From Octopus bimaculoides (lineage: Eukaryota), in the NCBI RefSeq assembly GCF_001194135.2, contig NC_068985.1:60733392-60786205 (forward strand): a DNA stretch of 52,814 bases, given 5' to 3'. The notes beneath the pieces were generated by a model that was given only the letters and a program-made list of their open reading frames with translations, did not search any database and had not been told where the DNA came from. A program made the position numbers and the translations under genes. Each line of letters starts with the position of its first letter. The stretch's first letter is position 1. Positions 1 to 52,814 of the stretch are shown here, one piece after another.

Positions 1-36
<36 letters not shown>

Positions 37-774
37 ACATACACATGTCATTACCATTTATTATTTCCATAGACATTTTTTTAATGTTCTATACTACTTA
101 CATCTCATTCTATCACTATATCGTTCTATCATTCTTTTACCTTATCATTCCATCATTCTGTCGTTCTAGTTTCAATTACTGCAGTAATTTTCTCTCTAAG
201 AAAACTTTATTCTCAAGGGAAGAAACACCTTCTACTTCCTTTTTGCCTTCTAAAGAATATATTTATTTTGATGTTGTTGTTCTTGTTGCTGTTTTCTTTC
301 GAAATTGCTATCTTAGAAATGCATCTTTTTATTCTATTCATTTTATTTATATATTTCTTGTTTTGTTTTGTATAGACGTATTATTTATTGTACCTACAAT
401 TTTTGGTGCAGTCTGAGACTTTTACAGTAAATTTTCTGACCAATTCTGAGATACAGATCTATTAAATAATAAAATATAGAAATAAATAAGACATCTAGTA
501 AAAAAAAAAAAAAAGACAAATAGAATGAAAAAATGTTTCTTGCACAGTAAATGGTTCATTTATGAAATTAGTGATAGAAAATGGAAAAGAAAATGAAAAA
601 AATTCATATCAATATTATTTGTATTATTATTTATCACTGTATGTTTCTGCATCACCCTAACCATTTCATATATATATAAAGCCCCCACATATTTTGTAAC
701 TCACCTTGTATGACATGTTTTGTATGTATGGGTCCTTAGTATTCAATAAAGACAGGGTTATTATTATTATTATT

Positions 775-1635
775 ACTACAGAATCAGTAGAGTACCAGAA
801 AAATGCCTTACAATATTTACTTGCATCCTTTCTGAATATTTCTGAGTTCAAACCTCACCAAGGTCAGCTTTGCCTGTCATCCATCTGTGATCAATAAAAT
901 AGAGTACCAGTTAATTACTGGGGTTAGTCTAATTTATTATTCCCCTCCTTTTAAAATGTAAATGTACTTAAGTTAGAAATTATTATTAAAAAGGTGGTTA
1001 GCTGGTAGAATCGTTAGTATGCTGGAGAAAATGCTTAGTGACATTTCTTCCAGCCTTCTACATTTTGAGTTCATATTCTACTGAGGTTGACTTTGCCTTT
1101 CATCTTTTTGGGAGTTGATGAAATATGTCCTAGTCAAGTACTGGAGTCAATGTTGTTGACTAGCCCACTTCCCCAAAATTTCAGGCCTTGTACCTATAGT
1201 AGGAAGGATTATCATTAAGGCGGCAGTGTAGCAGAATTGTTAGTGTATCAGACAGGATACTTAGCAGCATTTTTCCAGCTCTTTATGTCCTGAGTTCAAA
1301 TCCTTCGAAGGTCAACATTAGCTTTCACCTGGTTAAAGTCAATAAAATAAAGCACTAGTCAAGTATTAGTATTGATAAAGAACTAGTCAAGTACTACTTG
1401 CTCCCTCCCCTCAAAATTCTTGGTCTTGTGCCAAAATTTAAAGAAGATGGCAAGCTGGCAGAATCATTAGCACATCAGACAAAATGCCTGGTAGCAGTTC
1501 TTCTGTCCTTTTTATGTGCTGAGTTTAAAATACTACAGTAAATGTACCAGTCAAATACTGGAATCAATGTAATTGAATTACCTCACCTTACCCTGCCACA
1601 AAAAATTGCTGGCTTTGTGCCAAAATTTGAAACCA

Positions 1636-1695
<60 letters not shown>

Positions 1696-1960
1696 ATTAT
1701 TATTATTATTACTATTATTGTTGTTGTTGTTGTAGAATTGTTTGTGTGAGATAAAATACTTTTTAATATTTCTTTCAACTCTAAATTTTGTGTTCAAATC
1801 CTACTGAGGTTTACTTTTCTTTCATCCCTCTGGAGTTGTTAAAATACAGTACCAGTGAAGTACAAGGGATGATGGTATCAACTAACCCCCCTTCCCCTCA
1901 AATCTTGTTGGTCTTGTATCTAGATCAGAAACAACTATTATTATTATTGTTGTTGTTAGT
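775..1960 (+). mobile_element. Head-to-tail chain of about 5 tRNA-derived SINEs (family A, about 220 bp each; best copies about 993-1216, 1219-1444, 1446-1640)
   Basis: Repeated unit with an A-box-like head (agctggcagaatcattagc), a B-box-like gagttcaaat, the body ctttgcctttcatcc...aataaaataagtaccag, and a 3' gccttgtgccaaaatttgaaacc followed by an (ATT)n tail. Dozens of tRNA-derived SINE copies are typical of Octopus; exact family name not verified. Confidence 0.85.
1641..1733. repeat. (TAT)n/(TGT)n microsatellite, the tail of a family A SINE
   Basis: Direct reading; it produces the poly-Y, poly-I and poly-N ORFs. Confidence 0.97.
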
Positions 1961-2078
1961 TTTGTCTTCATTATCATCATATTCCTTTAAGAATTTCCAA
2001 TCCTATATAAACAATACTTTATCCCTCAAAAGTCAATGTTAAGGACAATCAGACTTTCCCTAACAAAGATGGATCCAT

Positions 2079-2343
2079 GGACCCTTTCATTTCCATAATC
2101 TTAATAAAATACACTGTCAATGTATTTCAGCTAATTTTGAAAATATATAAGGATTTTGAGGGATCTGGCAAAATAAACAAATTTCTCATTATTAATCTGT
2201 TTTAAAGACATAACAAAAGGTTCTTATGTACAATTAATGAATTAATGAAGGGTTTTAATTTAAAGATAAACACTTTAAAACATGAGATTTTTGTATCAAA
2301 AAGCCAGTGGCAATCTCAGGTGGATTGCTACGAAAAGGGTTAA
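2079..2343. mobile_element. MITE with piggyBac-like ends (degenerate left end)
   Basis: Ends aaaagggTTAA at 2343. The body is similar to the copy at 7373-7597 (aattttgaaaat..., gaagggttttaattta..., gcaatctcaggtgg...). Confidence 0.55.
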
Positions 2344-3204
2344 CAGAATATTTACACTTCTTTATGGATGTTTATAACTAAAGGTATTTCTTGAATCTTT
2401 CTTATTAAATATTTTTTAAGAAATTAAATTTAAACAAAATATAATCATCTAAAAATAAGAATTCAGTATGAACTGAAATAACTACAAAATAAATTCAGTA
2501 AATTTCTAATTTTTAATTTATATTTTCTCCTTTAAATACTTTGTACTGTAAAGTGGAACAAATCTTCATCCAAAATTCTATATCATTTCAAATTGTTGCC
2601 ACAATGAGTTTATATCATTTCTTTTATCTTGAGCCATGGCTGAGAATATATCTGTCATTTTAAACATTCTACAATCAATCCAACTGTTTATTACCTTTAT
2701 TCTTTTTTCTAATTTAATTCTTTACTTCACATTAGCCTCCTTATTGTTCTAGCTGACTAGACTGGGGCAAAGAGGGTAGACTGTCTTGCCTAAGGACAAA
2801 AAAAAAAAAAAACAATATTTGAGGGAAGGTTTAAACTTATGAACCTTGGGTTGTGAGGTAAACCCAAATAATTAATCAATTGCTAAACAGTTAATTTTAA
2901 GATGAAAAAAATTTGAAAAATGTAAACATTTAAGTTGTATTTTGTCATAGATAAAAGAAAAATTTCACAATCTTGTTAACCAGTGATCAATAGTTGATTG
3001 ATCAGTATTTCATGATTATTGATAACCTGATTTGAATCCCTAGCATCTGAGATGTTTGGAGGATTTAGGTTGGTAAACACAAATATAAAGATATTACTCA
3101 TCTTTTCAATGTTTCTCAGAAGATAACAGCAAAATCTTTAAAAGTTTGACTATTGCAATTTTTTTTTAACTGCTCATAAGATATTGCATTTTTGAGCCAA
3201 CAAA

Positions 3205-3400
3205 ATGGTATCACTTGATGTGTTAGAAATAACAGCTAAATTTCCCTCAAATTACACCCTGCCACTTTAATAGAATGGGCGGATACATTGGACAATGTAC
3301 ACTGTGTCTGAATAAAAGGATGGTCATGGTTGGAATATTTTCAGTCAAAGGTATGCTGGGTCAGGGCTCAGCTGGAGCTAAACAATGCTAACAACAACAA
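3205..3400 (+). repeat. Interspersed repeat with (CAA)n tail; related copies at about 28480-28600, 41180-41340, 50690-50855 and 50925-51070
   Basis: Shared blocks ggatggtcatggttggaat...tcaaagg and ggctaaacaa...caacaacaa recur in both orientations. Confidence 0.5.
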
Positions 3401-3589
3401 TGCACATTTAATAACCTCTAGAATCTAATTACCAAATTAAATTAAAATTTTTATTAATTTAAGAATGAAAATGAAACCCAGTTTGTATTTTCAAAATGAC
3501 ACACATAAAGGAGAGAGAGTAGAAATGTGTCACAATCACTCACGGATTCTTCTGACATATGTACAGTTCACCACATTTTTATTATGTGG

Positions 3590-3755
<166 letters not shown>

Positions 3756-3870
3756 AAATGCATGTCATTAAAACTAATTTTTCTAGCTGATAACACAACC
3801 AACAAAATGATAACTCAGAAAATGGGCTTAATTATTTTCATCCACATTATTATTATTATTATTACTATTA

Positions 3871-4447
3871 AGGCAGTGAGCTGGCAGAATCATAAGCACG
3901 CCAGGCAAAATGTTTAGTGGCATTTTGTCCATCTTTACATTCGGAGTTCCAATTCCACCGAGGTCAACTTTGCCTTTCATCCTTTCAGAGTCAATAAAAT
4001 AAGTACCAGTTGAGTGCTGGGGGGTTAATGATATCAACTTATCCCCTCCCCCAAAACTGCTGGCCTTGTGCCAAAATTTTAAATCATTATTATTTTTACT
4101 TGCTTTTCATCCTTTTGGGGTCAATAAAATAAGTACCAAATCAAGTACTGAAGTCAAAGTAATCAACTGATCCCCCCCTCTAAAAAACTGCTGGCTTTGT
4201 ACCAAAATTTGAAACAATTATTATTAAGTGGCAAATTGGCAGTTTCATTGGTGCATCAGAAAAAATTCTTTGCAGTATTTGTTCTATCTTTTTACAGACT
4301 AAGTTCAAATCCCACCAAGGTCAGTTTTGCCTTTCATTCCTCCGAGGTCAATTAAATAAAGTACCAGTTAAATGCTAAGGTCAATGTAATCAACTCATCC
4401 CCTCCCTATAAAATTTCTGGCCTTGTGCCAAAATAATAATAATAATA

Positions 4448-4480
<33 letters not shown>
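3871..4480 (+). mobile_element. Chain of 3 family A SINEs (one 5'-truncated) ending in (AAT)n(ATT)n
   Basis: The near-consensus first copy reads ggcagtgagctggcagaatcataagcacgccaggcaaaatg...ggagttccaattccaccgaggtcaactttgcctttcatcc. Each copy starts right after an ATT tract. Confidence 0.88.
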
Positions 4481-4483
<3 letters not shown>

Positions 4484-5699
4484 CTCAAGGCTAACATAAA
4501 CAAAAAATGGCTCTAAAGAATGCTATTGTATATAGTATATCTATATAATAGATATAAATGCGATATAAAAGATTTTGTCTATTTCCTATGCAAAGATAAT
4601 TTTAGAAAACTCTTCATTTACATATAACTGTATCATATGACTTTTGATGTCACATTTACCTTGGAAACCATTTTCTTTCTTTTAAAACGTTGCATAAATT
4701 AATGTCTATACAATGTGGATGGACATGACTGGCTATTATTTCATCTAATCCACTTACAAATATCATAACTTGTAATGATGTAATAAGTAACATCATAATA
4801 ACAACTGATGTCAAATATTGTAATGATGTAATTCCTAATACCGTATCTTTTAATGATGAAATATTATTAGCATAGTTTGTTTGTGTTAGTTGCAATATAT
4901 AGTGCCACAAAAATGATACCTTCACACAAAATAATAATCCATTACAAAAATAATGTAGGTCCCAGTTTAGTTGAAATAACCATTTGTTCTATGTGTATAA
5001 TGTGAAGATCTGCTAGAAAGCAATCTAGTCTCTACTCCTTGTGAGTATCTAGAAGATATTGTAAATTGTATTATGATTGTTCAATAAAAAAAAAAAAGAT
5101 TCATATTTATCACACTCTCTTTTTATTGTTGTTATCAATCAGTATTATGTGTTATATGCTACTTGTTAAATCCAATAGCAGTGGAGGTCAATGAGTAATC
5201 TATATTAAATAGTAAAACTGTAGAATTCAATGAAAAATTAACTTCCATTGGCAAGAAGTCATCATCATAATTATTTTAAACACAAAAATAAAAGTGGTGG
5301 GGAAAATAGTGAATAAGAAGGAGGTACAGTAGATCAAAGAAACAAGACCCAGGTCAACTGAATTGGTGCATCAACAAAATGTCTAGAGCCAAGAAGGGAG
5401 TGAGTAGTTGTCGGTATGTTTGTTAAAATCAATGAAAAGTAAGGTCAGTTGAATAAGTGAAGGCACCAGTTTAAATGGGGCAGAGGAGAGAGTTTCCAAG
5501 TGCTGGCAAAACTTTTAATTTGACTTAATATGATTTAAATTTTTACAATTGTGAACATTAATTAAAGTTTCTGAAAAAATGAAATTGCAAGCCATATCCT
5601 GAAATTAGTTGTCATTCTTTACAATTTCCAAAGTGTAAAATACTATAACCAAAGTTTCCATAACATGAGGGAATCCTGTAATTTAAATATAGATTAAGA

Positions 5700-5909
5700 A
5701 TTGGAAGGGCATCCTGCTGTAAAACCATGTCAAAACTGATCTCAACTGTGCAAATGCAGAGTGGTTGGTGTTAGGAAGGGCATCTAGTTGTAAAAACCAT
5801 GCCAAAACAGACACAGAAGCATGGTGCAGGCTCCAGTCTGGCCAGCTCCTGTCAAACTGTCCAATCCATGCCAGCATGGAAGGAGGATGTTAAACAATGA
5901 TGATGATGA
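5700..5909 (+). mobile_element. 3' end of an RTE-X-type LINE or derived element, with (GAT)n tail
   Basis: gtggttggtgttaggaagggcatc...ccatgccagcatggaa...gttaaacaatgatgatgatga matches the 3' UTR of the ORF2-bearing copies at 21996-22851 and 30899-34181. Confidence 0.8.
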
Positions 5910-5974
5910 ATATATTAGTATCTTTGTACAGCTTTCCTTCTCAGTCTGGGAATAATTGATAACAGCTCAAACTG

Positions 5975-6426
5975 AGCTATTATATGCTATTTTAGTACAC
6001 AGGGATGTTATCTCGAGTTTTGATGACAACAAATCTCCTCAAACGCCAAGAATCTTTCTTAGAATTCTTGTAGAATACAGGATAGCACTTTTCTGTTGGT
6101 TGACAATGCAAGTCTCATTTCTATTATTCTTCAATCTCTTAGGTAGCAGTTTGAGTCAAGTATATCAATTACCAGAGAAATAACTGTTGTCCTAGTCTTC
6201 CACAGTTTCTTCATCTCTCTGGCTAGGTCTTGATATTTCTCAATTTTTCTGTTTCTTCAGTATTCATCTTGTTATTATATGGTATTGCAAGTCTTTGAGC
6301 TTTGTTTTCTTTTCTATGTCCTCTATAATCATATCTGGTCTTTTTGCTTCAATTGTATGGTCAGTCTTTATGGAGAAATCCTTAAAATGCTCCAATAATT
6401 ATCTTAAAACTCTTTCCAGACAATAT
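5975..6426 (-). mobile_element. RLE-type (R4/Dong-like) non-LTR retrotransposon 3' fragment, copy 1
   Basis: The minus strand encodes TDHTIEAKRPDMIIED...EKYQDLAREMKKLWKTRTTVI...KSAILYSTRILRKIL*, a PD-(D/E)XK restriction-like endonuclease C-terminus with frameshifts. Confidence 0.8.
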
Positions 6427-6429
6427 AGA

Positions 6430-6615
6430 CTGGTAGAATTGCTACAGATTTAGTAAGGACAGTATTGGTAGAGCATCAGACAAAATGTCTTGTGGCACTT
6501 AAACCTCTTTACATTCTGATTTCAAATCATACCAAGTTCAACTTTGCCCTTCAATCTTCTGAGATCAATAAAACTGGTACTTCTCATGCACTATGATTGA
6601 TTTCAATCAATCTTA
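6430..6615 (+). mobile_element. Degenerate family A SINE
   Basis: ctggtagaattg...agacaaaatg...aagttcaactttgcccttca...tcaataaaactggtac. Confidence 0.65.
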
Positions 6616-6757
6616 CTTTCGTCCACTCCTCGATTTGAGGCTAAACGTTAATATCTTATTTACTCTTCCACTTCACATCTACAAGATACTGGGAAAGAAA
6701 GAATCAACAAGAGAAATATAATATCTGAGTGGTTTAGGGGTTAGATTATTCATGTTT

Positions 6758-7235
6758 CTATATTGTCATCAATACTGTCTGGAGAGAGTTTTAAGATAAT
6801 TATTACAGGATTTTAAGGATTTCTCCAAAAGGACTGACCATACAATTTAAGCAAAAAGACCAGATATGATTATAGAGGACATAAAAAATCAAATTGAGAG
6901 CATAGGCTTTGCAATACCATATGATAACCGGACAGATACTGAAGAAACAGAAAAAATTGAGAAATATCAAAACCTACCCAGTGAGATGACAAAACTGTAG
7001 AATTACCTTTGTTAATTGGTATACTTGACTCAAACTGCTACCTAAGAGATTGAAGAAGAATGGAAATGAGATTTGCATTGTCAGCCTGCAGAAAAGTGAA
7101 ATCTTATATTCTACAAGAATTCTAAGAAAGATTCTTGACATTTGAGGAGATGTCTTGTTGCCAAAGCTCAAGATAACACCCCTGTGTATTAAATTAGCAT
7201 ATAATAGCTTTAACAGTAATAAGAATAACAAAAAC
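6758..7235 (+). mobile_element. RLE-type (R4/Dong-like) LINE 3' fragment, copy 2 (inverted relative to copy 1)
   Basis: Translates as TDHTI*AKRPDMIIEDIKNQIESIGFAIPYDNRTDTEETEKIEKYQNLPSEMTKL*...LQKSEILYSTRILRKILDI*, followed by a degenerate (TAA)-like tail. Confidence 0.82.
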
Positions 7236-7372
7236 GCCAATATAGTGACAAATATAACCAGCTCATGTCTCAAATACAGTCAAAGTTACTGAGCCTTTTC
7301 ATTAATTAATGAACATTTGTTGGTCAAAATATGTCAGATCATAGACAGATGTTTTGAAGGAATCAATAGTTT

Positions 7373-7597
7373 TTAACCTTTTTCTTAACATATTTCTGAT
7401 GAAATACTCTCTCTTTGATTCTATTAGTTTTGAAAATAATGAAGAATTTAGTAAAATAACTTTATCTTTATAAAATTAGTGTTTAGAACTTAAAGGTAGA
7501 TAACATCTTGACGGAAGGTTTTTATTTAGAGCACTTTAGAAAGAAAGGATCACAGAACTAAGGGCAGTCTTGAATGGGTTAGTATCAAATGGGTTAA
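7373..7597. mobile_element. MITE with TTAA target sites and CC../..GGG ends (piggyBac-like)
   Basis: TTAA at 7373-7376 is followed by cctttt, and aatggg precedes TTAA at 7594-7597. Same family as 2079-2343. Confidence 0.6.
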
Positions 7598-8130
7598 ATC
7601 ATAATTTTTCCTTATTTATTAATGTCATAAAACATGGAGAAATGGTTAATGAGAAAGGAATTTAGTTATGTACCATTGATATGGTGATGGTAACTCTTAT
7701 ATTCGTCTCAACCAAGAGTGATCTAGTTGTTCTGCCATTATGACAGAGTATTCCAAAATACTCCAATCCTTGATGTAATCAGGCAGAATATATACTGTCA
7801 TATTGAAGTATAACAGTATACATGACATAGCTTTCTTTCGAATTACAGATTATGGTGCATTCTATAGACCTCCACACATTTTCTGTCAAGCCTGTTTCAC
7901 TCCCAAGGTTTGGAGCAAACTTAATCATGGTAAAAAATGTTCCTGGAATCAAACCTATGACCTCAAACTTCTTAACCATTTACTTCTATTACAGATGAAT
8001 TCTGTCTCAAGTAGCACAAATTCCAAAGATAATATATTCAGATGACAAGGTACATTACTCCACTTGTCACAAAATATGAAATTTTACTAAGCCTGCTTCA
8101 AGATTTAGCTAGAAAAATAATTTCAAATGT

Positions 8131-8500
8131 AAACCGGATGTGGTTCCTCCTGATAATGTCTTCAGCTAACTGGATCCTAATCCACCAAGGGAAGGTATGT
8201 CGGAAGAAAGTAATTCAACAACGTGGGTTGATGAACTGTAAGACGTGTGGCCAGAACCTCCTGGAAAATAACCATAGTGAGGGACATTCCACAGTTGAAT
8301 TAGAACAGTCACAGACAGTGAAAGAAGACATGCACCCAACACCAGAGCTGAAGACACCTCCGAAAGGGGGTGGCCCCGCCACGTCAAAACGGTAGAGGAG
8401 TAGGGGCCGAAACCGGACGTGGTTCCTCCTGATGATGTCTTGAGCTAACTGGATCCTATAAAGGAGCTGTTGTGGTAGCAGACCACGAAACATGGTTGAA
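8131..8500 (+). repeat. GC/CpG-rich insertion with 49-bp direct repeats (8131-8179, 8410-8458) and two hammerhead-like motifs
   Basis: aaaccggaYgtggttcctcctgatRatgtcttSagctaactggatccta occurs twice, 279 bp apart. CTGAAGA 8348 pairs with GAAA 8409, and CTGATGA 8429 with GAAA 8487. Confidence 0.6.
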
Positions 8501-8654
8501 ATTCCTTACTAGTTGAAATATTTCAAATATTAATGGTCGCTCCTGTCGATTTCAACGTATGAGTGTTTGAAGGAGAGGACTTAAAGAAAAACAAGAAAAT
8601 AAAAAACGTGGGGAAAAGAGAAAACAACTTTCAAAAAAGAACAAAAGAAATTGC

Positions 8655-9360
8655 ATCTATCTGCATGAATGTGTGAATGTAATTTGAGTCCAGGTATGGA
8701 TCTTGCTATGAAATCACCATGAGGATGATTTTGATGATCTGTTAATTGCAGGATATAATTCTTTTATTGTTCTTTCTCTTCAACTCAAATTGTTTTGATG
8801 CGACACCATGCAGATCGATCTAGGCAATGACTTTCCCAAGGTGTCAAGTTAAGCAGTAGAGATTTAGTGATTGCTTTAACTTATCCTTATACTGCAGTAT
8901 CCTTCCATCTGTTGGCCATACAAAAGAATTTTTGTAGTGCGCTCATCTTTCATTTGAACAAAATGTACAACCCATTTGCACTGAATTCTTTGCAGCATGC
9001 TTTGGATACTGGAGATGTCACATTTTTCTAAGATTTTGACATTTGATATTTTGCCATTTTAAGTTGCAGATATTGTGCTGACAGCATATGTGAAAGGTTT
9101 CAAGTTTCTTTATATGTCTATAGTAGGGAGTCCATGCTTCTCTTCTGCCCCATACAAAAGTGTGCTCAAAATACAAGATCTGTATACACTTATTTTAGTA
9201 TGCAAACTGACACTGTGTTCATCCCACAAATGATGGGAAAGTTTTCCAAAAGCATTTGTAGCCTTAGATATTCTAAACATTGAATTCATCATCAAGAGTA
9301 CTATTAAAGTTTACTGTGCTTCCAAGATATTTAAATGACCTGACCCATTTGAGTGGGAAT
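8655..9360 (-). mobile_element. RTE-clade (BovB-like) LINE, decayed ORF2 C-terminal fragment
   Basis: FKYLGSTV...RISKATNAFGKLSHHLW...TKISVYRSCILSTLLYGAE is the RTE RT-thumb signature; it contains frameshifts. Confidence 0.85.
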
Positions 9361-9599
9361 AATTGGTATGGAGTTGGAGATCAAGATGAAGATGGTTGGG
9401 ATGAAGTATCAGAATGGGCTCTAGGGACAAGAGAACAGGAAAATGGTAAATCAGAAATGATCAGTAACTGGAATAATGTAGCTCTAGGTAAACAGTTTGG
9501 GAATGATCTATCTTTAGGTACCAATAAAAAGAAGGTAAGTCAGATATGGTGAATCAAACTTGTATTCTACTGACTTCAGCTATTTTATGCCATTTATGT

Positions 9600-9965
9600 T
9601 ACTAACTGGCAGAATTGGTCAAGCATTGATCAAAATATTCTGCAATGTATAGTTTCCACTTCTTATATTCTAAGTTCAAATCCTGTTGAAGTCAACTTCA
9701 CCTTTCAATAAAAAAAAAACACCAGTTAAATACTGGGTCAATTTAAGTGAATAGTTCCTCACCCCAGCTCCCAAATTTATATGTATTTAGTTATATATGT
9801 TAGAATTTATATGTATTTAGTTATAGACATTTACATTCTAAGCTCAAATCATGCCAAGGGAGACTTAGTCTTTCATCCTACAAGAGTCAATGACATAGAT
9901 TGCCAGTTAGACACTGAGGTTGATTTAAAGAAAAATATCTACCTCCTAAAATAAATGTTACCTTG
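9600..9965 (+). mobile_element. Two degenerate family A SINE copies
   Basis: ctggcagaattgg...aagttcaaatcc...gtcaacttcaccttt...accagtt, then a second tacattctaagctcaaatc...gacttagtctttcatcc. Confidence 0.6.
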
Positions 9966-10012
9966 AGTAAATGTTGAAATGAATATCATTGTAAAATAGC
10001 TAAATGGAAATA

Positions 10013-11243
10013 CAGGGGTTGGACAAAATAATGGAAACACCTTAAAATTTCAAACAGATTTATTTTAATATGGGGTACGACCACCTTTGGCAGTAATTAT
10101 AGCTTGAATTCTATGAGGTATCAACTCGTACAAAGTTTGAATTGTTTCCAAAGGAATTTTTGTCCATTCTTCAGCTAAAACAGTCTCCAATTCTTGTAGT
10201 GATAATGGTGGAGGATATTGACTCCTTACATTTTTTTCTAAAATGCACCATAAATGTTCAATGATATTGAGATCTAGGGACTGTAGTGGCCAGATAAGAT
10301 GTTCAGCTTCACTAGAATGTTCCTCATGCCATTCAGTAACAACTTTAGCTGTGTGAATTGGTGCATTAACATCCTTAAAGATTGTGTTTCCCTCCGGAAA
10401 CTGTTCCGCAACCATAGGATGAATTTAATCAGATAAAATGCTTAAATAATCTTGACAATTAATTCTATGGATTTCCAAGATATAACACCCCCAGATCCTC
10501 CTCCATGTTTAACAGTTGGAAGAAGGCAGTCTGGGTCAAATGCTTTTTTTGGCTGTCTCCACACATATACTCGGCTAGTGGTTGGAAATATGGTAAAGGA
10601 TGGCTCATCTGAGAAAATAACATACTTCCACTGTTCTAGAGACTAATTCTGTAGGATTTTACTCAACTCTAAATGCTTTGCAACGTTTGTTTTTGAAAGT
10701 AGTAGTTTTCTGATTGCAGCCCTCCGATGAAATCTGGCTTTGTGCAGCTCCTGGCAAAGAGTTTTTGTGGAAAAGAGGTTCTCGAGGCAGTCATTAAGCT
10801 CTGCAGTAATTTTGGGAGCTGTACTTTTGTGATCCCTTCTAACAATGCGTGTAAGAGTCTGGCAGTCCCTATCTGAAAGTTTTGGTTTTCTTCCGGAGTT
10901 TTGTTTCGACGAGGAGGTTTTCTCTTCTTTCTCAAAGGCTGTCATTACTTTCGTGACAGTACTTTTTGATGCACCAAACATTTCAGCTGTTTTCGTTACG
11001 CTAGCGCCTGCCATACGAGCACCAACAATTTGACCTCTTTGAAAGTCCAATAGATCTATCATTTTAATGAATTTTAATTACCTTTTTCTGATGATATCTG
11101 AAAAGAAACAGCAATTTTAGCAAAACATACTAAGCAACACTAATAATAAATCAAAAAACATAAAAACAAACAAGCTTTTGATGGTTTTATGGATATTTCA
11201 AAATTATGATGCTTGGTGTCACCATTATTTTGTCCAACCCCTT
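10013..11243 (-). mobile_element. Tc1-family DNA transposon, 1231 bp, transposase pseudogene (about 10065-11062)
   Basis: Left TA+caggggttggacaaaataatggaaacacc and right ggtgtcaccattattttgtccaacccct(t)+TA. The HTH N-terminus (QRGQIVGARMAGASVTKTAEMFG) and catalytic segment (FKDVNAPIH...DLNIIEHLW) are present. The ORF is broken and the second catalytic Asp appears replaced by Val. Confidence 0.95.
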
Positions 11244-11680
11244 TATTATTCCTTGCAGCCACACACTCACTCACACACACACACTGATGTTAATAATGAA
11301 GATTAGTTTCCTATTTTTGATTTAAAAAATATAAATTTCAAATAATTAAATCTATTTATCACACATACCTGAGACAAATATTGATTGACCCTAATTGGAA
11401 ATATATTTCCAGTGGAAGAAATGAAGGAATATTCCAGAGAAGGAATGATAGGAATAGAATCATTCCAGTATATATCCAGTTAAATGAGAATAAACACAAG
11501 AAATTATGATGTGTGTGTGTGTCATAATCATCATCTTAATGTTCATGTTTCCATGCTTACATAGGTTGGACAAATTTTCTATGGCAGAATATGTTTATAC
11601 AGAAGGCTTGAAATGACAGTGACAATGCACTGTGCACACACACACATCTATGCATATATATGTATACACACACATACATA

Positions 11681-11842
11681 ACAAGCCTCTTTTGGTTTCC
11701 TCTGACCAAATTCACTCACAATGCTTTGGTCAGCCTGAGGCTATTGCAGAACACACTTACCCAAGGTGCTATGCAATAGGACTGAATCCAAAACCATGTG
11801 GATGAGAGGCAAATATCTTAACCAAAAAGTCATACCTGTCCC
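11681..11842 (-). mobile_element. 5' half of a family B SINE (tRNA head plus CORE-like domain)
   Basis: Reverse complement of the 29352-29736 copy: tttggtcagcctgaggctattgcagaacacacttacccaaggtgc...ggactgaatcc. Confidence 0.7.
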
Positions 11843-12022
11843 TATTATATATATGTTTGTGTGTATATCATGGTGAACGCTTATAAGCTTTAAGTTTATG
11901 ATTATTATTATTTACAGAATTTTCACTTATCACCATTTCTTCATTTAATGCAGAATACACATATTTGTTTCTTTACATAATACTATGAAATTATAGTTCT
12001 TAAATCTAATGGGAAGAAATCG

Positions 12023-12113
12023 GTGGGTAGGTTGGTGTAATCAGTTAGCACACTTACCATGAAGATATGAGGTGTGGGCTCAATTCCTACACGTACTAAT
12101 ACCCACTTTTTTT
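12023..12113 (+). other. tRNA-like Pol III unit or SINE head followed by a T7 run
   Basis: A-box-like tggtgtaatcagttag, B-box-like gggctcaattcc, a gtagg...cctac stem and a following ttttttt. There is no convincing cloverleaf, so it is not called a tRNA gene. Confidence 0.35.
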
Positions 12114-12702
12114 ACATTGAGGACTTATATGCTCCAATATTAGACTATTTTCTTTAGCCAATACATGGAGAACACTTATAAAATTTAAGTTTATTATTAT
12201 TATTTACAGAATATATACCATATTCCCTTCTCTCACCTACCCAATGAAATACATATAAATTTACTTCTTATTTCTCTAAGAACAGACATAAACTTCCTGT
12301 TGACAAAGAGTCCAGAACTCCAACTAAAGAGTATAAAACCCACAGAATTGTCTTCCCTTAGACACACTTCCTGTTTTGACACCACACTTCCTGCTTTACA
12401 CAAACTTTCAGCCCTTTTTTAAAACAAAACTGAACTCTCAATTCCATGCATCTTAATATTTCTAACAATTATCTACATGGATTACCATTGAACTTTAAAA
12501 GCTCAAAGACAATATAATGTATTGGTATATTTATTTTTCTTATATATTATTTTTTATTTTTTTGTAAAAACATTTTTATTCTCCCTCTTCTTGAAAATTT
12601 GCCATGCAATGGAAGCCGGTTAGAAATCCTCTTTAATCTTCCTTATACACATCTATATTAAAATATGCTTTCAGTTTAGCATTCTGCCTTATTTTTTATT
12701 TT

Positions 12703-12739
<37 letters not shown>

Positions 12740-12745
<6 letters not shown>

Positions 12746-12940
12746 GTCTGTGTTTTCCCCACCTCCACCAACAATGTTGGTGTGTTTATGTCCCCGTAAC
12801 TTAGCAGTTCAGTAGGAGAGACTGATAGAATAAGTACTAGGCTTACAAAGAATAAGTCTTGGGGTTGATTTGTTCGGCTAAAGGTAGTGCTCCAGTATGG
12901 CCACAGTCAAATGACTGAAACAAATAGAAGACTAAAAGAC
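12740..12940 (+). mobile_element. 3' half of a family B SINE
   Basis: gtgtttatgtccccgtaacttagcagttc...gatagaataagtactaggcttacaaagaataagtc...gtcaaatgactgaaacaa. Confidence 0.8.
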
Positions 12941-12955
12941 ATGCGTATATATATC

Positions 12956-13137
12956 ATCATCATCATCATCATCGTTTAACGTCCGCTTTCCATGCTAGCA
13001 TGGGTTGGACAATTTGACTGAGGACTGGTGAAACCGGATGGCAACACCAGGCTCCAGTCTAATTTGGCAGAGTTTCTACAGCTGGATGCCCTTCCTAACG
13101 CCAACCACTCAGAGAGTGTAGTGGGTGCTTTTACGTG

Positions 13138-13140
<3 letters not shown>
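12956..13140 (-). mobile_element. RTE-X-type 3' end with (GAT)n tail
   Basis: Near-identical to the reverse complement of 22684-22851. Confidence 0.85.
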
Positions 13141-13173
<33 letters not shown>

Positions 13174-13199
13174 GCACATACTTAGCTTAGGTTTGTCAT

Positions 13200-13460
13200 G
13201 AGCCCTTGACTCATTAGGCAGGAGCTTAACCCAGTTCCCATGGAATATAAATGACTGAGATTACAACGCTCCCCCAACCCTGAACAGGTTGCTGGTCTGT
13301 CAAAGGATTTACTTCCCATCTATTGCTGGAACTTGTTTACAGCTTAGTGGACTGGAGCAATGTGAAATAAGATGTTTTGCTCAAGAACACAACACACTGC
13401 CTATTCTGGGGATCGAAACCATGATCTTACAATCATGATTGCAACATCCTAACTGCTACC
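13200..13460 (-). mobile_element. Family C SINE (tRNA head plus conserved central domain)
   Basis: ctggagcaatgtgaaataagatgttttgctcaagaacacaac...ggggatcgaaacc is the reverse complement of the head and core of 24253-24579. Confidence 0.7.
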
Positions 13461-14482
13461 CCTCATTCCTTTATATGTGTGTGTGTGTGGGGGGGGGAGT
13501 ACAGGAAGATGACAAAGAACATACAGCAGACAGCGAAAACACACAGTAGATGCAGACATGCTCAATCCCTCATCAGTTATTATCCAAATATCATCACAAT
13601 TTCAACACCTGTAATAATGTTGTTCCATTTTGCAATTTCACCAATAAAGCTGCTGAAGTATAAATAGACAGACATAAAAGATGAATGCAAGCATAAAAAA
13701 TGAGACAAGTGTATAATAATAAAAAGAGACAAGGTCACTAGATAAAATGGTAAACAAAAACAAGTTATGAGGAGCAGAAGGAAAATATATATATAATGAA
13801 AGAAAGAAATAAGCAAGGACAGTCACAGAAAAAAATAATGAACAACATAGATATTCATAAGCAATGAATACCTTGCAAATGTGTGACAAAATATGATGGA
13901 TTTGTGTGAAGTAGTGCTAACAAAAAAGATAGTGGTCTTTTCAGATGTTTTTAATATCAAGTTATGCTTGTAACTGAAGCTTTTTAAAGTGAAGGAAGGC
14001 CTCTCACAGGGCTAATCTCACTTCCTAAAAAACATATGCCTTTCCTAAAAAAGAAGAACAAGTCTACATCATGATGCAAACAAAGTCACAGATGTTGCAT
14101 CAAAGTCTTATTCTCCTAATAAGATGTCACAACAAAGACCAGAGTCTCTAACTTCCATTTGCTGGATAGCCATTGATTCTACTTGGTTTTTCTGCCTTTT
14201 GACAGGTTTTATTTTTCATCCCACAGGGTATCCAATAATAACCACCCTCTTTACCAAGCAGGCTCGTTAGTGTTGCCATTTTAGTAAATGATGGTCTGAC
14301 CAGGCAACAGGTGATATCTGGTTACATGTCATCAGCAGCACTAAGAGTTGTGGCTGCTCTGATGACCATCTGAATGCACAGGTGAAACTTTAGAGACTGA
14401 CTTGACAAAAAATATTATTAGTCGCTATTATCATACTAAAGACTCTTTCTTTTGATGGTCAATACTACATTTATAAAAATAT

Positions 14483-14700
14483 CATCATCATTATAACATC
14501 TACTTTTCCATGTTTGCATGGCATGGTAGGAGTTTACTGAGGCAGATTTTTAATGGTCCTTCCTGTTAGCATCCCTTACATGTTTCCAAGCAAGGTAATA
14601 TCTTGTCACAAAAAAACAGGCTTTTGCAAAATATCAGAAATGAATTACATTCATTTACAAAAATAATGTGAAGTCAAGGCAAGGGGACACAAACACATTT
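14483..14700 (-). mobile_element. (GAT)n-tailed retroposon 3' fragment; related copies at about 11522-11640, 25497-25720, 46370-46475 and 46860-47040
   Basis: catcatcattataacatctacttttccatg...ctgaggcagattt...tgtttccaagcaaggtaata...gtcaaggcaaggggacacaaacac recurs. Confidence 0.6.
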
Positions 14701-14754
14701 GTAGGGATACATATGTCCACCCCCACCCGACACACACACACATATACACATACA

Positions 14755-14905
14755 TGCAGGTGTGGCTATGTGATAAGAAGTTAGCTTCTTATGATTCTGG
14801 GTTCATTTGCATGGCACTTTGAGAAAGTGTCTTCTGCTATAGATCTAAATCAACCAAAGCCTTGTGAGTGGATTTGGTAGATGGAATCTGAAAGAAGCCT
14901 GTCAA
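14755..14905 (+). mobile_element. 5' half of a family B SINE
   Basis: gcaggtgtggctatgtgataagaag...aagtgtcttctgctatag...aaagccttgtgagtggatttggtagatggaatctgaaagaagcc. Confidence 0.8.
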
Positions 14906-15094
14906 ATGTGTATGTATATATATAAGTAAAGTTAATCGCCACATAAAAGTGGCTGTTCCATATTATTACTAGTTTAACCCCAGGCAGATCTTCCACCCAC
15001 TGGTTATTGGTGTGGCACTGCATCCTGTGTATACAATATATATTGCTAGCAGGCAGAGCGAATCCCTACCATCTTCTAGCAGACAACAGGATCA

Positions 15095-15140
15095 CCAGAA
15101 TGACTCAGTTTCAAACTGGTTGGCTCATCTTCAATCATGA
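15095..15140 (-). ncRNA. Degenerate type I hammerhead ribozyme motif
   Basis: The minus strand reads gat-TTGAAGA-t-gagc-caacca-gttt-GAAA-c-tga-GTC-att. C3 is changed to U and stem II relies on G-U pairs. Confidence 0.3.
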
Positions 15141-15628
15141 GTACCTGATCACCAGAGCAATAGCCAGGGTCAGCTCCAACCAGCAATATATTGTGTGCGT
15201 GTATATATATATATATATATATAAATATTAGTTACAGAATAAAAACGTCAGGTTAACGACTCAACATATCACACTCCCTCAATGATCATACATAAAAAAT
15301 ACAACATAATCCACCAAACATAGGAATAAAAAGATATAAAAATAACGTAAGAAAAATAAAATAAATAAAAGAATAAGAAATATATAAGAAGTAAGATGCA
15401 AGATATAGAACGTATAATATAAAAATTTATATACAAATATATTATTTCAACCGATAACATACAAATAAATTAAGAATAATAAATTTGAGTTAAAGGTATA
15501 ACACAATATACATATATATCATTTCATAAAAGTTCCAAATCAAGTTAAAGTTAAAATTAATACGATTAAAAATTCAAATATATATCGATCGATATAGAAT
15601 AAAATAAAGAAATGAGGTAAAACAAAAT

Positions 15629-16260
15629 AGTCTGAGCGATAATCCTGTGGACCCTATGTAGTTTTTGTGGCAGCCCGAGCATCTTATTACATAAATAAGG
15701 TTTTCTGAGGCACAAGTAAAGTCAGATTTAACTTTGAATTTTTGTCCCTCTTTGAAGAGGAGTTCTGAACCTTCTAGAATGTTTGGGCATGTTGCGCAAT
15801 TTGGTCGACCACAGAATACCGAATGATACCTTTTAGTGAGCATATTGAAGTGATACAACAGTTTTGACTGAGTAAGCAACAAGATAGAGGTGATTGTGGA
15901 AAATGATGGAGAGAAACTTAGAAGTTTGGGAATGGGTGTTGCAGTAGATATGTGAGGGCATTGAGAATGAAAGCAGATAAGTGAGATGTTAGTGATGGAG
16001 AACAGCACAGGGGAAATATGGAGCAGAAAGGAAGTAATTGGTGAAGACAGTAGGTGGGGTAAGTTAATGGGAAATGGAAGTAGTTTGGGGTGGAGAAGAA
16101 AGGTAACTGAGTAAGCTGGAAGAGGTAGTATGTGTCAATTTTACTCTCGGGTGATAGAAAAGTGATTGGTGTTAGAGGAAGAAATGTGGTGGGTGAAGGC
16201 TGATGGAGCAGAGATGGGGATGGATCAGAGCCCCTCATGGACAAGCATTACCAAGGTAGT
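15629..16260 (-). mobile_element. Penelope-like element fragment: GIY-YIG endonuclease with a probable decayed RT thumb upstream
   Basis: CGRPNCATCPNI...FTCASENLIYVIRCSGCHKNYIGSTGLSLR (about 15629-15820) is the PLE GIY-YIG signature with its Cys motifs. The pyrimidine-rich upstream stretch is only tentatively RT. Confidence 0.8.
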
Positions 16261-16444
16261 TTTAGCATATCAGTTCTGCTGTGGTGGGCATGTCTTTTGA
16301 GTACAATAAGTACTACATATCTTGGTTCTTTGTCATCTTCATAAGGCTCAGTGTCTTGAGATTGTCCTTCAGCATTTAATTCAATGTCTTCCTGGTTTTC
16401 CTCATCACAAGTTCCATCCACTTCAAGTAATCAACACTTCTTCA

Positions 16445-16700
16445 TGCAAGTGTGTGTGTGTGTGTGTGTGTGCGTACATGTGTTCATGTTTGTCCCCTAC
16501 TGTCACTTGACAATCAGTGTTGGTTTGTTTATATCCCCATAACTTAGAATGCCAACAAAAGAAAATGATAGAATAAGTAAAAAGCTTAGAAATATAGAAA
16601 ATAAGTATTGGGATCGATTTGTTCAACTAAAATCCTTCAAGGTAGTGCCTCAGCATGGCTACAGTCTCATGACTGAAACAAGTAAAAGAATAAAGAATAT
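16445..16700 (+). mobile_element. 3' half of a family B SINE
   Basis: (TG)n then tttgtcccctac...ccccataacttag...gatagaataagta...catggctacagtc...tgactgaaacaagtaaaagaataaagaat. Confidence 0.8.
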
Positions 16701-17117
16701 ATATATTGCAATATATTCCTGAGGAAGCTCCTGCTCCTCTTCTTTTGATTAGCAATGGAGCACAATGTAGTCCTTAGACCCATTGGCTCCTGTCAAACCA
16801 TCAAACCCAGGCTAACATAGAGCAAAGACATCTAATATTGAGGATAACAATAATAACTGTGGTTTGCTTCAACAGGAATCACCATGAATTCTGGGCTTTA
16901 ACAAAAATCTTTAGACTCTACTTCTCAGGCCACACCAATAAACATTTTTTATTTTCATTTTCTTGTCTCTTTTAACCAAAATTACATTTTGTTCTATTGT
17001 TCTTATGCTTCTCTTAAAATAACAATCCCCAGCAGTTTCTCTCAAATATAGATTTATAAAGATTTTAAAAAATCAATTCAGACTCAATATTTCAATTATT
17101 AATATAAGACATTGTTA

Positions 17118-17119
<2 letters not shown>

Positions 17120-17160
<41 letters not shown>

Positions 17161-17162
17161 GA

Positions 17163-17210
<48 letters not shown>
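17120..17210. repeat. Compound (TTA)n(GTA)n microsatellite
   Basis: Direct reading. Confidence 0.97.
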
Positions 17211-17211
<1 letters not shown>

Positions 17212-17864
17212 TAATTTTTCCCTTATAATCCTTGAAAGAAAATGCAAAGGCATTGTCTACTTCAGGTTTAAAACACCTCCCAGTTGATTCTGTTTCTAAG
17301 TAAACATTAATGTTCAGGAATTTGATTTCCTTGAAATGAGGAAAGAATAAATAAAAATACAATAAAAAATTCCTGATCAAACTTTCAAAGTTGGAAACAG
17401 TACCATTGTGAGAATTCTTTGAATGTCAGCAGGAACACAACATTGTAGCATGACAATAGTAAAATAATAGCCAGGAACCTTAATTCTGACAAGTTTATTA
17501 CAACTATTCATGTTAATATTATTTAGTAAAATGTGAAACTGCAAAGATGTTTGACGTTGATTGTGTAGGTGCAAATAGAATGTAGATAGTGTTGATGCAG
17601 GCAATGGTTTTGTAGTTAAGAGTACACTTTGCAAGTATGTGTGTTGTTTCGGTTTCTATCTCACTGCATGGCACCTTAGTTGAAAAACTTTGATCAGTTT
17701 AGAATATCCATGTAATTAAAAGACAAAAATTCCCTGTAGGAGTGTTTAAAATCTAAAAACAAAAAACAAGGCAGGTAACTCCAGTAAGCTCAGCTGAGTG
17801 AAATTTTAAACACAATACAGATACTGTAGATAAGAATAGGTCTGGTCATTAAAAACTAATTGAT

Positions 17865-17916
17865 AAAAGTAATGGACAGGTTTCAGTGTTATTAAACCTC
17901 CTCAGCAAAGCTTTTT
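17865..17916 (-). ncRNA. Minimal type I hammerhead ribozyme candidate
   Basis: The minus strand reads aaaag-ctt-tg-CTGAGGA-ggtttaataacact-GAAA-c-ct-GTC-ca-tta-ctttt. The core is intact, stem I has an internal loop, and stems II and III are weak. Confidence 0.4.
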
Positions 17917-19084
17917 CTACTGAATTGACAAGACACAGAAGTAATGACAGCCAGTGTTGGTTTGTCTACATCCATGTAACTTAGTAGTTCTGTAAAAGAG
18001 ACCGATAGAATAATCTTAGACACAATATAAAGCAGCTTGTACTTGGTCTCTCAAGATTGGTGATGAGAAGATGAAAGAGATAGAAAAGACTGGTGCATCA
18101 CATATATACTCACTGGTCATGGGAAAAGGTTTACAAGAGACATGGCCCAAAGATATACATATTGACATTGCTCCTTGCCTTGTCATCATCTTCACAGCAC
18201 TGTACAAGTAAGTGATTAGCATAGAGGGGACCTGCAACAATATGTTGTTGGGTGATTTCTACATGAAAATCCAGATGGTGACTAACTCCTAAGACAACAA
18301 AATTGCAACAAAATTGTGTCCTGATTGCAAGGTCAGTGAGGAAATCAATGAGTGCCAGTATCTTTGCCCATGACCCTTTTATTACTTTCCCCCATATTCT
18401 GGGCGCTGACCTGTAAGTAAGTAAATTACACATGAACTCTGCCAACCACCTTTAACTAATGATCACACCAAACATAACCGACAATCATTTCTATTGTGCC
18501 AGCATATTTTGATATAGAAAAAAGGTACACATTAATACATCTGAAAATTTATGCTAACACAATGATATTAAGGTAATCCAAAACAGGTTAAATTCAAAGT
18601 GAATTGAGATAATATCTCTAATACTGGAGCACATACAAAAAGAATAAGAATAGATATAATATTCTAAGAAAAATTAGTTTAATATTTAAACTAATGACAT
18701 CAATAGAAAATGGGGAAATAAAAAAATGAACAGAAATTCTACATCACAACATCTAATTATCTAGCTATTAATAAGTGCTCAAAAACTTTGAAAAATTATG
18801 TTTACTATATTATAGGAAGACCAATTATAATTCATGCGTTGTTTACTATTGAAATATTTAAATGCTTTTCTATATCTATGGGAACATTTAAATGTAGGAT
18901 TGTTTTACAATTTACTCATTCTTGTTGGGACCTTACACTCGCCACAAATTTTATCTGTGGCCCTAATTAAGTTGTCTATGTTATACATCACTATCTCTTC
19001 CTCCTTCTTATCAAATGCTTCAATTAGAACGTCTCTAAATCTTTGACTATTCAGAGGATCCTTAAGTTTCTAAATCTTCCCTTT

Positions 19085-19375
19085 TCAGACTGGCTTGCTT
19101 CTTGGAATCCTTCTAACCCAAAGTTTGAAGTCACTAATGACTAACCCATGTTGAGGAAAACACGTTTCACCTGGGAAGGTCTTCACATTTAAAAGCAACC
19201 ATCTTTTCCACTTTCTGGTGAGAATGAAGTCAATCTGGCTTATGTTCCTACCAGGTTGATAAGTGAACAGGTGACTGGCTGGTTTCCTAAAGTTTGTGCT
19301 GCAGATCATTTGGTCATTTGCAGGAATCAATTCCATGGAAGCTACCCAGATGCTGCCTAACAAGCCCATGTAACT
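19085..19375 (-). mobile_element. RTE-X LINE APE-endonuclease fragment
   Basis: ICSTNFRKPASHLFTYQPGRNISQIDFILTRK...VKTFPGETCFPQHGLVISDF is paralogous to 33540-33760. Confidence 0.85.
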
Positions 19376-19447
19376 GTGGGCTATATATGAAGCTATGCAT
19401 TATATATATTGTAGAGCATTTAAGACAGTTAAGACCCAGAAACTAGG

Positions 19448-19617
19448 TTATCATCATTTAATGTCCATTTTCCATGCTGGTATGAGTTAGATGGTTTGAC
19501 TGAAGACAGTAAACTGGAAAGCTGCACCAGACTCCAGTCTGTTGTGACTTGGTCTATGTCTGGATGCCCTTCTTAATACTAACCACTCCATAGAGTGTAC
19601 TGGGTGCCTTTTACATG

Positions 19618-19620
<3 letters not shown>
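19448..19620 (-). mobile_element. RTE-X-type 3' end
   Basis: catcatttaatgtccattttccatgctgg...ggatgcccttc...gggtgccttttacatg. Confidence 0.75.
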
Positions 19621-19694
<74 letters not shown>

Positions 19695-19946
19695 AAATGA
19701 TATGTGAGCATATGCATATATACATACATATATGTACATACCTACATCTACATGTATATATAGATGCATATCCGGGTACAGGACGTCAAAAAACATAGAC
19801 AAAAATGGAACAGGAACATAACAAAGCACAAAAAAACAAACCTTTTTTTTTTTACGGACAACAGAATAAACACATAAGGAAAACAGACAAGCCACATATG
19901 GAACTTTTCCTTCATCAGCTGCCTCTATTCTGAACTAGGTGCTTTG

Positions 19947-19976
19947 AATTAAGATTCCATGCATGGAATCTTAATT
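19947..19976. repeat. Perfect 30-bp palindrome
   Basis: aattaagattccatg|catggaatcttaatt. Confidence 0.95.
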
Positions 19977-20314
19977 GCAAAATATGAATGAAGGTAAGAG
20001 ATTGAAACATACGTAGGTGATATGAAATTGAATATTTTACAAATAAATTGATTTCTTTCTGTGTTCAAACTCTCCATTTTCCTTATATTATATTATTAAA
20101 ATTCTGTTCTCGTATACTGAAAGGATGAAAGCATCTATAACAACAACTGGAATTTCGTAAGTGTTGACACTAATACTAACACAAATTAATGAAATCCAAA
20201 GCATATTAACCAATATGGAGCTAAAGCAGTGTACACTTGGATAAAATACATCATTGTGAAAAAGCAACCCCTTTCCATTCAAAACTATATATATATATGT
20301 ATATCATATGAACG

Positions 20315-20520
20315 CATATGACTTAGTGGTTAGGCTACTGCACCCGCAGTTGTTAGATCATGGATTTGATTCTTAAACTGAGTAATGTGTAGTGTCCTTG
20401 AGTAAAATACTTCATTCCATATTGCTCCACTCCCCTTTTCAATCAGTAGGAATGTTGGCCCACTCACCTAGCGAGCAGGGTGGTGTCATGCAAAGTGCAT
20501 TGCAACCACCGATGTGTATT
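20315..20520 (+). mobile_element. Degenerate family C-like SINE
   Basis: tgacttagtggttagg...gatttgattc...gtgtccttgagtaaaatacttcattccatattgctcca. Confidence 0.55.
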
Positions 20521-21124
20521 ATACATGGTGATGTATATATGTATATATATGAAAGCATGACTTTTATGGTATGTGTGTTTGCACTTCTGTTCCTGAATAT
20601 TTATGTGTCAGTAAATTAAATTACATATGTATATTTTAAAGTATATATATATATGTGTGTGTGTATGTGTGTATGTATACACACATAAATATGTATGTAT
20701 TAAAACATACATGTGTAATTTAATTTATATATATATATAGTTATCTTTAAACACATTTCTTTTTAGTGTTTATTCATTTATATATCACCAACAATAGCAT
20801 GGTGTTAATCTGTGTTTTAAATTTTGTTTCTCATGCTTGCTTAAATGTGAAAACATACATGAGTGTATACACATATAAACATGAGTATATATGTACGTGT
20901 ATATGATGTCATTACATGCATATTGATGTGTGTGTGTGTGTGCATGCATGGCAACATAAATGTTTTTTCCTAAATTGAATATAGAGACAAAGGTTATGGA
21001 AGCAAACAATAATTCTGCTAGTCAGGTAACATTGCTGTTACAATCAATCAAATTCTACATAAGAAATTGTTATTTGGAACAAAGGTTACTTTGAATATAT
21101 TGGAAACTACAAAAAGGTTAGCAA

Positions 21125-21172
<48 letters not shown>

Positions 21173-21224
21173 CCATACTTATATACATACACACACACAC
21201 GCACACAGCCATACTTATATACAT

Positions 21225-21257
<33 letters not shown>

Positions 21258-21995
21258 GGTGAGTTAAGTTAGAGGTTATAACAACTGTCTAAGGGATACT
21301 TGTATCCAATGAATCCACTGGTGTATTAATCATGAGCATTGGCGTTAATGCTCATAAATAATAGGTAATGACAAAAATAAACTAAAGTTTATCAATATTC
21401 AAGGAAAACAGAAAATGGAGATACGGTTGATGAATAACAATTGATTTACATCAATTATCATTTATTAATTAATTACAAAATGACTGAATCTCAACTTACA
21501 GCTGTTTCAGTGAGCATGATTCTTAGTTCTAACTGCCACAATAATAGTAATGATAGTTATCATTATAGGTATTTATTTATACCAAATTGAATCACAAAAC
21601 TGAATCAGAGTGAAAAAGTAAATAAAATATAAGTAAAAAGAATTTAGTTAAGTCAAAAAATAAAGCGTAAAATGTAAGAACAATAATTAGAAATACCAAT
21701 AGTTCTAAAACTAAATAATAATAGTTGACTATAATTTACGTTAATTGATTTCGTATGCATTTTACTGCAAGCCCAGTGCAAAAGATTCAATGTCGTATAC
21801 CAATGCACAGTTCACAACATAGTAAATAACTCCTATAGCTACTACATTAGATCTACCACATATTTTAAACAAAGGTATCATGCAAATTTAAACTCGTTTA
21901 AATATAAAGAGAATAGCAATTCCACGTCACTAGCCAGCCACATACACCATCTAATTAATAGAAAAATACAATATAAGCTTTCCTGGGCTATAATA

Positions 21996-22851
21996 GACCT
22001 GGAATGAGGTGGTGAAGCACGACCTTCAAACTTTAGGCCTCGCCAAGGCAATGACTAGTGACCGGGACCTTTGGAAATATGCAGTACGTGAGAAGACCCG
22101 GCAAGCCAAGTGAGAGCATAATCTGTGGCCTCTGCCAGAAGTGTAGCCAGCTCACTTATTCATATCTTTACTTCATTGGACACTAAAATCTGCTTGCGAA
22201 GACCTGTTGAGGCAAGTGAATTTGAAATTGAAATCAAACCAAATTCGATGACTGGCACCCATGTCAACCTCTCCTTCATTGGACACTAAACTCTGCTTGT
22301 GAAGACCTGTTGGGGCAAGTGAAATCGAAATCGTAATTGAACCATATTCAATGACTGACACCTGTGCCAGTGGAGCACTAACAGCATTGTCTGAGCATGA
22401 TCATTGCCAGAGCAGCTGTCTGGCTTCCGTGCTAGTGGCCTGTAAATAGTACCATTTGAGCGTGATCGTTACCAGCGCCGCCTTACTGGCACGTTAGGAA
22501 ATCATTCGAGCAAGGTCGTTGCCAGTGCCGCTGGACTGGCCCCTGTGCAGGTGGCACATAAAAAACACCATTTTGAGCGTGGCCATTGCCAGCACTGTGT
22601 GACTGGCCCTTGTGCCGGTGGCATGTAAAAGCACCCACTACACTCTTGGAGTGGTTGGTGTTAGGAAGGGCATNNNNNNNNNNAAGCACCCACTACACTC
22701 TTGGAGTGGTTGGTGTTAGGAAGGGCATCCAGCTGTAGAAACTCTGCCAGATCAGATTGGAGCCTGGTGCAGCCTTCCGGTTCACCAGTCCTCAGTCAAA
22801 TTGTCCAACCCATGCTAGCATGGAAAGCGGACGTTAAACGATGATGATGAT
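21996..22851 (+). mobile_element. RTE-X LINE 3' fragment (ORF2 end plus 3' UTR and (GAT)n tail); contains a 10-N gap
   Basis: TWNEVVKHDLQTLGLAKAMTSDRDLWKYAVREKTRQAK*, then a repetitive UTR ending cgttaaacgatgatgatga. Confidence 0.88.
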
Positions 22852-23242
22852 TATGTATTTCATGTATTTTAGTTTTAAATTATTTAGACTTTAAAAATTT
22901 CCAGTTAATTTTTTCTTATTCTCACAGCTAAAATACATTATGTCATTTTAACAGCTTAAATACATATTTCTATCTATTTATGTTATACTTTTTATTTACG
23001 TCATATTTTCACGCAATATATTTCTTATAAATGCTAAGTTCTACGAATTACGTTTGAAATTTTAGTTTAACAGAGATTCTTCGATAAGATAAGTTATGGT
23101 TTTATTTTAAGTAATATCGTTAAATGTTTTTTGATTATTTATTTATTGTTAAAACAAGTATATTTTTATATATTTATTTGATATTTATTACAAGTTAAGA
23201 TATGTAAATTGATTTTATTATTATTTTTATTATTATTATTAT

Positions 23243-23372
23243 CTTAAACCTGAAGAGTGACTATATTTTTTAATAGAATTAATTTTAGATCGATTTGATT
23301 TTAAATCAGATTGATTTTATTATTGTTATCTATTTGAAAATATAGCCACGAAACGTGCACAGTCTATTTAAT
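23243..23372 (+). ncRNA. Type I hammerhead motif with long stem II
   Basis: CTGAAGA at 23250-23256. Stem II is gtg(a)ctatatttt / aaaatatag(c)cac, GAAA lies at 23350-23353, and stem III is AC-gtgcaca-GT with C at 23364. Stem I is mismatched at its base. Confidence 0.55.
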
Positions 23373-23539
23373 ACCATTTAATATTTACTGTTTTATGTAT
23401 TTTATTGATTTTTAGAATAAGGTTTTTATAGTATATTTATTTTTCTTGATGGTATGAATAATGTTTTTCATTGTTGAATTAATTAATAGAGGTTTTTCTC
23501 TAAATTATATACATACATACATACATACATATATACATA

Positions 23540-23582
<43 letters not shown>

Positions 23583-23670
23583 GGATATTATTGTTTACAA
23601 TAATATCAAGTGGTATAGCATGCATAAATAATCATCAAGGTAATACCATAAGTTAAAAAATTATTAATCA

Positions 23671-23850
23671 ATAATTAAGGGTCCTACAAGTGGCACCAGC
23701 ACACTAAAAATAACAGCCAGAAGATGACTTCAACCATAAATTTTCACTGATCGATTTCAATTAATATATATTAGTGATAATTTGTTGTTGTAGTCATCTT
23801 TTGACTGCTATTTTTAGCATGCTGGTGCCACATGTAGCACCCTTAATTAT
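23671..23850. mobile_element. Fold-back MITE-like element (about 65-80 bp arms, TTAA-GGG...CCC-TTAA)
   Basis: ataattaagggtcctacaagtggcaccagc...gaagatgacttcaac is mirrored by gttgtagtcatctt...gctggtgccacatgtagcacccttaattat. Confidence 0.75.
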
Positions 23851-24096
23851 CAATTAAATCCTTGCAGATATCAATAAAGCACTCAGTATTAAAAGAATTT
23901 CGTTATAAATGTTCAACAATTAGACATCAGTAAATGTAAGTAGAATACATATCCCAGGTAGATCCAAATATCCTTTTGCAGAATTTAGAGAAATTCAGAG
24001 TATTTGACAACAAAAAATACATATAAAGAAAATTATATCTTTATCATGGATCTCACCTTATAAAGCTAACAACTGTTTCTATTGCATTAACATATG

Positions 24097-24128
<32 letters not shown>

Positions 24129-24185
24129 TATNNNNNNNNNNACAAGACGACAACAGGTGTATAAACAACAAACAGGTGTATTAGT

Positions 24186-24223
<38 letters not shown>

Positions 24224-24252
24224 CGTATATATGTATGTATGTATGTATATGT

Positions 24253-24579
24253 GAAGGCACATGGCTCAGTGGTTAGAGCGTCGAGCTTACGATCATGAGG
24301 TTGTGAGTTTGAATCCTGGACCGGGCTGCATGTTGTGTTCTTGAGCAAGACACTTTATTTCACATTGCTCCAGTTCACTAAGCTGTAGAAATGAGTTGCG
24401 ACGTCATAGGTGCCATGCTGTATTGGCCCTTGCCTTTCCCTTGGATAACACTGGTGGCGTGGAGAGGGGAGGCCGTTATGCATAGGTGACTGCTGGTCTT
24501 CTTTAAACAGCCTTGCCTGGATTTGTGCCTGGGAGGGTAACTTTCTAGGTGCAATCCCATGTCCGAAGGGGGTCTCAGC
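24253..24579 (+). mobile_element. Near full-length family C tRNA-derived SINE
   Basis: A box tggctcagtggttagagc, B box gagtttgaatcc, and CORE-like gtgttcttgagcaagacacttt. Confidence 0.85.
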
Positions 24580-25150
24580 ATATATATATATACACACACA
24601 TTACATAGATATATATATTTATATACATACATACTTATTTATATACATACATACTTATGCATATACATACATATATGTGTGTGTGTGTGTGTGTAGAAAA
24701 TATCATTAAAATTAATATTAATGTTTTTGAAAATTGAACATCTGAAATATTACCAGTAGAAAAACGCTAACAAAAAGAATGCTTAAAGTGAATTTAGCCT
24801 AAGACATTGCTTCATTTAACTAATGGTTATCACTGGATAACGAAAATATTTTCTAAAAATAAAAAAAATAAACATATTTCAGAAAGGTCATTTTTGTATT
24901 CAACTATCGGTGATGTCAAACGATAGAGACAGAAAAGGGAATATATTAGAAACTTTATTGCTAACAAAACTCATTTTGACACATCTTGCATCGACCCCTT
25001 GCAGGTGGGATACTGTACAACTAGTTTTATCACATCCCTTGGTGCAGACGCATCTCCTCAGGTGAGGAGATATTTAATAAGATACCCCTTATAATATCAC
25101 CCGAGAGAGCTGACATTAAACAATGATGATGGTAATGATATTTACATATG

Positions 25151-25230
<80 letters not shown>

Positions 25231-25255
25231 GGTTTGGAGGTGATGTACAGGTATT

Positions 25256-25476
25256 ATATATTAGAAAAAATAAGGTACTCAGAGATCTGGATGGTTGTAC
25301 ATTTACAGATTTTTATTAATATGTCACATGTTTTATAAATCATATATTATTGCTTACATCTACTCTAATAGATTCAATCTCTAATATATGATTTATAAAG
25401 ACATGTGACATATTAATAAAAATCTGTAAATGTACAACCATCCAGATTTCTGAGTACCTTATTATTTCTAATATAT
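25256..25476. mobile_element. Fold-back MITE with about 94-bp near-perfect TIRs, in a (TA)n context
   Basis: The arms at 25256-25349 and 25382-25476 are reverse complements, with about 2 mismatches and 1 indel seen by eye, around a 32-bp spacer. Confidence 0.88.
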
Positions 25477-26049
25477 ATATATTATACATATACATCATCA
25501 TCACTTTAATGTCCACTATTTCATGTTCACAGGCTGGACAGAATTTTTTAAGGCAGACTTTCTATGACCAGATGCTCTTCCTGTTGTCATTCCTCACCTG
25601 TTTTCAAATAATGTAAATTTTCCTCATGCCTGGATAGGTTTTCAAGAAAACTTGGAAATAAAGGACACCCTATTATGACACAAAATTCATGTAATGTCAA
25701 AGCAAGAAGAGACTAATTTACACATACATATACAATGAGCTTCTCTCAGTTTCTATCAACTAAATCCACTTACAAGGCTTTCGTCATTTTGGGTGTATAG
25801 TGTGAAACACTTGCCCAATACCTGACAAAGGGCAGTGGAACTCAAATAATAAGTACGTATGTCTATGATAGTGACCTGTGGCATCACTCAAGGGTGGAGA
25901 TAAAAACAAACCTATCTTCTGGCCAGCCCCTGCAGTATGACAATGATGCCAGCATATTTTGGCTTGTCCTTGCTTGCTGGACAACATTAGCATTGCTACT
26001 AACCAAGTGAAAAATCTTGTTTCACTTCATGACTTAGCATGCAGTTCTA

Positions 26050-27960
26050 TGGTAAATGAAATGACAAAAGCAAAAGATTCCCATACTGGCTCAGATGTTG
26101 CCTGAGTAAAGAAGGTCTGCATTAGTTTGTTCCCGCCCTGGCAGCCAGTGCAGTGTAAGACAGGACACATGAAAACAATGAATATTGTCAAATGGATTGT
26201 TGGAACACTGCATGATAAAACAAAATATCAAAGACCTGAGTATCGAACTGCTCTAGTTGCAAAGGAATTAGATTGATACAACATGAACATAGCTGCTTTG
26301 TGTGAAACAGAATTATCTGGATATGACAGCAAGGGAGATCATGGGTACACATACTTCTGGAGTGGGAAAAAGGAAGAGGAAAAGAGGGAAGCTGGTTTTG
26401 GGCTTGCAATGAAGATCTCCATCACTCTGCAACTGGAGAAAGACCCAACATCAGTTAATGACAGGATCATAAACAATGAGATTAACACTCCACAAAAATG
26501 TATATGTCACAATTGTTAGTGTCTACATACCCACAATGAAAAACCATCAGGAAGTGAAAGAAGAATTCCATGCTAAGATGAGAGAGATGCTGTGCAAAGT
26601 TCCCTGCAAAGACAAGTTGATAATTGCAGGAGATCTCAATGCAGGAGTAGAGAGAGAGATGCGGACAGATGACCTAGGCAAACATGGAGTTGGAAAGTGC
26701 AATTTAAATGATGAGCTTTTTCTAGACCTGTGTTCTGAGTTCATCTTAGTAATTACAAAAACTGTCTTCGAGCACAAAGCTCACCAAAAGACCACTTGGA
26801 TGCACCCTTGTTCCAAATATTGGCACTTGTTAGACTACATAATTACCCAAAGAGATCAGAATGATGTCTTGAATACAAGAGCCATGACAGGTGAAGACTA
26901 CTCTACAGAACACTGCATTATCAGATCAAAGGTCACTTTTCCTTCTGGAAGTGAAGCATGAAGACAAAAGGCTGACCTAAAAATAAGCTAAACATCATGA
27001 AACTCAGAGACCTCAAAGTGGAACAGGAATTTCCGTAACAGCTTGATAAGGTGTTGCAAGGATGGAAATATAAAGAACTTGAAGAAAAAGGGAACATCTT
27101 GAAAATAACTTGAAACAGTTCAATAAGTCCTTGGCAAACTGGTGAAAAAATATCAAGATTGGCTCAACATGAATGATATCCAACTAGAGATCTCTGCTAG
27201 AGAAAAAGAACATTACAAAGGCAAAGCAACTAAATTACAATACAAGGTCAAACTGAGGAAAACTAGTGGAAGGAAGAAGGAAGCTGCAACAATGTACTAG
27301 GAAAATGAAATCAGATTCATGTGAGGCCAAAGCTGAAGAACTACAGCATCCTGCTGATAAAAAAAAAGGTTATGAAAGCATTTTACTCAAGACTTTGAGA
27401 GGTATGCAAGCTACAGAAAAGGGAAAAAAAGTACTTCAGGAAAACTCCGAGGTTACTGATAAATTTTCCAATCACTTTGACAGCCTGCTTAATATCCCAG
27501 GCTATGCTGCATTTGAGAAGGACTATGCTGGTAACCATCCGATCCTTAGATGATGAACCCATTTACAAAGAATTCAATGATGTAATTAAACAAATGAAAG
27601 AAGGTAAAGTACCTGGAAGATGTTGCATACCTGCTGAAATCTGGAAGCATGGAAAGATACAGGCATCATTCATATCTTCAAAAATGGTTGTAGAGCAGAC
27701 TGTGGAAACTACTGAGGAATATCTCTTTTACAAAAGCTGGGAAGATCTTGGCTTGTATTCTTTTAAACAGACTAAATGAATACATTTGAGACTCAGTGTG
27801 GCTTCCATTATTGTAAAAGTGCTGTGGACATGATCTTCACCAAATTCAGGAAAAATGGATTGAGCAGAACATGCCTATGTATGCAGTGTTCATAGACTTC
27901 ACAAGCTTCCTCAATGATTCATCAACTTGGTCATGTCTCTGCACAAAGGAATGCAGACAT
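26050..27960 (+). mobile_element. RTE-clade (BovB-like) LINE 5' portion: APE endonuclease and start of RT, decayed
   Basis: From the ATG at 26169: MKTMNIVKWIVGTL...RPEYRTALVAKEL...NIAALCET...GYTYFWSG...AGDLNA...KTTWMHPCSKYWHLLDYIIT...GKVPG..CIPAEIWKHG, with multiple stops and frameshifts. Confidence 0.9.
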
Positions 27961-29351
27961 TTGTAGTGTATGTATACGTGGGTGTATGTATATTTGTTGT
28001 TTCCTTCTCCTAACCAAGTGATAACTGTAACTGAATCTCATTGTTATACAAGTCATGTCATTCATTTCCAATATTCTGCGTAAACATGGGGAAATATATT
28101 ACCTCGTTTTGACAGTTGGTAAAAAGAAAGACATCCAGCTGAATAGTATCTACCTCTATAAACTCTACCTGATCTACACAGGTATGAAAAAATCGATGTT
28201 AAAATGATGATGAATGACAATATATTAAACATGCAGTGTAAACATGATTGCGTTGTAAGAATGCATGTTACTACCATCTCACTTTCATAAAACAAATTTA
28301 CGTAATGACAGAGTTCAACCAGAGGAGGGAGTCCTGAATACAAAGAACAACCATTCCAACTGAAATTAAACACTGGGGATAGGATGTAGAGATCACAGCA
28401 TGGGTTCCATCATAACTTAAAGGTATTTCATTTCAGCGACAACATCAAGACTTCAGGAAATCTATAACTGTATAAATGGAAATCAATTAGTGAACGTTCC
28501 AGCCATGACCATCCTGTTTATAATTGAGACATGGGACCACTATTATCCAGTGTCTCCTTTAAAACAGTCAAATGTGACTTAAGGAAGATTGGGAGACTAC
28601 TTCCATCAGATTAAACAACTTTGTGTTCCATATATAAATGTGAATGCATGTATGTTTAGCCCAGACACCTCAAATAGAGAATTTCTGGTATGATTTACAA
28701 ATCCTCATGATGTCACTAAATGATTGTATTTAAAGAATGTGAATCAGTTGGCTTTGTTCTTTCTTGGAGAATCCAAATTTGACTTGGTTTTTATGAAAAT
28801 CTCTTGTTATATAGCCCAGTGTACCATCGAAAATAGGTATAAATAAAAGTCTTTAACCTATATATTAGAGCTGTAAGTGTATCATTAGTTTTTTAGAGAT
28901 TTAGATTCTCCTTTCCTTCATTTTTTTTGCAAAATATTCACATTTACAACTGCCAAGCAGCTAATCTCTATGAGAAAAAGAAAGTGTGTATGTGAGATAA
29001 AGAGAGAGAGAGAGACAGAGAGAGAGAAAGAGAGAGATATGGATGGATGGATGGGAGGCTAGGTGGATGCATATGTGTGCATGTTATTTGTATTTATTAT
29101 TGTTTGTATGTATGTCTTCTTTTTATTCATTAATCTCCTTTCTAGAAGGAGGGAGCTGGTTTCTAACAAAGAAACAAAAGCTTCAATGCTTTGGATTACA
29201 ACTACTATAATTTTTATGCATACAGCCTTAGAAAAGTCATGCATATTTTTATTGTTCCACTCATGCATTGTAACTGTAAAGTTCATGTTAGCTGATCTCT
29301 TTCTTTAATTGAAAATTCTATCTTCTCCAGATTGAGGCTTAGACATTTACT

Positions 29352-29736
29352 AACACAGGAGTAGCTGTGTGGTAAGTAGCTTGCTTACCAACCACATGGT
29401 TCTGGGTTCAGTTCCACTGCGTGGCACCTTGGGCAAGTGTCTTCTACTATAGCATCGGGCCGACCAAAGCTTTGTGAGTGTATTTGGTAGATGGAAACTG
29501 AAAGAAGCCCGTCATATATATATATCTGTATATGTTTGTGTATCTGTGTTTGTCCCCGCACCATTGCTTGACAACCAATGCTGGTGTGTTTATACCCCCA
29601 TAACTTAGCGGTTCAGCAAAAGGTATTGGTAGAATAAGTACTAGGCTTACAAAGAATATCCTGGGGTTGATTTGTTTAACTAAAGCCGGTGCTCCCGCTT
29701 GGCCACAGTCAATAACTGAAACAAATAAAAGAATAA
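29352..29736 (+). mobile_element. Full-length family B SINE (tRNA head, CORE-like domain, internal TA/TG tract, AAAAGAAT tail)
   Basis: gtagctgtgtggtaag (A box), gggttcagttcc (B box), and gcaccttgggcaagtgtcttc, which resembles the CORE-SINE motif (octopus OR-type SINEs are known CORE-SINEs; assignment unverified). Confidence 0.9.
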
Positions 29737-29964
29737 CTACATGCACCAATGATTATTGGTATAAATGTAAATTTATAATCAGGGTAGAGGAGTTGCTGAT
29801 TACAAAGTAGTTGTCAGCAGATATTCTCATTCTCACTGATTTTTGAAAAGGTTATTCACATCTGCAGGATAATTAACCTCTATGACAGTACAAGATTTTC
29901 TGTTGGGTCACTTACGTTTACACTTGACAGAATTTTTGATGAGAATGTTCCACTAATATTCCTT

Positions 29965-30124
29965 TCTGGGCAAAATGCTTAGCAGCATTTCATTTGTCTT
30001 TATGTTCTGAGTTCAAATTTCACTAAGGTCGACTTTGTCTTTCATGTCTTTCATCCTTTCTGGGGTCAATGTAATTGACTCATCCCACCCCCAAATTGCT
30101 AGCCTTGTACCAAAATTTGAAACC
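29965..30124 (+). mobile_element. 5'-truncated family A SINE with 10-bp TSD
   Basis: aatattcctt at 29955-29964 and 30125-30134 flanks the insertion inside the RLE LINE. Confidence 0.85.
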
Positions 30125-30682
30125 AATATTCCTTGTGCTGATATGTATATGTGTATTCAATAGCAGAGGTGTTGTTTATATCTATTCCAGCGTAGTCTTT
30201 CATGTGGAAGGCATTGTATATTGTTTTAGCAACAACATCATGTCTCATTGGCAAGTAGTTCTTTGATGACAATTTTGGACAACTGCTGATTACATGTGTT
30301 ATGTCCTCATCAGAACAGTGACATAATCAGCATCTGTAGTTGCAGCTTGAAATTTTTAGGACTTTGCTGTTCTGTTTGTCCATGAGATATTTTGTAGCTA
30401 TCTCTTCTCTTGGATTACAAAAGCATAGTCTTCATGATGTGTTATGATGTAGCAGCCACAAGTCTGGGAGATATTACATTTCATGCAATCTTTTCCTATT
30501 TTATGGGAAACAAGCTCAAGCATAACTCTTTTGTAGCAGGTAGAGTATTTTCTTATTAGATCTTTGCTGAAGTGTGCTATTCCTGTATATCTGAGTTTGG
30601 GAGGTCATCAAGAAGTGAATGTTTCTTGAAGAGTTCACTACCAGCCAGCAGGATGCTGTTCACTTCATTTTTGAACACTTGA

Positions 30683-30870
30683 TTAACATTTTAGCATTTA
30701 AACCAGCCATATCTGGCCAAAATATTCTACATTTGTATGCTCAAACCAACCTGATCTGGCTTCTTATACCTTACCCTACAACGTTATTTTAAAATTAAAT
30801 AACCACATCATCAAAATCTCAAAACTAATAATGCATGATAAATTCAAAACAATGGGAATAAATAAGTTTT
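30683..30870. mobile_element. Truncated MITE-like repeat starting TTAA-C
   Basis: ttaacattttagcatttaaaccagccatatctggccaaaatattc... The right end is missing. Confidence 0.4.
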
Positions 30871-30898
30871 GCCTTACATATATATATATATATATATA

Positions 30899-33800
30899 AT
30901 CATCATCATCATTTAACATCTGTTTTCCATGCTGGCATGGGTTGGATGGTTCAACTGGGGTCTGGGAAACCAGGAGGCTGCACCAGGCTCCAATCTGATC
31001 TGGCAGTGTTTCTACAGCTGGATGCCCTTCCTAACGACGACCACTACGATAGTGTAGTGGGTGCTTTTTACGTGCCACCACCACAGGGACAAGAGAAGCT
31101 GGCTTCAACCATGATCAGATGGTGCCTTTTATGTGCCACCAGCATGGAAGCCAGTCAAAGTGGCACTGGCATCGTCCACATTTGGATGGTGATTTTTACG
31201 TGCTACCAGCATGAGGGTCACAACTACAATTTCCATTTGATTTGATTTTGATATTGCTGTTGATGTTGATGTACTTGACTCAATAGGTTTCCTTAAGCAT
31301 GGCATGTCGCACTGCAATCCAAAGTACTTTTGAGTGGGCTGGTTATGCGACACTGGTGTAGGTTACAGCTGTGGACTCACTTTATTTGCCAGGTCTTCTC
31401 AGTGACAGCATATCTCCAGAGGTCGCAGTCTTTTGTCATTGCCTCTGTGAGGCCCAACGTTTGAAGGTCATGCTTCACCACCTCATCCCATGTTTCCTGG
31501 GTCTCCCTCTACTCTGGATTCCTTCAACTGTTTGAGAGTAGCCCTTCTTCACACAGCTCTCCTTGTCCATCCACAGGCAAACGTCTCTCTTGCACTCCAC
31601 ATCCGATGCTTCTTATGTCTAACATTTCTCTCAAGGTGCTTACACTCTGTCGTGTGTGCACACTGACATTACACGTCCAGTGGATCATGCTTGCTTCATT
31701 TCTTTCAAGCCTACACATGTCTTCAGCAGTCACGGTCCATGTTTCACTGCCGTAAAGCATGGCAGTTCACATGCATGCATCATACAATCTACCTTTCACT
31801 CTGAGCGAGAGGCCCTTTGTCACCAGTAGGGGTAGAAGCTTTCTGAACTTTGCTCAGGCTATTCTTATTCTAGTGGTAACACTCTCTGAGCATCCACCCC
31901 CACTACATACTTCTGCTATCAACTACTTCTAGTTTCTCCCCTGACATGTGATGGAATCTGTTTTCTGAGCATCTGTGGTGTTTATTGCCCTTGTGCATCT
32001 GCCACACACAAAAGCTATCTTCCCAGTTAATCTTTGATGTTGCTGCACAAGTTATGTGTCCATAGCTTACACTGGGTACATCTTATGGAGTTTCTACCTA
32101 CACCTTTTCTACAGATTGAGCAGGTCCATCTACCTGATGGGCTGTGTGATGTGTTCGCCGTCCTACTTACTAGAACCTAGGTCTTTGCAACATTGATTCT
32201 AAGGCCCTTTGATTCTAAACCTTGCTTCCACACTTGAAGTTTCTTCTCTAGTTCTGGTAGGAATTCTGCTATGAGGGCATAGAGGAGTAACCTGTCTTGA
32301 ATTCCCTTGTTATTGCTTGGAGGACTATGATGAATAAGAGGGGCTGAGGGCTGATCCTTGGTGGGCCTCTACGTCTACCCAGAATTCTTCACTATACTCA
32401 TTTTCAATCCTAACCCTACTAATGGAATCTCTGTATAGGGCCTGTACAACCCTTATTAACCATTCGTCAGTCCCCAGTTTCTGCATCGCCCACCAGATAA
32501 GAGATCAGGGGACCCTGTCAAAGGCTTTCTCTAAGTCCACAAAAACCAAATATAGGGTTTTATCTTTGACTAGGTATTTCTACTTAGCACAAAACTGAAC
32601 TGCATCTCATCTAAGCAGACTGTCTCCTTAATTAGTTGGGCTATGACCCTCTCTGTGACTTTCATCACTTGATCCAGCAGTTTGATACCCCTGCAATTAT
32701 TTCTGTCTAGAGCATCACCTTTACCCTTGTTGCAGTTGACTAAGGTGCTGCTACACCAGTCATTGGGTATGACTCCATCATTAACTACCTGGTTTACAAT
32801 ATGGGTGACCAGGCCATAGCACACACCACCAGATGTTTTAAGCATCTCAGCAGGGATTCCTGATGGGCCAGGGGGTGGGGATTTTCCTGGCTTCATACCC
32901 TTAATTGCTTTATCTACCAGGGTGCTGTCTATTCAAATAGCTGGCCCCTCTACTAGATCAACATTTGGCAGGCTCTCCTCCTCCCATTCATTCTCCACGT
33001 CCAGCAGTCTTTCATAATGGCTTCTCCAAGCCTTTCTTTTCCAAATCATTAAAAGCAAATGCACCATCATCCATGCGGACACATTTCTCTCCTGTGACAT
33101 CACAATTTTCTCGCACACACTGTCTTGCAATCCGGAATACTTCAGTTCTTTGGTTCTCACATTGCTGGAAAATGGCAAACTTCTTATTTGCTTCGCCCTT
33201 GGCTATGTATACCCATCACCCAGCCTTCCTTTTGGCTATCTGGTGCAATTCCCTGCTACCCCTACCCTTCCAGGCCTGTTTCTTTGCTCTGATGGCTTTG
33301 TCTACTGTATTATTCCACCACCGTGTTACTCTAAGTCTGGAAGGGACTTTGCACCAGCCGCAGACTTAGTCTGTGGCACTCAGTAAGCTGTCCTGTAAGG
33401 ATTTCCAGTTACCTTCTATGTCTGAGGACTGTAACTCCTCTTCCCTCTCATCAAATTTCTTAGTGAGGATGTCCCTAAATGTCTGACCATGTGAAGGGTT
33501 CTTTAGCTTCCAAATCCTTCTCTTCTGGATTGATCTTCTTCTTGGCATCCTTCTGGTCTTGAGTCGAAAGTCACTAATGACTAGTCTATGCTGGTGGGGT
33601 GCATTCCTCACCTGGGAGGGTCTTTGTATTTAAGAGCAACTCTGCATCCTGCTGTCTGGTGAGGATGAAATCAATCTGGTTAGCAGAGTCACCTGATTGA
33701 TAGGTTATCAGGTGGTTGTGTGGCTTCCTGAACTTAGTGTTGCAGATTAAAAGGTTACATACATCACAGAACTCCAGTTGCCTAGTTCCCTCATCATTCT

Positions 33801-34181
33801 GGGAACCAATACCATGGCCCCTGTGTACACTAGTGAAGATACCGGATTTCCAACCAATATGTCCACTAAAATCTCCAGCCACAAAGATGAGGTCATTGCC
33901 ACTCGTCTTTGAGGTAGTCTGTAGAAAGGTATCACAAAAGTGGTCCTTCTGATCATTTGGTAGCCCTGCTTGTGGGGCGTAGGCAGAGATAATTGCAGAT
34001 GTGCTGTTCTGCAGGACTAGCCTGAGCTTAAGCACTCTATTGTATACCCTGACAACATTTATGACCTTATCCACGCATTTCTCCGCAAGGAGTATGCCTA
34101 CACCCCCTACTCCATCTAGGTTACCTTGCCAGAAGACTTTATACCTATGTGCCTTGCCTGTGAGGACCCTAGATGAAGCTG
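30899..34181 (-). mobile_element. RTE-X LINE, about 3.3 kb, 5'-truncated ORF2 pseudogene (APE - RT - PHD-like finger - thumb - 3' UTR - (GAT)n)
   Basis: APE: GVGGVGILL..IISAYAPQ..AGDF..NQIDFILTR. RT: GPSGIPAEMLK..IPNDW..RGIKLL..FVDLEKAFDRVP..HQGSALSPLLF. C-terminus: LYGSETW..RGRPRK.WDEVVKHDL. Many frameshifts. Confidence 0.93.
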
Positions 34182-34224
34182 AAGCACAGGGCATATGCTG
34201 GATTGCTTTGTGCTTATATGTTTA

Positions 34225-34312
34225 ATGTGGGTGTACCTGCTGATGAAGATTTTGCCTAGCAAATTATTTTATTTGCTAAGAAAAGTTTGAAACCATGGTC
34301 CAGGAGATAGAT
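34225..34312 (+). ncRNA. Type I hammerhead ribozyme, copy 1
   Basis: cctg(34236)-CTGATGA(34240-46)-agatt..tagcaaat/atttgcta..agttt-GAAA(34289-92)-ccatg-GTC(34298-300)-cagg. Confidence 0.85.
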
Positions 34313-34695
34313 GGTAAATGTTTTTATTTTTCATTCCCTTCGAAATTTATCCCTAATAGTGGTTTGGATTTTAGTTGTTCCTTCTAGCATGCAAGGATTC
34401 TTATGATGGACATCTCTTATGTGTTTAAATGTACACTGTATTTATATGAATAATATATAGTCTATTGACTAAATTTCTTTTACACGCTAGGCCACTGGTA
34501 GTAGAAAATTCTAATATTTCTTATTACCCTGATATTATTAATTATTGAGAATTTTTTTCTGGAAAATTTTCGAATGAAGAGCCGGCATTATCTTTGTTTA
34601 CTGCTGACAATGAGCTGTGCTTGCATGGTAGTTTTGAAAAATTAGAATGTATAAGCTCAGGGCATATGCTGGATTGCCTTGTGCTTATATGTTTA

Positions 34696-34783
34696 ATCTA
34701 GGTGTACCTGCTGATGAAGACTTCGCCTAGCAAATTATTTTATTTGCTAAAAAAAGTCTGAAACCATGGTCCAGGAGATAGAT
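34696..34783 (+). ncRNA. Type I hammerhead ribozyme, copy 2 (best preserved)
   Basis: atcta-ggtgta-cctg-CTGATGA(34711-17)-agact..tagcaaat/atttgcta..agtct-GAAA(34760-63)-ccatg-GTC(34769-71)-cagg-aga-tagat. All core nucleotides and all three stems are present. Confidence 0.9.
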
Positions 34784-35096
34784 GGTAAATGTTTTTATTT
34801 TTCATTCCCTTCGAAATTTATCCCTAATAGTGGTTTGGATTTTAGCTGTTCCTTCTAGCATGCAAGGAATCCGGTGATGCATACCTCTTATGTGTTTAAA
34901 TGTACACTGTATGAATAATATATAATATATATTCACTGTATGAATAATATATAGTCTATTGAATAAATTTTTTTTCACGCTAGGCCACTGGTGGTAGAAA
35001 TTTCTAATATTATTAATATATATGTATGTATATATATATACACATGTATATGTATGTATATATACATATATATATGTATGTATATATACATATATA

Positions 35097-35196
35097 NNNN
35101 NNNNNNNNNNNNNNNNNNNNNNNNNNNNNNNNNNNNNNNNNNNNNNNNNNNNNNNNNNNNNNNNNNNNNNNNNNNNNNNNNNNNNNNNNNNNNNNN
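35097..35196. other. Assembly gap (100 N); 10-N gaps also at 22674-22683 and 24132-24141
   Basis: Direct reading. Confidence 1.
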
Positions 35197-35925
35197 ATAT
35201 ATATATATATATATACATATATATGTATGTATATATATATAAATATATATATATATACACACATATGTATATGCCCTTATTACATGATGAACTTTATATG
35301 TAGGTATGTAAGTATGGGGATGCGCATATGTAATTAGTATATGTCTGATACAAACAGAAGCTTCTTCTTCTCTCTCTCTCTCTCTCTCTCTAATATATAT
35401 TTATATCTGATTCCATCATTACCTAACATAATGATGTTGGTGACTAGAATGCATCTTATATATATATATAAAAACAAACTAGCACAGTGGATATTATCTT
35501 GAAAGTTCATGATGTAAAATATGCCAAAGAAACAAAATAAATAAGATGTTTGCGTATGCATATATATATGTGTGTGTCTATGAATGCGTGTGTGTTTATC
35601 TGTTTGTATGCAAATGCATTAAAGGAGGAGGGTGAAGATCATGATTTCAAATCGTCAAAAATAATCCATAAATACAAAAATTATTACATTTGTCATGGAA
35701 TATTTAACTTGGAATTTGGAATAATGCTCTATTCATAGCAACGGAAAGAAATAAGCAAACTATTATTGCTATGTGTGTATGTGTGCTTGTGTATTGTTAT
35801 GGTGTGTGTTTACACTTATTTATAGATATATTCTAAACTACATATATGTACATACACATATCTTTAGCTCTTGACTTGGTTTCAATAATAACAGTTAAGG
35901 CTATGTTGTGACATTACTTTAAAAC

Positions 35926-35980
<55 letters not shown>

Positions 35981-36065
35981 CATGATGATGATGATGATGT
36001 ATATGTTTGTGTTTCTATGTATGTATATGTATAAATGTGTGTGTGTGTTTGTATACATATATATA

Positions 36066-37321
36066 ATGGGTCATCCCATAAATAATGTGGCTTTTTTATA
36101 CTTCTTTTATATTTCAAAGTTAAGATTCTTTTTTAATCTAAAATATACTCTCCTTCATTTTCTACAATGCTCTTCCATCTACCTGGTAGACTTGCAAGGC
36201 CCCTCTTCCAAACTTCACTTGTCCATGATGAAAAATACTCCTCTAGTACTGTTCTGACCTCGCCGAGAGAATTCATATTTTTTCTGTCCAAATGATTTTG
36301 AAGATTGTGGAATAAATAATAATCAGATGGGGCCATGTCCAGCGAATATAGTGGGTGGGGCATCATTTCCCATTCAAACTACTCCAGCCTTTGGAATGTC
36401 ATCCCTGCTGTATGTGGCCAAGCATTATCCTGATGGAAGAACACATTTTGTCTTGAAACCAAAAATGGTTGTATTATTTCTTGTGCTGACTTAAGCTGCT
36501 CAAGCTGCTCACAGTAGATCTCCTTTGTTGTCATTTGGTTTGGGTTTAAAAGTTCAAAGTGGACTAAACCTTTCATATCCCACCAAACAGATAACAACAC
36601 CTTACATGGTTGAAGACCTTCTTTAGCCTGGGATGCCTATGTTTCTTCTTTCCCTACCCACTGTCTCCAGCACTTGACATTTTTATAGAGAACCCATTTC
36701 TTGTCACCAGTTACTATTTGGTCCAAAAAAGGTTCATTTCTGAGATGTGACAGCAAAGAAGAGCATACATTTACTCTCTGTGCATGGTTAGTTTGTGTGC
36801 ATGGAAAGTTTGTGAGGAACCCATTGACCTAATTTGCTGACTTTTCTGATGACATGCAGGTGTTGATGGACGGTTGAATGACCAAATCCAAGCTTCTCTG
36901 CTAGTACCTCAACAGTTACGATGGGGCTTTGTTCTATCAGGGTTTGCAGGATGTCCTCGTTGAGCTCAACAAATCTTCCAGGATGAGGCTCATCTTCTCG
37001 GCTGTAGTCTCTGGCTTGGAATTTCTGGAACCACTGATGACACTGGCTTATGCTTAGTGTCTGACCCCCATTTACTGCGTTAATATTCCTCACACTTTCC
37101 ACTGTGTTGTTGCCATTATGGAACTCATAAAACAAAATATGCCAAATATGCTCCTTTGTTACTTCCATTATAGCTTTGAAAAAATAACTGTTAGAATGGA
37201 ACTGCACTCTTCAAAATTTGCACTAAGAATAAATACAAGGTAAAATTACTACTTGCTTTCAGAGCAAGTTGATGCAGGTACATGTAATTGAAAAAATCGC
37301 ATTATTTATGGGATGACCCAA
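36066..37321 (-). mobile_element. Mariner (DD34D) transposon, 1256 bp, transposase pseudogene (about 36133-37207)
   Basis: Left TA+(a)tgggtcatcccataaataatg and right cattatttatgggatgaccca(a)+TA. The motifs WVPHKLS, FFHQDNAWPH and HPLYSLDMAPSDYYLF are present, and the frame is broken. Confidence 0.95.
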
Positions 37322-37547
37322 TACACATACACACACACACATATGTATATATGTATGTTTATATACACAAACACGCACACATAGGTTTGGTGATGCAAAC
37401 AGGAAAATAGGACTCAGAACATGTGTATATACAATTATTTTTGTTAATTGGCCAACATTACAGAGTAACTCAGGGAAGCAAAGTCTTGTGCATTGGAACT
37501 TAAATGTTTATAAACATATATATGCATTTATACATTTTATATCCAGG

Positions 37548-37746
37548 TGTTGGATGTATGATTGAATGAAGCTGGGGGAAAGAAAGTATTCACACAATGC
37601 ACTATTATTATTACATGAGGCTAAACACTCTCTGCCAATGGCTTACAATGTACTGCATACCCAGAACTATTGACAGTTCTTTATTTTATAGCAATGTGAC
37701 AGTCCACTTTTACTCCCATGGGGGTGGTCAAAATCCTTCCACAGCA
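37548..37746 (-). repeat. Putative 3' LTR (about 199 bp) after a polypurine tract
   Basis: Minus strand: PPT aaaaaaggggaga (37747-37759), then TGCTG...ataaaataaa...CCAACA. The distal boundary is inferred from the TG...CA convention. Confidence 0.5.
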
Positions 37747-40190
37747 TCTCCCCTTTTTTAGAATTAGTCTCCCTTAACTTCTCCCCTTTTGAGAATTAAA
37801 CTCTCCTCAGAGTTTTAATATCTCTTGTGCTCAGGGTTCAAATCCAGTGTTTCCATTCTTTTCCGTTTTCTGGTGTTAGAATGTGTGGTTTCAAATTGTT
37901 TAGGTGTTCGTACCTCAAATGTGTTGTGCAATACTTCAGCATTTCTTTCATTTTTTTAATGAATTTATTGCTTTCCAGTTTTAATTTTATGTCTTGTAAT
38001 GGCTGTTCATGAATGATGTTACACAAAACATTTTTAATTTCATTTTCTGATTAGCAGTATGGGTTGGGATTCTTTTCCTTGACCCATATATAGATAATAA
38101 CAGATGATGATCTGTGTCTAGTCAAAAACTTTTACTGTGTAAAAATCTATGAAATTTTTTTATGGCAAAAATAATTACAAGAGCCTCTTTTTCTATTTGG
38201 CTGTAATTTTCTTCTGTTGATATCAGAGAACGTGAGTCATGAACCACCGCCCTCATATTTATGTAGCATTACTGCTCTGATACTGTACTAAGAGGCATCT
38301 GAAGCTACTACAATCTCCGCTGTCAGATCGAAGTGTGCTAATGACAGATCAGATGTTAATATTTTTTTGACTTCATTGAATGCCTTCTGACAATCTTCAT
38401 GCAATTTCCACTTTACATCTTTTTTAATAGATTATTTAGTGGAACTCTTACCTTATGCATATTTGGATTATAATTTTGATAATAATTTGCCAATCCCAAA
38501 AAAGCTTGTTGGAGGGGTATCCATAGTCTGTTGAAAAATTTACTAGTATGACTGTTAAGCCAAATGGTAACATTTATATTTATATAGTCTTTTATGTGTG
38601 TTAATTATTAGGTATTTGGAGCATTCATCATCTACTCTTAATTTGTAGGTATGTCAGAGAGATCCAATTTAGAAAATATCTTGCCACCATTTAATTTCGC
38701 AAATATGTCCTCCAGAGTAGGTAGCAGGTGGTAGAATGTCTTAAGACATTTGTTTAAACCAGTGAAAAGATCAGCACACACTTTGATTTTATTATTTTTT
38801 TCTTAACGTACACAGTTAGTGATGATTATTGACTATATTCCACTTTTTGGATAACTCCAATTTTCTCTAGTCTTTCTAAGTTTATCTATTCTAATGTTGT
38901 GAAAAGTACCATTCATTTTGGTTTAAATTCTGGTTTAGCATTTTCTTTTACTTGAAACTTTGCCTTTATTTTGGTGCACAGACCTAATTCATCAGACAGA
39001 ACCTCAGGAAAAATCTATTAAAATTTCTTTTTTTAATCTGTATGATGACTTATTTGTACTGGCAGAAAAACCGTTCTCATTTTCCAGATAAGATTTATGG
39101 GGAGGTACTATAAGTTAAATAATTCCATCCAGTCCATTCTGAATAAATTTGTCATATTAGTCAATACAAAAACTTTGGCTTTTAAGGTTTTTCCACGAAA
39201 TGTAATGTCACTAAACATTTTCACTTTAAAATGTAATTTTTTCTTGAAACACCACGTGTAATTTTTGCAGTTTCTTTTAATCTAGGACTCCTGATTTTTT
39301 TTCCATGTAACTGTGTTAATTATAGAGATATCACTACCTGTATCCAATTGTAACTTTGTTTGTGTTATTAATTTTTACATACACAGATTTCCCTTGAGGC
39401 TTCTTCATATTTCTTGTCACAGATAACCTGTTTATGTGATTTTTCAGTGTAATTTTTTATGATCTATCTTACCACACTTGAAGCATTTTATATTTTTAAA
39501 CGGACAGTTACTTTTAAAATGTAGACCACTGCACCCATAACATGGATTTGGTCTTGAAATTCTTTTCTCTTTTTTCATATCTGCTACTGGTTGACCTGCA
39601 TGAATATGAGAACAATCTTTTTCTTCAATTTTATCTGTATCATGTCTTAGATTTATAATCCTCTGGTATTTTACTGCCAGTTGAGTTAAATTTTTGGTCC
39701 TGTTCTAATTTTGTTAATATCCAGGAGCGTATATCTGCATCTTTGCTTGCAGTTAACCCTTGAACAAAAATTAGACATTTGAACATGTCCAGGGTTAATT
39801 CATTTAATTTGAATTTTCCACACTCTCTGCTAACAATCCCAGCATAGGTGATGAAATCTTCATTATCTTTTTTGACCAAATTTAAACACTGTCAGCAAGT
39901 ATTGAGCAGAGAACTTCTTTCACTGAACATTTTTGATAAACTATTGTTTCATTGAAACAAATCTCATCTGATTTCTTTGGCAGAATATAGTTGCTACATT
40001 TTTCACATTTGGCAGGGGATAACTTTCTTAAAAGTAGTTATACTTTTTTCTCATCTGTCCAGTTTCTACATTCTTCTTTGAAGATTTTTTCATATCTTTG
40101 AAAATATGCAGAAAGGGTAATCCCTTCTTCTAGATTATAACTGAATTCTTCAAATGAATTTGCTACACTGTCTGGTGAGTAAGAACCTTT
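37548..40190 (-). mobile_element. Ty3/Gypsy LTR retrotransposon remnant (gag - protease - RT - RNase H, integrase mostly deleted, 3' LTR)
   Basis: gag: YFQRYEKIF..LLLRKL..EDFITYAGIV..FKCLIFVQGL..CYGCSGLHFKSNCPFKNIKCFKCGKIDH. Protease: LDTGSD at 39330-39347. RT: KVCADLFTGLN..LPTLEDIFAKLNGGKIFSKLDLS. RNase H: FLGLANYY..ASDAS..YSQIEKEAL..FAIKKFH. Confidence 0.88.
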
Positions 40191-40199
40191 GGCTGGCTC

Positions 40200-40310
40200 A
40201 GAGCTATAGTGGAAGGTACTTGCCCAAAGTGCTACGCAGTGGGATTGAACCTGAAACTATGGTTGGAAAGCACACTCCTTAGCCATAAACCATGCCTGTA
40301 CCTCTGTGTA
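40200..40310 (-). mobile_element. 5' fragment of a family B SINE capping the Gypsy remnant
   Basis: tacttgcccaaagtgctacgcagtgggattgaacc. Confidence 0.7.
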
Positions 40311-41518
40311 TATACACACACACACAGACATGAATACATACACATCTTTAAATGTAATAAAATTTTAAGAATGCTGCAAAATTCCTGTTTATCACAAATG
40401 ATATTGAAATTGTTTTTGGAGAAGAATGTGCCTAAATGACAGAATTAGTAATGTATGGTAAATGATAATGAAATTTAACATGACTGTTGTTTTGTAGTCT
40501 CTGTCCATAAACTTAATGGATTTCTCCCCCCCCCTCTCTCTCACACACAAAAAAAAAATGTTGAACACTTTCTGACATTTGCCATTTCCTTCATTTAACA
40601 ATTAAATAATTTCTTTCTTTGATGAATTTTTTTTTTTCTATTGCTGATTGTTGCAAGAACAAATTTAACTAGTTATTTTGATAATTAGTTCTTTAGACAA
40701 ATTACAACATCAGCTTTTGTAAAAGAATTATAAAAGAAACATGTTTCTTACTATTTGTCCCAGCTCTTCATATTCTCTGTTCTAATCCCTTTTGGAGCTG
40801 ATAAAAATAAAGTACCAATCAAGTACAGGAAATAATGGTACTAACTAATCCGCTCCCCTCAAACCTGATGATTTTCTGTCTAAATTAGAGTCAGACATTA
40901 GATGTATAAAGAAAAATAATTAAGCCATCAACTCTGCTGGGGTTTGGTCTTGGAGGGTCTGTGAAGGCTTAAGGTACAGCCCTTGCCACCAGATCAAACA
41001 ATGATCAACAAGTCCTTTAATGAAGTATACAGAACACTTCTTTAAGATCTCTGATGACAAACTTTGTTGTGTTAGAATGAATAACATTAATTGTTTAATA
41101 AGTTTTTAATTAGTTCTTTAAATTAATTTGTCTGTTGATTTGTCAGATTTAAATCATTACACTTGTCATTTATCCTGTTGTTGTTTAACCCCAAGTTAAC
41201 CCAGTGTGTGCAGAGCTATGATCAAAGGTCTCCATAACAATTCTATCTTTTCTTTTTAGGAATATCTCATGCATGATCTAATGAATGATTAAATATACAG
41301 GGCATGTGTAATGTGTGAATTTAGCAGCTATTTTTAGCAAGTAGAGCAATCATAGAGAGGCTATTTTACTGGCTTTGCCTTGCCAATGAACCATACTGAT
41401 ATGATCAGACTTGTAGTAACTGTGAAGGTGGTAAGAATGCTATAAAAAAAAAAGTGCCTGAAATTTAGAAACATTTAGAAAAGAAATATCACCAATAAAT
41501 ACACAAAGATAAATATGA

Positions 41519-41524
41519 TTTATT
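41519..41524 (-). terminator. Candidate polyadenylation signal for the PHLDB transcript
   Basis: AATAAA on the minus strand is followed about 15-40 nt downstream by a GU/U-rich tttgtgtatttattggtg. Other AATAAA candidates occur at 43251 and 44088. Confidence 0.25.
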
Positions 41525-43756
41525 TTACTGTTTATAATTCATATATATATATATCCAAACTGAGAGAGGATTTACAAAGTGAATGTATATGCAACAATTG
41601 GGTCATTTGCAGGTAATGCTGTTATGAAAATCTGCATATTGATGGTAAAACAAAGGTAGAACAAAGGTAGTGTGGAAAGATGATGCAAGTGTAGATTATT
41701 GTCGGCGGTGTGATTATTGGTAAAAGAAAACAGCTTGTTGAAAAGAATTGTGGCCCTCGAATCATTTGTTTGGCAAAAATCCAACACATTTACACTATTA
41801 GGAAGAACATCAAAATAAACTGCAGCTGTCTGTGGAGAACATCTCATTTGAAGTTGCAGACACAGTGAAATTGGTTTACCAATAGATGAAGTCAAACAAT
41901 TCTTATACAATTGAAATCATGTTTCTCCAGAGCCTATATTTTGTACAAACACCACACACATACAAACTTAGACATGCATTCAGTTTTGTACTGAACTCTT
42001 AATATACTTTGATGTTTATGTGTGAAATTGAATTTATCAAGATAGCATATATACATGCTGATATACATACATATATACATGTATGTACATATAGACTTTG
42101 TGTATATAAGTACAGATGTAGGTTTCAGTATTCAGTTGTCATTTTCTTCTTTCACCATATATATATACACACACATACATACATAATACGCACACGCACA
42201 CACATTCCTTTTTCTGGTTTTAAGGATAATTCTTTTTCTTTTCTCTAATCTTGGAATAATCTTGAAATAATCTTCATGTATTTTTATTTTTTTTGTGGTT
42301 TAATGAAAAATTATCAAAGAAATTTCAAAAAGTTATTTTTTTCTTTATATATTTTGTGTCCTGTTATTTTTTCTGTCTTTCTTCTCAAATGATAAAATGA
42401 CAAGACATTGGTAAAATATAGAGTACTGATATAGTGGTGGTAGTAATTGTAGGGCTACAGTTGGTGGTAGTAGAGATACAATTGGTGTGGGGGCTGGCAG
42501 GGGAAAGTGTCCTCATACATACATATACATATCTACATACACACACACACACACAACACGTGTGTGTGTGTGTGCATGGAAGGCAATAATAGTGAAAAGT
42601 GTATAGCACAACCTGTGAATAGCAAGAAAGAATGTCTTTGTAATAATATCAAATGAGCAGCATTAATTACTGAAAGAATACAGCAGTTTTCATAATTGGG
42701 AATCACAATCACAGAATTCCTCTCTCAATACTATTTTGCTGTCCCATTTTAATATTTTCAAATATTTATACACATTACATAGATACATACATATACACAC
42801 ATATAATATATATATATACATATATATTACACACATATACATACACACGCAAACATACATACAAACTAACTTGTTTGTGGTTAACAAAAACACATATTTA
42901 CAATATTTTCCCCATCAAAATGTCATTTTTTTATTGTGTCAGGCTAAAACTGATATTTGATATTGATATTTCATGTTGGAAGAAAGAGAAAGATGGATGT
43001 ACCATGGCCATCATTAACAATTTACAATGGAAAATATCATAGTTAGAAAAAAAAAAAAAAAAAAAAAAACTGAACCAACATACAACTGGAAGAAAAGACC
43101 ATCTTCCAATATCATTTCAATATTGTATGAAGATTGTAACAAATCTAAACAACAAAACAATGTTTTGTCATAAAAACCAACAATATAAGTTCACTTAAAA
43201 TTTACCAGTAGGAAATCATAGCATCTACACTGAACTCCACAACTCTATAGTTTATTGGGATATATGTTTTATATTGTTTCTTTTGTTATTGTTTTAGAAA
43301 GAAGAAATAAAATAGACAAGAGAATATACTAGACATTTTTATCAGTGGTATATACTTGTCTATAAATATTATATATTCTCTGAGTGTGTTTTAGTTCACT
43401 TCTCTAATATAAACTCCGAATAAATTAAGAAGAAAATTCGAATATTTTTAAAAAGTCAATTACATATGTAAACTAATTACAAAATAATAAAAGTTATTAT
43501 TTTAAAATCCCAATTCTAATGAAAGTTACACAATCAACAGCACACATGCACACTCATTCATGCACACAATACAATTTTAAGTTATACAGTGATGTTGTTG
43601 TTGTAAGTGGTTGTCGTGGTGTTTGTGGAGGTGTAAAGACTAATTTCACTGCTTAATATGAGTTATCTCAATAGTATGAGTAATAGTTGATTGATTGCAA
43701 GAACTAGTTACATTACAAAATGTAGATGACCATATATACAAACACACACATATATA

Positions 43757-43798
<42 letters not shown>

Positions 43799-44129
43799 CA
43801 CCCAGCAGGTTATTACCACAAACATGTAGATTGATGAAGAAAGAAGTGGAGGGGATATTGGTTTATGAAAGAGCTGGATATTACAGAAATTTGTCTCATC
43901 AAATCTCAGACACATGGGAATATTCTACACTTCTAATTAATTTCTCCTGCCTCTTGACTTACCATATACATACATGCACACATATATGTACATATATATA
44001 TATATATATATATACATACACACATACATGTATACACACACATACATATATATATATATATGACATGTGTGTATGTGTGTTAGCATGTTTATTTGTTAGG
44101 ATAAAAGTGGAGTGTAGACACTGAGTCCA

Positions 44130-44597
<468 letters not shown>

Positions 44598-45274
44598 TCA
44601 TATTATAATAATCTGAAGAACCAAAACAATGAGGGAAACCAAATTGTCTTGATTTAATTCTCCACAAGTTAAAACATCCTGAAACATTTTATATCAGGAA
44701 TTCCCAACAAGGTCAAAATTATTGGTTGGAACCATTGAAACAATAGACCTTTTCTAACTGAAAACAACAAAGGAAGCTCTATGAAATGTAAGAACAGTAG
44801 CTATAGAGAAAGAAACTATAGTATAGTGAAGCGAGAGTAGCTATTATATAAGAACAGTAGCTATAATATAGGGAGAGTAGTTATAGTAGCTAAACTAAGA
44901 CATATTCTTGAAGGAAAGTAAGTAACATTGTCACATGCCATGTTTATCTGTCGTTCAGATGATGTTAGAATGAGGTGAAACAGATATTAGAATGGGGTGT
45001 ACCAGATACTTCTATCTACCAGGTGTCTATGATAACATAAGAACAATACCTAATACAACATCAACAAAACAGTCTTTGTAGTAGATATCAATATACTTTC
45101 AATGTTATTATGTTAGTTTTGTATGGATGAATTACACACACACACACTCACTGTCAAAGACCAGCTGCATACAGACAACCACTGACACATGCATACAGAC
45201 ACTAACAGACAATTACTGACACATACAGTCAGTCACACACAAAGAAACTAACACATGCAGATACAAATACAAAG

Positions 45275-45348
<74 letters not shown>

Positions 45349-46139
45349 CTATGAGGCCATTTTGTATTTGTCACAGGTTACAAAAGAATTCACTTAACAT
45401 GTTGAGTAATGTGGAACAACCATGTAGCAACATGCAGGGTAACATGAAATAGTCAAGTAGCAACATGTGCAGAAGCATGGAACTGATAATAAAGTGATGG
45501 GAATATATTACTGAGGTGTCTATGAAACACACAACATAATAATTATAATTGAACAGAATTTCAGAAGAATGAGGCTTGTTCTGTTGCTAAGATGGTTATA
45601 ATCAACAAATTGGCTGACAACAAAACAATAGCAAGAAGAGGATGAAGAGAATAAAGGGAGAGAAGGTAGAAAAAGAAAAAGAGTAAAGCTTAGGTAACTT
45701 TAGTAATTGCTAACTGTGTGTGTATTTATATGAAGAGAGTTGCATGACAGCATTGTCTGGCAGTGAAGTAACAGTGATGAAAGCTAAAGAAGAATTTGAT
45801 TAACTCTAAAGTTGAACATGGTTCTGAAAAATTTGATGAAGTGCTTAATGAAAAATCAGATATTAGATGCTCCCTCCCTCAAGTGATTTCATGATCATAG
45901 TGCTAACTTTGTTCAAACATGTGATAAATTACACACACAGATGTTTTTTAAAGGTTCTCCAGTAGTTTTGATGATGGATTATTGTTCAATCAACTGAATT
46001 TCTCATTCCTGAATTAATAGGTAAGTGGTTGAGTATTCCACAAATGTATATGTTCTCTTGAATTCATTCTCAAATAGAATCAGTGTAACATAGCATGTGA
46101 TAAGACCGTACCTTTTGAATTAGGGGTAAAAATCTACCT

Positions 46140-46290
46140 GATGGGTTTCTGTACAGTTTCCATCTACCCAATTTCACTCACAATGTATGGAGCAACCTAA
46201 GGTTGTGACATTTGCTCAAGATGCCACACAATGAGATTGAACCCAAAACTTCATAGTAGCAAAGCCTAATTCTTAACCATACAGCCATAT
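46140..46290 (-). mobile_element. Family B SINE 5' half
   Basis: cagtttccatctacccaatttcactcacaa...ttgctcaagatgccacacaatgagattgaaccc. Confidence 0.65.
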
Positions 46291-47053
46291 GCATACACAC
46301 AGAAACTGAAAGAAGCCTGTAATGTGTGTGTGCGCACACACACGTGTTTGTTTACATTTGAAATATGTGAAATGAAAGATCTCTTACCTGAAAAACAGGT
46401 AGAGATTAGAAGAAGGAAGGGCATCCAGATCTAAAACAATATCTCAATGATACACTAGTGTATCATATTAGCATGGGAAAATTAAAGAATTTTGAAATTT
46501 ATTTAATTTCTTCTGATTTATGCTAAATTATACATAAATAGATGATGTTTAATTAGTGATGAACGGACAAAAGCATGAATCTGAAAATTAGGCTATTCTC
46601 TATTGTACTAGCTTAATTAATAAGTGTTTTCTAGAGCATTTGAGTTGTATGCTGATTGAGTAAGAAAGTTGGGCATGTTTTCTCTAAGGAATTGTCAACA
46701 AACTATGAAATAGTCTGTTGGGACACCCTTCCCATTTTTCCCCACTGCATATCAATATTATAGAAAGAATGTGTTTACATTTCTACTACACCCACAGTGA
46801 GGCTTTCTCATACGTAATATATATGAACACTTTTTTGATGCTCACTTTTTCATGTTCACATAAGATGGAATTCATTGAGGAAAATTTTCTATGGCTGAAT
46901 ACTCTTCCTGCCACCTGCACTCACCAGTTTTCAAGGAAGGTATTTTTCTCTATGGTGAGACATTTCCACAGAAAAAGAACAGCTCCACTTGTATGACAGT
47001 GATGCTTATTTGTAACTATTGTCGAAGAAACACAAACACGTTTATATGTGAGT

Positions 47054-47135
<82 letters not shown>

Positions 47136-47139
47136 AAAT

Positions 47140-47516
47140 CCACTAATAAGTCTTTAGTAATTTTGTCTATAGTAGAAGGCACTTGCTTAAAATCTCACGC
47201 AGTGGAACTTAACCTGCAACCATGTGTTTGGGAAGCAAACTTTTTAACCATCAGCCATGGTATATAAATATTTATATATTTGCAACATGCATCCAGTTTG
47301 CCTGTCTGACAATAAAAAAAAAATTCACCTTTATTGCACACCCAAGTAGTATGGGCAATTGTAGAAATCACTTGCCCAAGGTGCTACACAGTGGGACTGA
47401 ACCAGGAACCATATGGTTAGAAAGCAAGCTTCTTACCACACATAGCCACACCTGTGCCTATATATTTATTTAATTTTTCATTTTTATAAGAGAAAACTAG
47501 AAAGAAAGTACCCATA
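47140..47516 (-). mobile_element. Two family B SINE 5' fragments, the second with a duplicated unique flank
   Basis: cacttgcttaaaatctcacgcagtggaactt..., and atcacttgcccaaggtgctacacagtgggactgaacc... Confidence 0.7.
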
Positions 47517-48230
47517 CTACTTGGTTGGGTGTAAAATACGTTGTTCCAATATAATTTATCTCATTGATGCAAGTTTGGAAAGAAAGGAAAAAAAAATTAT
47601 TATAACAGAAAAAAAATCTTCAAAAGTTTCTGAATGTGCCATTTTGTGGAAGAGTAATTTGAGATTGTAGAAATAAAATCAATTTTTTTTACACAGGCTT
47701 TGTAAATAAGTAATAAACAAACTTTGAAGTAACAAAGAAATAATTAGGTAAAAATTCCTAGAGTTACCATTTTCTTCATATACCACACCCTTCCCTCTCT
47801 CAATACTGTTATCTCTTCCTTCCATTCTTCCTTTCTCTCCTCTTCACTCATCAGGTGTTTCTTCTCTCAGGTAAAGTCATAGCTTGACTAATAAGAAGAT
47901 ACATACACACTGCTTTACTATCTTAGTACTTCTAACCATTGGGCTGTTGACATGATGGAGCACCATCAATACAAAGTAGGAAACAAAGACATTTATTTAT
48001 CCAGATACACTGATTCAATCAGTTTGGCAGTTTGGTGATATGGGTTGGCAGGCAGGGACAGATAGAAGTCACACTTTACTTTCATCCTGGTTAAGAATAC
48101 ATTCCATCATTGTCCTTAAATATAAGGACCAGAGTCAGTTCTAAAACTTCAAATAAACAATCATAGTATCTGTTCTTATAAACCCTTCATAAAAAGCTAA
48201 ATGTAGAATATGCATAAAAGAAAACGCCAC

Positions 48231-48377
48231 CTGTTGGATTTGTTTCTCACGTAATTGTACTTGTTGTTGGACTAATTGTTCCCTTAATAAGGCTTCTTCT
48301 TGAAGTTTCCTCTCCAATTCTTCTCTTTTCAAGCGTTCTTCCTGCAATGCTACCATTTCACTCTCTCTCTGTTTCAC
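48231..48377 (-). CDS. PHLDB1: Penultimate coiled-coil exon of the same PHLDB gene (147 nt, phase 0-0)
   Basis: Acceptor ttttctttttcacag|GTG and donor CAG|gtggcg. VKQRESEMVALQEERLKREELERKLQEEALLREQLVQQQVQLREKQIQQ joins in frame to ARPLTRYLP, as in vertebrate ...[10 protein letters not shown]. Confidence 0.9.
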
Positions 48378-49603
48378 CTGTGAAAAAGAAAACAAAAAAG
48401 TTTTAATTTAGTACTTTTCTCCAAAACTTACAGAATTATGTTATTAGGAGAAAAATATAATTATTACTTGAAGTATGATATTTAATTGAAAATGCCAAAA
48501 CATTTGCTACTATCGAAACAAAAGTAATAAATATAGAGTGCTTGTTATTAAAAGAAAACTGGGTAAATGTTAAATGATACTTGGATTTATTCAAGTGTTC
48601 TCTTAAGAAGAGAAAAAGAAGTTTCAAAGTATCAAAACCCAGGGGCAATAAAGAAAATCTAACCAGTTTATTTGCTACATATGTAAAATTAAAACTAATT
48701 TATGGAAATAATTTTTAAAAAAAAATCATGAATAAATTAGGGGAAAAAAAATTGAAAAATTCGATAAAATCTTGCAAAGATAAATTAGATGATACCTTAG
48801 GGATATTTTTAATGACTAATATCTAGCTAAATTTTCTTAAGACTATTGAAGAAATTTGACTTTTAAACATTACACAAATAAGAAACAATGTGTTCAAATG
48901 TCTGAGATGTGATGTTCTTAAGAAGATCAATCATAGCTGTCTAGACTGTAAACTTCCTTCTTAGATGATATTTTGGCTACTTTGATATAGGAGTGCCTCA
49001 GGTAACTTTGTTATGTACGAATTAGGTCTGGAACTATGTATACATGTTTTTGAAGAAGTGAAACATCATACAATAGTTGCAGATCAAAACAGAGTGTAGA
49101 AGGAAACATTGTAAAGTCTTCTGCAAAGATAGCATTAGTAGTATGACAAAATTTTAAACTAATATCACAATAACTACTGACTAAATGTGAAGAATATTGG
49201 TATTCTTGAAGATTTTGTATTTATTGAGTACATCTACAGTAAGTGTTTATCGAGTAGATGTATAGTGGGTATTTATAGAGTACATGTACACATACTCTAT
49301 CAATACAAAGTACATCTACAGTAGGTCAACCTCAAAGAACCCTCTCCAAGTAAATTACATGGAGAAATTATACTCAGATTGTGTTCCCCAAAAATATCAC
49401 CATGAATCTAGCAGTGAACTGTAGCCTGTTCTTCATGGCAGCGAGAAGGATGCAGTAATTTCTGAATAACATAATATTGGAAATCAATGGAAACTGGTAG
49501 TGGTTTGTGTCCGCAAGAGTTATGGTCTCTTTATTGGTACCAACATAGTTCTGTTACCTCTGAAGAAGGATAAGTGTCCTCCATCACTTATTTCAGCTAC
49601 AAA

Positions 49604-49826
49604 CATTTATTTGACTGCAGCCATGCTTGAGCACCACTTTCAAGGGTTTTAGTTGAATAAATCGACTTCAGGGCTTAGTTTTGAAGCCTAACACTTATTC
49701 TATGGGTCTCTTTTCCGAACTACTAAGTTACAGGGACATAAACATACCAACACTGGTTGTCAAGTAGGGATGGGGGGGGGACAAATATACACACACACAC
49801 AGATATATATATGTACACACACGGAC

Positions 49827-49863
<37 letters not shown>

Positions 49864-49955
49864 AGATGGGCTTCTTTCAGTTTCTGTCTACCAAATCTAC
49901 CAGGAACCATATGGTTGGGAAGCAATCTTTTTACCACACAACCACAGCTGCACCT
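49604..49955 (-). mobile_element. Family B SINE, near full length with an internal deletion
   Basis: Reverse complement of 29352-29736. Confidence 0.82.
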
Positions 49956-51495
49956 ATTTGTAACTAAAGTTTAACTGTAATAAACAAAAGGCTGTGAACT
50001 TTCATTTAGCTGAATGGTACCTTTATAACCTGGCCAGCTATAATTCTCACATATCAAAGATGCTCATAATAAATGTCTTTTATTTTTTAATTAACAAATA
50101 ACTGAAATTATCGAAACCAAATGGCATCTAATTCTATGAATTATCAAATTACTTGAAACACTGATAACTTTTGGACAAATTTCAAATTGATTTTTGAAGT
50201 GATTAGTAAGGGTTTCTCTTTTCATCAAAGATCTGCAACTTAGAAAGATTTTTCTACGATTTAAGCAGATGTTTAAATGTGAAGAAGGAAGTCTAAATTA
50301 ACTAAAGTAGAATTATCAAGTATAAAACTGAGATGAAGTTTCATCTTGGAAATATTTGATCTTCACAATGTAACAACTGAATTTCTATTGACAAAATTTC
50401 TGATTTTAGTTTTGCATTTTAGCACTTGGGACACCCCTTTGATGAAATACTTATATACTGTTTTACTGCTTAACAAACAATTTGATGCATTACCTTTTGA
50501 GAGAACTACAGCTATTTCATAATTATTTACAGAATTAGATAGAAATAAATGTAATGAAGAATAACATCCTTTGAAAGCTGTAAATCACCCCTAACTGTAG
50601 TAGGGTTACAAATATGAATTAAACACAAAGTTGTAAACTACACAAACACAAGCAAATGATAAAGACTATGTCTTGATCACTAATCCTGCTTGAAACAACA
50701 ATCAAATTTCTCTCAAATCATACCCTACATGATTAATATATCTAAGGACACAATGGATAATGCTGCCTAAAATAATAAAGGGGTGACCATAACTGGAATA
50801 TTTTTGATCAAAGTCTACTCTATGAAGTCTCACCTGGGGCTAAACATCAACTATTTAACAATGACATTGTTAAAAGATCAATTAAAAATATCAGGTATTA
50901 AATAAGATTAAAAGAAATTAAATGTTGTTGTTTAGCACCAGGTCAGTTTTATTCAGTGTATACAATCAAATATATTTCAAACATAGTGTACCTAGGACTA
51001 CATTATATAACTGATTTTTAAGTTGGTGGGTTTTGGTATAAGGGAGATTTGACTATCCTTTCTAAACACCAACCATTGTTTAAATCAGTTAAAAGTATTA
51101 GTATTTTAAAAAAGAAAAGACCAAAAGCAAAAAAAAGTATATCATGTCAGAGAAGAAGAGTTTTTCAAATGAAGGTAAAAACAGGTTGAAACATGTCAAA
51201 CATTTTAAAGATTTCTTTAATTAAAGAACGGAAAGATTGACATCTAGAGAAGAGCCACTGTAAAAAACAAACAAACAAAATCCCTAAAATTAAAACTATT
51301 AAGTGCCTAAGTTGTGCTTAATTAATAAATACAAAATCAGGTATTGGCAAAGTAAAAACTGAAAAATTTGTTATTATTATTCATTGAAAATCAAATCCAT
51401 TGTTTGATTTTCATTTTATCAATACTCTGGTGTGTGTGTGTATGTGTATCAAATATGCAATTGAAACAATATTACAATAAAAATGTGCATAACAT

Positions 51496-51579
<84 letters not shown>

Positions 51580-51884
51580 ACACTTTTAATTGTGATATAC
51601 TGTCTCAGAGTAACTTCTCAAATAAACTTAAAACTAAAATAATACAGAGCTTGCGTTAGAATGTCATCAGCAGATAGTCAGATACCATTCTTCAACCTCA
51701 GAGACCAAGTGTAGTTAAAATACCAGGTGGATGATCAGCCTACACCATTCTGAGTGACTGCTGTGTTTTTTAATGCATAACTCCCTTTAAGAAATTTCTA
51801 GGAGACAAAATATCACAGCTAGCACCATTCTACATTGGTATGTATACTTAATAATTGTTATACACATCGTTTTACATATATATC

Positions 51885-52292
51885 TTTTACCTTTTATTTG
51901 TTTCAGTCATTAGACAGCAGCCATGCAGGGTACCACCTTGAATTTTTTGTCAAATGAATCGACCCTATTATATCTTTTTTAAGCCTATTACTTATCCTAT
52001 CAATCTCTTTTGCTGAACCACTAAGTTATGGGGATGTAAACACACCAACGCTAGTTGTCAAGCAGTGGTGGAGGACAAACACAGACAGAAAAACAGACAC
52101 ACATAGATATACATACATATATATGTACAATGGGCTTCTTTCAGTTTCTGTCTACTGAATCCACTTACAAAGCTTTGGTCAGCCTGAGGCAATTGTAGAA
52201 TTCACTTGCCCAAGGTACTACACAGTGGCACTGAACCAAGAACCATATGGTTAGAAAGCAAGCTTCTTACCACACACAGCCACACCTGTGCC
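51885..52292 (-). mobile_element. Full-length family B SINE
   Basis: tttgtttcagtca...ctaagttatggggatgtaaacacacc...gggcttctttcagtttctg...cacttgcccaaggtactacacagtgg...cttaccacacacagccacacctgtgcc. Confidence 0.85.
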
Positions 52293-52780
52293 TATATATA
52301 TATATTTAATTTTTGATTTTTATAAGAGAAAACTAGAAAGAAAGTACCCATATGTACCCTATTTCAATTTTAAAAATCAAAACCATATTTTCCTTTGGGG
52401 TTGGCAGCCTGTTTTCTATTTTCTCTCTATTGATTGACCTAATTCACTGTTTTGAACCTCACCCTCACATACCACACACTAAGTGACAACACTTAACATT
52501 GTAGAACACCCAGTTATTTCACTAGTCAAATATACATGAGAAAAATTAAGTTTAAAGATAAGAGTAAATATGTGTTAACATATATCAACATGAAAGAATG
52601 AAAGATGGCGAAATTGTTTCATAAAATAACAATTACACTGATGGATTCTCCATTTTCATCTCAAAGTTTATGGCTGATGTATTGAATAATGGAAAAAGTA
52701 ATACAACCGAGGAACAAATTTGGTAAATTTAAATGGGGGTGGGGGTGGGGGAGCAGTATAAATACCTACATATTTATATG

Positions 52781-52814
<34 letters not shown>

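What the first reader, a model, noticed from the sequence alone, without database searches (positions are those of the whole stretch)
34182..35011. Tandem hammerhead-ribozyme repeat: candidate cephalopod retrozyme producing a 471-nt self-cleaved, possibly circular, RNA
Seen: a repeat with a 471-bp period in which each unit carries a complete type I hammerhead (stem I cctg/cagg, CUGAUGA, stem II, GAAA, stem III, GUC). The best copy extends stem I past an internal loop (atcta/tagat). The core is identical in both copies although the flanks have diverged, and the two stem II changes in copy 1 (agact>agatt, agtct>agttt) only convert G-C to G-U pairs. The unit has no coding ORF. Established: tandem non-coding units with minimal type I hammerheads are the hallmark of metazoan retrozymes, which yield small circular RNAs and are thought to use Penelope-like (PLE) machinery. 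Inference: transcription through the array releases the 34301-34771 monomer, which could circularise and be retrotransposed. A PLE GIY-YIG relic lies in the same window. I cannot check whether this family has been described in cephalopods.
Basis: partly seen in the sequence, partly recalled or inferred. Interest (0 to 1): 0.9.

Follow-up and report, generated by a model that had tools for sequence, protein, structure and literature searches.

The report
Hammerhead-ribozyme tandem repeat in octopus DNA
An octopus genome segment holds about 1.8 copies of a 471-base non-coding repeat, each with a self-cutting "hammerhead" RNA motif, which is most likely a worn remnant of a known kind of small mobile element (an animal retrozyme) and not a new kind of system.

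Summary
Positions 34182-35011 are a direct repeat with a 471-bp period (1.76 units; 6.5% substitutions plus a 23-nt indel). Each unit carries a complete type I hammerhead motif (34236-34304 and 34707-34775, + strand). A structural descriptor finds only these two in the window, against 0.03 expected per shuffled window.

Helix III is a perfect 8-nt palindrome (ACCAUGGU), and cofolding predicts the classical double hammerhead. The unit is non-coding, has 32.5% GC, and folds better than shuffles (z = -3.2).

The most likely reading is a remnant of a tandem, non-autonomous hammerhead retroelement of the metazoan non-LTR retrozyme type. It lies in an octopod genome: the neighbouring LINE's best hits are Octopus species.

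Weak points:
- There are only 1.76 copies. The left end is cut by a 5'-truncated RTE-like LINE and the right end is lost in a microsatellite and an assembly gap.
- No further copy could be found in any reachable collection.
- No Rfam hammerhead model matches it, even at E <= 10.
- The 10.1-11.1 pair is A-U, not the conserved G-C.
- The hammerhead is no better conserved than the rest of the unit.

Cleavage, circularisation and mobilisation by Penelope-like elements (PLEs) are inferred, not shown. This is a new member of a known kind, of modest interest.

The parts
34182..34652 (+). Repeat unit 1 (one full 471-bp period measured from the LINE junction). Its left edge is where the LINE abuts, not a natural terminus.
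   Evidence: LINE homology stops at 34179
34653..35011 (+). Repeat unit 2, partial (corresponds to unit 1 positions 34182-34518). It carries a 23-nt internal duplication-type insertion at about 34913-34935.
34225..34312 (+). Hammerhead 1 with its extended helix I. Core motif 34236-34304: CCUG / CUGAUGA 34240-46 / helix II 34247-88 (two G-U pairs) / GAAA 34289-92 / ACCAUGGU 34292-99 / C17 34300 / CAGG 34301-04. The distal helix I, AUGUG/UAGAU, has one mismatch.
34696..34783 (+). Hammerhead 2 (the better copy). AUCUA 34696-700, internal loop, CCUG 34707-10, CUGAUGA 34711-17, helix II 34718-59 (a 6-bp closing stem plus an AGCAAAUU/AUUUGCU hairpin, 42 nt), GAAA 34760-63, palindromic helix III ACCAUGGU 34763-70, C17 34771, CAGG 34772-75, UAGAU 34779-83.
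34301..34771 (+). Predicted 471-nt RNA monomer released by cleavage 3' of C17 in both hammerheads. MFE -115.9 kcal/mol, z = -3.16 against 100 shuffles; 32.5% GC.
   Evidence: product inferred, not observed
31255..34179 (-). 5'-truncated RTE/'CFDP2-like' LINE (APE and RT remnants) that bounds the array on the left. The junction shows GAAGC microhomology. APE residues 1-61 are missing from the window.
35012..35272 (.). (TA)n/(TATG)n microsatellite interrupted by a 100-N assembly gap (35097-35196). Unit 2 ends here and no unit homology resumes beyond it.

Best explanation
This is a decayed 1.76-unit remnant of a tandem array of a short, non-coding, hammerhead-bearing retroelement in an octopod genome. 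It is the animal 'non-LTR retrozyme' / hammerhead-satellite kind.

Proposed mechanism. The first step rests on anatomy and computation here; the rest are inferred from the described family.
1. Read-through transcription of two or more units brings two hammerhead domains together. A single hammerhead has only a 2-bp helix III and is not the favoured fold. The two 8-nt palindromes ACCAUGGU pair with each other and helix I strands swap, forming a double hammerhead as in newt and axolotl repeats.
2. Cleavage 3' of C17 (after 34300 and 34771) releases a 471-nt RNA with a 5'-OH and a 2',3'-cyclic phosphate.
3. A host RtcB-type ligase could circularise it.
4. The reverse transcriptase/endonuclease of a Penelope-like element could copy the multimeric or circular RNA into AT-rich DNA as tandem units.

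This particular locus looks old and probably inactive. The copies differ by about 6.5%, copy 1 has weakened helices, a LINE later inserted at its left edge, and its right end is lost in a microsatellite.
For: - Tandem 471-bp repeat.
- Two complete type I hammerhead motifs that are the only descriptor hits in the window, against 0.03 expected per shuffle.
- Perfect 8-nt palindromic helix III with a 2-bp stem and CAUG loop, which is the signature of metazoan type I hammerheads that act as dimers (PMC4209133, PMC7229834).
- RNAcofold predicts the double hammerhead at -43.1 kcal/mol, against -33.3 for the two separate domains.
- No coding capacity. GC is 32.5%. Described animal retrozymes are tandem, under 45-50% GC and non-coding (PMC7229834).
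- The monomer folds better than every one of 100 shuffles.
- No PLE ORF is adjacent, so it is not a pLTR of a resident full-length PLE.
- PLEs exist in this genome (relic) and are recently active in Octopus vulgaris (PMC13282606).
- The right end abuts AT-rich microsatellite, which is the kind of target PLE endonucleases cut (PMC8557442, PMC11167929).
Against: - Only 1.76 units are present, so a one-off local duplication of a solitary hammerhead-bearing fragment gives the same picture.
- No second locus of the family was found anywhere, so its status as a repeat family is unproven.
- No Rfam hammerhead model matches, even at E <= 10 on 106 nt. A canonical-looking control hammerhead at least gave sub-threshold hits.
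- The 10.1-11.1 pair is A-U, whereas G-C is highly conserved in genuine motifs (PMC4209133).
- Helix I is only 4 bp before an internal loop.
- The hammerhead is not more conserved than the rest of the unit.
- 471 nt lies just above the described size range of 170-400 nt RNAs and 150-450 bp repeats.
- There are no expression data.
Confidence: 0.62

Rival explanations
1. It is a fragment of a Penelope-like element's own terminal region (pLTR or 3' end with its hammerhead). The fragment was left by a 5'-truncated or partial-tandem PLE insertion, or was locally duplicated. It is not an independent non-autonomous retrozyme family.
For: - PLE hammerheads sit in pLTRs, have a long helix II, a short helix I of 4-5 bp and a palindromic helix III, and most PLE insertions are 5'-truncated (PMC4209133; bioRxiv 10.64898/2026.07.22.740005).
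- This motif has a 4-bp helix I, a long helix II and a palindromic helix III.
- PLEs are present in the window.
- The two categories are thought to grade into each other.
Against: - The period is 471 bp with no ORF between the copies, whereas PLE pLTRs are separated by a 2-4 kb RT-EN body.
- No RT or GIY-YIG coding remnant lies on the + strand next to the array.
- The unit shares no similarity with the 3' regions of the three PLE copies I could fetch (L005, L006, L007).
- The PLE min-hammerhead hallmark of an unpaired base between A9 and 10.1 is absent.
Confidence: 0.2
2. It is a genuine hammerhead-derived relic that is now catalytically dead and not a mobile family. A single old segmental tandem duplication is simply decaying as neutral DNA.
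For: - Only 1.76 copies, at 6.5% divergence.
- The motif shows no excess conservation.
- The A-U pair at 10.1-11.1.
- G-U pairs and a helix I mismatch in copy 1.
- No other copy in about 127 kb of Octopus DNA.
- Interrupted by a LINE.
Against: - This does not explain where a complete hammerhead with a dimer-type palindrome came from, unless from a hammerhead-bearing element. It therefore overlaps the best explanation for origin and differs only on present activity.
- All core positions are intact in both copies.
- There is an 87-nt identical run across the cleavage site (p = 0.025).
Confidence: 0.13
3. It is a chance match. An AT-rich duplicated segment happens to satisfy a hammerhead descriptor.
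For: - A stringent descriptor still hits 3% of shuffled windows.
- Looser sequence-only patterns are expected 0.13-0.22 times per window.
- Rfam finds nothing.
- The G10.1-C11.1 pair is missing.
Against: - The hit also has features the descriptor did not demand: a perfect 8-nt palindromic helix III, a 6-7-bp helix II with a further 8-bp hairpin, and a distal 5-bp helix I.
- It lies inside one of only three long-period tandem repeats, which together cover about 2.4% of the window. The joint chance is of the order of 1e-3 or less.
- The cofold gives the textbook double hammerhead.
Confidence: 0.05

Closest known systems
Metazoan non-LTR retrozymes (Cervera & de la Pena 2020, PMC7229834; coral, mussel, axolotl)
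   Same: Head-to-tail repeats of a few hundred bp, each with a type I hammerhead. Non-coding and low in GC. No LTR, PBS or PPT. Predicted highly paired monomer RNA. Co-occurrence with PLEs in the genome.
   Different: The unit is 471 bp, just above the reported 150-450 bp repeats and 170-400 nt RNAs. Helix II is 42 nt with an internal hairpin instead of a 4-bp stem with a loop. The 10.1-11.1 pair is A-U. Only 1.76 units are seen, copy number is unknown, and there is no RNA evidence.
Newt satellite 2 / axolotl HHR_Amex repeats (double hammerheads; Forster et al. 1988 as cited in PMC6155905 and PMC7229834)
   Same: A very weak helix III capped by a palindromic tetraloop, so a single motif is disfavoured and two tandem copies form an extended helix III. 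My cofold reproduces exactly this arrangement.
   Different: The amphibian motifs keep the canonical loop 1-loop 2 contacts and a short helix II. The taxon differs (a mollusc). The amphibian repeats number 10^4-10^5 copies, whereas copy number here is unknown.
Minimal hammerheads of Penelope-like elements (Cervera & de la Pena 2014, PMC4209133)
   Same: Short helix I (4-5 bp), an enlarged helix II, palindromic 15.2-16.2/loop 3, presumed dimeric action and low intrinsic activity.
   Different: Here there is no flanking RT-GIY-YIG ORF and no unpaired base between A9 and 10.1. The G10.1-C11.1 pair is replaced by A-U. A real 2-bp helix III with a tetraloop is present.
Schistosoma Sm-alpha hammerhead SINE-like repeats (as cited in PMC6155905)
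   Same: A non-autonomous invertebrate repeat of a few hundred nt that carries a type I hammerhead, found both dispersed and in tandem.
   Different: Sm-alpha hammerheads are fast monomeric ribozymes with a stable fold and defined tertiary contacts. This one is predicted to need a partner copy.

Membership tests
Hammerhead ribozyme, type I | Conserved core C3-U4-G5-A6-N7-G8-A9, G12-A13-A14, A15.1-U16.1 and H17 at the cleavage site | tested here: met
   Both copies have CUGAUGA ... GAAA ... ACCAUGGU-C.
Hammerhead ribozyme, type I | Three helices around the core, with helix I open (5' and 3' ends in helix I) and helices II and III closed | tested here: met
   Descriptor hits with helix I 4 bp, helix II 6-7 bp and helix III 2 bp plus a tetraloop. 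Only two hits in the window, 0.03 expected. Structure evaluated.
Hammerhead ribozyme, type I | Highly conserved G10.1-C11.1 pair closing helix II | tested here: not met
   The pair is A10.1-U11.1 in both copies. The alternative register with a bulged A would leave an extra U before G12. This pair is conserved rather than strictly required, but the departure probably lowers activity (inference).
Hammerhead ribozyme, type I | Score at or above the gathering threshold of an Rfam hammerhead covariance model (RF00163 and relatives) | tested here: not met
   No hammerhead family appears at gathering, at E <= 10 on 2.1 kb or on 106 nt. Control: a canonical-looking type I motif in L007 also fails gathering and reaches only 22 bits, so the Rfam models are insensitive to hammerheads with a minimal helix III.
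Hammerhead ribozyme, type I | Mg2+-dependent self-cleavage 3' of H17, abolished by core mutations | not testable with these tools
   Needs in vitro transcription of monomeric and dimeric constructs.
Metazoan non-LTR retrozyme | Tandem repeat with at least two consecutive units, each carrying a complete type I hammerhead (operational definition, bioRxiv 10.64898/2026.07.22.740005) | tested here: met
   Two motifs 471 nt apart inside a 471-bp direct repeat. The second unit is incomplete.
Metazoan non-LTR retrozyme | Non-coding, low-GC unit without LTR, PBS or PPT | tested here: met
   Longest ORF inside the unit is 35 aa. GC is 32.5%. No tRNA-like part.
Metazoan non-LTR retrozyme | Unit size within the described range (repeats 150-450 bp, RNAs about 170-400 nt). 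This is typical, not strictly defining. | tested here: inconclusive
   471 bp is slightly above the published range (PMC7229834).
Metazoan non-LTR retrozyme | A repeated family: many monomers, dimers and multimers dispersed in the genome | not testable with these tools
   The source genome is not searchable here. There were 0 further copies in the window, in about 161 kb of fetched loci (about 127 kb of it Octopus: L001-L004, L006), in JGI metagenomes or in IMG/VR.
Metazoan non-LTR retrozyme | Expression as linear and circular monomer RNAs | not testable with these tools
   No transcriptome access. A pseudo-ORF search and an exact-product look-up for unit ORFs found nothing.
Penelope-like element pLTR hammerhead | Motif lies in a terminal repeat flanking an RT + GIY-YIG ORF on the same strand | tested here: not met
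   The neighbours are a minus-strand LINE and a microsatellite followed by a mariner relic. The only PLE coding remnant is at 15631-15951 on the minus strand, 18 kb away.
Penelope-like element pLTR hammerhead | Min-hammerhead architecture: an unpaired base between A9 and 10.1, helix II of 7-8 bp, helix I of 4-5 bp, and a palindromic 15.2-16.2 | tested here: inconclusive
   Helix I of 4 bp and the palindrome are met. Helix II is 6-7 bp plus a hairpin. The unpaired base is absent.

The most novel reading that the evidence does not exclude
The unit could represent a cephalopod retrozyme family whose hammerhead has an expanded, two-tier helix II and an A-U closing pair. Such a motif would be invisible to Rfam-based annotation. 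The family could still be active in octopods, producing about 470-nt self-cleaved circular RNAs, larger than those described in other animals, and be mobilised by the PLE families that are recently active in Octopus.
Probability: 0.2. Interest if true: 0.5.

Novelty: new member of a known kind. Interest (0 to 1): 0.3.

Why it matters
If the family is real and expressed, it would extend hammerhead retrozymes and their circular RNAs to cephalopods. In these animals transposable elements, including LINEs active in the brain, are under close study. It would also add a hammerhead architecture (long bipartite helix II, A-U at 10.1-11.1, dimer-type helix III) that covariance-model annotation misses. 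Counts such as the '235 hammerhead 1 ribozymes' reported for the giant squid genome may therefore be underestimates. It would not change the current picture of how such elements work. As it stands, the locus is one worn example of something already described across metazoa, including molluscs.

Tried and rejected
- **Rfam:** at gathering and at E <= 10 there were no hammerhead hits. The mir-297/mir-1277/mir-466 'hits' at 35016-35275 are microsatellite artefacts.
- **TRF:** it does not report the 471-bp repeat. The repeat finder and BLASTN do.
- **Pattern scans for family members:** two scans of JGI metagenome contigs and one of IMG/VR found nothing.
- **Protein-level searches for family members:** a search with a 70-aa stop-free pseudo-ORF of the unit and an exact-product look-up of a 30-aa ORF identical in both copies both found nothing.
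- **Fetching the source locus:** window ORFs are not on record.
- **Fetched loci:** about 161 kb around LINE and PLE homologues (L001-L011, about 127 kb of it Octopus). None aligns with the unit. The script stopped with an error before its L008 comparison, so that test did not run.
- **LINE split by the array?** Rejected. The missing APE N-terminus (residues 1-61) is nowhere in the window. The LINE is simply 5'-truncated against the unit, with GAAGC microhomology.
- **Array continues beyond the LINE or the gap?** Rejected. There is no unit homology at 29900-31300 or 35273-36200.
- **Hammerhead as the LINE's 5'-processing ribozyme?** Rejected. It is on the opposite strand, and the ribozymes reported for RTE elements are twister-type (PMC7761336).
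- **Word-indexed search with the GIY-YIG relic:** empty. Pfam and PDB gave nothing either. The exhaustive HMMER search then resolved it.
- **Marine-metagenome PLE contigs (L008-L010):** the descriptor found no hammerhead before the script stopped with a file error; L011 was not scanned.

Full report

Yes. The repeat finder reports 34182-34446 and 34653-34917 as a direct repeat, 93% identical, with a start-to-start spacing of 471. BLASTN extends the pair to 34182-34518 / 34653-35011. A global alignment gives 22 substitutions in 337 aligned columns (p = 0.065, JC 0.068), plus a 23-nt internal duplication and a 1-nt indel in copy 2. The array is therefore 1.76 units, and the segment 34519-34652 is present once. 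TRF did not list the array.

Each unit contains a complete type I hammerhead. Coordinates for copy 2 are below; copy 1 is the same shifted by -471.

| Element | Sequence | Copy 2 coordinates |
|---|---|---|
| Helix I, 5' strand | CCUG | 34707-10 |
| Core | CUGAUGA | 34711-17 |
| Helix II (42 nt) | 6-bp closing stem, internal loop, AGCAAAUU/AUUUGCU hairpin | 34718-59 |
| Core | GAAA | 34760-63 |
| Helix III | ACCAUGGU | 34763-70 |
| Cleavage-site base | C17 | 34771 |
| Helix I, 3' strand | CAGG | 34772-75 |

- Past an internal loop, copy 2 has a further AUCUA/UAGAU helix. Copy 1 has one mismatch there.
- The two stem II differences are G-C versus G-U, as stated.

**2. Is it more than chance?**

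I wrote a type I descriptor requiring CUGANGA, helix II of at least 4 bp, GAAA, helix III of at least 2 bp ending in U, H17, and helix I of at least 4 bp.
- It hits only these two sites on either strand of the 52.8-kb window.
- In 300 dinucleotide-preserving shuffles the mean was 0.03 hits, and 9 of 300 had any hit.
- The two sites descend from one duplication, so they count as one event.

That one event has features the descriptor did not ask for:
- a perfect 8-nt palindrome as helix III;
- a second hairpin in helix II;
- a distal helix I;
- a location inside one of only three long-period tandem repeats in the window, which together cover about 2.4% of it.

I put pure chance at about 5%.

**3. 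What weakens it**

- No Rfam hammerhead model matches at the gathering score, at E <= 10 on 2.1 kb or on a 106-nt stretch.
  - As a control, a canonical-looking type I hammerhead that I found in an unrelated contig (L007 11858-11903, minus strand) also fails gathering. It reaches only 22 bits against Hammerhead_3.
  - Rfam is therefore insensitive to hammerheads with a minimal helix III. Still, the control was at least recognised and the octopus motif was not.
  - I think the likely reasons are the 42-nt helix II and the A10.1-U11.1 pair (inference).
- The G10.1-C11.1 pair is described as highly conserved in genuine motifs (PMC4209133). Here it is A-U in both copies.
There are 4 of 22 substitutions in the 69-nt motif against 18 in the other 268 nt (Fisher p = 1).
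- An 87-nt run of identity spans GAAA, helix III, the cleavage site and the next 70 nt. It is mildly unusual (p = 0.025).

**4. Surroundings**

- *Left edge.* It is not a natural terminus. A LINE on the minus strand, with an APE domain (Exo_endo_phos_2) and RT remnants, runs up to 34179.
  - Its best protein relatives are annotated Octopus bimaculoides, O. sinensis and O. vulgaris proteins at 61-78% identity. This confirms an octopod origin.
  - DNA alignment to an O. sinensis copy (L002) shows that the window's copy lacks the 5' part. Homology stops at 34179, with a GAAGC microhomology at the junction.
  - APE residues 1-61 are nowhere in the window.
  - So a 5'-truncated LINE inserted against a pre-existing unit. 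No unit sequence resumes on the far side of the LINE.
- *Right edge.* Unit 2 runs into a (TA)n/(TATG)n microsatellite that contains a 100-N assembly gap. Nothing beyond it resembles the unit. A Mos1-type mariner relic follows on the minus strand. The true unit number could be larger if repeats were collapsed at the gap.
- *PLE coding sequence.* No RT or GIY-YIG coding remnant adjoins the array on the + strand.
An exhaustive HMMER search found 1059 relatives. The long ones (712-773 aa) carry a C-terminal GIY-YIG domain at the matching position, and two of the six scanned (P0058, P0063) also show RVT_1. It is a real fragment of a Penelope-like element (PLE), but it is broken, 18 kb away, on the other strand, and unrelated in sequence to the unit.

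**5. How it most likely works**

- *Single motif.* It has only a 2-bp helix III. In a 97-nt context the hammerhead fold lies 5-9 kcal/mol above the minimum-energy fold.
- *Two motifs together.* Cofolding the two hammerhead domains gives the textbook double hammerhead. ACCAUGGU pairs with ACCAUGGU as an 8-bp helix III, and the helix I strands swap. The energy is -43.1 kcal/mol, against -33.3 for the two domains apart. This behaviour is established for newt and axolotl repeats and proposed for PLE hammerheads (PMC7229834, PMC4209133, PMC6155905).
- *The monomer.* It is 32.5% GC, non-coding and folds better than all 100 shuffles (z = -3.16).

By analogy with described animal retrozymes, the pathway would be:
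1. multimeric transcription;
2. dimer-dependent cleavage to a 471-nt RNA;
3. ligation by a host RtcB-type ligase;
4. reverse transcription and integration by PLE machinery into AT-rich DNA (PMC7229834, PMC7761336, PMC11167929).

Step 2 is only predicted, from the fold; none of the four steps has been observed for this element.

The divergence of 6.5% between copies, the weakened helices in copy 1 and the later LINE insertion suggest that this locus is old. On the O. vulgaris repeat clock of PMC13282606 it would be very roughly 10 million years old. It is probably silent.

**6. Relatives elsewhere**

I could not obtain any.
- Two pattern scans of JGI metagenome contigs and one of IMG/VR found nothing.
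- A protein search with a pseudo-ORF found nothing.
- Exact-product look-ups found nothing.
- BLASTN against about 161 kb of fetched loci, about 127 kb of it Octopus DNA, found nothing.

This bounds the family only loosely and does not show that it is single-copy. The key tests are therefore left open: copy number, other arrays, covariation, and a PLE with matching termini.

**7. Comparison with what is known**

Type I hammerheads in short, AT-rich, non-coding tandem repeats are the defining picture of metazoan non-LTR retrozymes. These have been characterised in a coral, a mussel and the axolotl (PMC7229834) and surveyed in vertebrates (bioRxiv 10.64898/2026.07.22.740005). The operational criterion in that preprint is at least two consecutive units each with a complete hammerhead, and this locus meets it.

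In the papers I could search, nothing describes retrozymes in cephalopods. The giant squid genome paper lists 235 Rfam 'hammerhead 1' hits without further analysis (PMC6962438). PLEs are abundant and recently active in Octopus vulgaris (PMC13282606).

The differences from described cases are modest:
- a unit slightly above the published size range;
- a long two-tier helix II;
- an A-U pair at 10.1-11.1.

**8. Verdict**

I give about 0.6 to a retrozyme-type remnant, about 0.2 to a PLE-terminal fragment, about 0.13 to a dead one-off relic, and about 0.05 to chance.
- It is a new member of a known kind, with interest of about 0.3.
- The most novel reading still open is an active cephalopod retrozyme family with a variant hammerhead that Rfam cannot detect. 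I give that about 0.2.

Noticed in passing
window 31255-34179 (-): A 5'-truncated RTE/'craniofacial development protein 2-like' LINE with APE and RT remnants. It is 85% identical in DNA to a copy in O. sinensis (L002). Its 5' junction with the repeat shows GAAGC microhomology.
   Followed up: yes
window 15631-15951 (-), within ORF 15574-16008: Fragment of a Penelope-like element: the CxxC linker plus the first half of the GIY-YIG domain. Pfam does not detect it, but it has 1059 HMMER relatives. The full-length relatives scanned carry a C-terminal GIY-YIG domain, and two of them also RVT_1. No hammerhead motif lies downstream of it.
   Followed up: yes
window 34288-34374 vs 34759-34845: An 87-nt run of perfect identity between the two units. 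It spans GAAA, helix III, the cleavage site and 70 nt downstream. It is mildly longer than expected from the overall divergence (p = 0.025). It could reflect gene conversion or constraint.
   Followed up: partly
L007 11858-11903 (-) (ENA contig ctg63286, organism unknown): A textbook type I hammerhead: GGGUCA/UGACCC helix I, GGCU/AGCC helix II, and a 10-nt palindromic helix III, ACUACGUAGU. It lies about 1.1 kb from a PLE endonuclease ORF, on the opposite strand. It fails the Rfam gathering score (22 bits). A SECIS_1 hit (36.7 bits) lies at 13051-13119 in the same contig.
   Followed up: partly
L006 24474-24559 (+) (O. bimaculoides CM046603.1): A hammerhead-like motif with CUGAGGA, a 6-bp helix II enclosing a 51-nt insert, ACGUAUGU as helix III and only a 3-bp helix I. 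It lies 2.2 kb downstream of a PLE RT-EN remnant (21456-22289). It could be a second octopus hammerhead with a long helix II, or it could be chance; about one relaxed-descriptor hit is expected by chance in the DNA scanned.
   Followed up: partly
L005 1230-1270 (+) (ENA metagenome scaffold; the PLE EN product itself is 71% identical to the window relic by HMMER, 73% by tblastn against its DNA): Downstream of the PLE ORF lies a motif with a perfect 6-bp helix I (CGCUAA/UUAGCG), CUGACGA, GAAA and a palindromic ACCGGU helix III, but no convincing helix II. It does not fold better than shuffles.
   Followed up: partly
window 36133-37207 (-) and 10065-11062 (-): Relics of Tc1/mariner transposases. 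The first has HTH_48 and Transposase_1 matches (Mos1 type). The second reads like a Tc1 transposase with several frame breaks but was not scanned against Pfam.
   Followed up: partly
window 44130-44471 (-): An open frame encoding a clean PH domain (Pfam PH, E = 2e-18). It is probably an exon of a host gene, so the window may be largely intronic or intergenic DNA next to that gene.
   Followed up: no
window 12956-13140, 22684-22855, 30878-31272, 5756-5909: A short interspersed repeat of about 170-350 bp recurs in the window and several times in the Octopus loci L002-L004. It appears to share its sequence with the 3' tail region next to the LINE, so it is probably a SINE or LINE-tail family.
   Followed up: no
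window 35016-35096 and 35197-35275: Sub-threshold Rfam 'microRNA' matches (mir-297, mir-1277, mir-466, mir-3149) are produced by the (TA/TATG)n microsatellite on both strands. They are artefacts.
   Followed up: yes
L006 24628-25124 and 25363-25859: Two 497-nt stretches are 100% identical on either side of a 238-N gap in the O. bimaculoides assembly. This is most likely a scaffolding artefact around a MITE-like element with inverted repeats.
   Followed up: partly
window 26476-26961 (+) and 19109-19336 (-): Two further LINE APE-domain fragments of the same general family as the one next to the repeat.
   Followed up: no
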